Shown: positions 1 through 64,000 of the stretch, piece after piece
Layout of the letters: every line of letters starts with the position of its first letter
Numbering within the stretch: position 1 is the first letter of the stretch
Source: an uncultured Parachlamydiaceae bacterium
GTDB taxonomy: Bacteria; Chlamydiota; Chlamydiia; Chlamydiales; Parachlamydiaceae
DNA: 64,000 nt
Assembly: GCA_963742415.1 (NCBI GenBank)
Contig: CAVULX010000003.1
Location: forward strand, 896,001 to 960,000
Direction of reading: 5' to 3'
Program-made: the position numbers and the translations under genes
The notes under the pieces: generated by a model
What the model saw: only the letters and a program-made list of their open reading frames with translations
Told to the model about the DNA's origin: nothing
The model's database searches: none

Positions 1-1599
1 ATTGGGATTATATTTTACCTGAGTTTCTAGTTGAGGAAGGCCTGAGTCAATGAGATGATACCCGACATGCTTGCCTACGGTATTTCCACTCTCGCAAGCC
101 ATGGCTAAAACACGTTCCGCAATTTCAATTTCTAAATATTGGGAGCGCTTAGCTAGATGTTCGATGACCTCTCGGTATTGGTTTCGGGTAGAAAAATCCA
201 TTTTAGGATAAACATTCGCGGGGTCTTGATTTAAAATAGCATCAACTGGACTCACTTTTTCGAAAATCGTTGGCCAAGAAAGTTGCGATAATGCAATGAG
301 ACTTATGATCGAATTGGAAAAAGCTACTTGCTCAGCGGTTTCATGCATTTGTTCTTGATGGATGATGTCATCTACGGGAATGGCAAAACGTTCTTCCAGC
401 CACTTTCTCGCTAAGGAGAGGATAGCTTCTTCATCAAATAAATGGTCTAATAGTTCTTCTGCGAAATGGGAGGAGGGATTGGGAAATTCATTAGTTAAGT
501 CAGCAAAAAAATCTTGTAAACGGCCAGGCTCGCGGCGTCCTACATGCAAAAAACGGTTGCCCCAAAAGCTTGCCAATTCCCCCTCTCGCATCCGGTTATC
601 CACATTGATGGCGAGCGATTGCACCCATTCTACCAATCTAAGCCTCAGCAATAGTGGGAAGGCCCAAAGCTCCCCGATCGTGAGCGGTTGAACTGATTGA
701 TAGCTTGTCAGAAACTCTGTTATATTGTCCCCACTAAGCCTTCCTGCGGTGTTATTGACCAACTCAACAGCAAGAGCATAAATGCGTGGCAATCCAGAAA
801 AAGGGCCGCTTCCGATTTGGGGAAGCTCTTTATAATATTGTTTTGGAAGATTCCGCTGAACTTCTTCAATGCTTGCTTCAATGACATACATGTTGTCCAA
901 CAGCCATTCTGCCGATAATGTGAGGGTTTGTTCGATATCTTCGCCTTCAGCAATGTCATGACGAAGGAATTGAAGGATCCGTTCACTTCTTTGAAGCTGC
1001 TTTAATAAGGGGTGGGGATGGCTGAAATTTAACGTTTCCTGTTTTATAGAATCTGCCAAATTGATGGCATGCTGCCGCAATTGTTCAATCGTGAGCGGCT
1101 CTTTGGGAAGTCCAAGATTTTTTTCCCCTTCAAAGATATCGGATCGAAGTAAAAATGAGACAGGATGTCCGCTTTCAACTTGGCGTAAAATCCTCAAAGC
1201 TTCTGCCGCTTTCCTCCCTTTAACCTGGACAATTACTAAGATTTCATCTACCACCACCAGATTTTTAAAACGCTCGACAATATCCTTGTCGATGACATTC
1301 AAGAAATACCAAGCAATCAGACTTCCAAGTCCTGCGATAATAAGGCCTATCAGAATTGAGCTCATGAAAAAATTTAGTTGGAGATGGATAAAGAGGGCAA
1401 AAAGAGGGATCATGAGAAGGGCAACAAGAGCTCCTATAATGATGTGCGTGGGGTAGAATCTTTTAACAACCTCCAGCCCTTCAGGCGTATGATGAATATA
1501 GGCAAAGCGTCTGAACCCACCCCGCTTTAGCTCTTTAAGAACTGCATTGGCAGTTGAAACATTTTGATAAAAGCCAAGACCGATATTCCACTTTCGCAT
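1..1599 (-). CDS. ndvB: Cyclic beta-1,2-glucan synthase (Cgs/NdvB/ChvB family), N-terminal part; runs off the left edge
   Basis: Not in the ORF track. Manual translation of segments from ATG 1599 (MRKWNIGLGF...) gives EWLLDNMYVIE..LPKQYYKELP, LPRIYALA, LTIGELWAFPLLLRL, DPANVYPKMDFSTRNQYR and HVGYHLID, typical of the Cgs N-terminal region; start and window-edge segments are in the same frame. Confidence 0.85.
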   Translation of the reverse strand, partial: MRKWNIGLGFYQNVSTANAVLKELKRGGFRRFAYIHHTPEGLEVVKRFYPTHIIIGALVALLMIPLFALFIHLQLNFFMSSILIGLIIAGLGSLIAWYFLNVIDKDIVERFKNLVVVDEILVIVQVKGRKAAEALRILRQVESGHPVSFLLRSDIFEGEKNLGLPKEPLTIEQLRQHAINLADSIKQETLNFSHPHPLLKQLQRSERILQFLRHDIAEGEDIEQTLTLSAEWLLDNMYVIEASIEEVQRNLPKQYYKELPQIGSGPFSGLPRIYALAVELVNNTAGRLSGDNITEFLTSYQSVQPLTIGELWAFPLLLRLRLVEWVQSLAINVDNRMREGELASFWGNRFLHVGRREPGRLQDFFADLTNEFPNPSSHFAEELLDHLFDEEAILSLARKWLEERFAIPVDDIIHQEQMHETAEQVAFSNSIISLIALSQLSWPTIFEKVSPVDAILNQDPANVYPKMDFSTRNQYREVIEHLAKRSQYLEIEIAERVLAMACESGNTVGKHVGYHLIDSGLPQLETQVKYNPN

Positions 1600-1884
1600 T
1601 GTGGGCCCCGCCTAGCAAGCCTATCGTTATATTATATTAAATTTTTACCGGATGCCTCACTATTTGTAAACAAGTGCTCCCATCGGTAGCAAAACTTAAA
1701 TATTTTTAAATCTAAATATCCTTTTTAAATATCCTTAATTTTTCTGTTGTATGAACAGCATAAACTATTTCAATATTTATTATTTTAAATAATTATTATT
1801 TTATTAATTATATTGCAATAAAAAAACAAGGTGTTTTATGTTTTTTAAATCGAATTATAAAAAGCTAAATTAGAAGGTTCTCTT

Positions 1885-3999
1885 ATGTCTAGCTCAACCA
1901 TAAATTCATATAATCCAATTAATCCATTTTATTTAATTAATCCAAATGCAACCAATGTTGATCCCAAACTTTTACCTGGAAAAGGGGTTCACACGCCTTA
2001 TTTTGAGGGGCGCCGCGTTGAAACTTATACTGATATTCTCGAAAATCTAACCCCACCTCAAAGAGAAGCCATTGAAATGAAATTAAATCATGTGGACCAA
2101 GGGAGATTAAAAGATGTCTGCGAGGCCTTAGCAAAAGGGGATATCACCGCTCCTATTACCCAGATGAAGAATTTTTCTTTCTATTGTTTACTTGCTTTAA
2201 GGGAACAACTAATCGATGGGCAAACCTATACGACAAGCCAGCTTTTTTTAAATGTATTGAACCGGCTTGAAGATAAAAGCAAGGCGGAAATCGTTTCCCT
2301 TTTTATTGGGGAAGCCATCAATCCCCGAGCATGGAATTTGATTCAAGAAACGCTTAAACCTTTTCCCGATACGCAGTATCAAAATGAAACAAAGAAGAGT
2401 AATGCCTATGATCCATGTCCTCGCATGACGCCGGAACAGCTTAAAACTTTTTTTGATTTGATGAGAAGGCTCCCGCCCCTAGAACGGCAATTTATCCTGA
2501 TTCCTGATCCTAATCCTATTGGGAAATTAAAAACTCCAACAAAAACGATTACTGTTAGAATTCAGTTGCTTTTTCATAGTTCTAATGCACTGTGCCGTGT
2601 TTCGGATAAGGAGGGGGAACCCAAAAGAATCAATCCTTCAAAAGGGATGTATCAAGCTCTGTTAATAGCAAAACATGAAGAATATGCCCCCACATTAATA
2701 ACGAATTATAACTTGGCTGACATTGTTGTGTTAAAGAATGGAATTCCTCGAAGAGAACGCCCCTTTTGTTTAGATCCCACTCCCGAAATGGAGTCCATTT
2801 TACCTCCAGTGCCGGAAGCAGATGGATTTCCTTGTGATATTCGCGTAAATGAAAGCGGGTATCATGATGGAGGATATCATGGAGATGTTTTCGGTGATAC
2901 GAAAGATGATCAAATGAGATATTATGCGGTTGGCCAAATTTGTGAAGATATAGCAAAAGAAATGTCTAGCCCAGAAGCGTCTGAATTGGCAAAAATGATA
3001 GCAGATAAAATTTACGATATGGATAATACTGCGTATAAAATATTTGGAAAAGTTAATTTACCTTTTTCTGATCGTGCAGCTCCTTTTTGGTATGTTATAA
3101 CGCGGCGTTTAAATGGAGACAAATTTACAAATGAAAGGGGGATGATAATCAACGAGATTTTTCATAAGCTTATCGAGCAGGCTGATCAATTCAAAGAAAA
3201 GTATGATTTAACATTGGAGAGTTTCATTCAAGTTAATTTTTCTAAATATGCACACATTGTCACTCAGGCTCAAGTTAGTACTAAAAATTTATTTCAAGGA
3301 GTAATTCTTCAAGCTGAGGCTGTTTCATCTTTAATAGAGAGAGTTGAAGGGAAAAAAATGGAGGAGCTGATTCAGTTAAGCAAGCATCCGACAAGCTACC
3401 TTCTTCGCACACAAGCTTTGAAGCAACTAAGAAAAAAGGTGGACCAGACAAACCGTGGAACGTTTATCAGCCTTTCTCAAAAATCTCCCGCAGCGTTTTC
3501 ATTAGCTGCAGAGATGTTTATGGATGATTTTCATAGGCTGCGCTTGACATACGAACAAAGAGCTCCTTCGCTTGTTAGAAATTTGCGTGAAAAAGTACAA
3601 TATCATCCGAAGTTTGAATATTATATTAAAACGGCTGTTATTAAAAAGGATTCAAAGTTATTTGATTTTCTTATGACCGGGGATGAATTTAGACAAAAAA
3701 CTGTAAATCGAGTTTTTGATGATGGAATGACTTTATTACAAACAGCTCTTTATAATAAAAGTTCTTACATGGTAAAGAAACTTTTAGATCTGGGAGCAAC
3801 CCCCTTTTCGATTGCAGGGCAGGTTTCCCATGCTCCTATAGAAATTGCAATCAAGTCAAGAAATCGAGCCTTGATTAATCTGATCAATGAAGCCATGAAA
3901 AAATCTCAGATTTCCTATATTCCTAAAGAAATTAAAATGACCACATTGGGCCGCGCTTTAATTGATAAAATTGAAGAACCCATGAAAAAATTATCCTAA
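1885..3999 (+). CDS. Effector-like hypothetical protein, paralog 1 of 4, with C-terminal ankyrin-like repeats
   Basis: 704-aa ORF; S/T/N-rich N-terminus; GMTLLQTAL..MVKKLLDLGA and APIEIAI resemble ankyrin repeats; strong similarity to the next three ORFs. Confidence 0.8.
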   Translation: MSSSTINSYNPINPFYLINPNATNVDPKLLPGKGVHTPYFEGRRVETYTDILENLTPPQREAIEMKLNHVDQGRLKDVCEALAKGDITAPITQMKNFSFYCLLALREQLIDGQTYTTSQLFLNVLNRLEDKSKAEIVSLFIGEAINPRAWNLIQETLKPFPDTQYQNETKKSNAYDPCPRMTPEQLKTFFDLMRRLPPLERQFILIPDPNPIGKLKTPTKTITVRIQLLFHSSNALCRVSDKEGEPKRINPSKGMYQALLIAKHEEYAPTLITNYNLADIVVLKNGIPRRERPFCLDPTPEMESILPPVPEADGFPCDIRVNESGYHDGGYHGDVFGDTKDDQMRYYAVGQICEDIAKEMSSPEASELAKMIADKIYDMDNTAYKIFGKVNLPFSDRAAPFWYVITRRLNGDKFTNERGMIINEIFHKLIEQADQFKEKYDLTLESFIQVNFSKYAHIVTQAQVSTKNLFQGVILQAEAVSSLIERVEGKKMEELIQLSKHPTSYLLRTQALKQLRKKVDQTNRGTFISLSQKSPAAFSLAAEMFMDDFHRLRLTYEQRAPSLVRNLREKVQYHPKFEYYIKTAVIKKDSKLFDFLMTGDEFRQKTVNRVFDDGMTLLQTALYNKSSYMVKKLLDLGATPFSIAGQVSHAPIEIAIKSRNRALINLINEAMKKSQISYIPKEIKMTTLGRALIDKIEEPMKKLS

Positions 4000-4010
4000 C
4001 TTAGATTAAC

Positions 4011-4045
4011 AAGAGTTGTCGGAATATTTGATTCCAGCAACTCTT
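4011..4045 (+). terminator. Stem-loop after paralog 1 (possible terminator)
   Basis: AAGAGTTG-TC-GGAAT-atttg-ATTCC-AG-CAACTCTT just after the stop codon. Confidence 0.45.
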
Positions 4046-4059
4046 ATATGAACTATTTA

Positions 4060-4088
4060 TTGCTTTAAATAATTAATTACTTTACAAT
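4060..4088 (+). promoter_or_regulatory. Putative sigma66/sigma70 promoter of paralog 2
   Basis: TTGCTT-17 nt-TACAAT, 50 nt upstream of ATG 4139; AT-rich context lowers specificity. Confidence 0.4.
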
Positions 4089-4138
4089 TTAATTTTTAAT
4101 CTAATTAAAAAATTATAATCTGTAAATGGTTTTTATTT

Positions 4139-5719
4139 ATGTCTAGTTTAACTATAAATTCAAATAATTCAATTAATCAATTTTATTTATTTAATCCAAG
4201 TACAACTGATATAGACCCCCAACTTTTACCTGGAAAGGGGGTTCATAAGCCTTATTTTAAGGGTCGCCGCGTTGAAACTTATACTGATATTCTCGAAAAT
4301 CTAACACCACCTCAAAGAGAAGCCATTGAAATGAAATTAAATCATTTGGATCAAGGGAGATTAAAAGATGTCTGCGAGATTTTAGCGAAAGGGGATATTT
4401 TGTCTCCTATTACTCAAATAAGGAATTTTTCTTTCTATTGTTTACTTGCATTAAGGGAACAACTGATCGATGGGCAAACCTATACGACAAGCCAGCTTTT
4501 TTTTAATGTATTGAACCGGCTTGAAGATAAAAGCAAGGCAGAAATCGTTCCCCTTTTTATTGGGGAAGCCATCAATCCCCGAGCATGGAATTTGATTCAA
4601 GAAACGCTTAAACCTTTTCCCCTTACGCAGTATCAAAACGAAATAGAGGAAGAAGATGAGAATGACCCTTATCCTCGTATGACTTTAGAGCAGTTAAACG
4701 ATTTTTTTGATTTGATGAGACCGCTTCCCCCCTTAGAACGGCAATTTATCTTGATTCCTGATCCTAATCCTGTCGGGGAACTAAAAACTCCAACAACTAC
4801 GGTTACAGTTAAAATTCATCTGATTTTTCATCGTCAGAATGCACTATGTTGTGTTTCCGATAAGGAGGGGGAACCCAAAAGAATGATTCCATCAAAAGGA
4901 ATTTATCAAGCTTTGTTAATAGCAAAACATGGAGAATATGCCCCCACATTAATAACAAATTATAACTTGGCTGCCATTGTTGCTTTAATGAATGGAATTC
5001 CTCGAAGAGAACGCCCTTTTTGTTTGGATCCCACTCCCGAAATGGAGTCCATTTTACCTCCAGTGCCAGAAGCAGATGGATATCCTTGTGATATTCGTGC
5101 CAATGAAAGCGGGTATCATGATGGAGTCTATCATGGAGATCTTTTTGGTGATGCCGAAAAGGATCAAATGAAATTGTATGCGTTCGGCCAAATTTGTGAA
5201 GATGTAGCAAGAGAAACTTCTAGTTTCGTGGTGTCTAAACACGCAATAATAACAGCGGAAAGTATTTACGATATGGAGCATTCTGGGTATAAAAGATTTG
5301 GAAAAGTTAATTTGCCTTTATCTGATCGAGCAGCTCCTTTTTGGCATTCTATTGCAGAGACTCTTCCAATTGGTGAAATAGAAAAAGAGAAATACGTAAT
5401 AGAAACTGAAATTTTTAATAAACTCATCGATCATGCCGATCATTTCAAAGAGAAGTATGATTTGACTTTGGAGAGTTTAATTCAGGTTAATTTTCATAAA
5501 TATAAAAATCCCGCTGACCCCTATGCTCCATTGAGTCCTAATGGATATTCAAAAACATCTGATTTAAAATCTTTGGCTGTTTCAACTTTAAGAAAGAGAT
5601 TTAAAGGAAAAAATTTGGAGGAGCTTGTTCAATTAAGCAAGCATCCTGGAAGTTATCTCATTCGCAAGAAAGCTTTGGAGCAACTAAGAAGACAGGAGAA
5701 ATTGTCCAATCTTGGATAG
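4139..5719 (+). CDS. Effector-like hypothetical protein, paralog 2 (no ankyrin tail)
   Basis: 526-aa ORF with long blocks nearly identical to 1885..3999. Confidence 0.8.
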   Translation: MSSLTINSNNSINQFYLFNPSTTDIDPQLLPGKGVHKPYFKGRRVETYTDILENLTPPQREAIEMKLNHLDQGRLKDVCEILAKGDILSPITQIRNFSFYCLLALREQLIDGQTYTTSQLFFNVLNRLEDKSKAEIVPLFIGEAINPRAWNLIQETLKPFPLTQYQNEIEEEDENDPYPRMTLEQLNDFFDLMRPLPPLERQFILIPDPNPVGELKTPTTTVTVKIHLIFHRQNALCCVSDKEGEPKRMIPSKGIYQALLIAKHGEYAPTLITNYNLAAIVALMNGIPRRERPFCLDPTPEMESILPPVPEADGYPCDIRANESGYHDGVYHGDLFGDAEKDQMKLYAFGQICEDVARETSSFVVSKHAIITAESIYDMEHSGYKRFGKVNLPLSDRAAPFWHSIAETLPIGEIEKEKYVIETEIFNKLIDHADHFKEKYDLTLESLIQVNFHKYKNPADPYAPLSPNGYSKTSDLKSLAVSTLRKRFKGKNLEELVQLSKHPGSYLIRKKALEQLRRQEKLSNLG

Positions 5720-5920
5720 TTTAATAGTCTTTTCAAAACTCCTAAGCAGCTTATCATTAGTTTCTGTCTTTTGATTTTTATGAAAAACAATTATTTATAA
5801 ATAAGTTGTAATATTTAGTAGTTTTTATTAAATAATTAAATTTTATATTGAATTAAAAAACATAAATATTTATATTTTTATATACTTAATTTAAAAACTA
5901 TAACTCAAAGAGTTTTATTT

Positions 5921-7552
5921 ATGTCTAGTTTAACTACTATAAATTCAAATAATCAATTTAATTCATATTATTTAATTAATCAAGATGCTATTAATCTAGT
6001 TCACAAATTTTTACCTGTAAAAAGGGAGCAAAAGGTCTATTTTGAGGGGCGACGCGTTGAAACTTATAACGATATTACCGAAAATCTAACTCTAGATCAA
6101 AAACAAGCTCTTGAAGATAAATTAAATTCTTTGCCAGATCAAGAATCTGTCCTCAACAAGGTTTGCGAGGCCCTATCGGAAGGAGAAATCCAAGATTCGC
6201 CTATCGAAAATTTTTCGCTCTATTGTTTACTTGCTTTAAGAGAACAACTGATTGACGGTCTCACCTATTCAACCAGCCAGCTTTTTTTAAATGTGCTGAA
6301 TCGGCTTGTAGATAAAAACAAGGCAGAAGTCGTTCCCCTCTTTTATGACGACGACATCAATCGCCGAGCATGGAAATTGATTGAAGAAACTCTCAAACCT
6401 TTTCCCCGTACGCAATATCGAAACGAAATAATAAAAAGTAATGAATACGATCCATATCCTCGCATGACATCAGAACAGCTTACGATTTTTTTTGATTTGA
6501 TGAGAACGCTCCCAAGTCTCGAACAGCAATTTATTCTTATTCCTGATCCCAATCCTATTGGGAAAACAAAAACTCCAGTACGAACAGTCAGCTTTGAAAT
6601 AAATGACCTTATTCATAGACCAAATGTACTGTGCCGTGTTTCGGATAAAGAGGAGGAACCGAAGAGAATGATTCCATCAAAAGGGATTTTTCAAGCTTAC
6701 TTAATAGCTAAACATGGAAAATATGCCCCTACATTAATTTCAAGTTATGGTTTATCTCCCGTTAATGTTTTAAAGAATGGAATTCCTAAAAGAGAACGCC
6801 CCTTTTGTTTAGACCCAACTCCGGAGCTTGTGCAGCTGTTACCTTTAGTTCGAAAAGCAGATTTAGTTTTGTGCGATTTTCGCGTAAATGAATGCCCGTA
6901 CCATGATGTGTATCATGGAGATCTTTTTGGTGACGCCAGAGATGATCAAATGAAATTTTATGCGGTAGGCGAAATTTGTGAAGATTTAGCAAAAAAAAAT
7001 GCTGAAGTATTTGAATCTGCAAATACTATAGCTGAACAAATGTATGATATGCAGCATCTTGCTTATACAGAGTTTGGAAAAATAACTTTGCCTGCTTCCG
7101 ATCGCGCTGCTCCTTTTTGGCTATCTATAGTACGGTGGCTTCCAGAAAAAGATAGATATGCAAAAGATCAAATTATAACTGAGATTTTTAATAAGCTCAT
7201 CGATCAAAGTGATTCTTTTAAAGAAAAATATGATTTAACATTGGAGAGCTTAATTCAGGTTAATTATTCTAATTATTTTTGGAGCTTAACTTCCCACACT
7301 CCTTTGAATTTTACTTCCCACACTCCTTTGAATCATAGTGAACATGTAAATTCGACTAGGTTTCGTTCTTTGGCAATTTCAACTTTAGAAAATAGATTTA
7401 AAGGAAAAAAATTTGAGGAGCTTATTCAATTGAGCGAGCATCCTGCAAGTTATCTTCTTCGCCAGAAATCTTTGGAGGAACTAAGAAAACCGATGGACAA
7501 GACAAACTCTGGAACGTTTATTAGCCTTTCTCAAAAATCATCCTATAAATAA
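5921..7552 (+). CDS. Effector-like hypothetical protein, paralog 3 (no ankyrin tail)
   Basis: 543-aa ORF sharing YFEGRRVETY, RMIPSKG, ERPFCL and YHDVYHG motifs. Confidence 0.8.
   Translation: MSSLTTINSNNQFNSYYLINQDAINLVHKFLPVKREQKVYFEGRRVETYNDITENLTLDQKQALEDKLNSLPDQESVLNKVCEALSEGEIQDSPIENFSLYCLLALREQLIDGLTYSTSQLFLNVLNRLVDKNKAEVVPLFYDDDINRRAWKLIEETLKPFPRTQYRNEIIKSNEYDPYPRMTSEQLTIFFDLMRTLPSLEQQFILIPDPNPIGKTKTPVRTVSFEINDLIHRPNVLCRVSDKEEEPKRMIPSKGIFQAYLIAKHGKYAPTLISSYGLSPVNVLKNGIPKRERPFCLDPTPELVQLLPLVRKADLVLCDFRVNECPYHDVYHGDLFGDARDDQMKFYAVGEICEDLAKKNAEVFESANTIAEQMYDMQHLAYTEFGKITLPASDRAAPFWLSIVRWLPEKDRYAKDQIITEIFNKLIDQSDSFKEKYDLTLESLIQVNYSNYFWSLTSHTPLNFTSHTPLNHSEHVNSTRFRSLAISTLENRFKGKKFEELIQLSEHPASYLLRQKSLEELRKPMDKTNSGTFISLSQKSSYK
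7289..7333 (+). repeat. In-frame 24-bp-period tandem duplication in paralog 3
   Basis: ACTTCCCACACTCCTTTGAAT at 7289 and 7313, encoding TSHTPLNF-TSHTPLNH. Confidence 0.9.
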
Positions 7553-7705
7553 ACACTGAGCGACTTGTACAAAATCATCCTAAGTTTGAATATTATGTTA
7601 AAACGGCTATGATTAATGAGGATAAAAAACTTTTCCATTTTCTCAAGGTCGAGTTTATGATGACCGGATCCCTTTATTACAAACAGCTCTTATAAGAAAA
7701 GCACT
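7553..7705 (+). pseudogene. Decayed remnant of the ankyrin-tail coding sequence behind paralog 3
   Basis: GTACAAAATCATCCTAAGTTTGAATATTATGTTAAAACGGCT and CTTTATTACAAACAGCTCTT match paralog 1 at about 3595-3640 and 3731-3750. Confidence 0.75.
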
Positions 7706-7732
7706 AAAAATGAAGATGAGTTTATAAATTCA

Positions 7733-9268
7733 ATGATCTCTGAGAACGTAAATTCCTTTGTCATTAGTCAAAGAAATTTAGATTTAGTCAGAGATGCTGC
7801 CGCGATACAAACAAATGAAAGTAGCATTAAAAAAAGTTATTTCGAAGGGCGGCGAGTTGAAACGTACACTGATCTAGTCGAAAATTTAACAGATGCCCAA
7901 AAACAAAATCTTGAATTTAAATTAAATTCTTTGCCGGATCAAAATTTTGTCCTTAAAGAGGTTTGCGAGGCCTTATCCAAAGGTGACATCCGAGCCCCGA
8001 TCAAAAATTTTTCTATGTATTTCTTGCTTGCATTGAAGAAGCAATTGATCGATGGGTTAACCTATACGACCAGCCAGCTTTTCTTAAATGTTTTGAACCG
8101 GCTTGGAGATAAAAACAAGGCCGAATTCGTTCCCCTTTTTATCGACGCAGCTATCAATCCAAGAGCATGGAATTTGATTGAAGAAACTCTCAAACCGTTT
8201 CCCGGTTCCCAATACAAGGGTGAAATTATCATCAACAATGAAGAAGATCCATACCCTCGTATGACAAAAGAGCAACTAAAAGTTTTTTTTGATTTGATGA
8301 GGATCCTCCCCCCTTTAGATCAACAGTTCATCCTTCTCCCAGATCCCGATCCGATTGAAAAAAAAAATGTAGCTTTAGCAAATACGATAACTAAGCGGCT
8401 TAATCATACCCTCTTTCATAAGTTTAATGTCTTTTGCCGGCTTTCAGATAAAGAGGGAAAACCGAAGAGGATGATCCCTTCAAAGGGGATGATTCAAGCC
8501 TATTTAATAGCAAGGTTTGGAGAACATGCCCCTACATTAATCACAAATTATGGCTTATCCCCCTTTGCTACTTTAAAAAAAGGGATTCCAATCAAAGAGC
8601 GCCCCTTTTGTTTAAATCCTCCGCCAGAGGCAGAATTACCTATGGTATGGACTGCAGACAAGTTAGCATGCGATATTTGTGCAAATGAATGTGAATATCA
8701 TGATTTTTATCACGGGGAGATTTTTGGGGAAATAGGAAGGGATCAAAAGAAGTTTTATGCTTGCGGTCAATTTTTTGAACAATTAGCAAAAGAGCTTTCT
8801 CCGGAGGACAAAAATTTAGAGCTAGTGAAAAAGGCATCGGAAAAATTCTATGATATGGAGCATGCAGATTATAAATTTTTTGCCAAATTGGATCTCCCTT
8901 CATCTGATCTAGCAGCCCCGTTTTGGAGTGCTTTCACTTACCGAATGCTTAATATGGACATAAAAATTGTCTTCAAATTTATAAATGAGTTAATAGATAA
9001 AGTTGATTTTTATAAAGAAGAGTATGATATAACCTTGTGGAGTTTAATCCGGATTGATTTAAAAAAATACAAAAAAAATATGGATATTGGTGATTATAAT
9101 AATGTTCGCAATTTTCAAAGTTTTGTTGAACAAGCTATAGACAGTTGTTTATCAGAGAAAACAAAGGAAGACCTTAATCAAATAAGCAAAAACAAATATA
9201 GTCATTTTCTTCGCAAAAAGGCGTCTGCAATTTTAAAAGAGAGGGCTTTATGGTCCATGCTGGTTTGA
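7733..9268 (+). CDS. Effector-like hypothetical protein, paralog 4 (most divergent)
   Basis: 511-aa ORF with the same motif series, including YHDFYHG and FYDMEH. Confidence 0.8.
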   Translation: MISENVNSFVISQRNLDLVRDAAAIQTNESSIKKSYFEGRRVETYTDLVENLTDAQKQNLEFKLNSLPDQNFVLKEVCEALSKGDIRAPIKNFSMYFLLALKKQLIDGLTYTTSQLFLNVLNRLGDKNKAEFVPLFIDAAINPRAWNLIEETLKPFPGSQYKGEIIINNEEDPYPRMTKEQLKVFFDLMRILPPLDQQFILLPDPDPIEKKNVALANTITKRLNHTLFHKFNVFCRLSDKEGKPKRMIPSKGMIQAYLIARFGEHAPTLITNYGLSPFATLKKGIPIKERPFCLNPPPEAELPMVWTADKLACDICANECEYHDFYHGEIFGEIGRDQKKFYACGQFFEQLAKELSPEDKNLELVKKASEKFYDMEHADYKFFAKLDLPSSDLAAPFWSAFTYRMLNMDIKIVFKFINELIDKVDFYKEEYDITLWSLIRIDLKKYKKNMDIGDYNNVRNFQSFVEQAIDSCLSEKTKEDLNQISKNKYSHFLRKKASAILKERALWSMLV

Positions 9269-9301
9269 CAAGGATTTCACTTTTAAGTTTGTGAACACCC
9301 T

Positions 9302-11713
9302 CTAACCAATGCTTTGCAAGAAGTTGATGATCGCCCGGTTATCGGAGCGAAGAATGCCAGAGTGCAGGCGTAGTGTGGTCGACCCCTCTCCAAAAATGAG
9401 AGTGACGTTTGGGTGAAGGAATCCGAAACTCCCTCTAATCGAAGCTTTCACTTTTTCTGCCACGGCATGGCATTGAAAATAGGCGACTAGTAAGCTGGCT
9501 TTAAATTTGTGAAAGGTCCCCTTTATCTTTACGTCGATGAATGTGAGTTCTGACTTATCATCGACGGAGGATACGGTAATGTTTCGCCCTTTTGCAGGTC
9601 TAAGGCTTTCTGGGATATTTTTGAGGACATCTCTATTGTTTTCAAAGAAGAGCCGCCGGAATTCATCGACTTGATCTGCGGCGAACTCGTAAAGAAGACA
9701 AAACCATTGATTGCTCAAACGATCTGTTTGATTCACTTCTGCCCTAAAAAGCTCATCGAAGGATTCCCAGTCTTCATCATTGTTATTGATTATGTAAAAT
9801 GGGGAACCGTAGCAGTGATCCATGCCAAGCATGTCAAATTTTTGACCGCTTCCAAATAGGACAAAATTCAATTTGCCTTCAAGGATCTCATCTTCAAAGT
9901 GCGTCAATAACGCTTTAGTTTTCTCGGAATTGAAATAATCATTTGTGAAATCTAAGGCAATTGTCAACCGGTCTGTTTTTGGTTTTTCTTTTAAAATTCT
10001 TTCTATGTCGCCAATGAGGTCTCTTTGAGCATAGTTTGTATTTGTATGATCGGATTCGATACTGGGGTTGAAGGCGCACCCATAAAGGTCAATTTGTTCA
10101 ACACTCTCATCAGCCAAAATCGTTTCAAGTTTTTGATTTTTTCCAATAAAATTGGCATGTTCAAAATAGAACCAATTGCACCAGGTTGTTACTGGCTTCT
10201 TCTCATCCGCTCTAATTGCCAGATTCACCCCTGCAAAGACGGTCTCTGCGGTTTTGCCAAGACCACCCTTAACATATCTGCGCAGTTTTTCCGGGACAAT
10301 CTTTAATTGGCCCGTATAAATTGACCCAAAGTCTCTTGATTTATAAGGAAGTGTCAGTTCTAAGAGGGTGATAAGCTCGGCGAAAGCTAACTCCATTGCC
10401 TGGATGAAGCCATTGTCATTGTCATCCTCTATCGAATTATTTGCAGTTTCAAGGTGCGTAATGATGTTAGACAGGGCCGCCTGAAAAATCTGTTTTATAA
10501 CTTGATCTTCATCTTCATAAATGTCACCCGAATTTTTATCGATTTTATCAAAGAGACTTTGCAGCATTTGAATAAACGATAACCCTAAAATTTGCACATG
10601 AGATTTTGTAGAATTCTTTACCAGAAGTTGAAATTCCTCAGTTTGTTTTTGATCAAGGAAATCTTGTTTGTTTTCATAGTAGGAAATTTTAGAAAAGTCC
10701 TTTTCCGATTCTTTGGATGATTTTGGAAGAGGAAAAGCCTCCGGGATAAGGCGGCGCAATTGGATGGCTCCTAGAACGATTCCGGTTTCTTCCATAAAAG
10801 ATTGAACCAGGGGTTTATGGATTTTGAGAACGGTGTTAGAGGTTAAATTTGTAAATAAGGGAAGTATTTTCATCCCTCCAATTTCCTTTTTATAGCATTC
10901 AAACTTAACCCTGCATATAGCGGCACATTTTTGTTTGAGGAATTTTCTTACCTGCGCATTCTGCTTTTCTTCCATCGAGTCGATTAACCCATTAATCTCC
11001 TCTTTAATTTCTTCGAATAGTATGGAAAAATCGTCTTCTAGCTCTTTGACTCCTTCCGTCAAAATTACCCCACCCAGATCTTTGGTAAAATCGAACAGAA
11101 GGTCTTCGTTTCTCTCCATTGCGTCCAAAATGAGCTGTTTCCAATTTTTTTCATTGTCTCGATTCAAGACGACAAATTTGAGCGGAAGGAACTGTTCAAA
11201 TTTAGGGGTATCTGTGAGGACAAGAGGGCTGCTACTCTTTAAGGCAAACCGTTCATTAGTTTTATCGCTTATATTAGGGCAATAGCGGGAGAAGGCTCGA
11301 TGATACTGATAGCGGGAAAATGGGGAAACTTGGAAAGCCGACTCAAAAAACTTCCAACTCATAATTCTTGCCGTGGCTGGCATGAGGGGAGCTATTTTGT
11401 TCAGGTAATTGACTGATAGGAACCGAAATTCATTTTTTAAAGTTAAATTATCGGTTTTTTTTTGTGCTTCAGACATCAAACTAAAATTCCGGCGCCAGGC
11501 GGTCTCGGATTTTAAAATTGTTGGACTTTTCCCAAAAATCGATGAAGCAATATCGGATATTTTTGAAAGGGTAAAATGAAAAAAAGATGAGGTTAAAAGA
11601 AAGACGGAAGAGGCAATCTTCTTACTTTTATTTGGGATGAATTTACTTTCATTGGGGATGATTTTTGGAAGAATATCGAATTCTTTATCAAATGGAGCTG
11701 TTGTTGTAACCAT
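9302..11713 (-). CDS. Hypothetical protein with a probable C-terminal PLP-dependent (Cys/Met metabolism-like, fold type I) domain
   Basis: 803-aa ORF with AGGA RBS; motifs LDFT, GSGQKF, GSFG and LRLHSG occur in the order of DNT, HSxTK, SLG and IRLSVG in trans-sulfuration enzymes. Confidence 0.55.
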   Translation of the reverse strand: MVTTTAPFDKEFDILPKIIPNESKFIPNKSKKIASSVFLLTSSFFHFTLSKISDIASSIFGKSPTILKSETAWRRNFSLMSEAQKKTDNLTLKNEFRFLSVNYLNKIAPLMPATARIMSWKFFESAFQVSPFSRYQYHRAFSRYCPNISDKTNERFALKSSSPLVLTDTPKFEQFLPLKFVVLNRDNEKNWKQLILDAMERNEDLLFDFTKDLGGVILTEGVKELEDDFSILFEEIKEEINGLIDSMEEKQNAQVRKFLKQKCAAICRVKFECYKKEIGGMKILPLFTNLTSNTVLKIHKPLVQSFMEETGIVLGAIQLRRLIPEAFPLPKSSKESEKDFSKISYYENKQDFLDQKQTEEFQLLVKNSTKSHVQILGLSFIQMLQSLFDKIDKNSGDIYEDEDQVIKQIFQAALSNIITHLETANNSIEDDNDNGFIQAMELAFAELITLLELTLPYKSRDFGSIYTGQLKIVPEKLRRYVKGGLGKTAETVFAGVNLAIRADEKKPVTTWCNWFYFEHANFIGKNQKLETILADESVEQIDLYGCAFNPSIESDHTNTNYAQRDLIGDIERILKEKPKTDRLTIALDFTNDYFNSEKTKALLTHFEDEILEGKLNFVLFGSGQKFDMLGMDHCYGSPFYIINNNDEDWESFDELFRAEVNQTDRLSNQWFCLLYEFAADQVDEFRRLFFENNRDVLKNIPESLRPAKGRNITVSSVDDKSELTFIDVKIKGTFHKFKASLLVAYFQCHAVAEKVKASIRGSFGFLHPNVTLIFGEGSTTLRLHSGILRSDNRAIINFLQSIG

Positions 11714-11937
11714 TTTATTCCTTTCTCTATTTTCCTGATAAAATCTAATAAATTAAGTAAAATCATAATTAATATTGAATTAAATTACAAGTTGATCAAT
11801 AAGGAATAAATTAAAATATTTTTTAATAATATAAGCAAGATAGAAAAGGGGGAACAGGATAGGCAGGCATACGCATCAGGCTAACTCCAAAAAAGATTTT
11901 TATGCTCATTTTTTCGAAGTTAGCCTGATGCGTATGC

Positions 11938-12618
11938 TTACCTATCCCACTTATCCTGCTTTTCCATTGTTTTGATGCATAATTTGCGCATTCCTGATCC
12001 ATAAGGATCAATTTCAAGCTGCATTTGAGAGCCTGTCGCATACCGATGCACAAGCTCCCGATCGTGGCAGACAACCAACACGGTTACCCCATTTTGAACG
12101 AGCGAGATTAAAAATTCGAAGACTAACATCGCATTTTGTTCATCAAGAGTTGCAGTAGGTTCATCTAGGAGCAAAATATTCATAGGTTTTTGCAAAACCA
12201 TGGAAAGCGCTAAAATTTGACGCTGCCCGCCTGATAGTTGATGGACAGGCTTTGAGGGGTCAATATGAAATTTGTCTAGAAATTCAGGATAAAAATGGGG
12301 GGAATTCAAACCGCAAAATGGGTGTGGAAATCTATTCATGCAAGCAAACCTCAAATTCTCTTCAAAAGAGAATTGGTCGGCAATCATAGAATCAAAACGT
12401 TGATTTACAAGGACGACCCTATTTCCTCCGTTGATTTCCCCTTTAATGATGGCTTTAGGGGGAATTTTCCCACTTAAAAGGTTTAACAAAACTGTTTTTC
12501 CGATTCCATTTTTTCCATGGAGGACATGTATTTGATTTGCCGCAAGCTCAAAAGAGAGATCTTTAAAGAAATAGGGGGCGTTTTTTTCATGTTGAAAACA
12601 CAATTGATTGACTTGCAT
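11938..12618 (-). CDS. ABC transporter ATP-binding protein
   Basis: Walker A GKNGIGKT, signature LSGGQ, Walker B LLLDEPT, H-loop VCHD; start placed at ATG 12618 next to the permease stop. Confidence 0.92.
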   Translation of the reverse strand: MQVNQLCFQHEKNAPYFFKDLSFELAANQIHVLHGKNGIGKTVLLNLLSGKIPPKAIIKGEINGGNRVVLVNQRFDSMIADQFSFEENLRFACMNRFPHPFCGLNSPHFYPEFLDKFHIDPSKPVHQLSGGQRQILALSMVLQKPMNILLLDEPTATLDEQNAMLVFEFLISLVQNGVTVLVVCHDRELVHRYATGSQMQLEIDPYGSGMRKLCIKTMEKQDKWDR

Positions 12619-12619
12619 T

Positions 12620-13441
12620 TCAGACTCCCAGATGGTCAAGGGTTAAAGTTTGTTTTCGTTGCCCAGCAAACAAGATCCCCAATATCAATAAAGCTTGAAA
12701 GGCATTGAAATATTTGAGATTTAGCCCAAGGCGTAAAAGGGATTGTTGGATGAGGAAATAGGCTAAAATGCCGAAAAGAGGAACCCAAATGCTGGGAATT
12801 CTCATCCGTACTATCTGTTTTCCGATCATAAGAGCAGTTAAACATAACAAGATAATCCCAAAATTCATGGAGAGATCGACAAATGAATTGGATTGAGCAA
12901 ATAAAAACCCGCTCAACCCTGCCAAGCCGTGCCCTATCATCACTCCGGCAAAAACAACATAACGAGTTGAAAGGAGATGGTTGTGAAAGAAGAGGGGATT
13001 ATTTCCATAAATGGCCAAGCTAAAACCAAGCTGAGAGTGCAAGATTAAATAGAAAATCGTGAATAGGAAACCGCTTAACCCCAAAAGAAAAATCATCTCA
13101 TGAATTGGAAAGTTGTAAGAAAAGCTTTTCATCGAGCCTCCCAGGAAATATTGGGTAAGTCCATGAAAAAGGCCGTTGGTGATGATAGCTGCTAAAAGGA
13201 AGGGAAATCGTAAAATTTGGTTCATGCAGCTTACGACTGCTCCCACAATGACCCCGCCGCCTATCGAACTTAAAAAAACGAGAGGCAAGGGGAGATCTTT
13301 GGCTAGGTAGGCGCAAACCGCCCCGAATAAATAGGCGCTTTCGATGCTAAAGTCGGGCAGTTTAAGCAGAGAGATTGTCAGGTAGGCGCCTACAATGAGG
13401 GGCAAGGCAATTAAAGCTTGTTCAATAATTGAATAAATCAT
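12620..13441 (-). CDS. ABC transporter permease (BPD_transp_2-like)
   Basis: Highly hydrophobic 273 aa; LKLPDFSIESAYLFGA N-terminal motif typical of permeases partnering ABC_sub_bind proteins. Confidence 0.88.
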   Translation of the reverse strand: MIYSIIEQALIALPLIVGAYLTISLLKLPDFSIESAYLFGAVCAYLAKDLPLPLVFLSSIGGGVIVGAVVSCMNQILRFPFLLAAIITNGLFHGLTQYFLGGSMKSFSYNFPIHEMIFLLGLSGFLFTIFYLILHSQLGFSLAIYGNNPLFFHNHLLSTRYVVFAGVMIGHGLAGLSGFLFAQSNSFVDLSMNFGIILLCLTALMIGKQIVRMRIPSIWVPLFGILAYFLIQQSLLRLGLNLKYFNAFQALLILGILFAGQRKQTLTLDHLGV

Positions 13442-13443
13442 GA

Positions 13444-14400
13444 TTACTCCTTTTTATCTGCTGGAATAAGAAAGGGATCTATTCCTTGCCTTTTTGCAGC
13501 TTCAGCATTAACGCGAAGGGAAAATTCAGAAACGGGGGTTACAGGGATGGCACCAGGAGTGGTTCCTTGATTTAAAATCAAAAGGGCTTTCTTTGCAGCC
13601 TCTTTGCCAAAATCAACTTCATGAACTCCGTATCCAAATGCTGCCCCTCTATCTGGAGAATCTAAATCGCTTGCCATGAGGGGAATCTGGTAGGCGTCGC
13701 ACAGTTTGACGAGAACGTCCAAACCTGCAACGACAGTGTTGTCTTTCAGTACAAGGATAGCATCGGATGTTTCTAGGAAAGGGGATACTTTTGCCTTAAT
13801 TTCGTTGGTTTGAAAAGTTTCGACGCTGGTTAAACCGATTCCCATCTCTTTGAGGATCCGTTCGATTTCTTGCTGGTCTTTTTGAAGACCAGGTTCTGCG
13901 GGGTTATAGACAAGCAGAATCTGTTTCGTTTGGGGCTTAAAATTTAACAAAGCAGCCAGCTCTTCCTTAAAATTGAGCATCTCTTTCACGCCAGTGACGT
14001 TGCCTCCAGGAGTTTGCTCCGAGCTGACAATGTGAAAGCCAATGGGGTCATTGACACAGGTAAAAACAATCGGTGTACTCAACCCCTTTTTAGATAACAC
14101 TTCTCTGGTCATTTGAGAGGCTGACGCTCCCAAAGTGAATATGAGGGCAAAATTTTGACGGGCGATCTCTTCAATTTCTGAACGCATCAATGTTTTGTTT
14201 CCCTGGGCATTGAATGTCACAAAATGGTATTTGCCAGGATGTTGTTCTTCCATCGTCTTGACAAAGCCTTGTTCAATTTGTTCCAAGCTAGGGTGGGTTA
14301 CAGGGGTTAAAATGGCAATGGAGATAGGCTTATTATTTTCTTTTCTGCAGCCATAAAACAGTGAAAGAATAAGCAAACAGACTATAAATAAATTTTTCAT
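13444..14400 (-). CDS. ABC transporter substrate-binding lipoprotein (ABC_sub_bind, aromatic amino acid/TrpX-like)
   Basis: Start ATG 14400 gives a signal peptide with lipobox LFYGC; motifs HPSLEQIEQGF, NAQG, PIVFTCVNDP, GNVTGV, DNTV. Confidence 0.88.
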   Translation of the reverse strand: MKNLFIVCLLILSLFYGCRKENNKPISIAILTPVTHPSLEQIEQGFVKTMEEQHPGKYHFVTFNAQGNKTLMRSEIEEIARQNFALIFTLGASASQMTREVLSKKGLSTPIVFTCVNDPIGFHIVSSEQTPGGNVTGVKEMLNFKEELAALLNFKPQTKQILLVYNPAEPGLQKDQQEIERILKEMGIGLTSVETFQTNEIKAKVSPFLETSDAILVLKDNTVVAGLDVLVKLCDAYQIPLMASDLDSPDRGAAFGYGVHEVDFGKEAAKKALLILNQGTTPGAIPVTPVSEFSLRVNAEAAKRQGIDPFLIPADKKE

Positions 14401-15074
14401 ATATACCTTTTTAATATTTTTGCAGGGATTTTGATCGAATCGTACAAGGGTTTTTTCGATGCGATCGGAAAGCGATGGTGAAGCACGGGCAAATCGGTAC
14501 ACCCCAAAACCACACCATCAAAGGAGTTTTCACTTGCTATCTGAGAGATTACCTCGCTCATCAAAAAAGAGTCTTTGGGGGTGATTTCACCCTTGAGCAC
14601 GCGGTCGATGACCTCGTCGGCCAGCCTTTGATGCTGGGGGTAAGGATAAACCATTTCCATCTCAGGATGTTGATAAAGTTGGGAATTGCATGTGTTTTGC
14701 GTTCCTAGAATCAATAAACGGCGATGCCCTCTTTCTTTGGCTTCTTCCATCACAAGAAACGGGAGAGCATAAAAAGAAAAGGGGGTTTTCTTCCCTTCCA
14801 AAAGGGGCAAATAGAGATGCAATGTATTGCACGTCAGAATTCCGACGTCCACACGATATTGAGAAAGAATGTCCACACAATATTGCAATTCATCTTTAAG
14901 CTTGCTTTCATTGACAACTCCTTCTTCAAGTGTCAAAGCTCTCGAAAAAGGATAATTGATCAGTAAAATTTCAGGCACTTGATGTGCCTGAAGGTAACAT
15001 TCTTGAACAATCGTTTCATAAAAAAGAGCGCTTGCCAACGGGCCGGCACCTCCAATGATTCCTATTTTTTTCAT
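14397..15074 (-). CDS. Aspartate/glutamate racemase family protein (PLP-independent, two-Cys)
   Basis: IGIIGGAGPLAS N-terminus; catalytic CNT and GCT motifs both intact. Confidence 0.9.
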   Translation of the reverse strand: MKKIGIIGGAGPLASALFYETIVQECYLQAHQVPEILLINYPFSRALTLEEGVVNESKLKDELQYCVDILSQYRVDVGILTCNTLHLYLPLLEGKKTPFSFYALPFLVMEEAKERGHRRLLILGTQNTCNSQLYQHPEMEMVYPYPQHQRLADEVIDRVLKGEITPKDSFLMSEVISQIASENSFDGVVLGCTDLPVLHHRFPIASKKPLYDSIKIPAKILKRYI

Positions 15075-16396
15075 ATCATCCCCCTATTTTTCAAAATGGC
15101 TTCAGGAGAAGCATCTAAAAAGAGGGTTTCAGATAGAGCATGCAAGCCGTTATCCGGGTGGACATGGCAGACAGAAAACGTCACTGGATTATTTCTGCTA
15201 AGCCCTAACTCAGAAACTTTAGGGATGGATTCACGATAGATCTTGGATAACAAAGGATATTTTTCTCGATTGTCAAACAAGGGGAGTGCTTCAGGCTGTA
15301 CTTGAGCCATAAAATCGGCCGCCACAGCATAAAACATCTCTTCAGGAGATTTCGCGGCCTGTTCAATTCGTTCTCGATAAGGCTGCAGATCGATGGCCGA
15401 GAAAGTGCAATTGAAGCACTTTTTCTGCTCATCATGCCGCATCTTCCGGTCAGGATGCCGGAAGAAGTACTGATGGCATTTTTTTGCCTCTTCGGTACAA
15501 ACAGGAAGTGAAAACGACCCATCTGTAGCAATGGCTTCAAAAACAATCACAGGAGTCTTTGCTTGTATCTCCCCAAAAGGTTTCACCACTGTTCCGGCCA
15601 CCCCATCTTTGGTCATGACTTTGACTTTGATCACATAAGGGATATTCTTTTTAGCTATTTCTGACACGAAGTGAGCCATCCCTGCAAGCTTAGGGAGTGT
15701 AAAGGTCTTCTCCTTATTTAGGCTTATGTTGGAAATCATCGGATCAAAACTGGAACTCATTTGCAAGTCTTCTTGCGCCATCAGGTGCAATTCGGAACGG
15801 AGAGGGGAGCTTTCCGCTGAGGAAGCAAAGAGGGACTTAATATGAGATTCAAAATCATCAACCAAGGCTTGCCGAGCGGCATTTTCTCGAGATCTTTTTT
15901 GATCTCTCAAAAAATCTTGAAATTTGTTTTTGGGAGCCGGAGCTTTTGCTTTCATTTCTTTCATGGCAGCTTGAATTGTTTTAACAAACAGATTCATGTC
16001 GCTAATTAACGACAGAGATAAAAAAAATGAAAGATGGAGAAACCTGTTTTCTCCGTTTTTAGACAATTTCTCCTCCTCTGTTTGTTGGGAGTAAACAGCC
16101 ATGATTTGAACTGCTCTCATGGAAGAAAGATGGCATTGATTTTGATGATCTTTGGGATCGATTAAGAACAAGCCCTCTTTTTTCGAGAGAAGAAAAACGT
16201 TGACTCGGATCAGCAGATCTAGGCATTCATCGATAAATTTCCTTTTCTTATCGATCTCTCCTTCAGATCTAAAAGATTGACATTGAGTCATTAAACCTTG
16301 GCTGCGAGGTTGTGTTAAATGGAAGTCGGAAAATATTTTTTCGGCTTCCTGTCCAAAAAAGTATTTACACGTTGTTTCTGTATTGTTAACTAACAT
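15071..16396 (-). CDS. Hypothetical protein, first gene of the racemase-ABC operon
   Basis: 441-aa ORF; AAGGAG RBS; stop overlaps the racemase start (ATGA). Confidence 0.8.
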   Translation of the reverse strand: MLVNNTETTCKYFFGQEAEKIFSDFHLTQPRSQGLMTQCQSFRSEGEIDKKRKFIDECLDLLIRVNVFLLSKKEGLFLIDPKDHQNQCHLSSMRAVQIMAVYSQQTEEEKLSKNGENRFLHLSFFLSLSLISDMNLFVKTIQAAMKEMKAKAPAPKNKFQDFLRDQKRSRENAARQALVDDFESHIKSLFASSAESSPLRSELHLMAQEDLQMSSSFDPMISNISLNKEKTFTLPKLAGMAHFVSEIAKKNIPYVIKVKVMTKDGVAGTVVKPFGEIQAKTPVIVFEAIATDGSFSLPVCTEEAKKCHQYFFRHPDRKMRHDEQKKCFNCTFSAIDLQPYRERIEQAAKSPEEMFYAVAADFMAQVQPEALPLFDNREKYPLLSKIYRESIPKVSELGLSRNNPVTFSVCHVHPDNGLHALSETLFLDASPEAILKNRGMI

Positions 16397-16508
16397 AAAT
16401 TCTCCTTAATTTTTGTTTTAAATTTTTTAAGCTAGGCTTGTTTTTTTATTATGCAGCCTGTTTTCTCTTATTCCACGGCGGCGATCTTTATTTTAAACCG
16501 CTATGAAA

Positions 16509-16543
16509 TTGTAACGTTACAACATTACAGCATTTCACGTCAA
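16509..16543 (-). promoter_or_regulatory. Putative promoter with a palindromic operator overlapping the -10
   Basis: Minus strand TTGACG (16543-16538), 18 nt, TAACGT; perfect 14-bp palindrome TTGTAACGTTACAA at 16509-16522. Confidence 0.55.
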
Positions 16544-16626
16544 CCTTTTTGTTTTTAACACCGTATTTTTAATTTCGGCCTGAAGTTTGGGCATTTATTT
16601 ATATTTAAGAAATGACCAATCTTAAA

Positions 16627-16678
16627 CAGGCCTTCGGCCTGATAACAAATGGTTTTCCTTAGATTGATGTGTATGCGG
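16627..16678. repeat. About 50-bp dispersed repeat, copy A
   Basis: CAGGCCTTCGGCCTGAT...CTTAGnTTGATGyGTATGyGG, also at 29002-29054. Confidence 0.7.
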
Positions 16679-16781
16679 TAGCGGCGAGAGAGATGTGATA
16701 ATGTAAATAAATATTTTACAAATGTCCAAAATTTCAGACACAAATTTAATTTCGGATGCTACCCGAAAACTTACATTCGTA

Positions 16782-16877
16782 TCCTTCCATATAAGGAAAC
16801 ATTTTCAATTTTTATCCTTGCCTATAAGGATAAAATAAGATAACCTCATTCTAAGGACAGTCTCTTGCTGATAAGGG
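16782..16877 (+). promoter_or_regulatory. Promoter and repeated CTT-N6-AAG operator-like boxes upstream of the AAA ATPase
   Basis: TCCTT-ccatat-AAGGA (16782), TTTTATCCTT-gcctat-AAGGATAAAA (16810-16835), CTCTT-gctgat-AAGGG (16862); TTGCCT-17 nt-TAACCT overlaps box 2. Confidence 0.5.
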
Positions 16878-16885
16878 GGATCTAG

Positions 16886-18148
16886 ATGGAAAAGTTTTTA
16901 CAGATTCTGCAAGAAGAATTCAGAGCTTTGTTACAAAAAACGGCCCATAGTGTCTTGCGCCACTATCAATTTCCTAAAGCCAAAGATCTTGCAAAAGTTG
17001 CTGTGGGTATGAGGAGATCGGGAAAGACCTATTTTTTATTTCAAATGATGAGAGAGCTTGTTTCCCAACAAATCCCGGTCGACCGCCTGCTTTATCTTAA
17101 CTTCGAGGATGACAGGTTGTTGCCTATGGATCAAAAGAAGATGGGAGAGATGATCGATGCCTTGTATACACTCCAACCTGATCTTCATAATCACCGCTGT
17201 TTTCTATTCCTTGATGAAGTGCAAAATGTGGAGGGGTGGCCTTTGGTTGTTCGACGCCTTCTAGATACAAAGGATATGGAAATTTATATTACAGGGTCTT
17301 CTGCAAAATTATTGAGCAAAGAGATTGCAACTTCTTTACGTGGACGCTCATTATCGATGGAAATACAGCCTTACAACTTTCAAGAATATCTGATTTCAGA
17401 AGAAATCCCCCTGCCTTCAAAACCTTTCGGAAAAAGAGTTTTAGATCAATACCGTCTTCATTTATTGGGATTTTTTCAAAAAGGGGGATTTCCCGGAGTT
17501 CAAGCGTTGTCAGCCGATGAAAGGCTAGAGACTTTACAGAATTATGTGGAGGTAGTTGTTTTTAGAGATATCGTAGAGCGCTATAAAGTGAGTAACATCA
17601 AATTATTAAAGTACTTTGTTAGCGTCCTTTTGAAAAATGCAGGAGCTCGATTTTCGGTTAACAAATTTTATAACGACATTGTCAGCCAAGGATATAAAGT
17701 AGGAAAAGATACCTTATATACCTACCTGGAATATTTGGAAGACGCCTTCCTCATTTATACGGTTCCCATTTTTACTGAGTCCATACGGACATTAGAGAAA
17801 ACACCAAAAAAAATATATGCCATTGATAACGGCTTGATTAATGCAAATACGTTTAATTTTGCCCTTAATTTTGGAAAATTGCTAGAAAATCAAATTTATT
17901 TGGATTTGCGGCGTCAGAAAAAAGAAATTTTCTATTACACCACGAAAGAAGGTTATGAAGTAGATTTTATTACTCAAGACCAAAAAGGGGTTCACGAAAT
18001 TATCCAAGTTGTTTGGGATCAAAGTGATCAGCAAACTTACGAAAGGGAGGAAAGGGCGCTTAAATCTGCAGAGAAAGAATTGGGAATCAAAGGAAAGATC
18101 ATCGATTGGGAAGCTTACCTAAAATCTCAAGAGTCGGTACTGAATTAG
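16886..18148 (+). CDS. AAA_14 / DUF4143 family ATP-binding protein
   Basis: Walker A GMRRSGKT, YLNFED, Walker B FLDEVQ, ITGSS, KIYAIDNG, C-terminal EVDFI nuclease-like motif. Confidence 0.92.
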   Translation: MEKFLQILQEEFRALLQKTAHSVLRHYQFPKAKDLAKVAVGMRRSGKTYFLFQMMRELVSQQIPVDRLLYLNFEDDRLLPMDQKKMGEMIDALYTLQPDLHNHRCFLFLDEVQNVEGWPLVVRRLLDTKDMEIYITGSSAKLLSKEIATSLRGRSLSMEIQPYNFQEYLISEEIPLPSKPFGKRVLDQYRLHLLGFFQKGGFPGVQALSADERLETLQNYVEVVVFRDIVERYKVSNIKLLKYFVSVLLKNAGARFSVNKFYNDIVSQGYKVGKDTLYTYLEYLEDAFLIYTVPIFTESIRTLEKTPKKIYAIDNGLINANTFNFALNFGKLLENQIYLDLRRQKKEIFYYTTKEGYEVDFITQDQKGVHEIIQVVWDQSDQQTYEREERALKSAEKELGIKGKIIDWEAYLKSQESVLN

Positions 18149-18272
18149 TAGTAATTTCACCTTGAAAATGATGTGTGCATGCATTTGTGATCTAAATAAA
18201 TTTGCAAAGAATTGGGCTTTTAGCAACAAAAGCTTACAAATTTTTACCCGAAACTGTCCTCTAGAAGATTAA

Positions 18273-18474
18273 AATTTTATGCCGTCCTTACAGGACTCTG
18301 TTTTTTTTGCATTTAACCCAGGCCTCCGCTTCGCTACGACCTGGGCTATAATATTTCGGCCTTTCAGGCCGTTTTTAGGCCGAAGGCGCGGAATATCATA
18401 GCCCAGGTCGTAGCGAAGCGGAGGCCTGGGTTAAATGCAAAAAAAACAGAGTCCTGAAAGGACGGCATAAAATT
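18273..18474. repeat. Long inverted repeat (REPIN/MITE-like) built of nested hairpins
   Basis: Arms of about 75 bp are nearly perfect reverse complements (AATTTTATGCCGTCC...CTGGGCTAT / ATAGCCCAG...GGACGGCATAAAATT). Confidence 0.92.
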
Positions 18475-18519
18475 AAATCAGCACCGACTCAAAAAAAATA
18501 GTCGATGATGATTGACAAT

Positions 18520-18999
18520 TCAAGCGGACAATGTTGTTTTTTGTTCCAACCAATAACGTTGATAAGCAATAAAACCGGCTCGAGACATCAATTCTAAAGC
18601 CAGAAATGTAAACCAGATCTTACCAAGAGAAGGTTGAATCTGAACAAAAACCACTTTTGTTCCCATTGTTTCACAAAAAAGGCGAGAAATGGACAAAGCA
18701 TTGATTAGCAACTTGGGCAGAACCTTATCTGATGTGGCAAAATCATCGACCAAACAATACATTGCAGCCAGCTGAACTGTAATTTGCACAGCCTTGTAAG
18801 GTATAAAACATATCCCTAAAGATAAATATAAAGTATTCATGATGTCTGAAGCTGAAGCCATTATTTCAAATAATTTTGCCATGCGCTTACTGGACAATGG
18901 CGCTCCACTGTCGCTAAGAAAACTTTCACGTACATTTAAGACGTTATTTACTACCAATGGGAAGATACTAAACTTTGGCAAAGCACTGGCAATGATCAT
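18520..18999 (-). CDS. Small hydrophobic hypothetical protein
   Basis: 159-aa ORF with AAGGA upstream and several hydrophobic segments; no family recognised. Confidence 0.5.
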   Translation of the reverse strand: MIIASALPKFSIFPLVVNNVLNVRESFLSDSGAPLSSKRMAKLFEIMASASDIMNTLYLSLGICFIPYKAVQITVQLAAMYCLVDDFATSDKVLPKLLINALSISRLFCETMGTKVVFVQIQPSLGKIWFTFLALELMSRAGFIAYQRYWLEQKTTLSA

Positions 19000-19168
19000 A
19001 ATTTTTTCCTTTATTATGCTATTTTAACTTTGCGAAAAATTTTACCTGATATCGAATTAAAATCGAATAAAAGTTGCCGAAATCCAATGTTTTTAGCTCT
19101 CTTAAATATAACATGGGGATCATGGGGATTTTGGCGGCTTATGATCGTTTTTTATTCGATGGAATTTG

Positions 19169-19285
19169 TTGTACCCCGCTTCGGGGGTACAATAATTAAT
19201 TCTTAAATTCCCAGAGTTGCGCTGTTTCGGGCTTCGCCCTCACAGCTTACTCTGGGCTATCAATCTGTAATTCCCTTCGGGAATT
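19169..19285. repeat. Three-hairpin REP-like unit with the same architecture as one arm of 18273-18474
   Basis: TTGTACCCC..GGGGTACAA; CCCAGAGT..ACTCTGGGCTAT; AATTCCCTTCGGGAATT. Confidence 0.7.
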
Positions 19286-19286
19286 T

Positions 19287-19392
19287 CTCGAGTTTGGACA
19301 CGGAGTCTGTCAGTTTTTTGGAGTGCGGCGGCAAGCCGCCGCACTCCAAAAAACTCATTCGGGAATTTATTTGCGAAATGTCCGAACTCGAG
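19287..19392. repeat. MITE-like element with 14-bp terminal inverted repeats around a GGAGTGCGG hairpin
   Basis: CTCGAGTTTGGACA / TGTCCGAACTCGAG (1 mismatch); central perfect IR AGTTTTTTGGAGTGCGGCGGC-aa-GCCGCCGCACTCCAAAAAACT (19312-19355). Confidence 0.7.
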
Positions 19393-19417
19393 CGCACGGC
19401 GTGAAAACGCCGTGCGC
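19392..19417 (-). terminator. GC-rich hairpin downstream of the FAD oxidoreductase
   Basis: GCGCACGGCGT-gaaa-ACGCCGTGCGC 17 nt after the stop; no clear U-tract, so it may be a REP. Confidence 0.4.
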
Positions 19418-19434
19418 CAGATGGACTTTCTCTT

Positions 19435-20991
19435 TTATGCTTCAGTTTTTATGTGAGAGATCTTTTTAGTGAATTTTGCAGAGGTTTGTTTTAATGCCTG
19501 CAGATTTTCTGAATCGGGATCTATCATTTCTGCCACTTTCATTGCAGCTACGATGGCAGCATCATGGGAGCCTCCTGGACTTGCCCACATTCCAGCAAAA
19601 TAGCATTTGTGATTTCCTTGCACTTTTTCAATCGCTTTTTGTGCGAAAATGTAATTTAAGTTAGATAGCAGGTGTTGATATTCAACAAAGTAGTACAAGG
19701 GTTCGGGCATAGGATCGCCTTCGTTTATCCAACTTTTAAAAGTGTATGGATTTATCCACTCTTTCCACATTGTCATGGTGCTTGGCTTGTCCTCATTGTG
19801 CTGAATATTGGCCACCGACCATCCCGATTTATCAGGGGGCATGTAGGATGGATCTCCGTGAATAGCTATCCTTGCTTTGTAATATTCAATTTGATTTAAA
19901 AGGGTTCGAATATCTGTCTTTTCAGGGATATCTTTTAATAGTCTGCTTGCAGTAGGTGCATCGGTCGCCAAAATAAGATGGGTATAATAGTTTACTTTTC
20001 CATTATCCTCTGTGATTTTATAACAGTCATCCTCCAATGTGATGCTTTCAATGTTTGTAGATCTTTTTATTATCGTTAATGAAAGTTCCTTTTCCAATTT
20101 TTGAATATAACTGGACATTCCCCCTTGCACTTCATTCCATACAGGGGTTTGTAAATTTTTAGGGGCATTTTTTTTTATATAGTCGAGAAAGGTGCTCGCT
20201 GCAAAATCTTTGATATATTGAATTGAAGTTCCCCAAGCTGCGGAAAAAAAAGGATAGAGGAAGTGTTCTTTAAAATCCTTTGTAAGTCCATCAATTGAAT
20301 CGGCATATTGTTGCAATGTGACATTCGTATTTTTTTTATCTTCATGATCTATAAAGATCTTAAATTCAACGAGATCATAAATAGCATGAAGGGTGAGACC
20401 TTTCCAAATCACTTTTTTGTTTTGTATTGGCGGAAGAATAACTAATTCTTTTCCATCTTTTTTGTAGAAGGAGTAGGTGAAAGGGAATTTATGGATAGGA
20501 GCGTCCAGAAGTTCAAGTAATCCCATGAAATGGGTATACATGGGATCATTGAAAAATTCGGCGCCGGCTTCTATGACGACATATTTTTCTTCAGGTTCTT
20601 CTACTTCAACTCCAGACTCATTCCCAGATTCGACTTCTAGTTCCTTTTGGGGCTTAGCGTCCATCACTTCCACTCGTCCGGTAGGCTTCCCATTCTTATC
20701 GACAAAAACCTTTATCGTATTGGCATGGCCGCCCAGCCGATCGCTTTTTTCATATAAAGTCACATCGAAATTATATTGCAAATCCCAAGCTGCTACAAGG
20801 CCCGAAACGCCTCCCCCAATGATGGCAATGCGGTTTACTTGTTCCCATTTATTAATTTTTTCACTCGTCTCCTCCAATTTGCTATCTCGAGTAGTTGTGG
20901 GACTTGATAACGGTGTAGCCAGTCCATAATCATAAAGGGAAGACAGAATACTATCGGCACCTCGTACAAGGAAATTACCTGCACCTTCCAT
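19435..20991 (-). CDS. FAD-dependent oxidoreductase (amine oxidase/COG2907-like)
   Basis: IAIIGGGVSGL Rossmann motif, LYEKSDRLGGHANT, IHGDPSYMP, YFAGMW. Confidence 0.88.
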   Translation of the reverse strand: MEGAGNFLVRGADSILSSLYDYGLATPLSSPTTTRDSKLEETSEKINKWEQVNRIAIIGGGVSGLVAAWDLQYNFDVTLYEKSDRLGGHANTIKVFVDKNGKPTGRVEVMDAKPQKELEVESGNESGVEVEEPEEKYVVIEAGAEFFNDPMYTHFMGLLELLDAPIHKFPFTYSFYKKDGKELVILPPIQNKKVIWKGLTLHAIYDLVEFKIFIDHEDKKNTNVTLQQYADSIDGLTKDFKEHFLYPFFSAAWGTSIQYIKDFAASTFLDYIKKNAPKNLQTPVWNEVQGGMSSYIQKLEKELSLTIIKRSTNIESITLEDDCYKITEDNGKVNYYTHLILATDAPTASRLLKDIPEKTDIRTLLNQIEYYKARIAIHGDPSYMPPDKSGWSVANIQHNEDKPSTMTMWKEWINPYTFKSWINEGDPMPEPLYYFVEYQHLLSNLNYIFAQKAIEKVQGNHKCYFAGMWASPGGSHDAAIVAAMKVAEMIDPDSENLQALKQTSAKFTKKISHIKTEA

Positions 20992-21064
20992 AAGGACCCC
21001 CTTGTTTATGAATGATTTAAAAGGCTATATCCTCCTTGTATTCTCCTAAATAATTCATTACAAT

Positions 21065-21952
21065 TTATTTTTTTATCCCACTGAGAGCCACCTTAAATAA
21101 CTTTTTTGTGGCGAGCGAATAGACTTTAGGGGTAACGATCTTTCGATAGATAGTAATCCAGGTATTACGTGCTTGCTGGATCCAATGGGGCCGGTGGGGT
21201 TCACACTGTTGATCGAACAAGCGGGGGTACCGTTTTTTCTTTCGGATAAAGTCTGCTGTTTTGGCTTGCAGTTGCGCATGGGCAACACAATCATTGAGAG
21301 GATTATCTATGTTGTAAACATATAGAAACTCGTTGATGAATTTGCAGCTTTTTCCCCCTGTCATTTCGAGTAAAGGATAAAGGATGGCGAGATCCCAGGC
21401 TGTTTTAAAATACCTGCCTGACTCATCTTGTAAATCTTCTTCTCTGACATGTTTCCATATTTTGTGTTTAAATGTTCTCAAATGGGAAAAAACGAAGGGA
21501 ATTTCCCGGAAATCTAGACTTTGAGCCGCAGGGTTTGGCAAGGGAATGCAAAATCCTTTCTGCCATCTAGGGTAGGTAATAAATTGGCCGTAAGTCATGT
21601 TTACAGCTTCTTCGCGATAAGCCGCCGCAACTTTTGCGAAGACGTGGCGATTGTAAAGCCAATCATCCCCATCGAGAAGGAGGATGACATCTTCATCGTT
21701 TGGGTTAAGTTGCTTAATCCCCTCGACGATGTTAGCTAAGGCGCCGTGATTGGTTGTTCGGAATAGTGGCTGCCAGGGGTGCTTTTGACAGTAGCTTTCG
21801 ATAATCTCTCTTTGCCCCGCTTCAGTAGAGGCATCGTCAATGACACAAACATCATAATGGCTATAGGTTTGACGGGCTACGGAATCGAGGGTTTTTTTGA
21901 TCCATTTGACGCTGTTGTAGGAAGGGATCACGACTTTAAAGCGGACGCTCAC
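21065..21952 (-). CDS. Glycosyltransferase family 2
   Basis: VVIPSYN, VIDDAST, LLDGDDW (DxD), SHLRTF. Confidence 0.9.
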   Translation of the reverse strand: MSVRFKVVIPSYNSVKWIKKTLDSVARQTYSHYDVCVIDDASTEAGQREIIESYCQKHPWQPLFRTTNHGALANIVEGIKQLNPNDEDVILLLDGDDWLYNRHVFAKVAAAYREEAVNMTYGQFITYPRWQKGFCIPLPNPAAQSLDFREIPFVFSHLRTFKHKIWKHVREEDLQDESGRYFKTAWDLAILYPLLEMTGGKSCKFINEFLYVYNIDNPLNDCVAHAQLQAKTADFIRKKKRYPRLFDQQCEPHRPHWIQQARNTWITIYRKIVTPKVYSLATKKLFKVALSGIKK

Positions 21953-23417
21953 TTGGGACCTCCGTGGATGGATTAGAACGCAATTTCAGCCAGCTTTTCA
22001 GAAGATCTAATAAGGAATCTCTTTCGCTTTTTGATAAGATCCCATACCAACAGTAGCTGTAAAAGGCAGCTAAAACGAGGATCATGCTGCCATTATAGAG
22101 GATCGCATTGGAAAAGGGAATAAAGGATAAGCAGCCGGTGATGGTCAAGGCAATTCCTATTTTGCCGATCCGCTTTTTTTCATAGGGGATCCATATAAGG
22201 CGTTGGTTGATCCAAAGGCTAGCAGTGACTAATCCCAAGAACCCCAAAAAGGTGGCAAAGGCCGCTCCCATTTTTCCCCCTATTAAAATGAGGGGGATAT
22301 TAAGCCCGATGCAGCAAACGCCTGCCCCTAGTTCAAGACAGGATTGCACTCCTGTTTTTTTATGAAATATCAAGGGGGGGTAGGTGATGGCATAGACTCC
22401 CCATAAACCTTGAGCGGCGGCTGTGAGCCCAACCACAGTCCATATGTCGTAAAAAGGGGGTTGCACAAAGGCATGGACGACCGGTTTGGCCAAACAAAAC
22501 AGGGCTGCCACGCATCCGCTTAGGCCAAAAAGATAGTAGGTCATGACCTTGCTAAAGACTTGGGGAGCTTCTTCTTGCTTATTGAGATAGCTATTGAAAA
22601 GGGGGACCCACGCGCTCATAAAGCCCCACAAAGGGAGCTCGATGACTCTGCCGATATTTGAACCGAGGAAGTAGAGCCCCACCTCAGATTCGGTGCTGAA
22701 TAACTGTAGAATGTATCTTGAGATCCCTTGCAACATACAGTAACCCCAATAGCCGTAGATGCAAGGCAAGCCTATTTTTATCAGTTCCTTTCCGTAATTC
22801 CACTGGATGGAGAAGGAGAGGGTGGGGCAAACGACCAGCATCATAAGGATAAGATTGAATGAATGGGTTAGGATAATGGCTTCCATGTACCCTGCAACAC
22901 CTCTTTGAAGATAAACGACCATGAAGATCATCGAAGAAATGGAGACGGTTACATCGGCGAGGTTGAGAAAAAACACTTTTTTGGCTTGTTGAGAGGCTCT
23001 GAGATAATATTCAAAAGCCATCCGCACGGTGCAAATGCCGATGCCAAGGAAGGTGAGGACAATAAGATGTGAGAGAGAGGCGTTGCCGAGTAAAATCGAG
23101 CTTATCGGCTTGGCGAAAAATAGGGCTAACGAGGTCAAAACGAAGTTATTGAATACCAGCGTACAGAAGGCGGTCCAAATAATCCCCTCTTTCTCCACTT
23201 TAGTCTTCCCTGACGAATAAACTCTTCCCAGCGAGGTGTGAAATCCTGCTGAAAAAAGGCCATTGGCAAAGGTAGGAACGAGAGTCAGGATGCCGATAAC
23301 CCCGTAATCCCAAGGGGTTAGATAGCTTGTCGTCAATGGCAATAGAAACAGGGTGACAATGCGGCCGATGAACGATCCCCCGCTATAGAGAAGAATATCT
23401 TTGAAGAACTTTAACAT
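21936..23417 (-). CDS. Wzx-like oligosaccharide flippase
   Basis: Many TM segments; LLPLTTSYLTPWDYGV, EVGLY, GAAFAT motifs; lies between two glycosyltransferases. Confidence 0.88.
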   Translation of the reverse strand: MLKFFKDILLYSGGSFIGRIVTLFLLPLTTSYLTPWDYGVIGILTLVPTFANGLFSAGFHTSLGRVYSSGKTKVEKEGIIWTAFCTLVFNNFVLTSLALFFAKPISSILLGNASLSHLIVLTFLGIGICTVRMAFEYYLRASQQAKKVFFLNLADVTVSISSMIFMVVYLQRGVAGYMEAIILTHSFNLILMMLVVCPTLSFSIQWNYGKELIKIGLPCIYGYWGYCMLQGISRYILQLFSTESEVGLYFLGSNIGRVIELPLWGFMSAWVPLFNSYLNKQEEAPQVFSKVMTYYLFGLSGCVAALFCLAKPVVHAFVQPPFYDIWTVVGLTAAAQGLWGVYAITYPPLIFHKKTGVQSCLELGAGVCCIGLNIPLILIGGKMGAAFATFLGFLGLVTASLWINQRLIWIPYEKKRIGKIGIALTITGCLSFIPFSNAILYNGSMILVLAAFYSYCWYGILSKSERDSLLDLLKSWLKLRSNPSTEVPSERPL

Positions 23418-23428
23418 GCTTTCTACAC

Positions 23429-24334
23429 TTAGGGTTTAGAGGAGATAACAAACCAGTCGGGTGGAATCAGATCGTCGCTTTTTAATCCCGTTTCAGGCTG
23501 AAACCACTCCTTGGGCGCTAAGACGATTTTTTTTGAGTTCTTTTTTCCGATGTAGGCTGCCCACCATGAAAAAGTGGAGTTTGAAATTATATTATGCCTG
23601 CAAAGGCTTTGCAGGTAAAAATCGTAAATATAATGCTCGGTTTGGATGAATTTAATGTTTCCGGGGATTCCTTGAAGGTCCTTTTTGCACCATTCGATGT
23701 CATCGGAGAAGACATAAAAATGAAACCCTCTGGGAAATGACTGCATGGCTTTGCAGACATACTTTTTGCCATTGAGGGGATAGATTTGGTGCTGAGGGTC
23801 TGCGTTGAAATAGGTTCTAATATGGACAGCAACACCTTTGGGGTCTGCAATAATGTCACCATAATGGCTTTCCAAGTGAGCCAAAATCGCGGGACTTGGG
23901 GCGAAGAGCTCTTGGATCTCTTTACGGTGGTGGTCGAAATATTTCCAAGATTGAAAATAGCCGTGTATTTTCATCCCTGCCTGAAAAGGGATAGGGGAAT
24001 AGGTAAAAGCGGGTTCATGATGCACTTTTGAGATGGAATCGGCGGGTGGGGTTATTTTCAATTGGGAAAACACAAGCTCCCGATTTACAGGGATCCCCTC
24101 TTTTTCAGAAGTGAGCAATTCAGGAAAATAGGCCTCGGCTCCGTGATCCAAAGCAAGGCTTGTCGCGGTTGCAATTTGGAACATCTGATTGCCCAGTTGT
24201 CCATACAAGTCGGCAACCAAAAAAGGGTTGATGCTAGAGGGAAGATCTTCACTAGCAATCATGAGATTATGGGCAAACAAAAATGTCAAGAGGAGTAATA
24301 TGGGGGAACTGCGTGGCGGCATATTCGTTTTCAT
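23429..24334 (-). CDS. Alpha-1,2-fucosyltransferase-like protein (GT11)
   Basis: GQLGNQMFQ, GYFQSWKYF, VAVHIR, FSDDIEWCK, NSTFSWWAA; start uncertain (24361/24334/24322). Confidence 0.9.
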   Translation of the reverse strand: MKTNMPPRSSPILLLLTFLFAHNLMIASEDLPSSINPFLVADLYGQLGNQMFQIATATSLALDHGAEAYFPELLTSEKEGIPVNRELVFSQLKITPPADSISKVHHEPAFTYSPIPFQAGMKIHGYFQSWKYFDHHRKEIQELFAPSPAILAHLESHYGDIIADPKGVAVHIRTYFNADPQHQIYPLNGKKYVCKAMQSFPRGFHFYVFSDDIEWCKKDLQGIPGNIKFIQTEHYIYDFYLQSLCRHNIISNSTFSWWAAYIGKKNSKKIVLAPKEWFQPETGLKSDDLIPPDWFVISSKP

Positions 24335-24350
24335 GTTAGCTCCGAATAAT

Positions 24351-24596
24351 TTAAGTTTCACTTTTTAAGGCTTGGAAAGCCATTTGAACCGTTTGAATGC
24401 CTGCTAAAACCCCTTCTTCATAACGGAAATGGGGATGGTTCTCCAGATCTGGAAAATCATTGGGCTGTAACAGATCATCGGTCGTGAGATGGGGGACAAT
24501 TCGGCGGCCGCACTCCAAGACTTTTCGATGCTGCTGTGCTGTTATTTGGCTAAGAAGTTTTTCTATAGTTTCCCAATCAGGTTGCATTTTCGCCAT
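24351..24596 (-). CDS. Small conserved chlamydial hypothetical protein
   Basis: 81 aa abutting tadA; DDLLQPNDFPDLENHPHFRYEEG. Confidence 0.75.
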   Translation of the reverse strand: MAKMQPDWETIEKLLSQITAQQHRKVLECGRRIVPHLTTDDLLQPNDFPDLENHPHFRYEEGVLAGIQTVQMAFQALKSET

Positions 24597-25106
24597 TCAG
24601 TTTTTTCCTTCAGAGGGGTTCAGGCGCCGTTGTTGAAAAAAGTCCCTTAGGATAGCCCCGCTTTGCTCTTGGAAGATCCCCTTTCGAATGGTTAATGAAT
24701 GGGTGGGATGGGGTTGGCCAAACAGGTTGATCCAACTGCCATTGGCGCCATGCCGAATGTCTGGGGCGCCCCAGACGAGGACGGGAAGGCGTGACAATAG
24801 CATGGCTCCGGCACACATGGCGCAAGGTTCGATGGTGCAATATAAGGTGGTCTGTTCGAGGCGCCAATTTTCCAACGCAGAAGCCCCTGCAGTGATGCAG
24901 AGCATTTCCGCGTGGGCTGTGGCATCCCGCAACATTTCGACTTGATTGTGCCCTCGCGCGATGACCCTTCCCCCTTGGACAAGAACAGCGCCTACAGGAA
25001 CTTCATTCTCTTTATAGGCTTTCCAAGCTTCCTTCAAGGCTTCCAACATGAATTTTTCATCTTCGTTTTGGGGCGATAGTTGACTAAAAGGAAAGGGTTG
25101 GTTCAT
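24597..25106 (-). CDS. tadA: tRNA adenosine(34) deaminase
   Basis: EVPVGAV, HAE, EPCAMC zinc motifs. Confidence 0.95.
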   Translation of the reverse strand: MNQPFPFSQLSPQNEDEKFMLEALKEAWKAYKENEVPVGAVLVQGGRVIARGHNQVEMLRDATAHAEMLCITAGASALENWRLEQTTLYCTIEPCAMCAGAMLLSRLPVLVWGAPDIRHGANGSWINLFGQPHPTHSLTIRKGIFQEQSGAILRDFFQQRRLNPSEGKN

Positions 25107-25777
25107 TCACTCAATTTCCGTTGTAAATGGGCAATTTGTTTCTTTAAGCTGTCGACATCATGGGTATATTTTTTTTGGAAACCGGCCAGCTTTTTTTCAT
25201 ATTTATCGACGAGCCGTGCGATTTGTTCTTCGTAAGATTGCTTTAAAGACTCCAAAGAAAATCTTTCTTCGTTTTCCTTGGCCGTTTGTTCGGCTTGTTT
25301 AACTTCCCGTTTAGCTTGATGGCTCAAATCGTGATAGACTTCCTGTGGAAAGACGACAGAATTGAGGACACAGAACAAATAGGTGGCCGGAGCCCCGTAT
25401 GTTTGTATCGCTTCCGAGATGATTTGCTTGGAATCTTCTAACTTAATCTCTTGAATCTCAGTGAAATTCGGATCGATTTGACTTAATTTCTTTTCAAAAA
25501 AATCGTAAAGCTCGCTATTTCTGAAAAGCCACCGATTCGAAATGAATTCGGCTAATTCTTCCCCCTTTTCACTTTCTTTGATCGCTTTTCCGTAGGCGGG
25601 CACCAACTCTTCTACAGATAATTTGTTGAAGTTTTTCCCCGTGAAGTATTGTTTGCAAAAAAGGGGATCTTGCCGTAGATGATCATTTTTAAGATCTTTT
25701 TTCACAGCTTCAATAATCGATGGAAACCATTCTTGCAGAATGGTAAATTTTTCTTTATATGTGGTATCCTTATGCAT
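25103..25777 (-). CDS. Hypothetical protein with C-terminal coiled coil
   Basis: 224-aa ORF with ATGA overlap with tadA. Confidence 0.8.
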   Translation of the reverse strand: MHKDTTYKEKFTILQEWFPSIIEAVKKDLKNDHLRQDPLFCKQYFTGKNFNKLSVEELVPAYGKAIKESEKGEELAEFISNRWLFRNSELYDFFEKKLSQIDPNFTEIQEIKLEDSKQIISEAIQTYGAPATYLFCVLNSVVFPQEVYHDLSHQAKREVKQAEQTAKENEERFSLESLKQSYEEQIARLVDKYEKKLAGFQKKYTHDVDSLKKQIAHLQRKLSE

Positions 25778-25864
25778 ATTAGGGTTTCCTAAACTTGTTT
25801 AAAAAATGGGCTTCTCCAATTTAGCAAGCTTTTCAACAAAGAATCAAGAGGATTTATTGAAGTT

Positions 25865-26140
25865 ATGACAGAAAAAGATAGAGGGGATAACGCCCTGCAT
25901 GAACACCCTTTTTATGGATACGATATAATCCGGCGTGAACAACAAAAATATATTAAAAATTTATTGAAAAAATACCGGAATGAACCGGTCTCTGAAGAGC
26001 TAAAAAAGAAAATTTGGGATGAATTGCAAATGGAAAAGCATTTAGGGAGGATCACGATCCCTTTTAAAATGACGAGCCGCCGGGATCCCTATGGGAAATT
26101 CCCCCCTGTGATCGAGGTGATTCTCGATACAAAGGTTTGA
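25865..26140 (+). CDS. Small hypothetical protein
   Basis: 91-aa ORF with GAGG upstream, divergent from the previous gene. Confidence 0.7.
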   Translation: MTEKDRGDNALHEHPFYGYDIIRREQQKYIKNLLKKYRNEPVSEELKKKIWDELQMEKHLGRITIPFKMTSRRDPYGKFPPVIEVILDTKV

Positions 26141-26225
26141 GTCACGTTCGGAATAAACCTGCCATGGCCCACGTACCCCTTTAATTTTACATTTTAAACA
26201 AAGCTTAAAAGATCTTAATCGGTTC

Positions 26226-26254
26226 TTGATTTATAATTCTGTTTATGCTAGAAT
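26226..26254 (+). promoter_or_regulatory. Sigma66 promoter of rpsO
   Basis: TTGATT-17 nt-TAGAAT with extended -10 TG. Confidence 0.65.
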
Positions 26255-26324
26255 ATAACCATACGATGTTAATCATTATATAAAATAGCCATTTAGTGGC
26301 TTACAACTACGGGGGATTTTCAGG

Positions 26325-26594
26325 ATGTCTCTTGATAAAGGCACAAAAGATGAGATCACTAAAAAATTTCAGCTTCATGAAAAAGACACAGGATCTGCAG
26401 ATGTTCAAATCGCAATTTTAACAGAAAGAATCGCCGAATTGACTGAACATCTGAAGCGTTCGCCAAAAGATCACAACTCACGGTTAGCGCTCCTTAAGCT
26501 GGTAGGCCAACGGCGCCGCTTATTGGATTACTTAAACTCAACAGATACAAAGCGGTATCAGACGCTTATCACCAAGCTTAAATTAAGAAGGTGA
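26325..26594 (+). CDS. rpsO: 30S ribosomal protein S15
   Basis: [34 protein letters not shown]; directly upstream of pnp. Confidence 0.98.
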
Positions 26595-26613
26595 GTAAGC
26601 CGAGAAAAAAACT

Positions 26614-26643
26614 AAAGGCAGCTAGTAAGCTGCCTTTTTTTTT
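26614..26643 (+). terminator. Rho-independent terminator after rpsO
   Basis: AAAGGCAGCT-agta-AGCTGCCTTT followed by a T-run. Confidence 0.85.
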
Positions 26644-26651
26644 AAACAGAT

Positions 26652-26681
26652 GAAATTAAAGAAGAGGAAATTAAAGAAGAG
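26652..26681 (+). repeat. 15-bp direct tandem repeat in the rpsO-pnp spacer
   Basis: GAAATTAAAGAAGAG x2. Confidence 0.8.
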
Positions 26682-26845
26682 GATAGAGATCAGAAAACAT
26701 TCTTTAAAATACCCTTTAAGGCTTGCTTTCTGAATTCTACTTCTTCTTTTCCATCTCACATAACAAAAACAAACGATCTCAACATGAATTATGTTGCGAT
26801 GTGATTTTAATGAACTATTCCAAATGGAGATAGATAAGTAGAACT

Positions 26846-28939
26846 ATGGAACATAAAGCTATGAAAGTCTTGGTGGGCGGACAAGAGCTCACATTTGAAA
26901 CGGGAAAAATCGGAAGGCAAGCAAACGGATCAGTTTTCGCGAAGTTAGGGGAGACCATCGTTTTTGCGACAGCCTGCGCTGCACCGGAACCCGCTCCCGA
27001 CACCGATTTTCTTCCCTTACGTGTCGATTACCAAGAAAATTATTCGGCCGCTGGGAGAACAAGCAGCGGTTTTGTCAAAAGGCAAGGCCGTCCTTCTGAG
27101 AGGGAGATCCTCGTTTCCCGCCTGATTGACCGTCCTCTTCGCCCGATGTTTGAAGAGGGGTATTATAATGAAGTCCAGGTGTTGTCATATGTTTGGTCAT
27201 ATGACACTGTTAATCCCCCCGAACCTCTGGCTATTTGCGCGGCTTCAGCTGCTTTGATCCTGTCCGATATTCCCCTGATTAAACCGGTGGCCGCTGTAAG
27301 GGTGGGGTTCATTGACAATACATTCGTTGTTAACCCAACCCTGGAACAAATGAAGGTATCCAAGCTCGATTTGATGCTCGCCGGAACCGAAGATGCTGTC
27401 CTCATGATTGAAGGATTTTGCGATTTCTTGACGGAAGATCAAATCTTAGAAGCGATCGAAACAGGGCATCAACACGGCATAAAAATTATCTGCGAAGCTT
27501 TGGCCCAATGGCAGAAGCACGTGGGGAAACCCAAAAATCACTCGACGCTGCACGTTTTGCCGCAAGACCTGATAGGATCTGTAGATGGGATAGCAAAGCC
27601 TCTGCTAGAACCTGCCTTGCGAATCAAAGAAAAGCAAAAACGGGAAGAGGCTTTAGATGCAATCACAGCCACGATTACAGAAACTTTATCGCCCGAAGGG
27701 GAAGAACCTAAGTATACCTCAATAGAGCTTGGAAGCGCGATCAAGCAGGTTCAATCCAAGTACATGCGGCAAATGATCCTCAACGAGAAAATACGCGCAG
27801 ATGGACGTACTTCCACAGACATTCGTGCGATCGACATCGAGTTGAGCCTTCTTCCGCGCACCCATGGAAGCGCCCTTTTTACTCGAGGTGAAACACAAGC
27901 GGTCGCCGTTTGCACACTCGGCGGCGAAAGTATGGGCCAAAGGTACGAGGATCTCGAAGGGGAAGGGCTTCACCGCTTTTACCTTCACTATGTATTTCCC
28001 CCCTTCTCGGTCGGAGAAGTGGGGCGGATCGGCGCTCCGGGAAGAAGGGAGATTGGGCATGGCAAATTAGCCGAACGCTCCTTGCTGGCAATCCTCCCCG
28101 CCAAAGAGAAGTTCCCTTATACCATCCGGATCGAATCCAACATCACTGAATCAAACGGTTCATCTTCAATGGCTTCGGTTTGCGGAGGCTGCTTGGCTAT
28201 GATGGATGCCGGGATTCCGGTTAAACGTCCTGTCGCTGGCATCGCCATGGGATTGATCCTCGAAAAAGATCACTACATTATTTTGTCCGATATTTTGGGG
28301 ATCGAAGATGCTTTAGGGGACATGGACTTTAAGGTGGCCGGAGATGCGGAAGGGATTACAGCCTTTCAAATGGATATTAAGGTGGAGGGGATCACCCCGG
28401 CCATCATGCGAGCCGCTTTAGCCCAAGCCAAAGAGGGGCGGATCCACATCCTTAACAAGATGTTGGCGGTATGCCCGAAATATAAAGAAAAGCTGTCGGT
28501 ATATGCCCCTCGCATTGAAACTTTGCAGATCAAGCCAAGTAAAATCGCGACGGTGATTGGTCCAGGCGGGAAGCAAATCCGTTCCATTATCGAGGAAACA
28601 GGGGTTCAGATCGATATCGACGATAGCGGGTTAGTCAGCATTTCCTCTCCAAGTTTGTCGGGGATTGAAAAAGCGAAAGAAATTATTTATAGCTTAACCG
28701 CCGAAGTTGAAATCGGCCGGGTTTACAATGGGAAAGTGACCTCTGTAGTCGCTTTTGGGGTTTTTGTCGAAATCTTGCCTGGGCGGGAAGGGTTGTGCCA
28801 CATATCGGAATTTGATACGTTGCGCATCGCTAACCTTGCCGATTATGTTAAGCAGGGGGATCTGATCTCGGTCAAAGTCCTCGACATCAACGAGCGCGGG
28901 CAATTAAAGCTCAGTCGCAAAGCCACCCTCGCTGTATAA
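26846..28939 (+). CDS. pnp: Polyribonucleotide nucleotidyltransferase (PNPase)
   Basis: SRLIDRPLRP, HGSALFTRGETQ, RREIGHG, SNGSSSMAS, GDMDFKVAG, KH and S1 domains. Confidence 0.98.
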   Translation: MEHKAMKVLVGGQELTFETGKIGRQANGSVFAKLGETIVFATACAAPEPAPDTDFLPLRVDYQENYSAAGRTSSGFVKRQGRPSEREILVSRLIDRPLRPMFEEGYYNEVQVLSYVWSYDTVNPPEPLAICAASAALILSDIPLIKPVAAVRVGFIDNTFVVNPTLEQMKVSKLDLMLAGTEDAVLMIEGFCDFLTEDQILEAIETGHQHGIKIICEALAQWQKHVGKPKNHSTLHVLPQDLIGSVDGIAKPLLEPALRIKEKQKREEALDAITATITETLSPEGEEPKYTSIELGSAIKQVQSKYMRQMILNEKIRADGRTSTDIRAIDIELSLLPRTHGSALFTRGETQAVAVCTLGGESMGQRYEDLEGEGLHRFYLHYVFPPFSVGEVGRIGAPGRREIGHGKLAERSLLAILPAKEKFPYTIRIESNITESNGSSSMASVCGGCLAMMDAGIPVKRPVAGIAMGLILEKDHYIILSDILGIEDALGDMDFKVAGDAEGITAFQMDIKVEGITPAIMRAALAQAKEGRIHILNKMLAVCPKYKEKLSVYAPRIETLQIKPSKIATVIGPGGKQIRSIIEETGVQIDIDDSGLVSISSPSLSGIEKAKEIIYSLTAEVEIGRVYNGKVTSVVAFGVFVEILPGREGLCHISEFDTLRIANLADYVKQGDLISVKVLDINERGQLKLSRKATLAV

Positions 28940-28957
28940 GTAGAAGGATAATCCCCT

Positions 28958-29073
28958 TTTGGAGTGCTGCGGCTTACCGCTAATCAAGGATGGTTATTTA
29001 CCAGGCCTTCGGCCTGATCAAAAAGGCAATCTGCTTAGCTTGATGCGTATGTGGCTTGCCGCCGCACTCCAAA
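28958..29073. repeat. GGAGTGCGG-family inverted repeat enclosing copy B of the 50-bp repeat
   Basis: TTTGGAGTGCTGCGGC ... GCCGCCGCACTCCAAA around CAGGCCTTCGGCCTGAT; lies between convergent genes. Confidence 0.8.
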
Positions 29074-29075
29074 TT

Positions 29076-31847
29076 TTAGGTCTCTTTAGATACAACCCCT
29101 TTCGTCAATGTGCCCGTCAAATCATTATATCGGGCGTCTTCTTCTGTTGAGGGAGTTGCTTTGATGGGTGGGGTTTCATCTAAACTTATGATCTCTTGCC
29201 CCTCACGATGGGGAACTTTAATGCTGGGAACGCTATATTTATTGGCAACGGATAGGATCCATTTAAATCCTTCACTGTTTCCAAAACCTTTTATCTCTTC
29301 GTACTTTGCCTTTTCTGCTGTTGGGGCAGTTTTTTCCAGGGTTTGCTTGAGATGAATATTAAAAGCTTCAATCAAGGGTGCATATTCCTTGCAAAGCTGT
29401 ACAATCTGCTTCTCCTGATCATCTAAATCCTTAACTTTATTAGTCGCTAACGATTTAAATATTTCATAATAATCATTATCATAGACAGCGCTTATCTCAT
29501 CCATTTTATCTAACCATTCCGCATTATAATTTTTCATTTTGAGGTAATATTGCGGGTATAATTTCTCTGTTATAGGATCTTCTTTAACCTTGTGATGAGG
29601 GTTCTCATTCAAATTTACAATGGCTTCCCTGAGGCCGATCTGGCCGGTAACGGGGTCAGCATCTAATCCATTATATAACCTTGCGGGCAGTGTATTAAGG
29701 CTAATAAAAGCTTCAGGATTAGTTTTTGATAGGTTCGACATATATTCCAGAACATGTCTATCCCTGGCTCTCCGTTCTGCAAGGATCTGCCGTTTGCGTG
29801 CCCATAAAGCAGGGGCATTCATGAACAAACCTATATTTTTAGCATCTTTCTGCATTTCGGGAGAGGGAGCGGTTCGCGTTTTAACAAACATGAGCATATC
29901 TTTGGCGAGTTTTTTGATTTTTTCAGCAGCTCCCCGGTCAATGCAATCTTTACAAGAAGTGTTTGTGTAACGGGCACCGGAAGCTAGTAAAATATAATCT
30001 TGGATCAAGTCGTAAGCATGTTCCATGGCTATTTGCCGTTCTTTGGGAGTCAAAAAATAAAACTTATCGGATGGAAAATGAGCATCTACGACTTTGTCAA
30101 GGATATGCTTAATATGGTCAATGTGAGGGGGCTGATTGTAAGGAGCCGAGATATTAAAAGAAGGGGATTTAAGGATCCCTGCTTTTTCATTGCCAAACAT
30201 GCGGGCTTTAAAATCATATAAAAAATCAGCTCGGCTTTGAACAGCAACGACAGGAAAAGCGTTGGTTCCTTCTTTGTGAACAGCTCTCCAAATTTCTATC
30301 AGCTCTTCCACAGCTTCTGCTTCGGTCGCATGTTTGGATATTTGTTTTTTTAAATGCTTTTCAAGGAGTTGGGCTTGAACATACACTTCTAAATTCTTCC
30401 CTTCCCATAAATGTTCATAATTTTGTTTGAGAGGAGAGTTTGATGAGAGAAGTCGAAAAAAATCTCCTCGTACAGCCATTTCTTCATGTAACTTTTTCCC
30501 CTCTTTATATTCCCGTTGCCAGTAAAAATCGGAATTTTTATCGAGGGTAACAACAGTAAAAAAACCTTTGAACTCTGGATCTTCGGCTAAAGCCTCTAAA
30601 GCTTTGACCCTCAAATCTTCTCTTGCAAATCCGAGAGTTTCCAAGATCCATTTTTTCGTTGATGATTGTTCCGCAGGGGAGCGTCGATCTTGAAGGTTGA
30701 AATAAACAATAGGATCCCCATTCGCTTTTGCAGTTCTTAAAAAAGCTATAAAAGCGGGATTTATTTCGTCGCCGATGGTGGGGGTTGGAGTGCGGATAAA
30801 TGTAAGTTCATTACCATCTGGCATGATCCGGGTATAATACACATTAGGGGGATTGCCATCTTTTATGGGATTAAGATCCATATGTTTGGTGCCCCCTTTG
30901 ATCGAGGAGGCCCATTTTGTCCAAGGGGAAATTTTATATTGGTCATCGGCATTTTCAATTCCCTTAGCAATCCCTTCTGAATTTTGAACTCCTTGATCGA
31001 AATCTCGATAAAAGGCTTCTTCAGGGGAGAGAGATCCATTCCCTTCTACATCTTTTTCTTTATACCCCCCATCCTCCGCGACTTTTTGAGCCACGCTGTT
31101 CATAAAATCGGTCATTTCAATCTTGGTGAAAAGGGCTCGAGCAATTGCATGCAGGGCAGCAATTTCGGGGTTGTTATGCTCTAAGTTTTGCATGGCGATT
31201 TTGTCACGGGGATAACTTTTAAAGTCCATCGTGGAGGTATAGTATTCGCTTCTAAGGGCACGATCATAAGCTTTCATAAAGGCTTTATAACGATCCCTTT
31301 CGTTTGCGAACCCCTCATCAGTAAAAAGGATCCTCAGTACTTCAGCGGTTTGCTGCTGACATTTATTTCGTGCAGGAATAGAAGAATAATGGATTCCCTT
31401 ATCTCGATCTTCTTCTTTTCCTGTTATCCAGAAGTTGATCATCTCTTTTACTTGATCAGAGGATTTGTTGGGCACATGGATCTGCTCCATCATTCCTTTG
31501 CCTATGAAGTTCAGGACTTTTTCATATTTTTGGGTGTGGCGCCAACCGGGGTCAAAGGGATTTCTTGCGTGTTCCCATGCTTTGCTGATCATGTTGATGA
31601 GCACTAAGCCGGCTTTAGCTGCCTGGGGCGGTAAGACTGCGCCTGGGGGGAAATAGGTGACATTTTTGACATTGTCATCGCTAAGAGGCAGAATTCCTGT
31701 GTTGGCGGCTTGTTCCGTTGTTTTTTTTGCAGAAGGAGGAGTTGGAGGTAAAGGGGTGTCTGGAAGAGGGCCTAAATCTTGAAATGCGCCTGAACTTTGA
31801 AAAGAGCCTAAATCTTTGGGTTCGTTTAAATTTCCAGAAGTTACCAT
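29076..31847 (-). CDS. Large effector-like protein with a CX5R phosphatase motif
   Basis: SCKDCIDRG at 29954-29934; Pro-rich N-terminus; GGGAGG RBS supports ATG 31847. Confidence 0.7.
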   Translation of the reverse strand: MVTSGNLNEPKDLGSFQSSGAFQDLGPLPDTPLPPTPPSAKKTTEQAANTGILPLSDDNVKNVTYFPPGAVLPPQAAKAGLVLINMISKAWEHARNPFDPGWRHTQKYEKVLNFIGKGMMEQIHVPNKSSDQVKEMINFWITGKEEDRDKGIHYSSIPARNKCQQQTAEVLRILFTDEGFANERDRYKAFMKAYDRALRSEYYTSTMDFKSYPRDKIAMQNLEHNNPEIAALHAIARALFTKIEMTDFMNSVAQKVAEDGGYKEKDVEGNGSLSPEEAFYRDFDQGVQNSEGIAKGIENADDQYKISPWTKWASSIKGGTKHMDLNPIKDGNPPNVYYTRIMPDGNELTFIRTPTPTIGDEINPAFIAFLRTAKANGDPIVYFNLQDRRSPAEQSSTKKWILETLGFAREDLRVKALEALAEDPEFKGFFTVVTLDKNSDFYWQREYKEGKKLHEEMAVRGDFFRLLSSNSPLKQNYEHLWEGKNLEVYVQAQLLEKHLKKQISKHATEAEAVEELIEIWRAVHKEGTNAFPVVAVQSRADFLYDFKARMFGNEKAGILKSPSFNISAPYNQPPHIDHIKHILDKVVDAHFPSDKFYFLTPKERQIAMEHAYDLIQDYILLASGARYTNTSCKDCIDRGAAEKIKKLAKDMLMFVKTRTAPSPEMQKDAKNIGLFMNAPALWARKRQILAERRARDRHVLEYMSNLSKTNPEAFISLNTLPARLYNGLDADPVTGQIGLREAIVNLNENPHHKVKEDPITEKLYPQYYLKMKNYNAEWLDKMDEISAVYDNDYYEIFKSLATNKVKDLDDQEKQIVQLCKEYAPLIEAFNIHLKQTLEKTAPTAEKAKYEEIKGFGNSEGFKWILSVANKYSVPSIKVPHREGQEIISLDETPPIKATPSTEEDARYNDLTGTLTKGVVSKET

Positions 31848-32017
31848 GAAAATTCCTCCCTGTAAAACAAACATTACCTATAATAATTTTAACATTTATA
31901 AAATAAAATTTACAAAAATAAATAATATCTAAAAAACAACGGAATTATTAAAAAGATAAGGAATAAATGTGAGGGAAGGAATAAAACAATTGACAAAGCT
32001 CAACGGAGGCAACTAAA

Positions 32018-32100
32018 TATTCAACGCAAAGGCGCTAAGGCGCAAAGAATTAGATCTTTGCGTCTTAGCGCCTTTGCGCCTTGCGCCTTTGCGTTGAATA
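32018..32100. repeat. Periodic inverted repeat, GCGCAAAG type
   Basis: TATTCAACGCAAAGGCGCTAAGGCGCAAAGA ... TCTTTGCGTCTTAGCGCCTTTGCGCCTTGCGCCTTTGCGTTGAATA just downstream of ftsH. Confidence 0.85.
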
Positions 32101-32111
32101 TCTATTTTACC

Positions 32112-34886
32112 TTAAATTGCCTGGGGGGCTTTGGGGGAATTAGGCGGCGATAGCGGGGAGGAATTGGAATTTTCAAACGGGGAGGGGGGGGGCATTACTG
32201 GGGTGCTTTTATGCAACTGGTCAGCTTTTTTCAAGCGCACCTTTTTCTCTTCGGTATCCCACTCATTGTTTAAGATTTTTTTCACATCTTCAGCATCCAG
32301 AGTTTCAAATTCAATCAACATTTGTGTCATGAGCTCAATTTGCGTACGATACTCGAGAATGATTTTTTTAGCTGATTCATGGGCTTCATCAACAATCATG
32401 CGAACTTCATCATCGATTGCTTTGGCTGTGACTTCTGAGTATTTCTTTTCATGATATCCGCTCATTCCCAAGTAGGCGCTAGCGTCAGCCCGTTCGTCGT
32501 AGGCGACGGCGCCGAGCTTATCGCTCATCCCCCATTCGCAAACCATGCTGCGCGCAATTGCGGTGGCTCGTTCGATATCTTGCTGGGCTCCGCTGGAAAT
32601 GTCGCCGACAAAGATCTCTTCGGCGACACGCCCTCCCATGAGGACGGCCAGTTGATCATGCAGCTCTTTTTTCCAATAGCTTACCCGATTTTTCCTGGGG
32701 AGGAACATGGTGGATCCCAAAGACATTCCCCGAGGAATAATGGTGACTTTTTCGACTGGATCAGCATGCTTGACAATAAGCCCGACCACGGCATGGCCAG
32801 ATTCGTGGTAAGCGGTTGTTTTTTTCTCATTTTCATCTATCTCTAGGCTGCGCCTTTCTTTGCCGAATAGAACCTTATCGCGAGCGTCAGCGAGCTCTGT
32901 CATCGTGACAGCAGAGCGCCCATTTCGGGCAGCGAGCAGGGCCGCTTCATTGAGGAGATTAGCTAAGTCGGCGCCTGAAGATCCGGGAGTGCTGCGGGCA
33001 ATGGTCATTAAATCAACAGACGCATCCATTTTGATTTTTCGGGCATGCACCTTTAGAATGTCATAGCGCCCTTTGATATCGGGCAAGCCGATGATGACCC
33101 GCCGGTCAAAACGGCCTGGACGTAGAAGAGCTTTATCTAAAACATCGGGCCGGTTGGTCGCGGCCATAAGGATGACCCCTTCGTTGGTATCAAATCCATC
33201 CATTTCAACGAGGAGTTGATTCAATGTTTGCTCCCGCTCATCATGTCCCCCGCCGATTCCGGCGCCGCGATGGCGGCCGACGGCGTCGATTTCGTCCATA
33301 AAGACGATGCAAGGGGCGCATTTTTTGGCTTGATCGAAAAGATCGCGAATCCGGCTGGCTCCGACCCCGACAAACATCTCCACGAAGTCAGATCCGGAGA
33401 TAGAGAAGAAAGGTCGATCGGCTTCGCCTGCGACGGCTTTGGCGATCAGAGTTTTTCCTGTTCCTGGAGGTCCGATACAGAGGACCCCTTTAGGGATGCG
33501 CCCGCCTAGGGAAGTAAACTTTTGGGGATTTTTTAAGAATTCGACGATCTCCTGCAGTTCTTCAATGGCTTCATCGACGCCGGCGACATCTTTGAAGGTG
33601 ACTTTATTAGACCCTTTGGTCAACAGTTTAGCTGGCGATTTGCCAAAGTTCATGGCGTTGGTGCCGACCCCTTTCATTTGACGGGCGAAGATGAAGTAGA
33701 GGACGAGGACGACGATGAGGACAGGCATCAGGGTGAAGAGATAATTCATGTAATTGGGAGCAGGCTCTTCGCTTTTGAATGTCTTTTCTAAAACGGTATT
33801 CAGAGGTTGGTCGGGAGCTTTGAAGAATCCCCCCCTATTTGCATTAAAATTGTCCCATTCCTCTTTCGCATTTACAAACCAGTGGTTGAACTGTTCGGGA
33901 TCTTGTTTTTCTAAAGCCCGGGTAGATAGTTCTTGATTATTGAAAAACCAGATGACTTGCTCAACCGCTTGCCGTGCTTTATCCAGCTGGACTTGGTTAT
34001 CATCGAGTTTTGTTGTGAGCTGATTATATTCGTCTATAGCCTCTTTATAATTGCGGACACTGCGCAATTTGGAGAGGCGGAGGTGGTCTTCCATTTGGCT
34101 TAAATCATCGACGACAGCTTGTAATTCCCCTAAAGCTCTTTCGTAAGAACCGATTTTTTCAGAAGAAGACCTATTGCTCTCATTGGCAATAGAGACCTGT
34201 TTATCGATATTTTTGAGGGTTTGCTTGACCGTTTCGTTGCCGATCCCCAACATGGGTGAGCGGAAATTACTGATTAGTTCAGACAAAGATTTGCCAAATG
34301 TTTGCAGGTCCCTTGGAGAGGGGGAGCTGCCAAAGGAGGAGAACTCCTGATTTAAGGCGGCAAGGCTGGTGACATTTTTTTTAGGAAGTTCGTGGATGGC
34401 GACGCTATTGTCTTCCCCGGCGTTATAGAGATCATCGACGACGACATATCCTTGGGGAGGGATGGGGGTTCCGCTGAGCAATAAAAACCATTCGGCAGAG
34501 GAGGCTATTTTTTCTCTTTGAGAAGTCAAATCTTTGAGAAGCCGTTCTTTATCGTTTTTTAATTCGTGATTAGTATGGAGCAGCTCAAGGTACTTAAACC
34601 GATTTTTTCCTTCATCTGTCAAACGGTCTCTAAATTTTCCGCTAAAGGTGACGAGGTTGTCATTTAAAGCTGTTTTGCGGCTATCTTCCGGCTGGATTAA
34701 TTGTAGGTTCACCAAGTGTTCGAGTTGGTAGCTAAAAGACACCTTGGCAAATTTTGTATCGATGAAATTTTGTACCATGAGCGCAAACAGAAACGCAGCC
34801 ATGAGGAACCAGATAAAGCTGTTCGGCAACCCTTTTTTGAAATCTTGCTTTTTATCTTCACCCATAGAGTCCTTTAAAAAACCCAT
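32112..34886 (-). CDS. ftsH: ATP-dependent zinc metalloprotease FtsH (chlamydial type, large periplasmic domain)
   Basis: [29 protein letters not shown]. Confidence 0.98.
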
Positions 34887-34987
34887 TCATTAGACGGGAT
34901 TGTGTTACCTTAGTAGTTAATTTTCAATAGCTTAGTCGAATAAATTCCAACTTAATTCCTTACTCGTTGATTATTCTAACACATAAC

Positions 34988-36363
34988 TTATTCATGTTCA
35001 ACATTCATGCTTCTTTTCTCGACATTTTTAATCAACGTCCGTTCCAAAACAACGGTTAACCCCGGTTTAACCTGATTGTCATCCTTTCGGTATTTATTGG
35101 TCAAAAATTCTGTGTGGAGCTTATTTCCTTCCCAGATGACAGGCACTAAGCGGCGAAGGAAGGCGGGAACTTTGGCATTTGTCCAACATTTGGTAATGGG
35201 GGAATCACCTGGAAAGCTACTGTTGAGGAGTGGAGGGCCGATCTGATACTGCCCTGCGGGGAGAGAGATTTGGCAGATTCCGCCCCAAGCTTTTTTCCAC
35301 CCTTTTTGAATCTCGATCCCTGTTTGGTAATGTGAGACATGGACCGTCCAGGCTCCGATTTGATGGGTGCCGAGGTTTAAAGCGTGGGAGTGGAGGAGCG
35401 GTTCCTTGGATTGGTAGGGCAAGAACAGCCGTTTTCTGTCGATGTAAAGCGTGCGGCTTTGCATTTGGATTTGCCGGTCTGCGAGGCCGGTGGAGAGGAG
35501 GCGTGCGGCAGTTTTTAGGCAAAAACGGGAGAGGCACAGGGAGTCTAATTCACAAAATTTTTTTAAAATATAATGGATCTCAAGTGGATGGACTGGATCG
35601 GTTTGGCTTAAATCGAGAAATAGGCCCCATTTCCCTTTTTCAATTGTTTGCAGCAAATGATTACTTTGGAGTTGAGATAATGGTGCCATTCCAGCGCTTC
35701 GGCACCCAATCTTTCTAAATTTTTTTCCACCTGTTTTCCAAATTCTTTCGAAAGGGCAGGTAAAATACGGGTGCGGAATTTTCCCCTTAAAAATCTGGGG
35801 TCCCTGTTTGTTCGATCGTCAAAACCTTTGAGTTGATGCCGTTCAAGCCATTGCAGGATCTCATTTTTGTTGATTTTTAAAAGGGGGCGCCAAAAGAGGA
35901 CATTGTGCACTGTCGCTGTTTCGCGCAAACCGCATAGATACGGCAAGCTGGCTCCTTCAAGGACCCTCTTAAGGACAGTTTCGGCTTGGTCATCGGCATG
36001 GTGGGCAAGTAAAACAGCTTGATAATGATATTTTTGGCATAAATCGGCAAAGAATAGAATCCGGGCATCCCGGCTTGCGGCTTCGAGGTTTCCTTGTAAA
36101 TCTTCTGGAAGCAAGGTTTTGAGGTGGAAAGGGAGACCCTCTTTCTCCACGATGTTTTGAAGGAGGCGGGCTTCTTCGCTGCTTTCTTGCCGCCAACCGT
36201 GATCGACGTGGGCAATCCCTAGTTCAAAGGGGTGTTGTTTCCGGTATTTAAGCAATAGGTGAAAAAGGGCTAAAGAGTCGGGACCTCCGGATAATCCAAG
36301 AAGTAGCGGAGATTTAAAATCGTAATGATTTTGGAAAAATTGAAAAACCGTTTGCTCGATCAT
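34988..36363 (-). CDS. tilS: tRNA(Ile)-lysidine synthetase, split by a frameshift near 35660 (ORFs 35608..36363 and 34988..35689)
   Basis: SGGPDS, HVDHGWR, AHHADDQAET, RPLL in the first ORF; the overlapping ORF supplies the C-terminus; tilS-ftsH order. Confidence 0.88.
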
Positions 36364-36366
36364 GGA

Positions 36367-36726
36367 TTACATATGGGAATAAATCTGATAAAAAGTATAG
36401 AGGATGACAATTATAACAATGAAAATCAAGAAATAAAATGAAGGGGGATCGAAGCGGAGGGCCATGGTCATTTCATCATTTCCGGATAGCGCTTTTTTCT
36501 TTGCTGAAATTAAAGTATCTTCTTCCAGATCTTCTTCCCTTTGTAGGGGTATATCATCCTCAAAAATTTTTTTAAGCTCGGGGACATTCCGTGCAGGGGT
36601 CCAAACGATAAAACCCATTTTCCATACCAAGGAATCGGGAGTGAGTTTAGGATGGGTTTTGAGATCATTTAAAGTGTAAGGACCTTCTTTTACCCCATCA
36701 ATTTCGATATACCATTCCTTTATCAT
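36367..36726 (-). CDS. GYF_2 (DUF4339) domain membrane protein
   Basis: WYIEIDGVKEGPY..LVWKMGFIVWTPA..VPEL plus a C-terminal TM helix. Confidence 0.85.
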   Translation of the reverse strand: MIKEWYIEIDGVKEGPYTLNDLKTHPKLTPDSLVWKMGFIVWTPARNVPELKKIFEDDIPLQREEDLEEDTLISAKKKALSGNDEMTMALRFDPPSFYFLIFIVIIVILYTFYQIYSHM

Positions 36727-36862
36727 AATTGGCTCAACTTCTATATGTTATTGTATCAAATCCTCAATTTATTGTATCTTTATACAAATACAATGCGATG
36801 CGCGAACTTAGAAGTCGCCCTAAATTAAAATCACGGATAGTTAGGAGACACAGAGAGGGAAA

Positions 36863-37016
36863 AAACAGGATAAGCAGGATCGTAAACGGCAGGATAAGCA
36901 AGATATTGAATAAAGAGTAAGAATATGCGGATATGATTGAGTTAAGACTTTTCAAAAACATCGTTTTTTCTTTTATCCTGCTTATCCTGCCGTTTACGAT
37001 CCTGCTTATCCTGTTT
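36863..37016. repeat. CAGGATAAG-type inverted-repeat element, copy 1
   Basis: AAACAGGATAAGCAGGATCGTAAACGGCAGGATAAGCA and its reverse complement; second copy at 63062-63215. Confidence 0.92.
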
Positions 37017-37128
37017 CTTCTCTGCCCTAGTTACAGCCAGTGAGATTGGTTAGGAGAAGGGATTAGTAAGGAGAAAGGTTTAGTTTGGCTTTTATTAATT
37101 TAAAATTTTCTCAATGTTCTCATACTAT

Positions 37129-37155
37129 CTCAGTGATCTCACTGGCTCAGTGGTT
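37129..37155 (-). repeat. AACCACTGAG-type periodic repeat
   Basis: Reverse complement AACCACTGAGCCAGTGAGATCACTGAG matches 63010-63036 with one mismatch. Confidence 0.85.
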
Positions 37156-37184
37156 AAAAATTCATCGCAAATGGTAACAAACTT

Positions 37185-38402
37185 ATGCCTGTCGTTTGGC
37201 GCTATTTATTATCACATTATTTTAAAGTTTTGTTTTTTTGTGTTTTGGCATTTATTGCAGTGCTCATGACAACAAGGCTGGATGAAATTGCCCATTTTGC
37301 CACGCTTGGGCCTGAAGGGCTTTTGATTCTTTTTTTTGCGCTTAATCAAATCCCCTACATTTTGCCTATCGCCCTTCCCATTGCCGCCCTTATTTCGGCT
37401 ATTTTATTGATCCAAAGGCTATCACGGACACATGAGTTGACAGCTCTCCGTGCTGCAGGGATGGGCCTCCGAGGGATATTAGCTCCTCTTTTAATTGCGG
37501 CAGCTTTTTTAGCTGCTGTAAATTTCATCATTGTTTCTGAGTTTTCTACCCGCTCCCATTTGACGACGGGCTTGCTTAAGAATGAATTGAGGGCAGTGAA
37601 TCCCTTGTTGCTGCTGCACAATAAGCATTTGATGAAACTCAAGGGGATTTTTTTTCATACGCTTGGACCCTCGAAATTGGGGGAGTCTGCTTCTGAGGTC
37701 ATTATTGCGACGCCGAACAAGCGGAATGGGAGGATCAATGTGATGCTTGCAAGCCGTTTGGAAACGACCCCAAAGAGCTTTACGGGAAAGGAAGTTGTGC
37801 TGTTTACCCATTTAAAAAGGGGGGCAAAAGCCTCTGCTGCAATGGATGAAGGCTCTATTTCCGCCGAAGAATTGGATCCTTTAAGGCGTCATGAAGATGA
37901 GCAGTATGATCATTTGCTTGTGGAAAATATCGGTGAAACTAAAACATCGATTAACGATTTTGTGAATATTGTGCAAAAAAAAGTTTGGACCTTGAACAAC
38001 GACCATTTGCGCTTATCTCTTCTGTTGACTAAGCTTGAAGATGAAAAAGGGGTTCTTAAAGAAGCCAAAGCTTCCGCTCAACCGGTGAGTTTTCAAAAGC
38101 AGATCCAGAGAAATATACACCGGATCTATACCGAAATATTCCGCCGTTTTTCGGCAGCGTTGGCGGTGTTTACCTTTTCTTTGATGGGGATGGCTTTTGG
38201 GGTGAGCATAAGCCGCACCTATTCGAATCGGGGACTCTTTATCGTCATCGGGTTGGCCTCCCTTTATCTCATCGCATTTTTCACCGCAAAGGGGGTGGAC
38301 CACCTTTTGGCAGCTTCCTTCCTTTTTTATTTTGTTCCCCATATTCTTATTATCATCCTCTCCCTTTGGGCTCTTCGACGGGCAGCTTGCGGGATTGAAT
38401 AA
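37185..38402 (+). CDS. lptF: LptF/LptG (YjgP/YjgQ) family permease
   Basis: WRYLL N-terminus, RLSRTHELTALRAAGMG, six-TM layout; F versus G assigned by order only. Confidence 0.85.
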   Translation: MPVVWRYLLSHYFKVLFFCVLAFIAVLMTTRLDEIAHFATLGPEGLLILFFALNQIPYILPIALPIAALISAILLIQRLSRTHELTALRAAGMGLRGILAPLLIAAAFLAAVNFIIVSEFSTRSHLTTGLLKNELRAVNPLLLLHNKHLMKLKGIFFHTLGPSKLGESASEVIIATPNKRNGRINVMLASRLETTPKSFTGKEVVLFTHLKRGAKASAAMDEGSISAEELDPLRRHEDEQYDHLLVENIGETKTSINDFVNIVQKKVWTLNNDHLRLSLLLTKLEDEKGVLKEAKASAQPVSFQKQIQRNIHRIYTEIFRRFSAALAVFTFSLMGMAFGVSISRTYSNRGLFIVIGLASLYLIAFFTAKGVDHLLAASFLFYFVPHILIIILSLWALRRAACGIE

Positions 38403-38416
38403 CGAGGAGCAACCTA

Positions 38417-39550
38417 ATGGCAAAAATGCAATATTCGATGTACGTCCGGTTGAATTACAACCCTTTCCCCTTTCAGCTAATATGGGAGCGTTATTTTCTC
38501 ACAGAACTCGTGAAAGTTTTTTTGCTGTTTTTGTTCTGCTTCTATGGCCTCTATGTATTGATCGATTTTTCTAGCCATGCGGCGAGCTTCCATCACCATA
38601 AGATCCGGTTTTCTTGGGATGAAATTGCGCTGTATTATGCCTGCGACTTTGCTAAAAGGCTGGATGTGCTGGCCCCCTTTGCATTGATGATCGCCACAAT
38701 AAAAACAGTGACCGGATTAAACATCCACAATGAACTTGTTGCTTTGATGGCGAGCGGCCTGAGGTTGAAATTTCTCCTTCGTCCTTTTGTTTTTTTGGGT
38801 CTTATTTGTGTGTTGATCGTCTATGTAAACACCGAATGGATTATTCCTAAGGCTTTGAATACGATTAAACATATTGATGAAAAGCGGAGCCATCAGAAAG
38901 TTAAAAATCGGGAGCAACCTTCGGTCCAACACTTTATTTTGGAAGATGAATCTATTCTTCTCTTTCAAGATTACGATGCCTCCAAAATGCGTTTTTTCGA
39001 CGTATATTGGATTCCGAATCTCAACGACGTCCAACGGATCAAATATCTATATCCCTATGCAGAAGTTCCTATGGGATACTTTGTGGATCATTTCCACAGA
39101 GATGAGAAGGGGGCTTTGGTTCCAAATTATTCTGCGCCCTTTGAGCTATTTCCAAGTCTTCAATTTAATTCAGCATCCTTGTTGGAAACATTGACAGCTG
39201 CCGAAGAGCTATCCATTTCCGAGTTAAAGGAGAAAATCCCTGCCCAAATCGAGCCGCCCAGTGAAAAACAATCGCAAATCACCTCGGTATTTTATTATAA
39301 AATGGTGATGCCATGGTTATGTTTATGGGCGGTCATAGCGCCGATCCCCTTTTGCATTAAATATACTCGCCAGCTTCCCGTTTTTTTCATTTATGCAGGT
39401 TCTGTTTTTGGCCTGGTCAGCTTGTACCTTATCCTTGATGCGGCTCTAATTCTTGGAAAACGGCAAGTGATCGATCCTTTTTGGGCGATCTTGGTTCCTT
39501 TTGCATTATTTTTTGGATTTTTCATCCTTCGATACGTTAGACTGAAATAA
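38417..39550 (+). CDS. lptG: LptF/LptG family permease
   Basis: IWERYFL, HNELVALMASGL; paired with the previous gene; start uncertain. Confidence 0.85.
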   Translation: MAKMQYSMYVRLNYNPFPFQLIWERYFLTELVKVFLLFLFCFYGLYVLIDFSSHAASFHHHKIRFSWDEIALYYACDFAKRLDVLAPFALMIATIKTVTGLNIHNELVALMASGLRLKFLLRPFVFLGLICVLIVYVNTEWIIPKALNTIKHIDEKRSHQKVKNREQPSVQHFILEDESILLFQDYDASKMRFFDVYWIPNLNDVQRIKYLYPYAEVPMGYFVDHFHRDEKGALVPNYSAPFELFPSLQFNSASLLETLTAAEELSISELKEKIPAQIEPPSEKQSQITSVFYYKMVMPWLCLWAVIAPIPFCIKYTRQLPVFFIYAGSVFGLVSLYLILDAALILGKRQVIDPFWAILVPFALFFGFFILRYVRLK

Positions 39551-39577
39551 TCTTACTCCAGAAGATCAGGAAGAACT

Positions 39578-42094
39578 ATGGATCCATTTGATTTAAGGCA
39601 GTGGGCCGGATTTATCAGCGCAGGGGGAAACCCCTCCCACCCCGCCATTATTGATCAGATTACCATCGACTCCCGCCGAATCGATTCCAATTCAGCCCTT
39701 TTTGTCGCATTGCTGGGGAGTGTTTACGACGGGCATAAATTTGTTCCTCAAGCTGCTAAGACGGGTGCCCGTTATGCTGTGGTAAAAAAGACTTGGGAGG
39801 TTCCCCAACCTTTAGAGCCGATGACTTTGCTGCGTGTGGAGGATCCCCTGAAAGCCTTCCAAGAAATCGCGTATACCTACCGTCGACAAACAAAAGCCAA
39901 AGTCATCAGCATCTCAGGTTCCTATGGGAAAACCATGGTCAAAGATCTTCTTTTCACCATGGTCAACGCTTCTAAATGTGTCGTGGCTTCTCCAGAAAGC
40001 TTTAACAGCCAAATAGGGGTGCCTTTAAGCCTTTTGACGATCAAGAAAGAGCATGAAATCGCTTTTATTGAAGCGGGGATTTCAAAAAAAAATGAAATGG
40101 ATGCCCTGGCAGCCACAATAGCTCCCAATTGCGGCATTCTGACCCATATCGGAAAGAAGCATAGCGCCACCCTTGGAGAACTTCCTGAAGCAGCTACGGA
40201 AATGATGAAACTCTTTCTCAAGCCATTAGAATGGGTAATTTTGCCTAATGACCCGTTATTAGAGCCCCATCTGAACCACTTAAAAGCAGAAAGCCATTTC
40301 TGGAATAAGCCCATCTCCCATTTGCCCCATGCACGCTCTCTCACCAAGGAGCATTCCTCCAAAATGCCTTATCAAGTCGATTTTCCCGATGGAAGCCACT
40401 ACTCAGGGCAAACGACTGAAGGGTTTTATTATTTCCTCGACCTGATCAACATCACGGTCAAAGCTGCCTGGCTTTTGGGAATTTCAGCAGATGAGATCTG
40501 CAAGGTGCTGCGCCATTACCAGCCTGAGCCGATGCGCACAGAAATTTGGAAATCCCCCATAGGGACAACCTTTATCAACGATGTCTATTGTTCCGATCCC
40601 CAATCTGTCGATCAAGCCCTTAAACATTTCGAGCAAACCTCTCAAGGGCGTAAAGTTTTTGTGTTTGGAGGAATGAGGGGAAAAAAACAACACCTTGAAC
40701 ATGATTATCACCACGTTGGTCAAGCGATTCAACGTTCGAAGATCGATTGGCTGATGCTGGTAGGGGACCACCCTTTTGCCTCTTTGGTCGATGAGGTCAG
40801 AACCCATGCCCCCAACGCCGAAATTTCCCTTTGTCCTACTTACCAGGATGCGATTAACCTCATGCGGGCTCGCATTAAGGGGGACGATAATGTTTTGATC
40901 AAAGGGGAAAAAAAAGAGCCTCTAGACGTGCTTACAGAAGCTTTCAATGACAGCGTATGCAATAATCAGTGTATTATCAATCTCGCTGCCATTCAAGCTA
41001 ACATCGAAACTTTGCGCCACAAGCTGAAGAAAGGGACACGCATGATGGTGATGGTTAAAGCGCTCGCTTATGGAACCGACGAGGTGCGGATGGCCAAGTT
41101 TTTAATCACGTGCGGCGTAGACATTTTGGGTGTTTCCTACGTCGATGAAGGGGTGGCGCTCAAGCGTGCAGGGGTCAAGCAATCGATTTTTGTCATCAAC
41201 GCGGCCATGTATGAAGCAGCTAAAGTTGTCAAATGGGGGCTTGAAATAGGGGTCAGCGACAAAGGGTTGATCGAGGCTCTTGCTGCAGAAGCCTCCCGTC
41301 AAAATAAAAAAATCAAAGTCCACCTGCATATAGACACGGGAATGAGCCGCTTCGGATGCCGTCCGGAAAAGGCCTCGGAATTGGCTCACTTCATCATTGA
41401 TTGCCCCTCGTTACAGCTTGAAGGGATCATGACCCACTTTTCTTCAGCGGATAATCCCCAAGATGATCCATTTACGCTCCACCAAGCCGAGGTTTTTGAT
41501 CAGTTGATCCAAGAGGTCCAATTGCGAGGGATTTTTATCCCCTGGAAGCATGCCGCCAATTCAGCTGCGGCCATGCGGTTCGAGTTCCCTAACTACAACA
41601 TGGTCAGGATCGGGTTGGCGGCTTATGGGCTATATGTATCGGAAGCGGCGCGGCAAAAGTTGGAGCTGCGCTTGGCCCTCTCCCTCATCTCTCGGATTGT
41701 AGGAATCAACATCTGCAAGGCGGGGGAGACGATTAGCTATGGAAGAAGCTATGTGGTCCAGCAAGAGACTCAGCGGTTTGCCGTCCTCCCCATCGGTTAT
41801 TTCGATGGGCTCCACCGCAACTACAGCGGAAAGGGGCATGTCATCATCCATGGACAAAAAGCTCCCATGGTGGGGAAAATTTGCATGGACTTCATGATGG
41901 TGGATGTCACCTCAATCCCCAACGCATCTGTGGGGGATTCGGTTCTTATTTTTGGGGAAGATGAGCATGGTCAATACTTGTCGCCGGAAGATTTGGCTAT
42001 GCGGGGCGATTCGATTGTCTACGAACTGATCACATGCTTGGGGCCCCGCATTCAGAGGATCTTTGTCCATGAAGAAGCTCACAAAATTCGATAA
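39578..42094 (+). CDS. alr: MurF-like ligase / alanine racemase fusion
   Basis: N-half IDSRR, DGHKF, SGSYGKT, SFNSQIGVPLSL; C-half VKALAYG (PLP Lys), IDTGMSRFG, MTHF, ISYG, ICMD. Confidence 0.93.
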   Translation: MDPFDLRQWAGFISAGGNPSHPAIIDQITIDSRRIDSNSALFVALLGSVYDGHKFVPQAAKTGARYAVVKKTWEVPQPLEPMTLLRVEDPLKAFQEIAYTYRRQTKAKVISISGSYGKTMVKDLLFTMVNASKCVVASPESFNSQIGVPLSLLTIKKEHEIAFIEAGISKKNEMDALAATIAPNCGILTHIGKKHSATLGELPEAATEMMKLFLKPLEWVILPNDPLLEPHLNHLKAESHFWNKPISHLPHARSLTKEHSSKMPYQVDFPDGSHYSGQTTEGFYYFLDLINITVKAAWLLGISADEICKVLRHYQPEPMRTEIWKSPIGTTFINDVYCSDPQSVDQALKHFEQTSQGRKVFVFGGMRGKKQHLEHDYHHVGQAIQRSKIDWLMLVGDHPFASLVDEVRTHAPNAEISLCPTYQDAINLMRARIKGDDNVLIKGEKKEPLDVLTEAFNDSVCNNQCIINLAAIQANIETLRHKLKKGTRMMVMVKALAYGTDEVRMAKFLITCGVDILGVSYVDEGVALKRAGVKQSIFVINAAMYEAAKVVKWGLEIGVSDKGLIEALAAEASRQNKKIKVHLHIDTGMSRFGCRPEKASELAHFIIDCPSLQLEGIMTHFSSADNPQDDPFTLHQAEVFDQLIQEVQLRGIFIPWKHAANSAAAMRFEFPNYNMVRIGLAAYGLYVSEAARQKLELRLALSLISRIVGINICKAGETISYGRSYVVQQETQRFAVLPIGYFDGLHRNYSGKGHVIIHGQKAPMVGKICMDFMMVDVTSIPNASVGDSVLIFGEDEHGQYLSPEDLAMRGDSIVYELITCLGPRIQRIFVHEEAHKIR

Positions 42095-42123
42095 TTAAAA
42101 TCTGCAAAACACAAGGGACTACA

Positions 42124-43641
42124 ATGGAAAAGGAAGATAAAGATTATAAAAAACTTCACGATATCTCCCGCCACGCAAGAACGTTAGCAGGGGTTTGTTC
42201 CCTCCTCGAATGGGATCAAGAGACATATATGCCTCCTGCAGGAGCTGAGATCAGGGCTGAGCAGCAGAAGACGTTGGTCGGCTTGGTCCACAAGGAAAAA
42301 ACGGGACGGAAATTTGCCGCAGCTCTTGCCAAGCTGATCGATATAAAGACGGGTAAGATCGTTAAAAAAAATTTGAACAATGCTCAAAAAGCCGCTGTAA
42401 GGGAATGGCGGCACGATTATCTTAAAGACATAGCTCTTCCTTCCCGTTTTGTTGAGGACTTTGCCAAACTTTGCTCACAAGCTCAGCTTGCATGGCGGCA
42501 AGCCAAAAACGAGAATGCCTTTCAGCAGTTTGCTCCCTATCTCGAAAAGATCATCGAGATGAACCGCAAAAAGGCCGATTATTTAAAATACAAGGAACAT
42601 CCTTACGATGCCCTCTTAGACCTATATGAGCCCAAGGCGACAACCAAAGAGGTGGGCAGCACCTTTAAAGATCTCCAAAAATCTTTGCAGGTTTTATTGA
42701 AAAAAATCACCTCTTCCAAACAAGTCGACGACCGCTTTCTTTTTGGAAAATTCGACCACGAGAAACAACTTGAATTTGGCAGACGTCTTTTGAAAGATAT
42801 GGGCTACAATATGGAGAGGGGGCGCCTGGATTTGTCCACACACCCTTTTTCCTCTTCTAGTCATCCCACCGATAGCCGTGTGACGACCCGCATCCATCCT
42901 GCTTCATTGATCAGCAATATCTCCGTTGTGCTGCATGAAGGGGGGCATGGAATGTATGAGATGGGGCTTCCAGTCGAAGAATATGGCTCTCCATTAGGTG
43001 AGGCCATTTCTCTTGGGGTTCATGAATCGCAATCCCGTTGGTGGGAGACGCGGATAGGGCAAAGCAAGCCTTTTTGGCAATATTATTTTCCCCTTCTTAA
43101 AAAGGCATTTCCAGGAAAAATCGATAAAATAAGCCTGGATGCTTTCTATAGAGCAATCAATAAGGTGGAACCTTCGCTGATCCGCGTAGAGGCCGATGAG
43201 GTGACCTACACCCTGCATGTTATTTTGCGCTTCGAACTGGAAAAAGATCTTATCGAAGGGAAATTGCCCGTCCGGGATATTCCCGAGGCTTGGAATGCAA
43301 AAATGCAAGCTTTATTGGGGGTCACCCCAAGCAGTAACGCAGAAGGGTGTCTGCAGGATGTCCACTGGTCGATGGGAGCATTAGGATATTTTCCTACGTA
43401 TACTCTTGGAAACCTTTATGCTGCCCATCTTTTCGAAGCCTTCGAAAAGCAGCATTCCAACTGGGAAAAACGGGTGGCAAGGGGGGAGCTGCTATTCATT
43501 AAAGAATGGCTGCATGAAAATGTCTATCGGTATGGCAGGCAATACACGAGCAAAGAACTGTTGTTGAAAGCGACCGGAAAGCCATTTACTCCTGATGCTT
43601 ATAGCCATTATTTAAATAAAAAATACAAAGAGATTTATTAA
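42124..43641 (+). CDS. Carboxypeptidase M32
   Basis: WDQETYMP, HPF, HEGGH, HESQS, IRVEADE, QDVHW, GYFPTY. Confidence 0.95.
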   Translation: MEKEDKDYKKLHDISRHARTLAGVCSLLEWDQETYMPPAGAEIRAEQQKTLVGLVHKEKTGRKFAAALAKLIDIKTGKIVKKNLNNAQKAAVREWRHDYLKDIALPSRFVEDFAKLCSQAQLAWRQAKNENAFQQFAPYLEKIIEMNRKKADYLKYKEHPYDALLDLYEPKATTKEVGSTFKDLQKSLQVLLKKITSSKQVDDRFLFGKFDHEKQLEFGRRLLKDMGYNMERGRLDLSTHPFSSSSHPTDSRVTTRIHPASLISNISVVLHEGGHGMYEMGLPVEEYGSPLGEAISLGVHESQSRWWETRIGQSKPFWQYYFPLLKKAFPGKIDKISLDAFYRAINKVEPSLIRVEADEVTYTLHVILRFELEKDLIEGKLPVRDIPEAWNAKMQALLGVTPSSNAEGCLQDVHWSMGALGYFPTYTLGNLYAAHLFEAFEKQHSNWEKRVARGELLFIKEWLHENVYRYGRQYTSKELLLKATGKPFTPDAYSHYLNKKYKEIY

Positions 43642-43809
43642 TCTCAGCCTGATTTGCATCAACGCAACAAATCTCATTTGAGCCATTAATGTATCAATAA
43701 TTATTTTTATTGATAATTATTTCATTTTTCAGTAAAATGTTTTCATTATTTTACATAATTTTAGTAATTAGTTTTTTTATTATTAATAATATAATTTTAG
43801 GAGATTGTT

Positions 43810-44325
43810 ATGATTTATGAATTAGTTAAACAAAGTATTGGAAAGGTTGACAAGTTTTTTGCTGTTAAGTCGGCGGAATATATAATACAACCTATAGGAA
43901 ATAAATGGGTTGCTATTGGTGCTCTTTATGACGAACGTAGTGGGAAAATGATAGAGAAAATGAATAATTATGTTCCCAATGATTTCAAAGGACAAATAAG
44001 TAATTTATTAGAAACAACTTTTAAAATTCTACCTATTGCCTGTGGAATATTCTTTTTTATGAATACTCGTTGTGTACCCGTTGCAAGGTGGGGAACTCTT
44101 ATCGTAGGCATTTGCTTATCGATCAGGGACCCCCTTTCGAATGAAGCGAAAAAAACAATATGCCAAGGCTTATCATTAACCTTTGCGACTCGTATGGCTT
44201 TTTCGATAGGCAAAGCCATTTTAGGAACTTATCCTACTCCTGGTCTTGTTGAAATTGGAGGACAGGCTTTTTTGACTTTAGCAGCTTACTACACCGCAAG
44301 ACATTTTCAGAATAAGGGCTATTAA
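43810..44325 (+). CDS. Hydrophobic hypothetical protein
   Basis: 171-aa ORF with AGGAG RBS and AT-rich upstream region. Confidence 0.65.
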   Translation: MIYELVKQSIGKVDKFFAVKSAEYIIQPIGNKWVAIGALYDERSGKMIEKMNNYVPNDFKGQISNLLETTFKILPIACGIFFFMNTRCVPVARWGTLIVGICLSIRDPLSNEAKKTICQGLSLTFATRMAFSIGKAILGTYPTPGLVEIGGQAFLTLAAYYTARHFQNKGY

Positions 44326-44342
44326 CCACTTTTATCTAGCCA

Positions 44343-44364
44343 TTTGCAGCTAGAGAGCTGCAAA
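44343..44364. terminator. Hairpin between convergent genes
   Basis: TTTGCAGCT-agag-AGCTGCAAA. Confidence 0.55.
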
Positions 44365-44367
44365 CGG

Positions 44368-46563
44368 CTATTTTGCAGGGAAAACAGGGGTTGCGTGCAA
44401 AATATCTGTTTTAAAGAAATCCCCAAATGCATCGCGGATCACCATAGCAAAATTGTCTTTCCCCAAATGGTCTTTAGCAGATTCGATCGTTCTTAAGGCG
44501 CTGATCATCCGGTTAAATCTTTCAGGCAACACAACGCGCTCCCTTTCTAAGATGGCAGGGGAATAAAGCATTAAATCAAAGTTGTTTTTCTCTGTAAGGT
44601 TGAATTCGGCATTATTAATAATTTTTAGAAACATATAAAGCTGAGCACTGCTGCAAGAGGAAATGTCTACACCGTCTTTGCAAGTGAAGCAGAAAGCTCC
44701 GGGGTTGACAAGTTCAATCAGTTTCAATTGTAGAAACAGATAAAAGATCTCTATGAAGTCCTGCCGGTGCTCACGCAGCAAAATATTCTTATTCGAAAAA
44801 AAGATCCGGTGGATCGTGTCTAGTACCCCATCGACAAAATGGGGAAACAAGGCGCTGCGGATCTGTTCAGGAAAATAAAAACCGGATTGATTATCGCTTA
44901 AGTGCTCTTTAAAATGCTCCAAAAACACATGAGCGTGATTGTCGGCATGATAAGGGGCCAACTGCTGATAAAATTCGGTATCTTTAGTCAAAGAAACCAC
45001 TGTGAGGTGTTTATTAATTTCTTCTAAATGTTGGAGCTCTTCTAAGGCAATAGCTCTTGCATGCTCCCTCCAAGATGTGCGGTCTTGTAAATTGATAAGA
45101 AGGATCTTTTCAATTGTATGATCTGTACAGCATATTCGGACCAAATTTTTAAATTCATCTGTGACGGCGGCTTTATGGATATATTCCTGCAATGTGGGAG
45201 ATGGGAGGCGCAGATGGGATATTTTGACATCATCCAGCCTTAGGGCATAATTTTGCGAAGGGAGGTTTTGCTGGAATAAAGGATCAAATGACAACCGATC
45301 CCCATTCTGCAAAGCATCTAAAATTTTAGTTAAGTGGCCATTGGGATGCCCTTTCAGATATTTGGTTAAGGCGGCATAATCATTAGCTAATCGACCCCAA
45401 AATGTCTGGGCTGCTTTTTCATGGTCAGAAGATCTTGTTTCGTGGGCCTGATTCACAAGATGATGAATGTTGGAAAGAAAATCGGGTTGGAGTTCGGTAA
45501 AAAATCCCAAACACAAACCGCTTAAAATATCTAATAATAATGCAGATAATTTGTTGCGATGTTTAGAGGGATAAACAATGAGCTTTTGGTAGTCCTGAGA
45601 AGCGATCGCTTGGCGTAGAAACATCTGAAAATCGATAAAGTAATCGCGGCAATTTTTTGACGAAACATCCTCTTGATAGTTATGGGGCATGGCACTCAAC
45701 ATCAAAGCCATCAAAGCTTTGTTTTCTAACTCAACGAGCTCCCTATCCTTAAATTTGATAGCTTCCCTATAAAAGCGGTCAATTCGATTGCTTAACACAC
45801 TCAAAATATTTTTAGCTGCTCCTTGATAAACTTGATTTCGCCATATGTCAAGATCTTCGAGGGGGTCGATCTCCTTCTTTAATCTTCCAAATTGTTCCCC
45901 GAAATCGCAAACTAGCTTAATATTTCGCAGCAAACGGGAACTAAAAAAGCGGCTGCCATCCTCTTTGCGGAGAAAGAACAGCTCATATGCCAAATCTTTT
46001 TTTACCGAGTCGAGGTCGACGAAAACATGGGTGGCTTCAATTGGTTTCTTGGCCGGTGTTACTTTAGCCCCTTCTCTTGTTGACCAAGCACGTTGGACTA
46101 GAGCAAAAACCCATCGGCTTAACAGGGTGTCGTCGATTTTTCTGGCAATCCGCCTCAGGTAGAATTCTTGAAGGTTTTTATATTCTTTTAAATCAGTAAT
46201 ACTCTTATTTTTTACTTGATGAAACAACGTGGTATACTTATCCAATTTTTTAGCGGCTTCCCCCACTAAGACCATAATCGTTTTGATCCCTTCGATTGTT
46301 TTTGGGTCTTTAGAGGGCCCTTTCTTATTGTAAACATCGCGTAAATGGTGAAGAATGACCTTAAAGATTTCCCTCATTTTCACCCTATTTTCATCGAAAT
46401 TTTGGGCGTCGAACCACTGAGTGAAATCTGTTGGTTTTCTTGGTTTTTTCTCCCCCTCTTCCCCTCTTTCCATTTCCCAGTCAAATTCCACAATGTTGGA
46501 AAGGGTTTCCACAGCTTCCATCAAAGATAAGGGGGATGAGTCATGTTTTAGTTTTGCGCCCAT
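44368..46563 (-). CDS. Hypothetical protein with a degenerate CX5R-like domain (possibly the conserved chlamydial CT837-type gene)
   Basis: 731 aa; C-terminal half shares motif order with 29076..31847; TCKDGVDI at 44682-44662; CT837 link rests only on position relative to lptF/G. Confidence 0.65.
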   Translation of the reverse strand: MGAKLKHDSSPLSLMEAVETLSNIVEFDWEMERGEEGEKKPRKPTDFTQWFDAQNFDENRVKMREIFKVILHHLRDVYNKKGPSKDPKTIEGIKTIMVLVGEAAKKLDKYTTLFHQVKNKSITDLKEYKNLQEFYLRRIARKIDDTLLSRWVFALVQRAWSTREGAKVTPAKKPIEATHVFVDLDSVKKDLAYELFFLRKEDGSRFFSSRLLRNIKLVCDFGEQFGRLKKEIDPLEDLDIWRNQVYQGAAKNILSVLSNRIDRFYREAIKFKDRELVELENKALMALMLSAMPHNYQEDVSSKNCRDYFIDFQMFLRQAIASQDYQKLIVYPSKHRNKLSALLLDILSGLCLGFFTELQPDFLSNIHHLVNQAHETRSSDHEKAAQTFWGRLANDYAALTKYLKGHPNGHLTKILDALQNGDRLSFDPLFQQNLPSQNYALRLDDVKISHLRLPSPTLQEYIHKAAVTDEFKNLVRICCTDHTIEKILLINLQDRTSWREHARAIALEELQHLEEINKHLTVVSLTKDTEFYQQLAPYHADNHAHVFLEHFKEHLSDNQSGFYFPEQIRSALFPHFVDGVLDTIHRIFFSNKNILLREHRQDFIEIFYLFLQLKLIELVNPGAFCFTCKDGVDISSCSSAQLYMFLKIINNAEFNLTEKNNFDLMLYSPAILERERVVLPERFNRMISALRTIESAKDHLGKDNFAMVIRDAFGDFFKTDILHATPVFPAK

Positions 46564-46756
46564 AGTTCCCTCATTTATTCCAATGTTTATAAACGCTATA
46601 TTTATTATCTCTTTTTTATAATTTTAAAAACAAAATTTTAATAAAATATAATTTTTTTATATTTTGAATAATTAAACTTGATTTGTTAAAATTGATATGC
46701 AAGAAATTCATTTTTCTTGTTTTTTAAATAGATCTCGCATATAAAAAATACTCGTT

Positions 46757-46843
46757 GGAAGAGTGGCAGAGTGGCCGAATGCGTCTGTCTTGAAAACAGA
46801 AGGCGGGGTAACCCGTCCGGGGGTTCGAATCCCTCCTCTTCCG
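46757..46843 (+). tRNA. tRNA-Ser (anticodon TGA)
   Basis: GGAAGAG/CTCTTCC acceptor stem, anticodon arm TCTGT-CTTGAAA-ACAGA, long variable arm, GGTTCGAATCC; CCA not encoded. Confidence 0.96.
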
Positions 46844-46899
46844 AAGTGTTAGCCTACAAATTTGAAGTGTTTAAGAGGGTGTTCACAAGTTCCTTATAC

Positions 46900-47383
46900 T
46901 TAAACTGTTGAAATGCCCTCAATATCAGAAGGGTGAATTCGAAGAGGCTTATTTCTAATTTCGTGCTTTTTCTTTTTTAATTCATTGTTTGAGTCCAGCT
47001 CATTGTAAGTATTTCTGAAAACTTCATTGCTGGCATCTAAAAAATTAAGGATAGAAAGTCTGACATGAAGCTCTGTTGAAGGGGTAATCAAAGCAAAATC
47101 ATTTTCTTTAGACTTCCCATTTCGTTACAGCTTGACGCGTCTGACCTAAGTGCTGTGCAAATTGTGTATAATTCATTTTAAAATACTGTCGGATAAAGCG
47201 CACTTCATTACCGGTGAGAGGAATGGTTTTTTTTGCCAAAAGTTCAATTACAACACGTTTTAACGTATTATAGTTGACATCGGCCATCTCTTCCCCCCAG
47301 TATTTTTTCATAGGAAAGTTATATAAGTCGATGGGGAAGCCTAATCCATGATAAGTGAACTTTTTTTCTTTTGTCTTGCTCAT
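46900..47383 (-). pseudogene. XRE-HTH antitoxin-like regulator (MqsA/HigA-like), frameshifted near 47112
   Basis: LTGNEVRFIRQYFKMNYTQFAQHLGQTRQAVTKWE; removing one base after WE joins it to SKENDFALITPSTELHVRL (ORF 46900..47091). Confidence 0.75.
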
Positions 47384-47412
47384 ATAACCCCTAACTTGTT
47401 TTTTACAGAAAA

Positions 47413-47925
47413 TCAAATAGAGTTGAAATGGGTTTCCGCGTACTTGATTGTTTGGATTAGTATTAAGGGATTGCTTGGGATAGAGATAAATCCAAAGCGC
47501 TCATAAAATGCTTTAGCTTTTTCATGTTTTGCGTCGATAATGATTACACTTCCGCCGATTTGAGAGGCCTGATCCAAACATTTTTTTAAAGCATGAATAA
47601 AAAGAATTTGACCGATGCCTTTACCTTGGAAGCCTTGATCTACAGCCAAACGACATATTCTAAAGGCAGGGATAGGGTTCGGTTTTGGTCCTGTTAAAAA
47701 TTTTTTAGACAATAAATGACTTTGAATACAAGCTGGGCAAAGAGTATAAAAACCGATTACTCTTTTACTTGGATCATCCTTATTAACAAAAGTCACTGTT
47801 ACTCCAAAGTGTCGCCGTTGGAATAACAAAGCTGTGTTTTTTAAAAAGGAATTAAGTTCTAATTCGCCACAATCAAATTGTTGTATGCAGGATTCTTCAT
47901 TAATCAAACTAGCATCTAGGTGCAT
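47413..47925 (-). CDS. GNAT acetyltransferase toxin (TacT/AtaT type)
   Basis: FDCGELELNSFL, IGFYTL, RLAVDQGFQGKGIG, DAK..AKAFYERFGF; overlaps the upstream DUF1778 gene. Confidence 0.9.
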   Translation of the reverse strand: MHLDASLINEESCIQQFDCGELELNSFLKNTALLFQRRHFGVTVTFVNKDDPSKRVIGFYTLCPACIQSHLLSKKFLTGPKPNPIPAFRICRLAVDQGFQGKGIGQILFIHALKKCLDQASQIGGSVIIIDAKHEKAKAFYERFGFISIPSNPLILIQTIKYAETHFNSI

Positions 47926-48212
47926 TTTCCGAATCGCTTGTGAAAATGCTTAATGGCTTTTTTTAGGTTCTGATTAATCTTGATAGGTTTTTCCATTATA
48001 CCTATGAAACATTCCCAATCTGTTTCACTTAAAACAAGAGTATTGAGCTCGTTCAACTTATTAATGTCCTTTTGGGCAGCTTCGAGTAATTTTTGACGAG
48101 CGTAAGTATTCGGCTTGAGACCGCTCAGTCTGGCTGCAGTTTCAATGATTTGTTTATCATGAGATGACATTCTAAAATTAAGATTGTTATCCATGGAAGA
48201 GTGTGTAGACAT
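47916..48212 (-). CDS. DUF1778 ribbon-helix-helix antitoxin (TacA/AtaR type)
   Basis: LNFRMS..DKQIIETAARLSG, LVLSETDWECF..P..NQNLKKA. Confidence 0.9.
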   Translation of the reverse strand: MSTHSSMDNNLNFRMSSHDKQIIETAARLSGLKPNTYARQKLLEAAQKDINKLNELNTLVLSETDWECFIGIMEKPIKINQNLKKAIKHFHKRFGKCT

Positions 48213-48235
48213 AAATTTAATCCCAACTTTTCACT

Positions 48236-48268
48236 ATATTATATAAAATGTAATGCAATGTCAATACA
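48236..48268 (-). promoter_or_regulatory. TA operon promoter with an inverted-repeat operator
   Basis: Minus strand TTGACA (48264-48259) then TATAAT/TAATAT at 15/17 nt; TGTATTG-N6-CATTACA imperfect palindrome covers the -35. Confidence 0.6.
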
Positions 48269-48287
48269 ATTCTAACAATATCAATTA

Positions 48288-49810
48288 TCAGAAGCGAACG
48301 GTCATATCGGCGCCGAAGATGATCGTGCCTTGACGTTTGCCAAGGTCAAAGGCGCGGTGTTGCCAATTGCGGTAATAACCAATTTCGGGGCGGATTTGGA
48401 CAATTTCATTGAAGTTATAGGTCAATCCAATGGCATGGCTTGTATAGGTTCCCTTGAAACCCGATCGCTCACCATCTGCATCTCGCCAAACTTCATTGCG
48501 GACGGTGATAAAGCTCTTTATCGGAAAACTTGAACATGGTGTAGTTAACCACGCCATAAGTCCATGTGGTTCCGGGAATATTGGGGCCGATCCCGCCGCC
48601 TCCACCAAAGGATTCAGCAGGACCTGCACTGGGCGTACCTCCTACAACGGCATCGCGCTGCCACATGAAATAGCCTTCGGTTTTGGTGTGGATATCATCA
48701 TTGAATTTATGCTGCCATGTACCGACCAGATAATTGAAGTTATCATGACCCAATCGCTGTCCATACATATGGAAGCGGCGAAACTTGGCGCTATTGATGG
48801 AATTCAGCACCAGGTAGATGGAATCATTGTTGTCACATGAAACCCAGCGCACGCCAAACATGCCTGTCGGAACGGCTCCCTTATACCAGGGAGCCATGTC
48901 CGTTCCTGCGTGAATGGCTGCTTGAACTGTCCAGTATTTATTAAGCATGATTGTCAGCCATCACCCCTGTTTGAGTATAGGTGTCAAAGGTAAAAAGTAT
49001 GGAATGGGTTCCCATGTAATTGTCTGGAGCAAATTGCGTTTCAATATCGGGACAAGCGATCCATCGTCCGACGCGTACAATCATTCCTTGGGCCACCCAA
49101 GGAGTATAAATGTCGATATATTGTTCTGTGAAATCATACCCATACAGATTGTTATGTTTTAATAATTGGGCGCTTGTCCACCCTCCGGCAGTCATATAGC
49201 GATAATCGATTCCATATAAGAAGGTGGAACGAAAACCAATGTCGATGTGATCTGTCTGGACAGAATCGACTTGTCTTTCAAGACGGAAATACAAATTGAT
49301 CTAGTTCAACTCTGATTGGGGACAATCCAGTAGGAATCGGGGGAATTCGAATTTTTGCAGTTGCTGAGGTTTCCGGAACCATTGACCCATCCATAGGCTT
49401 TGAACGCTGCTTTTTTTGATCGCCTCCCCCCAGGGAGTTTTATAGATGGCTTTCATCAAGGGATAGACGGTATCGCTCGGCGGCACTCCAACTAAAGGAT
49501 AGCCTTGATATTCGCCGGATGGAAATGGTGGAGAGGGAAAGGGGGCAGGCAGTGCACGCCTGGGAGGTTCTTTGTCTTCAGACTTTTCATCTTTTTTCTC
49601 ATTTTGCTCTTGGCTCTTACACTCAGCTTGCTGGCCAACCTGATAGTCCTTGTCCCAACTTCTGAATGAAAAGCTCCCATCGGTGCATTCGACAAAATAC
49701 CCATCCGTCACTTCTTCAATTTCTTCAGCTCCAATTTTTGCAGCTACGAACATCGAGATGATAAGGAACGAGGCTAACCAGCATGTGTTTTTAAATAAGG
49801 TGATTCTCAT
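48288..49810 (-). pseudogene. Outer-membrane beta-barrel porin (DUF1597/bbp2-like), multiply frameshifted
   Basis: Signal peptide, then consecutive fragments in different frames (FRLERQVD, GIDYRY, IVRVGRW, HAIGLTYN, IRPEIGY) ending in terminal Phe; about four shifts. Confidence 0.75.
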
Positions 49811-49938
49811 ATTTCTCCTACGGATAGAAAATGAACACTTTAAAAAATTTGTTGAGTTTTTGTATAGCGAAATGCATTGAAAAAGCGTTCACAATATGCT
49901 ATTCTCTGGTTATTAATGATTGATCCTCATAGGTTTGA

Positions 49939-50901
49939 ATGATTCTGCCAAAAAAGCTCCAAGATGCCATCATCATAGAAACAGAAAAATTTCGTTTTGA
50001 AGAGATTCTGGAAGCGCGGGAAGAGCTCACCTCCAGGTATCGTGGTCGCCATCAAAAAACCGATTTCATGTCGACAGGAGCGGAGCGGTGTGCCTACATC
50101 GCTGCCCGCATGCCTGCAACTTTTGCTGTGATCTGCCGCGTGATGCATGAAATTCGGCTGCAGGTTCCGGAAATGAATTTTTCAAGTGTTTTGGATCTAG
50201 GTGCTGGACCTGGCTCGGTGATGTGGGCTGTCTCCGAGATTGTTCCTGAAGTTTCCCAATTTACTTTAGTAGAAAAAGATGTCGAACTCATGAAGCTGGG
50301 CCAACGTTTAGCGGCCCATTCGGAACATCCCGCAATTCGAAACGGAGATTGGCAGCTTGGAAATCTTGAACAAAGCCAGGCTTTTCCTTTGCATGATCTT
50401 GTTACCCTTTCTTATTCCATCGGAGAATTACCTTCCGCGGCTATCGAGTTATTGATCGAGAGGAGTTGGGAAGCGGCGAAGCAGTTTTTGGTAGTGATCG
50501 AGCCTGGAACCCCAGCGGGTTTCGAAAGAATACGCTCTATTCGGGCTAATCTTTTGGGCTGGGGGGGCTATCTGGTAGCTCCTTGCCCTCATCCTTTGGC
50601 TTGTCCGATGGAGGGGAAAGATTGGTGCCATTTTTCAGAGAGGGTTGAACGTTCTTCACTTCATCGCCGTCTAAAAGGGGGATCTTTTGGACACGAGGAC
50701 GAGAAATTTTCCTACGTTGTTTTTTCAAAGACCCCTGTTTCCCTCCCTAAAGCACGGATTTTGCGCCATCCTCTAAAAAGGACAGGACATGTGGTTTTGA
50801 ATCTGTGCACTTCGGATGGGATCAAGCAAGAGACCATTTCTAAGAGGGATCCCGAGTCTTATAAAAAGGCACGAAAGCTGGATTGGGGATCTGCAATCTA
50901 G
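49939..50901 (+). CDS. Rsm22/METTL17-family SAM-dependent methyltransferase
   Basis: AYIAARMPATFA, VLDLGAGPG, IEPGTPAGF, APCPH..CP..WCHF, EDEKFSY. Confidence 0.9.
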   Translation: MILPKKLQDAIIIETEKFRFEEILEAREELTSRYRGRHQKTDFMSTGAERCAYIAARMPATFAVICRVMHEIRLQVPEMNFSSVLDLGAGPGSVMWAVSEIVPEVSQFTLVEKDVELMKLGQRLAAHSEHPAIRNGDWQLGNLEQSQAFPLHDLVTLSYSIGELPSAAIELLIERSWEAAKQFLVVIEPGTPAGFERIRSIRANLLGWGGYLVAPCPHPLACPMEGKDWCHFSERVERSSLHRRLKGGSFGHEDEKFSYVVFSKTPVSLPKARILRHPLKRTGHVVLNLCTSDGIKQETISKRDPESYKKARKLDWGSAI

Positions 50902-50920
50902 ATGTACTGCAGGTCAAAGG

Positions 50921-52447
50921 CTAACCGCGGTGCATTTTGGGGTCGAGTACATCGCGGAGGGCGTCGCCGACGAGGGCGATGGCGACGAGCAAGATTGTCA
51001 GCAAAATCGCTGGAGGCCACAGGAGATAGCTTTCCCCAGGAAAGACGGAACGCCCTTCATCCATGAGGACGCCCCAAGAGCAGGAGCCCTCTTCACCTAA
51101 TCCTAGGAAAGACAATCCCGCTTCGCTAGTAATGGCGCCCATAATCGCAAAAGGGAGCAGTGTCAAAAGGGGGGGGATGGCGTTGGGCAAGATGTGGCGG
51201 AACATAATGTAATTATCATTGAACCCCAATGAATAACATGCTTCCACATAAGGCAGGTTGCGCTGCTTAAAGAATTCCCCCCGGATGTAGCGGCTGAAGC
51301 CGGTCCAACCAAAAATTCCGATGACAGCAATGACCAGAAAAATCGATTTACTTTGGGTAATAGCAACCACGAGCAATAGCATAAAAAATGTCGGCATCGA
51401 TTCCCAAATTTCCAGCATGCGGCTGACGATGATGTCAAATTTCCCTCCATAATATCCTGCAAAAGCTCCGATGGGAATTCCGATGGAAAGCGCAATCGAG
51501 ACCGCGATGATGCCGACCACTAAGGAAATGCGGGTGCCGAAAATCAACGCTGCAACGAGATCTTTTCGATTGATGCGCGTGACTTCCCACCAGGGGATAA
51601 GTTGATTTAAAGACATCGACCCTCCGGCGTCATCTTCCCAATGGAAGTTCCGAAGTAAAGGCATCGCCTCATAATGCAATAAAGGCATTTGTTCGTTGAT
51701 CCATCTCTGCCGATCGAGGATATACTTTAAAATAGCTTCAGCCATTTTGTATTGAGCAGATCCCGGGGGTTCCTGTTTCAAGATAGCTTCTTGAGTTTCT
51801 ATGTGTCTTTGCTGATTGTTTTGTTCCATTTGCCAAAGGGTTGGAACTGAATTTTTGAAATCTTTTTTAGCTGTAAATTTCGTTAAGCGGCGGTGTTGAT
51901 TTAACTCTAATTGTTCCCTGAGGACTAAATTGAGTTTGGCGTAAGGGGTCATGTAAGCGAGTTCTAGGTTCCAGTCCGGGTAGGGATGGCTTTGCAGTAT
52001 TTTGAGGTAATCTTCAGTCAATCTAACATTGGCTGCAGGATCTTTAGGGGGAGATACGATAAGCCATATAAAAAGTCCACATTGGATAAAGGTTGCCGCG
52101 AGAAAAACGGATGCCCATCCTTTGTTTTTGTTTTTAGTTGCGATGAGGGCGATCAAAGCGGCAGGGAGGGTGAACATCATCAAATTAAAAAAGAGGTCTA
52201 ATCTTTTTGTAAAAAATCCTGGATAAAACAGGTAGCGGAATAAAGGGAAATACCACTCGCCGTTATAATCAACCCAGAGAGGCTTGCTGGAAGCCAAAAA
52301 AGGGGCATAAATCCCCATGCAAGCAAACAAAAGAACCACAAAGAAGGCGCAATAGCCCAAGCGCCGTTTTTGAAACTGGCTCCATAATGACGCCCAATAA
52401 CTCTTTTGTTCTTTTAGTCTTGTTTCACTTATGTTCATGTCATTCAT
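50921..52447 (-). CDS. oppC: Oligopeptide ABC permease OppC/DppC
   Basis: GTRISLVVG, EAA-like loop YVEACYSLG..FRHILPN, LVGDALRDVLDP. Confidence 0.9.
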   Translation of the reverse strand: MNDMNISETRLKEQKSYWASLWSQFQKRRLGYCAFFVVLLFACMGIYAPFLASSKPLWVDYNGEWYFPLFRYLFYPGFFTKRLDLFFNLMMFTLPAALIALIATKNKNKGWASVFLAATFIQCGLFIWLIVSPPKDPAANVRLTEDYLKILQSHPYPDWNLELAYMTPYAKLNLVLREQLELNQHRRLTKFTAKKDFKNSVPTLWQMEQNNQQRHIETQEAILKQEPPGSAQYKMAEAILKYILDRQRWINEQMPLLHYEAMPLLRNFHWEDDAGGSMSLNQLIPWWEVTRINRKDLVAALIFGTRISLVVGIIAVSIALSIGIPIGAFAGYYGGKFDIIVSRMLEIWESMPTFFMLLLVVAITQSKSIFLVIAVIGIFGWTGFSRYIRGEFFKQRNLPYVEACYSLGFNDNYIMFRHILPNAIPPLLTLLPFAIMGAITSEAGLSFLGLGEEGSCSWGVLMDEGRSVFPGESYLLWPPAILLTILLVAIALVGDALRDVLDPKMHRG

Positions 52448-53946
52448 TCCAATGTTAGGCGGGGGTCTAATAGTGTATAAGCCAAGTCTGCGGCTAGGAA
52501 CCCCAAAAGGGACAAAAAGGATCCTGCCAGGGCAGAAAACATGATCACATTGTAATCCCTGTTCACGACAGCGTCGTAAAAGAATTTCCCGAAGCCATTG
52601 ATATCAAAAAGGGTTTCGACGATGAGAGATCCCCCTAACACAATTCCCAATGAGCTTGCAATGGATGTCACGATGGTAATGGCGGCATTCCGTCCTACGT
52701 GCTTGACTAAGATTGTGGAGGTGGGAAGCCCCTTGGCTTTTGCTGTCCGCACATAGTCTTGACGCATGACTTCGAGGATGGCTGTGCGGGAAAGGCGGGA
52801 TTGTGCGGCCAAGCTGCCGTAAAGGATGGCAACCAGGGGGAGAAAAATATGGCGTAGGACATCAAAAAGCCGTTCTATTGTCGTTTCTTGGTTGTAAACA
52901 CTTTCAGAGCTTGTGAAGCCGCTGAGGGGGATAGGGATGCCGGTGAAGGGAAAATGGTGTTTGAGTGCAATTTCTTCGATTAAAAAGGGGGCGACAACAA
53001 AGACGGGAATCGCGTAAAAAACCAGGAATATCACGTTTAAGCTATAGTCTGGCCACATACTTTGATAGTAGGCCATGCACATTCCAAAAATTTGGCAAAG
53101 GAAGAAGGTGATGACCATAGGGATTAATGACAACGTTAAAGAATATTTGAACCGCTTGACCACCTCTTGGATCACTGTTTTATTTTCGTCGTTGCGGAGA
53201 GTGCCGAAATTCAAGGTTAATACGCGGCTGAGATAGCGGTAAAAACGGGTTTCGGTAAAAAATATTCCGACCTTTTGCCTAAATGTAGGCTCGAAGTTAT
53301 AGTAGAGTTTGTTGTTGTCATACCATTGATGCAGAGCTTGAATTTTTTTTTCAGCCTCAGCAGGGGAATCATTGGGTGAAACAACGGAAGAGGCTAAAAA
53401 ATTATTCTCCTTTCCAATTTTTCTATTATAGGTTTTCTGCTCTTCTGTTAAATCGGGGCCAAGGTAAGCTTGCCGGGTGCCCCCTCGAACAAAAAAACGG
53501 GTGGCCATTCTCCGGATATCCATGCTCGAATGAGGGTCTCGCATGCTATGAAGGAGCTTAGGCATAACAAAGCGGGCCTGATCGCCAAATTTGAGCCGCA
53601 AGGCATCGTAATCTTTAACTTTCATTTCAGATGTAGCTTGGGGACTCTCTTTTCTAAAAGTCAATTTCCATAAACGCTCGTTGACTGTTTGTTGAGAGAT
53701 GGAAGGCCAAGTATTAAAAAGAATAGGCAATGTGAGTCCGTAGTGTTCCCGGAATTGAAGGTACCGGTCGTCGCTGCCGAAGGCCACAGCATGGTCTTCC
53801 CTTCTGGCAAGGTTTCCTTCAGCGGTAATTTGAGTGAGGGTGACAGGATCTCCTGGGGCTAGATTGATGATCACGAAGTTAACGAGGACAATGCAAAATA
53901 AAGTCAAAGGCAAAAGCAACATTCTTCTGATGACGTAATTAAGCAT
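52444..53946 (-). CDS. oppB: Oligopeptide ABC permease OppB/DppB
   Basis: YVIRR..APGDP, QDYVRTAKAKGL, IVETLF, DLAYTLLDPR. Confidence 0.9.
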   Translation of the reverse strand: MLNYVIRRMLLLPLTLFCIVLVNFVIINLAPGDPVTLTQITAEGNLARREDHAVAFGSDDRYLQFREHYGLTLPILFNTWPSISQQTVNERLWKLTFRKESPQATSEMKVKDYDALRLKFGDQARFVMPKLLHSMRDPHSSMDIRRMATRFFVRGGTRQAYLGPDLTEEQKTYNRKIGKENNFLASSVVSPNDSPAEAEKKIQALHQWYDNNKLYYNFEPTFRQKVGIFFTETRFYRYLSRVLTLNFGTLRNDENKTVIQEVVKRFKYSLTLSLIPMVITFFLCQIFGMCMAYYQSMWPDYSLNVIFLVFYAIPVFVVAPFLIEEIALKHHFPFTGIPIPLSGFTSSESVYNQETTIERLFDVLRHIFLPLVAILYGSLAAQSRLSRTAILEVMRQDYVRTAKAKGLPTSTILVKHVGRNAAITIVTSIASSLGIVLGGSLIVETLFDINGFGKFFYDAVVNRDYNVIMFSALAGSFLSLLGFLAADLAYTLLDPRLTLE

Positions 53947-53964
53947 ATCTTTGACGTCTTACAT

Positions 53965-56061
53965 TTATTCTGGGCTTTTAAGCCAAAAAACACTGCTAAT
54001 AGGTTCGGCGATATTGGCGCCGGGAACTAAATCTTGCCGATCCGCAGGGATAAACACATTCTGGACATACTCTCGATACAGCAAAGCGGTCTTTGGGGAG
54101 TACAGAAATGTATAGGGTTGTTCCTCGTGTAAAATTCGGTCAAAACGGTGATAGAGTTTGATTCTCGTTGTCCGATCGTATTCATATTGTAGAGTGCTAA
54201 TGATAGAGTCTGCTTCGGCATTGGAGAAGCCAACAGAATTGGAGGATCCCTTTTCTTTAGCACCGAAAGAGGACCAGAGTTGTTTCGGATCTTCGGGGGG
54301 TGTTCCTAAGGCCCAAGCCATCATTAATGCATCAAAGCTTTTATCTTCAAATGCATTGGTCAGGTCGGCGACATCCACTCCATTCAAATTGCATGCGATT
54401 CCGACCTCTTTTAAAGCCGTGGCGATATATTCACAGATGGCTTTGCCTGTTGTGCTTTTGACATAATAAGTTAAGGTGAATTGAAAAGGGACCAGCTTCC
54501 CGTCGATCATTTTATCGATGATCCCATCGCCATTATGGTCGATCCAACCCTCCTCTTGCAGATTGCGCCGCGCTTGCATCAAATCGAAGGGCCAAGGCTC
54601 TATTGAAGGATCGTAAGAGGGGGAATTTTTAAAAAAGGTTCCCGTCACTTCCACTCCCATCCCATTTAAAAATTCCCGTATAATCCTTTGCCTGTCGATC
54701 GCCATGGTGAGAGCTTGCCGGACTTTTTTGCTTTTGAAAAAAGGTTTTGCTTGGTTCCATCCCACATAGGCGTATTGCCGAGCTAAATAATCCAATCTTT
54801 TGATGGCGGCCCCACTCTTTTTTTGTTTTGCGTAAAGGTCTGAATTTAGAAATTGTTCAAGTTCAACTACTTGTGTTGGCTGCAAGTTATAAGTGTCGGT
54901 TTTATTGGCTTTAAAGTCTTGCCAGATGATGTCAACAGAGTCTTTAAACTGGTTTTCAGATCTTTCTGATAAGACGTCCAGGGGAAAATAAAAATCGGGA
55001 TTCCGTTGAAAGTTAATTTGCCGGTCTGTCATTTTTTCAAAGGTCCAACCGCCGCAGCTGGGTAAAATATTTTTAGCCCAATGTTGGGTAAAATTTTGAG
55101 CCCATACGGAGCTTGTCCGGTATGCGGCAGGATCGGTATCGTCTTCGATAATTTTTTTCCCATCAGGAAAGTATTTGTAAAGGAAAGATGCCAAGGGGCG
55201 CAAGCCGCCGGTCAATGATTTTGCGATATATTTGATTTTTGGAACTTTCTTGCCATCTTCCTCCACATCTACCGTTTTCCATCGTACGATAAAAGTGAGG
55301 TCGTCGATCACTTCGATTTCTTCTATATCACCAAAATATGTTCTTTCAGAAACAGCGCCAGGTTCTTGATTGTAAGGATTCATTAATGCATCGAAATAAA
55401 ATTTAAAGTCGTGGGCTGTGACAGGATGTTTTTGAATGAAATGGGGGGCCAGTTGAAAATCGGGAGTAAACATCTCTTTCGACAAAGGCTGCCAGAACAT
55501 CCCTTCCCGCAAGTGGACCCAAAACTCGGGCACATCCATGTCTTTCCGTTTGCGCATTTCCATTTTGATGGCCATTTCGGGGGAGTAGGTTTCATATTTT
55601 CCAAATAATAAGCGGGAAACGTTTCCGCAGCATATTCCTCGCCATGTGGATACCTCGACCCAATTATTAAAAGGGTGCAAATTATTGGGTTTTCCCAACG
55701 TATCAGACTGGAGTGTTCCATGGGGAGCAAAATGGGGGGGGAGCAGCTTGGGTAGCGTTTGGCTGTAAAAAGGATCTTCCTCGAGTATATTGGGAATGGT
55801 GGGGTCCATGTGGGGACGGGAGGAAGCCGTTGACATGGGATTTGAGGAGGAGCTGGGTGTTGTGTTTGTTGAAAATGTTTTTGACTTTAAGTCCGATTTT
55901 AATTCGGAAACATTTCTTTTTAAGCGGTTTACATCTTCTTTGATCGTTCTAACATTTTCTTCGATTAAAAGTGAGGACCAATAGAGCATCCCCATAAACG
56001 CGAGCAAGCCGAATCCCATGATATAGCGAAAAATGTAGAGGCTGATAGGTTCTTTTTCCAT
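53965..56061 (-). CDS. oppA: Oligopeptide ABC substrate-binding protein (family 5), membrane anchored
   Basis: HPVTAHDFKF, KKVRQALTMAIDR, HEEQPYTFLY; N-terminal TM; ATG 56061 preferred as start. Confidence 0.88.
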   Translation of the reverse strand: MEKEPISLYIFRYIMGFGLLAFMGMLYWSSLLIEENVRTIKEDVNRLKRNVSELKSDLKSKTFSTNTTPSSSSNPMSTASSRPHMDPTIPNILEEDPFYSQTLPKLLPPHFAPHGTLQSDTLGKPNNLHPFNNWVEVSTWRGICCGNVSRLLFGKYETYSPEMAIKMEMRKRKDMDVPEFWVHLREGMFWQPLSKEMFTPDFQLAPHFIQKHPVTAHDFKFYFDALMNPYNQEPGAVSERTYFGDIEEIEVIDDLTFIVRWKTVDVEEDGKKVPKIKYIAKSLTGGLRPLASFLYKYFPDGKKIIEDDTDPAAYRTSSVWAQNFTQHWAKNILPSCGGWTFEKMTDRQINFQRNPDFYFPLDVLSERSENQFKDSVDIIWQDFKANKTDTYNLQPTQVVELEQFLNSDLYAKQKKSGAAIKRLDYLARQYAYVGWNQAKPFFKSKKVRQALTMAIDRQRIIREFLNGMGVEVTGTFFKNSPSYDPSIEPWPFDLMQARRNLQEEGWIDHNGDGIIDKMIDGKLVPFQFTLTYYVKSTTGKAICEYIATALKEVGIACNLNGVDVADLTNAFEDKSFDALMMAWALGTPPEDPKQLWSSFGAKEKGSSNSVGFSNAEADSIISTLQYEYDRTTRIKLYHRFDRILHEEQPYTFLYSPKTALLYREYVQNVFIPADRQDLVPGANIAEPISSVFWLKSPE

Positions 56062-56111
56062 ATGGCTTAATAACCCAACTTTGTTCAATGTGTATTGTTA
56101 TAAATAATTGA

Positions 56112-56804
56112 CTAATAGATCACAAGATGATAATGGGCAGGAGCTTGGGAATTCAAAATAAGATGGGGAATGAGATCTAATTCGGCCAATCCTCTGAGCA
56201 ATGCTAATGCTCCTACAATCAAGGCACTGCACCCCATGATGGCTTGGTAATATCGACCTATATTTTGGAAAAGGTGGTAGGCCTGCATCGCTAGGATTAA
56301 GGCAGGCGAGGTAAGGAAGGCCAAGGCAAAGCCGTTGAGCAATCCGATCAAAGGATCGCCGTACAGGGCGCAAGCCGAAAAGACGATAAGGGTTTGACCG
56401 CAAGGGAGAATCACGGTGAAAAAACCGAATAAAAAGGAGGGCCAAGGTTGATCTTGCAGCATCAAAAGGGATAAGCGGTTGCCCGCTTTCGAGAATTTTT
56501 TTGCTATATATTGAGATCCGGGAAAAGAGCGTCCATTGAGTGTAAAGATCCCTAATAACAAAAGGAGCGAGCCGAAAATAAAACTCATTAAGGCAGGAAT
56601 ATGATGGGCTTTAAGGGCAATGTTGATGACCGAGCCAAGCTCCCCGGCCAAAAACCCTGCAAGGGCATAGGAGAGCATTCTTCCTAAAAAATAGAGGTAG
56701 CGGAACCGGTGGCGGCCAATCATCATGACGAGGGGGCCGCACATTCCCAAGCAATGGAAGTTGCCGAAAAGGTAGATGGGCAGCATTGTCAAGAAGAGGA
56801 TCAT
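56112..56804 (-). CDS. DsbD_2 / sulfite exporter TauE-SafE-like membrane protein
   Basis: HCLGMCGP, GRMLSY, LPCG motifs. Confidence 0.85.
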   Translation of the reverse strand: MILFLTMLPIYLFGNFHCLGMCGPLVMMIGRHRFRYLYFLGRMLSYALAGFLAGELGSVINIALKAHHIPALMSFIFGSLLLLLGIFTLNGRSFPGSQYIAKKFSKAGNRLSLLMLQDQPWPSFLFGFFTVILPCGQTLIVFSACALYGDPLIGLLNGFALAFLTSPALILAMQAYHLFQNIGRYYQAIMGCSALIVGALALLRGLAELDLIPHLILNSQAPAHYHLVIY

Positions 56805-57007
56805 TCGGAAGGGGCCCTTTCAGCGAGAGCTTGTTGTTTTACTTCAAGGCGAATTTTTTGGATTTGGGACATATCCAAACCGGTGAATCCAGAAGGCCTA
56901 AGATAGGCCAACGCTGTTGCTGCAAAGAGGATACCTAAAAATAAAAATAAGATCCCAGAGGCGATCTTTTGAAAAATCCGTAATTTTTGAAAGGTGGTGG
57001 GGTTCAT
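56801..57007 (-). CDS. Small membrane protein
   Basis: 68 aa, one TM helix, ATGA overlap with the downstream gene. Confidence 0.55.
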   Translation of the reverse strand: MNPTTFQKLRIFQKIASGILFLFLGILFAATALAYLRPSGFTGLDMSQIQKIRLEVKQQALAERAPSE

Positions 57008-57111
57008 GTAAATGCGCAGATTTATTTAAAATTTTTTATCACCTTGTTGCCGCTTGCTACTATTAAACTTTTATGTAAGATATAAAGTAAAGAACATATT
57101 TGAGAGATTTT

Positions 57112-59685
57112 ATGCCAGTTGACCCTGAAGTAGAGCGTCAAGCAGAAACCCTGGTTGCTAAAGCCAAGCATTATTTGATTACGACCATGGGCCGTGTATC
57201 AGACGAAGCCAACACGGATGAAATTTATCGGGGGCTTTGTTATGCGCTTCGTGAAGAAATCATGATAAATTGGTTAGCTTCTGCCAGGACATGGGCCTCT
57301 AAGGGGGTGCGCATGACTTATTATTTATCGATGGAATATTTGCCTGGCCGCATCTTAACAAATAACATTACAAATTTATCCGCTAATGAAATTATCCGTT
57401 TAGTCATTTACAAGCTCAACAGAAATTATGGGGATATCATTGCTAGAGAATCAGATCCGGGGCTAGGCAATGGGGGGTTAGGCCGTTTAGCGTCTTGTTT
57501 TTTGGATTCCTTAGCCACTCAACATTACCCTTCTCAAGGCTATGGTTTGCGTTATCAATATGGAACTTTTGAGCAGCAGTTATGGGATGGAATACAGGTT
57601 GAAGCCCCAGACTGCTGGCTTTTGAGTGAAAATCCTTGGGAATTTCGCCGCGATCTGCGCAAAGTGGTCGTCAAATATTGCGGTCATACAACGCCGACGA
57701 CGAATATTCATGGAGATGAGATTTTGACTCTTCAAGATTATGAAGAAGTTTGGGCCCTCCCTTATGACATCCCTATTGTGGGGTATGGGGAGCTAAATAA
57801 GTTTTCGGTGGTCACCCTTCGCCTTTGGACAACCAAAGAATCGCCGCGCAATTTTCAATTGCAGCGTTACAATGCGGGTCAATTGGATCAGGCCGCTGAA
57901 AACACAACCTTGACAGATGTTTTGTATCCTAGCGATCACCATGAAGTCGGCAAAAGGATCCGGCTAAAGCAGGAATATCTCCTAGTATCAGCCTCCTTGC
58001 ACGATATCGTACGCCATTATCTTGCTGCCCATGATAACTTTAGGGCTTTTGCCGATAAAGTCCGGCTCCAAATCAACGACACCCATCCCGCTTTAACTAT
58101 TGCAGAGCTTATCCGTATTCTCACAGCCGACCATGACATCCCTTGGAAAATGGCTGTCGATATTACTCAAGCGTGTACAGGGTATACCAATCATACCATT
58201 TTGAGCGAGGCTTTAGAGCAGTGGGATCAAAGCTTGATGTACTACCTCCTTCCTAGGCAGTATAAAATTATTGAAAAGTTAAATTTAGAATTTTGCAATT
58301 CGATTCGCACAAAGTATCCTGATGATGAAGAAAAAATCAGAAGGATGTCGATCATCGAAGACGGGAGAGTGCGGATGGCTAATCTTAGCATTCTCGGATC
58401 CCACAAGGTGAACGGTGTCGCTGCTTTGCATACAGAAATTCTTAAGCATCAGGTATTTAAAGACTTCTACGATGCCTTTCCAGATAAATTCGTTAATATC
58501 ACTAATGGAGTCACCCAGAGGCGATGGATATTGGACTGCAATCCCGAGCTCGCAAAATTTATTACCACTCGGATCGGGAGCGGGTGGATTACCGATTTTT
58601 CTCAAATAAAACAATTGGCGAAATATGCCGATGATCCTGAAAGCCAAGATGAGTTCATCCAAATTAAAAGGAGAAATAAATTCCGCTTAGTCGAGTTTTT
58701 AAACCAAGAAAATAAAATACGGAATCTCCAAGGGGAAATTGTTTCCCCTCCCCCGATTATAGATGTGAATTCTATATTTGATGTTCAAGTGAAGCGGATA
58801 CATGAGTATAAGAGACAGATAATGAATATCTTGCATCTTGTCATGTTATATTTCGAGATCATTGACGATCCCCATTCAAAAAGGATTAAACGCACAGCAA
58901 TCATTGGGGGTAAGGCAGCAGCAGGGTATGAAACTGCCAAGGATACCCTGAGGTTTATCCATTGTGTGGCGCGAAAAGTGAACAAAGATCCGGCGACCAA
59001 TGGGTTATTGAAGATTGTTTTAATCGAAAACTACAACGTTTCCCGTGCTGAGGTCATTATTCCTGCGGCTGACCTTTCCGAGCAAATTTCTGTTGCAGGG
59101 ATGGAAGCTTCAGGCACAGGCAATATGAAAATGGCGATGAATGGCGCCTTGACGATCGGGACGGATGATGGAGCGAATATCGAAATGCGCCTAGAGGTCA
59201 CGGATAAGTATTGGCCTTTCCGCTTTGGGTGTTCCGCAGATGAAATTGCTAAAATGCGAGCGGAAAACTCCTATAACCCAAGGGCGATCTATGAATCAAA
59301 CCCCAAAATTAAGCGCGCGGTAGACAGTTTGAGGGATCGCACATTTGCTACAAATGAAGCCGAGCATCAAGTGTTTAGTGATCTATTTCACAAGCTTATT
59401 GAAGGACATTACGGGGGAACGCCCGACCGTTACTTTGCTCTTAAGGATTTGGAAAGCTATTATCAAACGCAACTAGCGGTTGAAGCCAAATTCGAGAATC
59501 AGCGTGATTGGGTCAAGACGGCGATCATGAACATCGTAGGCATGGAAAAGTTCACGACAGACTATTCAATTAAAAATTATTGCGATTTGATTTGGGGAAT
59601 ATCCCCTTGTCCTTCGGATGAAGAAATTCTAGAGCGGATTCGGCATGAATATAGCTTAATGGATGTCTGCCGCGTATATAAATGA
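57112..59685 (+). CDS. glgP: Glycogen phosphorylase
   Basis: GLGNGGLGRLASCF, QINDTHP, NGVTQRRW, KRIHEYKRQ, EASGTGNMK. Confidence 0.98.
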   Translation: MPVDPEVERQAETLVAKAKHYLITTMGRVSDEANTDEIYRGLCYALREEIMINWLASARTWASKGVRMTYYLSMEYLPGRILTNNITNLSANEIIRLVIYKLNRNYGDIIARESDPGLGNGGLGRLASCFLDSLATQHYPSQGYGLRYQYGTFEQQLWDGIQVEAPDCWLLSENPWEFRRDLRKVVVKYCGHTTPTTNIHGDEILTLQDYEEVWALPYDIPIVGYGELNKFSVVTLRLWTTKESPRNFQLQRYNAGQLDQAAENTTLTDVLYPSDHHEVGKRIRLKQEYLLVSASLHDIVRHYLAAHDNFRAFADKVRLQINDTHPALTIAELIRILTADHDIPWKMAVDITQACTGYTNHTILSEALEQWDQSLMYYLLPRQYKIIEKLNLEFCNSIRTKYPDDEEKIRRMSIIEDGRVRMANLSILGSHKVNGVAALHTEILKHQVFKDFYDAFPDKFVNITNGVTQRRWILDCNPELAKFITTRIGSGWITDFSQIKQLAKYADDPESQDEFIQIKRRNKFRLVEFLNQENKIRNLQGEIVSPPPIIDVNSIFDVQVKRIHEYKRQIMNILHLVMLYFEIIDDPHSKRIKRTAIIGGKAAAGYETAKDTLRFIHCVARKVNKDPATNGLLKIVLIENYNVSRAEVIIPAADLSEQISVAGMEASGTGNMKMAMNGALTIGTDDGANIEMRLEVTDKYWPFRFGCSADEIAKMRAENSYNPRAIYESNPKIKRAVDSLRDRTFATNEAEHQVFSDLFHKLIEGHYGGTPDRYFALKDLESYYQTQLAVEAKFENQRDWVKTAIMNIVGMEKFTTDYSIKNYCDLIWGISPCPSDEEILERIRHEYSLMDVCRVYK

Positions 59686-59720
59686 TACCGCACCTTCGAT
59701 TGCTCTGACGAGGAGATGAG

Positions 59721-60128
59721 ATGCAAAATAGTGAAAACGGTCCAGAGCCGATTTCCAAAGAAAGTCTTTCGCTAGCCAAACAGCGCACTGACTTGGCGAG
59801 TGAACGCACCCAAATGGCCGCGGAACGGACTTTCTCGGCCTGGATCCGCACAGGATTGGCTGGCGTAGGAGGGGGATTGGCCATTGCCCATTTTCTTATT
59901 TTTAGAAATCCCCTCCACAAAATGGCTTCTGTCATCCTCGCCGAACTTCTTATTCTGTGGGGGGTCGGCATTTTCATTTTTTCGTATGTGAGTTATTTGC
60001 AGTTTTGCCGCCGTTTGGAACAAACCTCGGGCTACAAAACCCCGAAAGCTATCTCCGGAATTATCATTTTCATTCTGTTGCTATTCTCTATTTTCTTCCT
60101 TATTTTGAACGTCGTAAAATTCATTTAA
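59721..60128 (+). CDS. DUF202 (YidH-like) membrane protein
   Basis: LASERTQMAAERTFSAWIRTG plus three TM segments. Confidence 0.9.
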   Translation: MQNSENGPEPISKESLSLAKQRTDLASERTQMAAERTFSAWIRTGLAGVGGGLAIAHFLIFRNPLHKMASVILAELLILWGVGIFIFSYVSYLQFCRRLEQTSGYKTPKAISGIIIFILLLFSIFFLILNVVKFI

Positions 60129-60211
60129 CAAGTTCATCTTGTATTTTCTCTTTGCGGGGATCTATTGTTGTCTGATAAACTATCTTCCTGATCTAATGAG
60201 GAGAAATTGTC

Positions 60212-61201
60212 ATGCTAGCCAAGCTGGTTTATCTTGTGTTTACATCTATGTTATTTGCTTCCTTTGCTGAGGGAGCCTTTAAATTAAGGAATGGTAAACT
60301 GATCGACGCCGACGTTGTAGCGACGCTTCCTGTGCAGGAGCATTTTAATCGAGGGATAGAAGCGATAAATCAAGAAAATTGGAAAGAAGCAGCTAGGCAA
60401 TTTAAGGTGATCACGCTCACATTTCCCGATACTCCTTATGGCGCAGATTCGTATTATTATCTTGGAGTTGCCGAGTATAATCTGGATGAATTCGATTTCG
60501 CTAATGAGGCTTTTACAGCCTATTTGAAGGCCAAGAACAATCCTAAATTTTTTCAAGAAGCCATCGAATATAAATTTGCCATTGCCGACAGATTAGGCGC
60601 GGGAAGCAAAAAGAGATTTTTAGGGACGAAGAAATTGCCCAAATGGGCTTCCGGGACATCTTTGGCGCTCGAGATTTACGACGAGGTGATCACGGCGCTG
60701 CCTTGCCATGACCTAGCAGCTCGCGCCCTGTATTCAAAGGGAAGCTTGCTCTGGAATCAAAAACAATATAAACGGAGCATCGAGGCTTTCCAAATGATTA
60801 TCAAGCGGTTCCCTAAACATGAACTTGCTCCAGAAAGTTACGTTACCATTGCCAAGATCTACTTGGAGCAAAGCCGTACCGAATTCCAAAATCCGGACGT
60901 ATTGGAGTTTGCTCAGATCAATTTAACCCGTTTTCGGCATGATTTTCCAAGAGATGAGAGGATTTCAGAGGTTGAGGGGGACGTATTGGCCGTTAAAGAG
61001 ATTTATGCAAATGGGCTCTACGAGACGGGGTTATTCTATGAGAGAATAGACAAACCGAAGGCTTCCCTGATTTATTATCAAAATGCAATTAAACGTTTTC
61101 CCGAAACAATGGTTGCGATAAAGTGCATTGAGCGTTTGGAAGTTCTATGCAAACTACCCCCTGGGACAATAGGATCAAGTGAAAACCTTCCTAAAGAGTA
61201 A
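60212..61201 (+). CDS. bamD: TPR protein, outer membrane assembly factor BamD-like
   Basis: Signal peptide, repeated TPR units ending FP/YP, C-terminal GLFYER..ASLIYY..FPET. Confidence 0.78.
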   Translation: MLAKLVYLVFTSMLFASFAEGAFKLRNGKLIDADVVATLPVQEHFNRGIEAINQENWKEAARQFKVITLTFPDTPYGADSYYYLGVAEYNLDEFDFANEAFTAYLKAKNNPKFFQEAIEYKFAIADRLGAGSKKRFLGTKKLPKWASGTSLALEIYDEVITALPCHDLAARALYSKGSLLWNQKQYKRSIEAFQMIIKRFPKHELAPESYVTIAKIYLEQSRTEFQNPDVLEFAQINLTRFRHDFPRDERISEVEGDVLAVKEIYANGLYETGLFYERIDKPKASLIYYQNAIKRFPETMVAIKCIERLEVLCKLPPGTIGSSENLPKE

Positions 61202-61259
61202 GCCAAGTTTAGTTTTGATGGCCGCTGAACTTTGATCTTTCAAAATAAGAGAAGCCACG

Positions 61260-61835
61260 ATGCAGTCTATAAAATGGAATTACAAATTCAACTTTGCCGG
61301 CTTCTTGATCCTTTTGTGCCTAACAGGTTGCGGATATCAATTCGGTGCCGGAGAGTTTGCTAACACCTATAAAACGATTTCTGTGCCCCTGATAGAAGGG
61401 GATGAGGATGGGAGCTTGACAAGCGCTGTCATTGAGCAGATTTGCAAAACAGGAGGATACCAATTCTGTCCGAGCGGAGGAGCCGCTATTCTACAAGTAC
61501 AAATTATAGATTTACGTGATGAAAATATAGGTTTCCGCTATGATCGGAAAAAAGACGGAAAACGGAGAAATGAAATTATCCCTACAGAAACACGCGTGTT
61601 TATCACTGCGGAGGTAGCTTTAGTGGAATATTGTTCAGGCAAAAATCTTTTGGGTCCTGTTCAAATTACAGCAAGTGTCGATTTCGATCACGATTATTGT
61701 TCAAGCCATGGGGAAGTGAATGTATTTTCTTTAGGGCAGCTTAGCGATTATGATGTGGCTGCTGCAGCAGCTCAAAAACCCTTAAACCAAATTCTTGCTG
61801 AAAAAATTGTCGATTTCATCAACGATAGTTGGTAA
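61260..61835 (+). CDS. lptE: LptE-like lipoprotein
   Basis: Lipobox LTGC followed by GYQF; C-terminal helix LAEKIVD. Confidence 0.72.
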   Translation: MQSIKWNYKFNFAGFLILLCLTGCGYQFGAGEFANTYKTISVPLIEGDEDGSLTSAVIEQICKTGGYQFCPSGGAAILQVQIIDLRDENIGFRYDRKKDGKRRNEIIPTETRVFITAEVALVEYCSGKNLLGPVQITASVDFDHDYCSSHGEVNVFSLGQLSDYDVAAAAAQKPLNQILAEKIVDFINDSW

Positions 61836-61839
61836 TAGT

Positions 61840-62268
61840 GTGAAAACTAGCACACCAAATATGAGCAAAAATTTTTTAGCTTCTCTCGACAAGCTGTATG
61901 AGATGCTAGGTTACATTCGGGAAAAGGCTAAAGAAGCAAACTTTGATGAAGTCAACATCTCCAAAATAGAGCTTGCTTGTGAAGAGGCCCTTGTCAATAT
62001 CATCACCTACGGGTATCCTGAAGACAAAGGTTATATCGAAATCAACTGTCAAAAAACGAAAAGACCGGGAATTAAAATTACGATCAAAGATCACGGCTTT
62101 CCCCATAATCCCCTTACAAATGCAAAAGCTTTTGATCCCCAAACCCTTGCAGAAGTGCCCTCGTTAGGGGGATATGGGGTGTTTTTTATCCTTAAAATGA
62201 TGGATGAAGTCGCGTATAAATGGGAAAATAATGCAAATCTGCTAACTCTTATTAAGTACTTGACATAG
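61840..62268 (+). CDS. rsbW: Anti-sigma factor / Ser kinase RsbW
   Basis: ELACEEALVNII.YGY, IKDHG.P.NP, GGYGVFFI..MMDEV; start GTG 61840 or ATG 61861. Confidence 0.9.
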   Translation: MKTSTPNMSKNFLASLDKLYEMLGYIREKAKEANFDEVNISKIELACEEALVNIITYGYPEDKGYIEINCQKTKRPGIKITIKDHGFPHNPLTNAKAFDPQTLAEVPSLGGYGVFFILKMMDEVAYKWENNANLLTLIKYLT

Positions 62269-62280
62269 AAGTATTTAATG

Positions 62281-62415
62281 TAAGTTGAAAATTACTGAGT
62301 GTAATCAAGTTTAAAAAACCTCTGTGTTCTCTGTGATCTCTGTGGTTTATTAAAATTCAACCACAGAGATCACAGAGAACACAGAGAGACAATAAATTTT
62401 ATTATTTGCAACTTA
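62281..62415. repeat. CACAGAG-type periodic inverted repeat within short outer inverted ends
   Basis: Perfect 28-bp IR CTCTGTGTTCTCTGTGATCTCTGTGGTT (62320-62347) / AACCACAGAGATCACAGAGAACACAGAG (62359-62386); outer TAAGTTG / CAACTTA. Confidence 0.9.
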
Positions 62416-62434
62416 GTTATTTATTAAAATCGAG

Positions 62435-62863
62435 TTAACCCGTTTGAGATAATTTTTGTAAAAGGTCTTCCGTTTCTTGAATTTCAAGAAGAAACATTTC
62501 CAAAACGCGCAAAACTAGGCGAGAGGTGTTATAGACTCCCGAAGCTGCAAAAGCCAGCTCTAAATGGGGCCCTTGGGGGTGATTGACTGCAATGAGAGTA
62601 TAAGTAATGGGGATATTATTGATTTTTTCTGGAATGATCCAAACAACAAAGTTTTCATTGACTAGGGTAATTTTTTCTGTTGTCTCTATAACATTAAAAA
62701 ACCTAGTTAGGATGGGGTCGTTTTTATCTCTTTTATGATAATTTAATAGATTTAATTTTTGTAATAATTTTAAATCGATATCAATGATCCCTTCTGGAAC
62801 CCAAGAATTGATGTTCTTTATAAACTTTTGGTAACATTCTTCTAAATGAGATATATCATCCAT
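62435..62863 (-). CDS. Conserved chlamydial hypothetical protein (CT550-like position)
   Basis: 142-aa ORF between rsbW and dacC, as in the chlamydial gene order. Confidence 0.78.
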   Translation of the reverse strand: MDDISHLEECYQKFIKNINSWVPEGIIDIDLKLLQKLNLLNYHKRDKNDPILTRFFNVIETTEKITLVNENFVVWIIPEKINNIPITYTLIAVNHPQGPHLELAFAASGVYNTSRLVLRVLEMFLLEIQETEDLLQKLSQTG

Positions 62864-62977
62864 GGCAGTCGGCTCAATTATTATAAAATTATAAACAACA
62901 TAATATAAACAACATATATTTATATTATAATATAAATTACATTAAAATTTTAGGAGCAATTGGCATGCCAAAATTAA

Positions 62978-63277
62978 TTGGAGTGCGGTGCTTGACGCCG
63001 CTTAAAAAAAACCACCGAGCCAGTGAGATCACTGAGGAAAATTGAGATCAATGAGAAGTTTAACAGGATAAGCATGATCGTATACGGCAGGATAAGCAGG
63101 ATATTGAATAAAAGATTCAGGGTGGGGGAATATAATTAAGTTTAAACGATTAAAAAAATAATTTTTTTTCTTTTATCCTGCTCATCCTGCCGTATACGAT
63201 CATGCTTATCCTGTTTTTTCCTTCTCTGACTATTTGACAGTCTAAAATCAAGTCCTCACTTCCCTCGCTCTGTGGTT
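62978..63277. repeat. Composite repeat cluster: GGAGTGCGG unit, AACCAC-type arms and CAGGATAAG element copy 2
   Basis: TTGGAGTGCGG (62978), AACCACCGAGCCAGTGAGATCACTGAG (63010), IR 63062-63215, CTCTGTGGTT ending at 63277. Confidence 0.88.
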
Positions 63278-63353
63278 ATTTATTCTCAAATTTTTTTGGA
63301 GTTAATGCTTCATTTTTGATAAATTATGTGAAAGATTTTTCCAGGTCGGCGCC

Positions 63354-64000
63354 ATGTATCTATTTTTGCTGTTCTCCTTGTGGGGAACCTGTCTCCCTTT
63401 TTATCTTTCGTCTGAAATGCTAAAGCTGGATATCGATGCAGAGTCCGCAATTCTGATGAATGCCGCTTCGGGGGTCATCCTCTACGAAAAAGAACCCCAT
63501 AAATCGATGTATCCTGCGAGTGTCACGAAAATCGCGACCGTTTTGGTTGCCTTGAAGGTAAAAGGGGATTTCTTAGATGAAAGGATTGTAGTTGACCAGG
63601 AGTGCGTTGCATCGGTCAGTGAAGAAGCAAAAATGCGTTCGAATTATGCTTTGTCTTCCTATTTGTTAACTCCCGACGGCACTCACATGGGATTAAAAAA
63701 AGGGGAAGAACTTACCCTGCGAGATTTGCTTCATGGCATCATGTTGGTTTCGGCCAATGACGCCTCCAATGTGGTCGCAAAGCATCTCGGGCAAGGATCT
63801 ATTTCAGATTTTATGGCAGGGCTGAATCAATATTTAAAGGAAATAGGATGCTCAAAAACTTCTTATAATAACCCTCATGGCTTGTACCACCCAAAGCATA
63901 AAACAACAGCCTATGACCTGGCTCTTATGACTCGAGAAGGTCTCAAAAATCCACTCTTTTGCCAGATTGTTTCCACTGTGCAGTATCAGTGCCCAAAAAG
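63354..64000 (+). CDS. dacC: D-alanyl-D-alanine carboxypeptidase (peptidase S11), truncated by the right edge
   Basis: Not in the ORF track; from ATG 63354: signal peptide, AESAILMNA.SG.ILYEK, YPASVTK (SxxK), SAN (SxN), NPHGL, TTAYDLA. Confidence 0.93.
   Translation, partial: MYLFLLFSLWGTCLPFYLSSEMLKLDIDAESAILMNAASGVILYEKEPHKSMYPASVTKIATVLVALKVKGDFLDERIVVDQECVASVSEEAKMRSNYALSSYLLTPDGTHMGLKKGEELTLRDLLHGIMLVSANDASNVVAKHLGQGSISDFMAGLNQYLKEIGCSKTSYNNPHGLYHPKHKTTAYDLALMTREGLKNPLFCQIVSTVQYQCPK

Follow-up and report, generated by a model that had tools for sequence, protein, structure and literature searches.

The 731-residue protein encoded in the window, a 64,000-nucleotide stretch of DNA from an uncultured Parachlamydiaceae bacterium, is best explained, with a probability of about 0.65, as a phylum-wide, CT837-type member of the cysteine-phosphatase (PTP) fold that has most likely lost hydrolysis and keeps its pocket as a ligand-binding sensor, scaffold or regulator. 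Pseudophosphatase is the most likely reading, given that the fold is kept, a catalytic residue is replaced and the sequence is under purifying selection. The argument starts from what was directly observed: the relatedness of the proteins, their fold class, the disappearance of Arg and Cys, and the distribution of the family. Features of the gene and of its paralogue are collected in Table 1.

Table 1. Location of features of the 731-residue protein gene and of its 932-residue paralogue in the window
Feature	Position	Strand	Evidence or remark
731-aa protein gene (P0001)	44368..46563	-	ORF and translation; 663 relatives at E<=1e-3
Family-specific N-terminal ~300 residues	45664..46563	-	Unaligned to 932-aa paralogue; strong sequence conservation
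Helical domain, then phosphatase-fold domain, residues 306-696, homologous to 932-aa protein	44476..45648	-	hhalign, BLASTP
PTP-like domain, ~residues 430-716	44416..45276	-	pLDDT mostly 84-97; VIA-align
NLQDRTSW motif, residues 491-498, after strand 487-491	45070..45093	-	Counterpart NLQDRRS in paralogue
Degenerate P-loop C628-K-D-G-V-D-I634-S635	44659..44682	-	Strand 623-627 before, helix 634-649 after
R674-E-R676, loop between two helices after P-loop helix	44536..44544	-	Candidate pocket lining, judged from PTP topology
Sigma-70-like promoter match, ~100 nt upstream of start codon	46661..46689	-	Weak, 9/12; consensus match only
GC-rich terminator-like hairpin, between convergent 171-aa ORF and 731-aa gene	44343..44364	+	
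932-aa paralogue gene (P0002), intact CX5R loop, inserted between pnp and ftsH	29076..31874	-	
P-loop C641-K-D-C-I-D-R647-G648 of 932-aa paralogue	29931..29954	-	Invariant in 3/3 (932-aa protein and its two closest relatives)

Homology and fold

Judged by their sequences, the 731- and 932-residue proteins are true remote paralogues, with a similarity far beyond chance. BLASTP aligns residues 304-534 of the shorter protein with 191-453 of the longer (E 5e-10) and, in a second segment, residues 575-685 with 590-704 (E 6e-4). When hhalign was used to compare a profile built from the 731-residue protein's relatives, 37 in number, with the 932-residue protein and its two closest relatives, the alignment began at residue 306 of the 731-residue protein and reached a probability of 99.6% (E 6.5e-25, 384 columns). 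The preliminary description had paired seven motifs of the two proteins; all are present in both translations, in the same order, and lie within the BLASTP alignments. CKDCIDR of the longer protein stands opposite CKDGVDI of the shorter, and because this loop aligns with C641-R647, the position of the CX5R Arg is occupied by Ile634. Thus both the proposed homology to the CX5R protein and the replacement of its Arg by Ile, first noticed in the letters of the two translations alone, are borne out by a significant pairwise alignment.

Scans with Pfam and NCBIfam found nothing above noise in either protein, and searching the PDB by sequence, with either protein or with profiles A1, A2 and A4, gave no meaningful match. 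The structure models are informative. The strands and helices of the PTP-like half of the 731-residue protein are confidently modelled, and every one of the 36 VIA-align rows that cover the C-terminal half of this protein is a PTP-fold phosphatase, the best being RPTP-alpha (Z 9.5, 211 residues aligned). Likewise, all 50 rows obtained with the 932-residue domain model (pLDDT 88.4, pTM 0.91) are of the PTP fold, with Z between 6.6 and 10.2. With neither model did Foldseek find a PDB match at E<=0.001; lipid phosphatases turn up among the weak rows only. We call the fold because the VIA-align lists are uniform and the motif is present, the Z scores being moderate (8-10); the shared phosphatase domain that the motif pairs had suggested is supported by both models. 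In the model CKDGVDIS forms the loop that connects a beta-strand to an alpha-helix and is opened by C628, as in PTPs, and the Arg expected six residues after the Cys is missing.

Which known phosphatases does the domain resemble? SopB/IpgD (PDB 8JZL; PF05925), whose P-loop carries a Lys after the Cys, aligns with Z 8.2 over 228 residues of the 731-residue model and Z 9.0 over 230 residues of the 932-residue model; its feature-atlas lead of 0.84 lies below the level counted as evidence, and there is no Pfam match. Myotubularins (structures of MTMR2, MTMR6 and MTMR8) share the lipid-phosphatase PTP fold with extra helices, and match with Z 8.4 over 221 residues for the 731-residue model (MTMR2) and Z 8.7 over 227 residues (rmsd 4.3) for the 932-residue model. 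The myotubularin P-loop is rich in Asp (CSDGWDR), and some conserved members of the family are catalytically dead and serve as regulators. The 731-residue protein, however, has no PH-GRAM domain or any other Pfam match, and the likeness is one of fold only. STYX (PDB 2R0B; Z 7.2 with both models) also keeps the PTP fold with one catalytic residue replaced, and it and other PTP-fold pseudophosphatases act by binding. STYX is, however, a minimal domain of ~150 residues which has lost the Cys and not the Arg, whereas the 731-residue protein has a conserved, unexplained N-terminal half.

SidF and SidP are, like the proteins studied here, large bacterial proteins in which the PTP fold carries long helical insertions, and no structural alignment to the 731-residue model is longer than that of SidP (Z 8.7, rmsd 5.2, 264 residues; Z 9.3, 237 residues with the 932-residue model). 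As these scores resemble those of classical PTPs, the SidF/SidP family is not singled out; SidP is a feature-atlas lead of only 0.81, and SidP and SidF appear in Foldseek without significance. They differ in that no sequence relation is detectable and that the 731-residue family lacks the Arg. At E<=1 the genome contains no match to the SidP-type Pfam family PF18363, and neither PF18363 nor PF18365 matches the 731- or 932-residue protein in Pfam. In SidF, as described in passages of PMC6795519, Asp650 on the P-loop adjoins Arg651, and in the superfamily loop too an Asp directly precedes the Arg position; Asp633, a possible general acid that matches the position of Asp650, is present in 183/183 family members. 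The superfamily loop also has a Lys directly after the Cys. The same passages describe the IP4P domain of P-Rex1 as a SidF-like pseudophosphatase without detectable activity, whose vestigial site has been repurposed for protein binding (PMC6795519). P-Rex1 (PDB 7SYF) matches with Z 6.8 (731-residue model) and 6.7 (932-residue model), yet it is a eukaryotic protein whose domain sits within a RhoGEF, and it keeps both Cys and Arg, being inactive for other reasons.

Loss of the arginine and the probably retained pocket

The superfamily that includes both proteins is large and unnamed; it is marked by a CKDxIDR[GA] loop and comprises 745 cluster representatives at E<=1e-3. A CKDxIDR-type loop occurs in most of the 150 representatives listed. 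In a search of the genome with the superfamily profile A3 the 731-residue gene scores E 1.8e-123, and profile similarity across the helical and phosphatase-fold region, like its place in the domain tree, puts it within the superfamily. The Arg is present in 139 of 180 aligned domains. All 41 domains without it form one clade (support 0.999) that contains no Arg-bearing sequence and is nested among Arg-bearing clades; the tree was built with FastTree from sequences picked by one profile search and rooted at its midpoint.

The superfamily with an intact loop is absent from Pfam and is newly uncovered here. Pfam scans of the two short paralogues, 24 long or short relatives and 70 superfamily members found a single domain, a RhoGAP in one protein. 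Informative organism names among 20 representatives are two, Chlamydiales bacterium STE3 and a Pseudobdellovibrionaceae/Zetaproteobacteria metagenome-assembled genome; word-index searches, which returned three proteins for the 932-residue query and five for profile A4, say little about range. These intact-loop proteins of environmental chlamydiae and some other bacteria are candidate phosphoinositide phosphatases. Our literature search found no chlamydial phosphoinositide phosphatase.

Tabulating the residue at the Arg position across relatives, as had been proposed, reveals that the loss is family-wide. Arg is found at position 634 in 0/183 non-redundant members, which carry I (88), V (48), T (16), A (9), L (6), S (4), M, C and N (3 each) and G, D and K (1 each). 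The Cys at position 628 is kept in 180/184 non-redundant environmental members, the other 4 having Ser. In small genomes (1.0-1.4 Mb) the Cys of the orthologue has become Ser in 5/5, with the loop SKDGLDY in four and SKDALDG in one. The remainder of the putative pocket is strictly kept: the P-loop K, D and D each occur in 183/183 members, and R674 and R676 are invariant (181/181), as against 55% and 88% in the Arg-bearing clade. Q459, K614 and W498 are fixed specifically in the arginine-less family, and a loop of ~11 residues after NLQDRTSW, present in most Arg-bearing relatives, is absent from the 731-residue protein.

In PTPs, either a Cys-to-Ser change or loss of the P-loop Arg abolishes or greatly reduces catalysis. 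The presumably active relatives carry a C-K-D-x-I-D-R-[GA] loop and resemble phosphoinositide-phosphatase effectors. A single ancestral change probably removed the Arg in the 731-residue family, in which a neighbouring loop and an Asn located three positions ahead of the Cys changed as well, and the small-genome lineage has in addition exchanged its nucleophilic Cys for Ser. Given that the Arg, and in the small-genome lineage also the Cys, is gone, phosphate-ester hydrolysis has most likely been lost. The intact pocket, built of the invariant K, D and D and the R-x-R loop, could still bind a ligand, probably a lipid or protein that carries a phosphate. The protein would then work by sensing, scaffolding or regulation, either within the bacterial cell or on its surface, and would need no active paralogue. 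Inactivity, ligand binding and this cellular role are what we infer from the observations above.

Could the protein still be an enzyme? The [C/S]-K-D-x-x-D loop and the R-x-R motif may form a non-canonical site, either with phosphatase activity, Lys629 or Arg674/676 standing in for the lost Arg, or with other hydrolytic or transfer chemistry. A working site of this kind would leave the same pattern of conservation as a binding pocket, in Cys, in K/D/D and in R674 and R676 alike. Moreover, K and D are conserved at 100% in the arginine-less family, compared with 92% and 81% in the Arg-bearing clade, and the clade-fixed Q459, K614 and W498 suggest a remodelled rather than a decaying site. However, the nucleophile itself is Ser in all five small-genome orthologues and in four environmental members, and because R674 and R676 occur in Arg-bearing relatives too, no Arg has been gained specifically in the arginine-less clade. 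We regard continued catalysis as unlikely. Tentatively, and as a possibility we rate as rather doubtful, the pocket and R-x-R together may be no relic but a site devoted to ligand sensing or to non-canonical catalysis, in a core protein (the CT837 group) that acts late in development, for example by reading a phosphorylated lipid of the envelope or host, with the Arg-bearing relatives (four here, and one elsewhere fused to RhoGAP) being unrecognised phosphoinositide-phosphatase effectors of environmental chlamydiae.

Distribution and the proposed active/inactive pair

Of 400 genomes from the phylum, 374 have a match to the arginine-less family, and the suspicion that it is a core chlamydial protein is well founded. 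When all candidates were scored in 15 chlamydial genomes, the arginine-less protein was the sole superfamily member in nine, comprising all 5 small genomes (1.0-1.4 Mb) and 4 of 10 other complete genomes.

The preliminary description had further proposed that the two proteins of the window form an active/inactive pair, and this is not supported as a general arrangement by the distribution. Dead myotubularins pair with active ones, and the 731-residue protein could by analogy be the dead partner of the 932-residue CX5R protein, regulating or localising it as a heterodimer. The two genes do lie 14 kb apart in the window, and in a related genome the arrangement recurs, with open frames of 907 and 751 residues again 14 kb apart. 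Yet the 932-residue type seems rare and lineage-restricted (3 matches in the word-index search), and the present genome has four CX5R paralogues, three of them elsewhere; paralogues of 481 and 429 residues are among the four. Nor are the two genes co-transcribed, since ftsH, tilS, lptFG and others lie between them. Whereas dead myotubularins work with active paralogues, a family that stands alone in 9/15 genomes cannot depend on a paralogue for its core function. Such a partnership is very improbable, and the 731-residue protein is better seen as a probable pseudophosphatase that would act on its own.

CT837 and the inclusion-membrane label

The 731-residue family is probably the orthologue group of CT837 of C. 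trachomatis. The link is indirect: the small-genome orthologue lies between pheS and lptF/G, and gene order, protein length and the place of its hydrophobic segment all fit the original guess that CT837 is the counterpart. CT837 is conserved across the phylum, yet the literature we found gives it neither fold nor function. In passages of PMC3048545, CT837 (658 aa) is predicted to be an inclusion-membrane (Inc) protein from its hydrophobic segments, [543-561]12[573-592], and passages of later papers call CT837/CTL0209 a 'putative inclusion membrane protein' (PMC7482065, PMC4652624, PMC10418237). Passages of two of these sources describe its expression in C. trachomatis as late and sigma-54-linked (PMC3048545, PMC7482065). 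Control by GrgA, as well as by sigma-54, has also been noted for this gene.

Is the family then one of type III secreted Inc proteins, anchored by a bilobed hydrophobic hairpin? The likeness consists in the two hydrophobic stretches near the C-terminus, on which the published prediction for CT837 was made, and in late sigma-54-linked expression. Inc proteins carry a pair of transmembrane helices with a short loop between them; in CT837-type proteins, however, the stretches flank the P-loop within a folded domain. In a small-genome orthologue of 656 residues, hydrophobicity peaks at 541-559, ahead of the SKDGLDY loop, which begins at 568. The 'bilobed' segments therefore correspond to a helix and strand of the core that precede the P-loop and to the helix that follows it. 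The hydropathy peaks of the 731-residue protein, 1.30 at residue 606 and 1.63 at residue 340, both fall in confidently modelled helices, the elements around the P-loop are modelled with pLDDT ~90-97 within the globular domain, and the arrangement of an Inc protein is not found. According to passages of PMC13251465, CT837 was 'not secreted' in the sole working assay, the overall verdict being 'unable to conclude'; it was also a candidate in a type III secretion screen, whose available passages give no result for CT837 (PMC3931295). An Inc hairpin is thus highly improbable, and the 731-residue protein is probably a binding or regulatory protein and not an inclusion-membrane protein. No phosphatase assay for CT837/CTL0209 was found in the literature. 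Placement in the phosphatase fold shifts the questions to be asked from membrane topology to binding of phospho-ligands or lipids and to partners.

A sigma-54 type -24/-12 pattern had no match upstream of the gene (46564-47100), and the 42 matches in the whole window fall below the 48.9 expected by chance. A feature-atlas search with residues 1-300 of the protein gave no usable lead. This N-terminal part contains invariant columns in the family alignment (D183...G222), and residues 139-230 are poorly modelled, with pLDDT <50 at 139-188 and 208-230. Recurrent neighbours of the gene are those for an M32 carboxypeptidase, a Mur-ligase/alanine-racemase fusion and lptF/G; being convergent or divergent to it, they are read as inherited gene order and not as shared function.

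Homology to the 932-aa protein and the wider superfamily

The 731-aa protein represents a family found across the phylum, which forms a new branch, devoid of the arginine, within an undescribed superfamily of PTP fold. The preliminary description had derived its homology to the 932-aa protein from seven collinear motif pairs; all seven are found, in identical order, within BLASTP segments of E 5e-10 and 6e-4, and comparison by hhalign of A2, an alignment built from 37 sequences related to the 731-aa protein, with A1, which joins the 932-aa protein to its two closest relatives, gives a probability of 99.6% and E 6.5e-25 (384 columns; residues 306-696 versus 193-715). C628-KDGVD-I634-S aligns to C641-KDCID-R647-G of the 932-aa protein, so that the Arg of CX5R is indeed Ile in the 731-aa protein. 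Neither protein has a Pfam, NCBIfam or PDB sequence match.

With A1 as query, HMMER retrieves 745 proteins at E<=1e-3 from 1.84 billion cluster representatives, 288 of them at E<=1e-10, with lengths of ~200 to 1,900 aa. Most of the 150 members listed bear C-K-D-x-I-D-R-[GA], and no Pfam family consistently matches the 70 members compared. In the superfamily loop Lys follows Cys and Asp immediately precedes Arg; judged by sequence, the Arg-bearing members are probably lipid (phosphoinositide) phosphatases. Few organism names are recovered (Chlamydiales bacterium STE3; a Pseudobdellovibrionaceae/Zetaproteobacteria MAG). Atlas clusters closest to the 731-aa protein are mostly Chlamydiota, and the IpgD (0.84) and SidP-type PI_PP (0.81) clusters are both sub-threshold leads. 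The genome of the window (2.69 Mb, 4 contigs, 84% complete) holds five superfamily members, the two proteins included; the other three lie on contigs outside the window (Table) and have no Pfam match. One of 24 other superfamily members bears a C-terminal RhoGAP domain: P0133, a metagenomic protein of 1181 aa, joins CKDCIDRGG to such a domain (PF00620, E 6.7e-16), a eukaryote-like combination reminiscent of effectors.

Table. Coordinates of the genes and features discussed
Feature	Position	Strand	Remarks
731-aa protein gene	44368-46563	-	ORF, translation
932-aa protein gene	29076-31874	-	ORF, translation; inserted between pnp and ftsH
481-aa paralogue	G000 (this genome) L082 895-2340	+	CKNTVDR, intact CX5R loop; signal-peptide-like N-terminus
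429-aa paralogue	G000 L083 979-2268	+	CEFTIDR, intact CX5R loop; signal-peptide-like N-terminus
840-aa paralogue	G000 L089 385-2907	-	CKEGVDRT, intact CX5R loop
Codons of residues ~142-300, 731-aa protein	45664-46140	-	very strong conservation
Sigma-70-like match	~100 nt upstream of 731-aa gene		weak
Hairpin	44343-44364		between 731-aa gene and convergent 171-aa membrane-like ORF
838-aa fusion	39578-42094	+	Mur ligase (PF01225, PF08245, PF02875) + alanine racemase (PF01168, PF00842)
TilS-like PP-loop ORF	35608-36363	-	
233-aa ORF	34988-35689	-	no Pfam match
Three short ORFs in succession	48493-49810	-	middle one: beta-barrel porin family BBP2 (PF07642, E 1.1e-8)
105-aa ORF	45845-46162	+	antisense to 731-aa gene

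Predicted fold

The AlphaFold2 model of the 731-aa protein (mean pLDDT 75) is poor at residues 139-230 and the extreme N-terminus, and mostly reaches 84-97 over residues 230-731; there, strand 623-627 and helix 634-649 flank the loop, as in the strand-loop-helix of cysteine phosphatases. Foldseek returns no match to this model at E<=0.001, its weak top rows including MTMR2, SidP, SopB, MTMR1 and Cdc14. Exhaustive VIA-align gives 50 rows, 14 of them confined to helical residues 1-222, and all 36 over the C-terminal half are PTP-fold proteins: RPTP-alpha (Z 9.5, 211 residues aligned), PTPN3 and SHP2 (Z 9.3 each), SidP (Z 8.7, 264), MTMR2 (Z 8.4, 221), SopB (Z 8.2, 228), STYX (Z 7.2) and P-Rex1 (Z 6.8). 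The 932-aa protein, modelled over residues 95-735 only from a 102-sequence alignment (pLDDT 88.4, pTM 0.91), is likewise non-significant in Foldseek and yields 50/50 PTP-fold rows in VIA-align at Z 6.6-10.2, among them SidP (Z 9.3 over 237 residues), SopB (Z 9.0 over 230) and MTMR2 (Z 8.7 over 227). Because these Z values barely exceed the tool's stated background, the PTP-fold call is based on how uniform the lists are and on the position of the motif, which lies on the correct structural element; on these grounds the models support the phosphatase fold first suggested for the 731-aa protein.

Residues ~142-300 of this protein are very strongly conserved, 14 columns of A2 being invariant from D183 to G222, although residues 139-230 are modelled at pLDDT <50; this region may fold only upon partner binding.

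Loss of the arginine and its proposed consequences

Residues were counted in 120 database relatives and 80 ORFs of related genomic loci (200 sequences, 187 unique C-terminal domains). In this set, Arg occupies position 634 in 0/183 (I 88, V 48, T 16, A 9, L 6, S 4, M 3, C 3, N 3, G 1, D 1, K 1), position 628 is Cys in 180 and Ser in 4, K629, D630 and D633 are each present in 183/183, and R674 and R676 each in 181/181. A FastTree phylogeny of 180 domains unites all 41 non-Arg sequences in one clade (SH-like support 0.999) that includes no Arg-bearing member; under midpoint rooting its sister group is an Arg clade of 117 tips to which the 932-aa protein belongs (support 0.878), and it is nested among further Arg-bearing groups. 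The clade lacks a loop of ~11 residues after NLQDR, has Q459, W498 and K614 fixed, and mostly bears Ser three residues before the Cys, where 92% of Arg-bearing members have Asn. The simplest reading, whose weak points are the root and the sequence sample, is loss of the Arg in one single ancient event.

The guess that this is a core chlamydial protein is supported: A2 matches 374/400 genomes sampled across the phylum at E<=1e-5 (one further genome unscored), comprising 317/334 of good quality, 200/212 genera and 29/29 of f4, a family of 1.0-1.4 Mb genomes. The f4 orthologues (open frames of 656-736 aa) have Ser at the Cys position and non-Arg at the Arg position in 5/5, with the loop S-K-D-G-L-D-Y in four and S-K-D-A-L-D-G in one, and retain the R-x-R loop (R674-E-R676 in the 731-aa protein). 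Internal stops occur in the orthologues of three genomes (three in G234:C1:2743134-2745341, two in G206:C1:1420259-1421590, one in G236:C32:2129-4276), which could be pseudogenes or assembly errors.

The preliminary description had also proposed an active/inactive pair, and as a general explanation this is not supported. When 15 chlamydial genomes were searched with the superfamily profile and every first-look candidate was scored, nine (5/5 of f4, with G099, G253, G206 and G256) held only the arginine-less member of ~700 aa, and the remaining six held one to three further superfamily members each; in a word-index search only two proteins come out as close relatives of the 932-aa type. Partnering an active paralogue therefore cannot be what is conserved in the function of the 731-aa family, though the protein might play that role in this organism.

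That no member keeps the Arg and one lineage has lost the nucleophile as well, while the protein is near-universal and its K/D/D/R-x-R residues are invariant, points to a non-catalytic protein whose pocket would still bind some ligand. The R-x-R loop lies at +46 and +48 from the Cys, which by spacing we take to be the position of the PTP Q or TI loop lining the active site, and it could provide positive charge to an anionic ligand. In a less likely rival reading, the same loop could rescue catalysis, making the protein a non-canonical enzyme. From sequence and model together, the 731-aa protein is likely a pseudophosphatase. STYX and the dead myotubularins are precedents for a non-catalytic phosphatase fold. 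The IP4P domain of P-Rex1 is another (PMC6795519).

CT837 and gene surroundings

One genome of 1.0 Mb places the 656-aa gene between genes for the alpha chain of phenylalanyl-tRNA synthetase and for a divergently oriented LptF/LptG permease, matching the gene order CT836-CT837-CT838 in C. trachomatis; in the window the 731-aa gene has the same lptF/lptG pair at a distance of 5 kb. CT837 (658 aa), a probable orthologue, was predicted to be an Inc protein from hydrophobic segments [543-561]12[573-592] (PMC3048545). The 656-aa orthologue has its hydropathy peak at 541-559, and its SKDGLDY loop begins at residue 568; what was taken for a 'bilobed hydrophobic domain' therefore matches the helix and strand buried ahead of the degenerate P-loop, plus the helix following it. 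This would correct the long-standing 'putative Inc' annotation, which excerpts of PMC7482065, PMC4652624 and PMC10418237 carry on for CT837/CTL0209 while placing its gene in the sigma-54 regulon (4.54-fold) and a virulence-gene network and reporting it lowered upon GrgA depletion. As to secretion, PMC13251465 gives 'not secreted' in the sole working assay and 'unable to conclude' overall. A literature search of main article texts found no paper assigning CT837/CTL0209 a phosphatase fold.

The 731-aa gene appears to stand alone. No sigma-54-type site is found upstream of it; a gene for a GNAT acetyltransferase, in the same orientation, is located farther upstream. Across 80 related loci, with flanks limited to 6 kb, the recurrent neighbours are an M32 carboxypeptidase (48), the Mur-ligase/alanine-racemase fusion (40), LptG (25) and LptF (20); given their convergent orientation, we read them as inherited gene order. 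Elsewhere in the window, the TilS-like ORF and the 233-aa ORF overlap by 82 nt in different frames and both cluster with one single ORF family of related loci; this may be a frameshift. The three short ORFs may be a disrupted porin gene. The open frame of the antisense 105-aa ORF recurs in 12/80 related loci, most likely as a side effect of coding conservation on the opposite strand.
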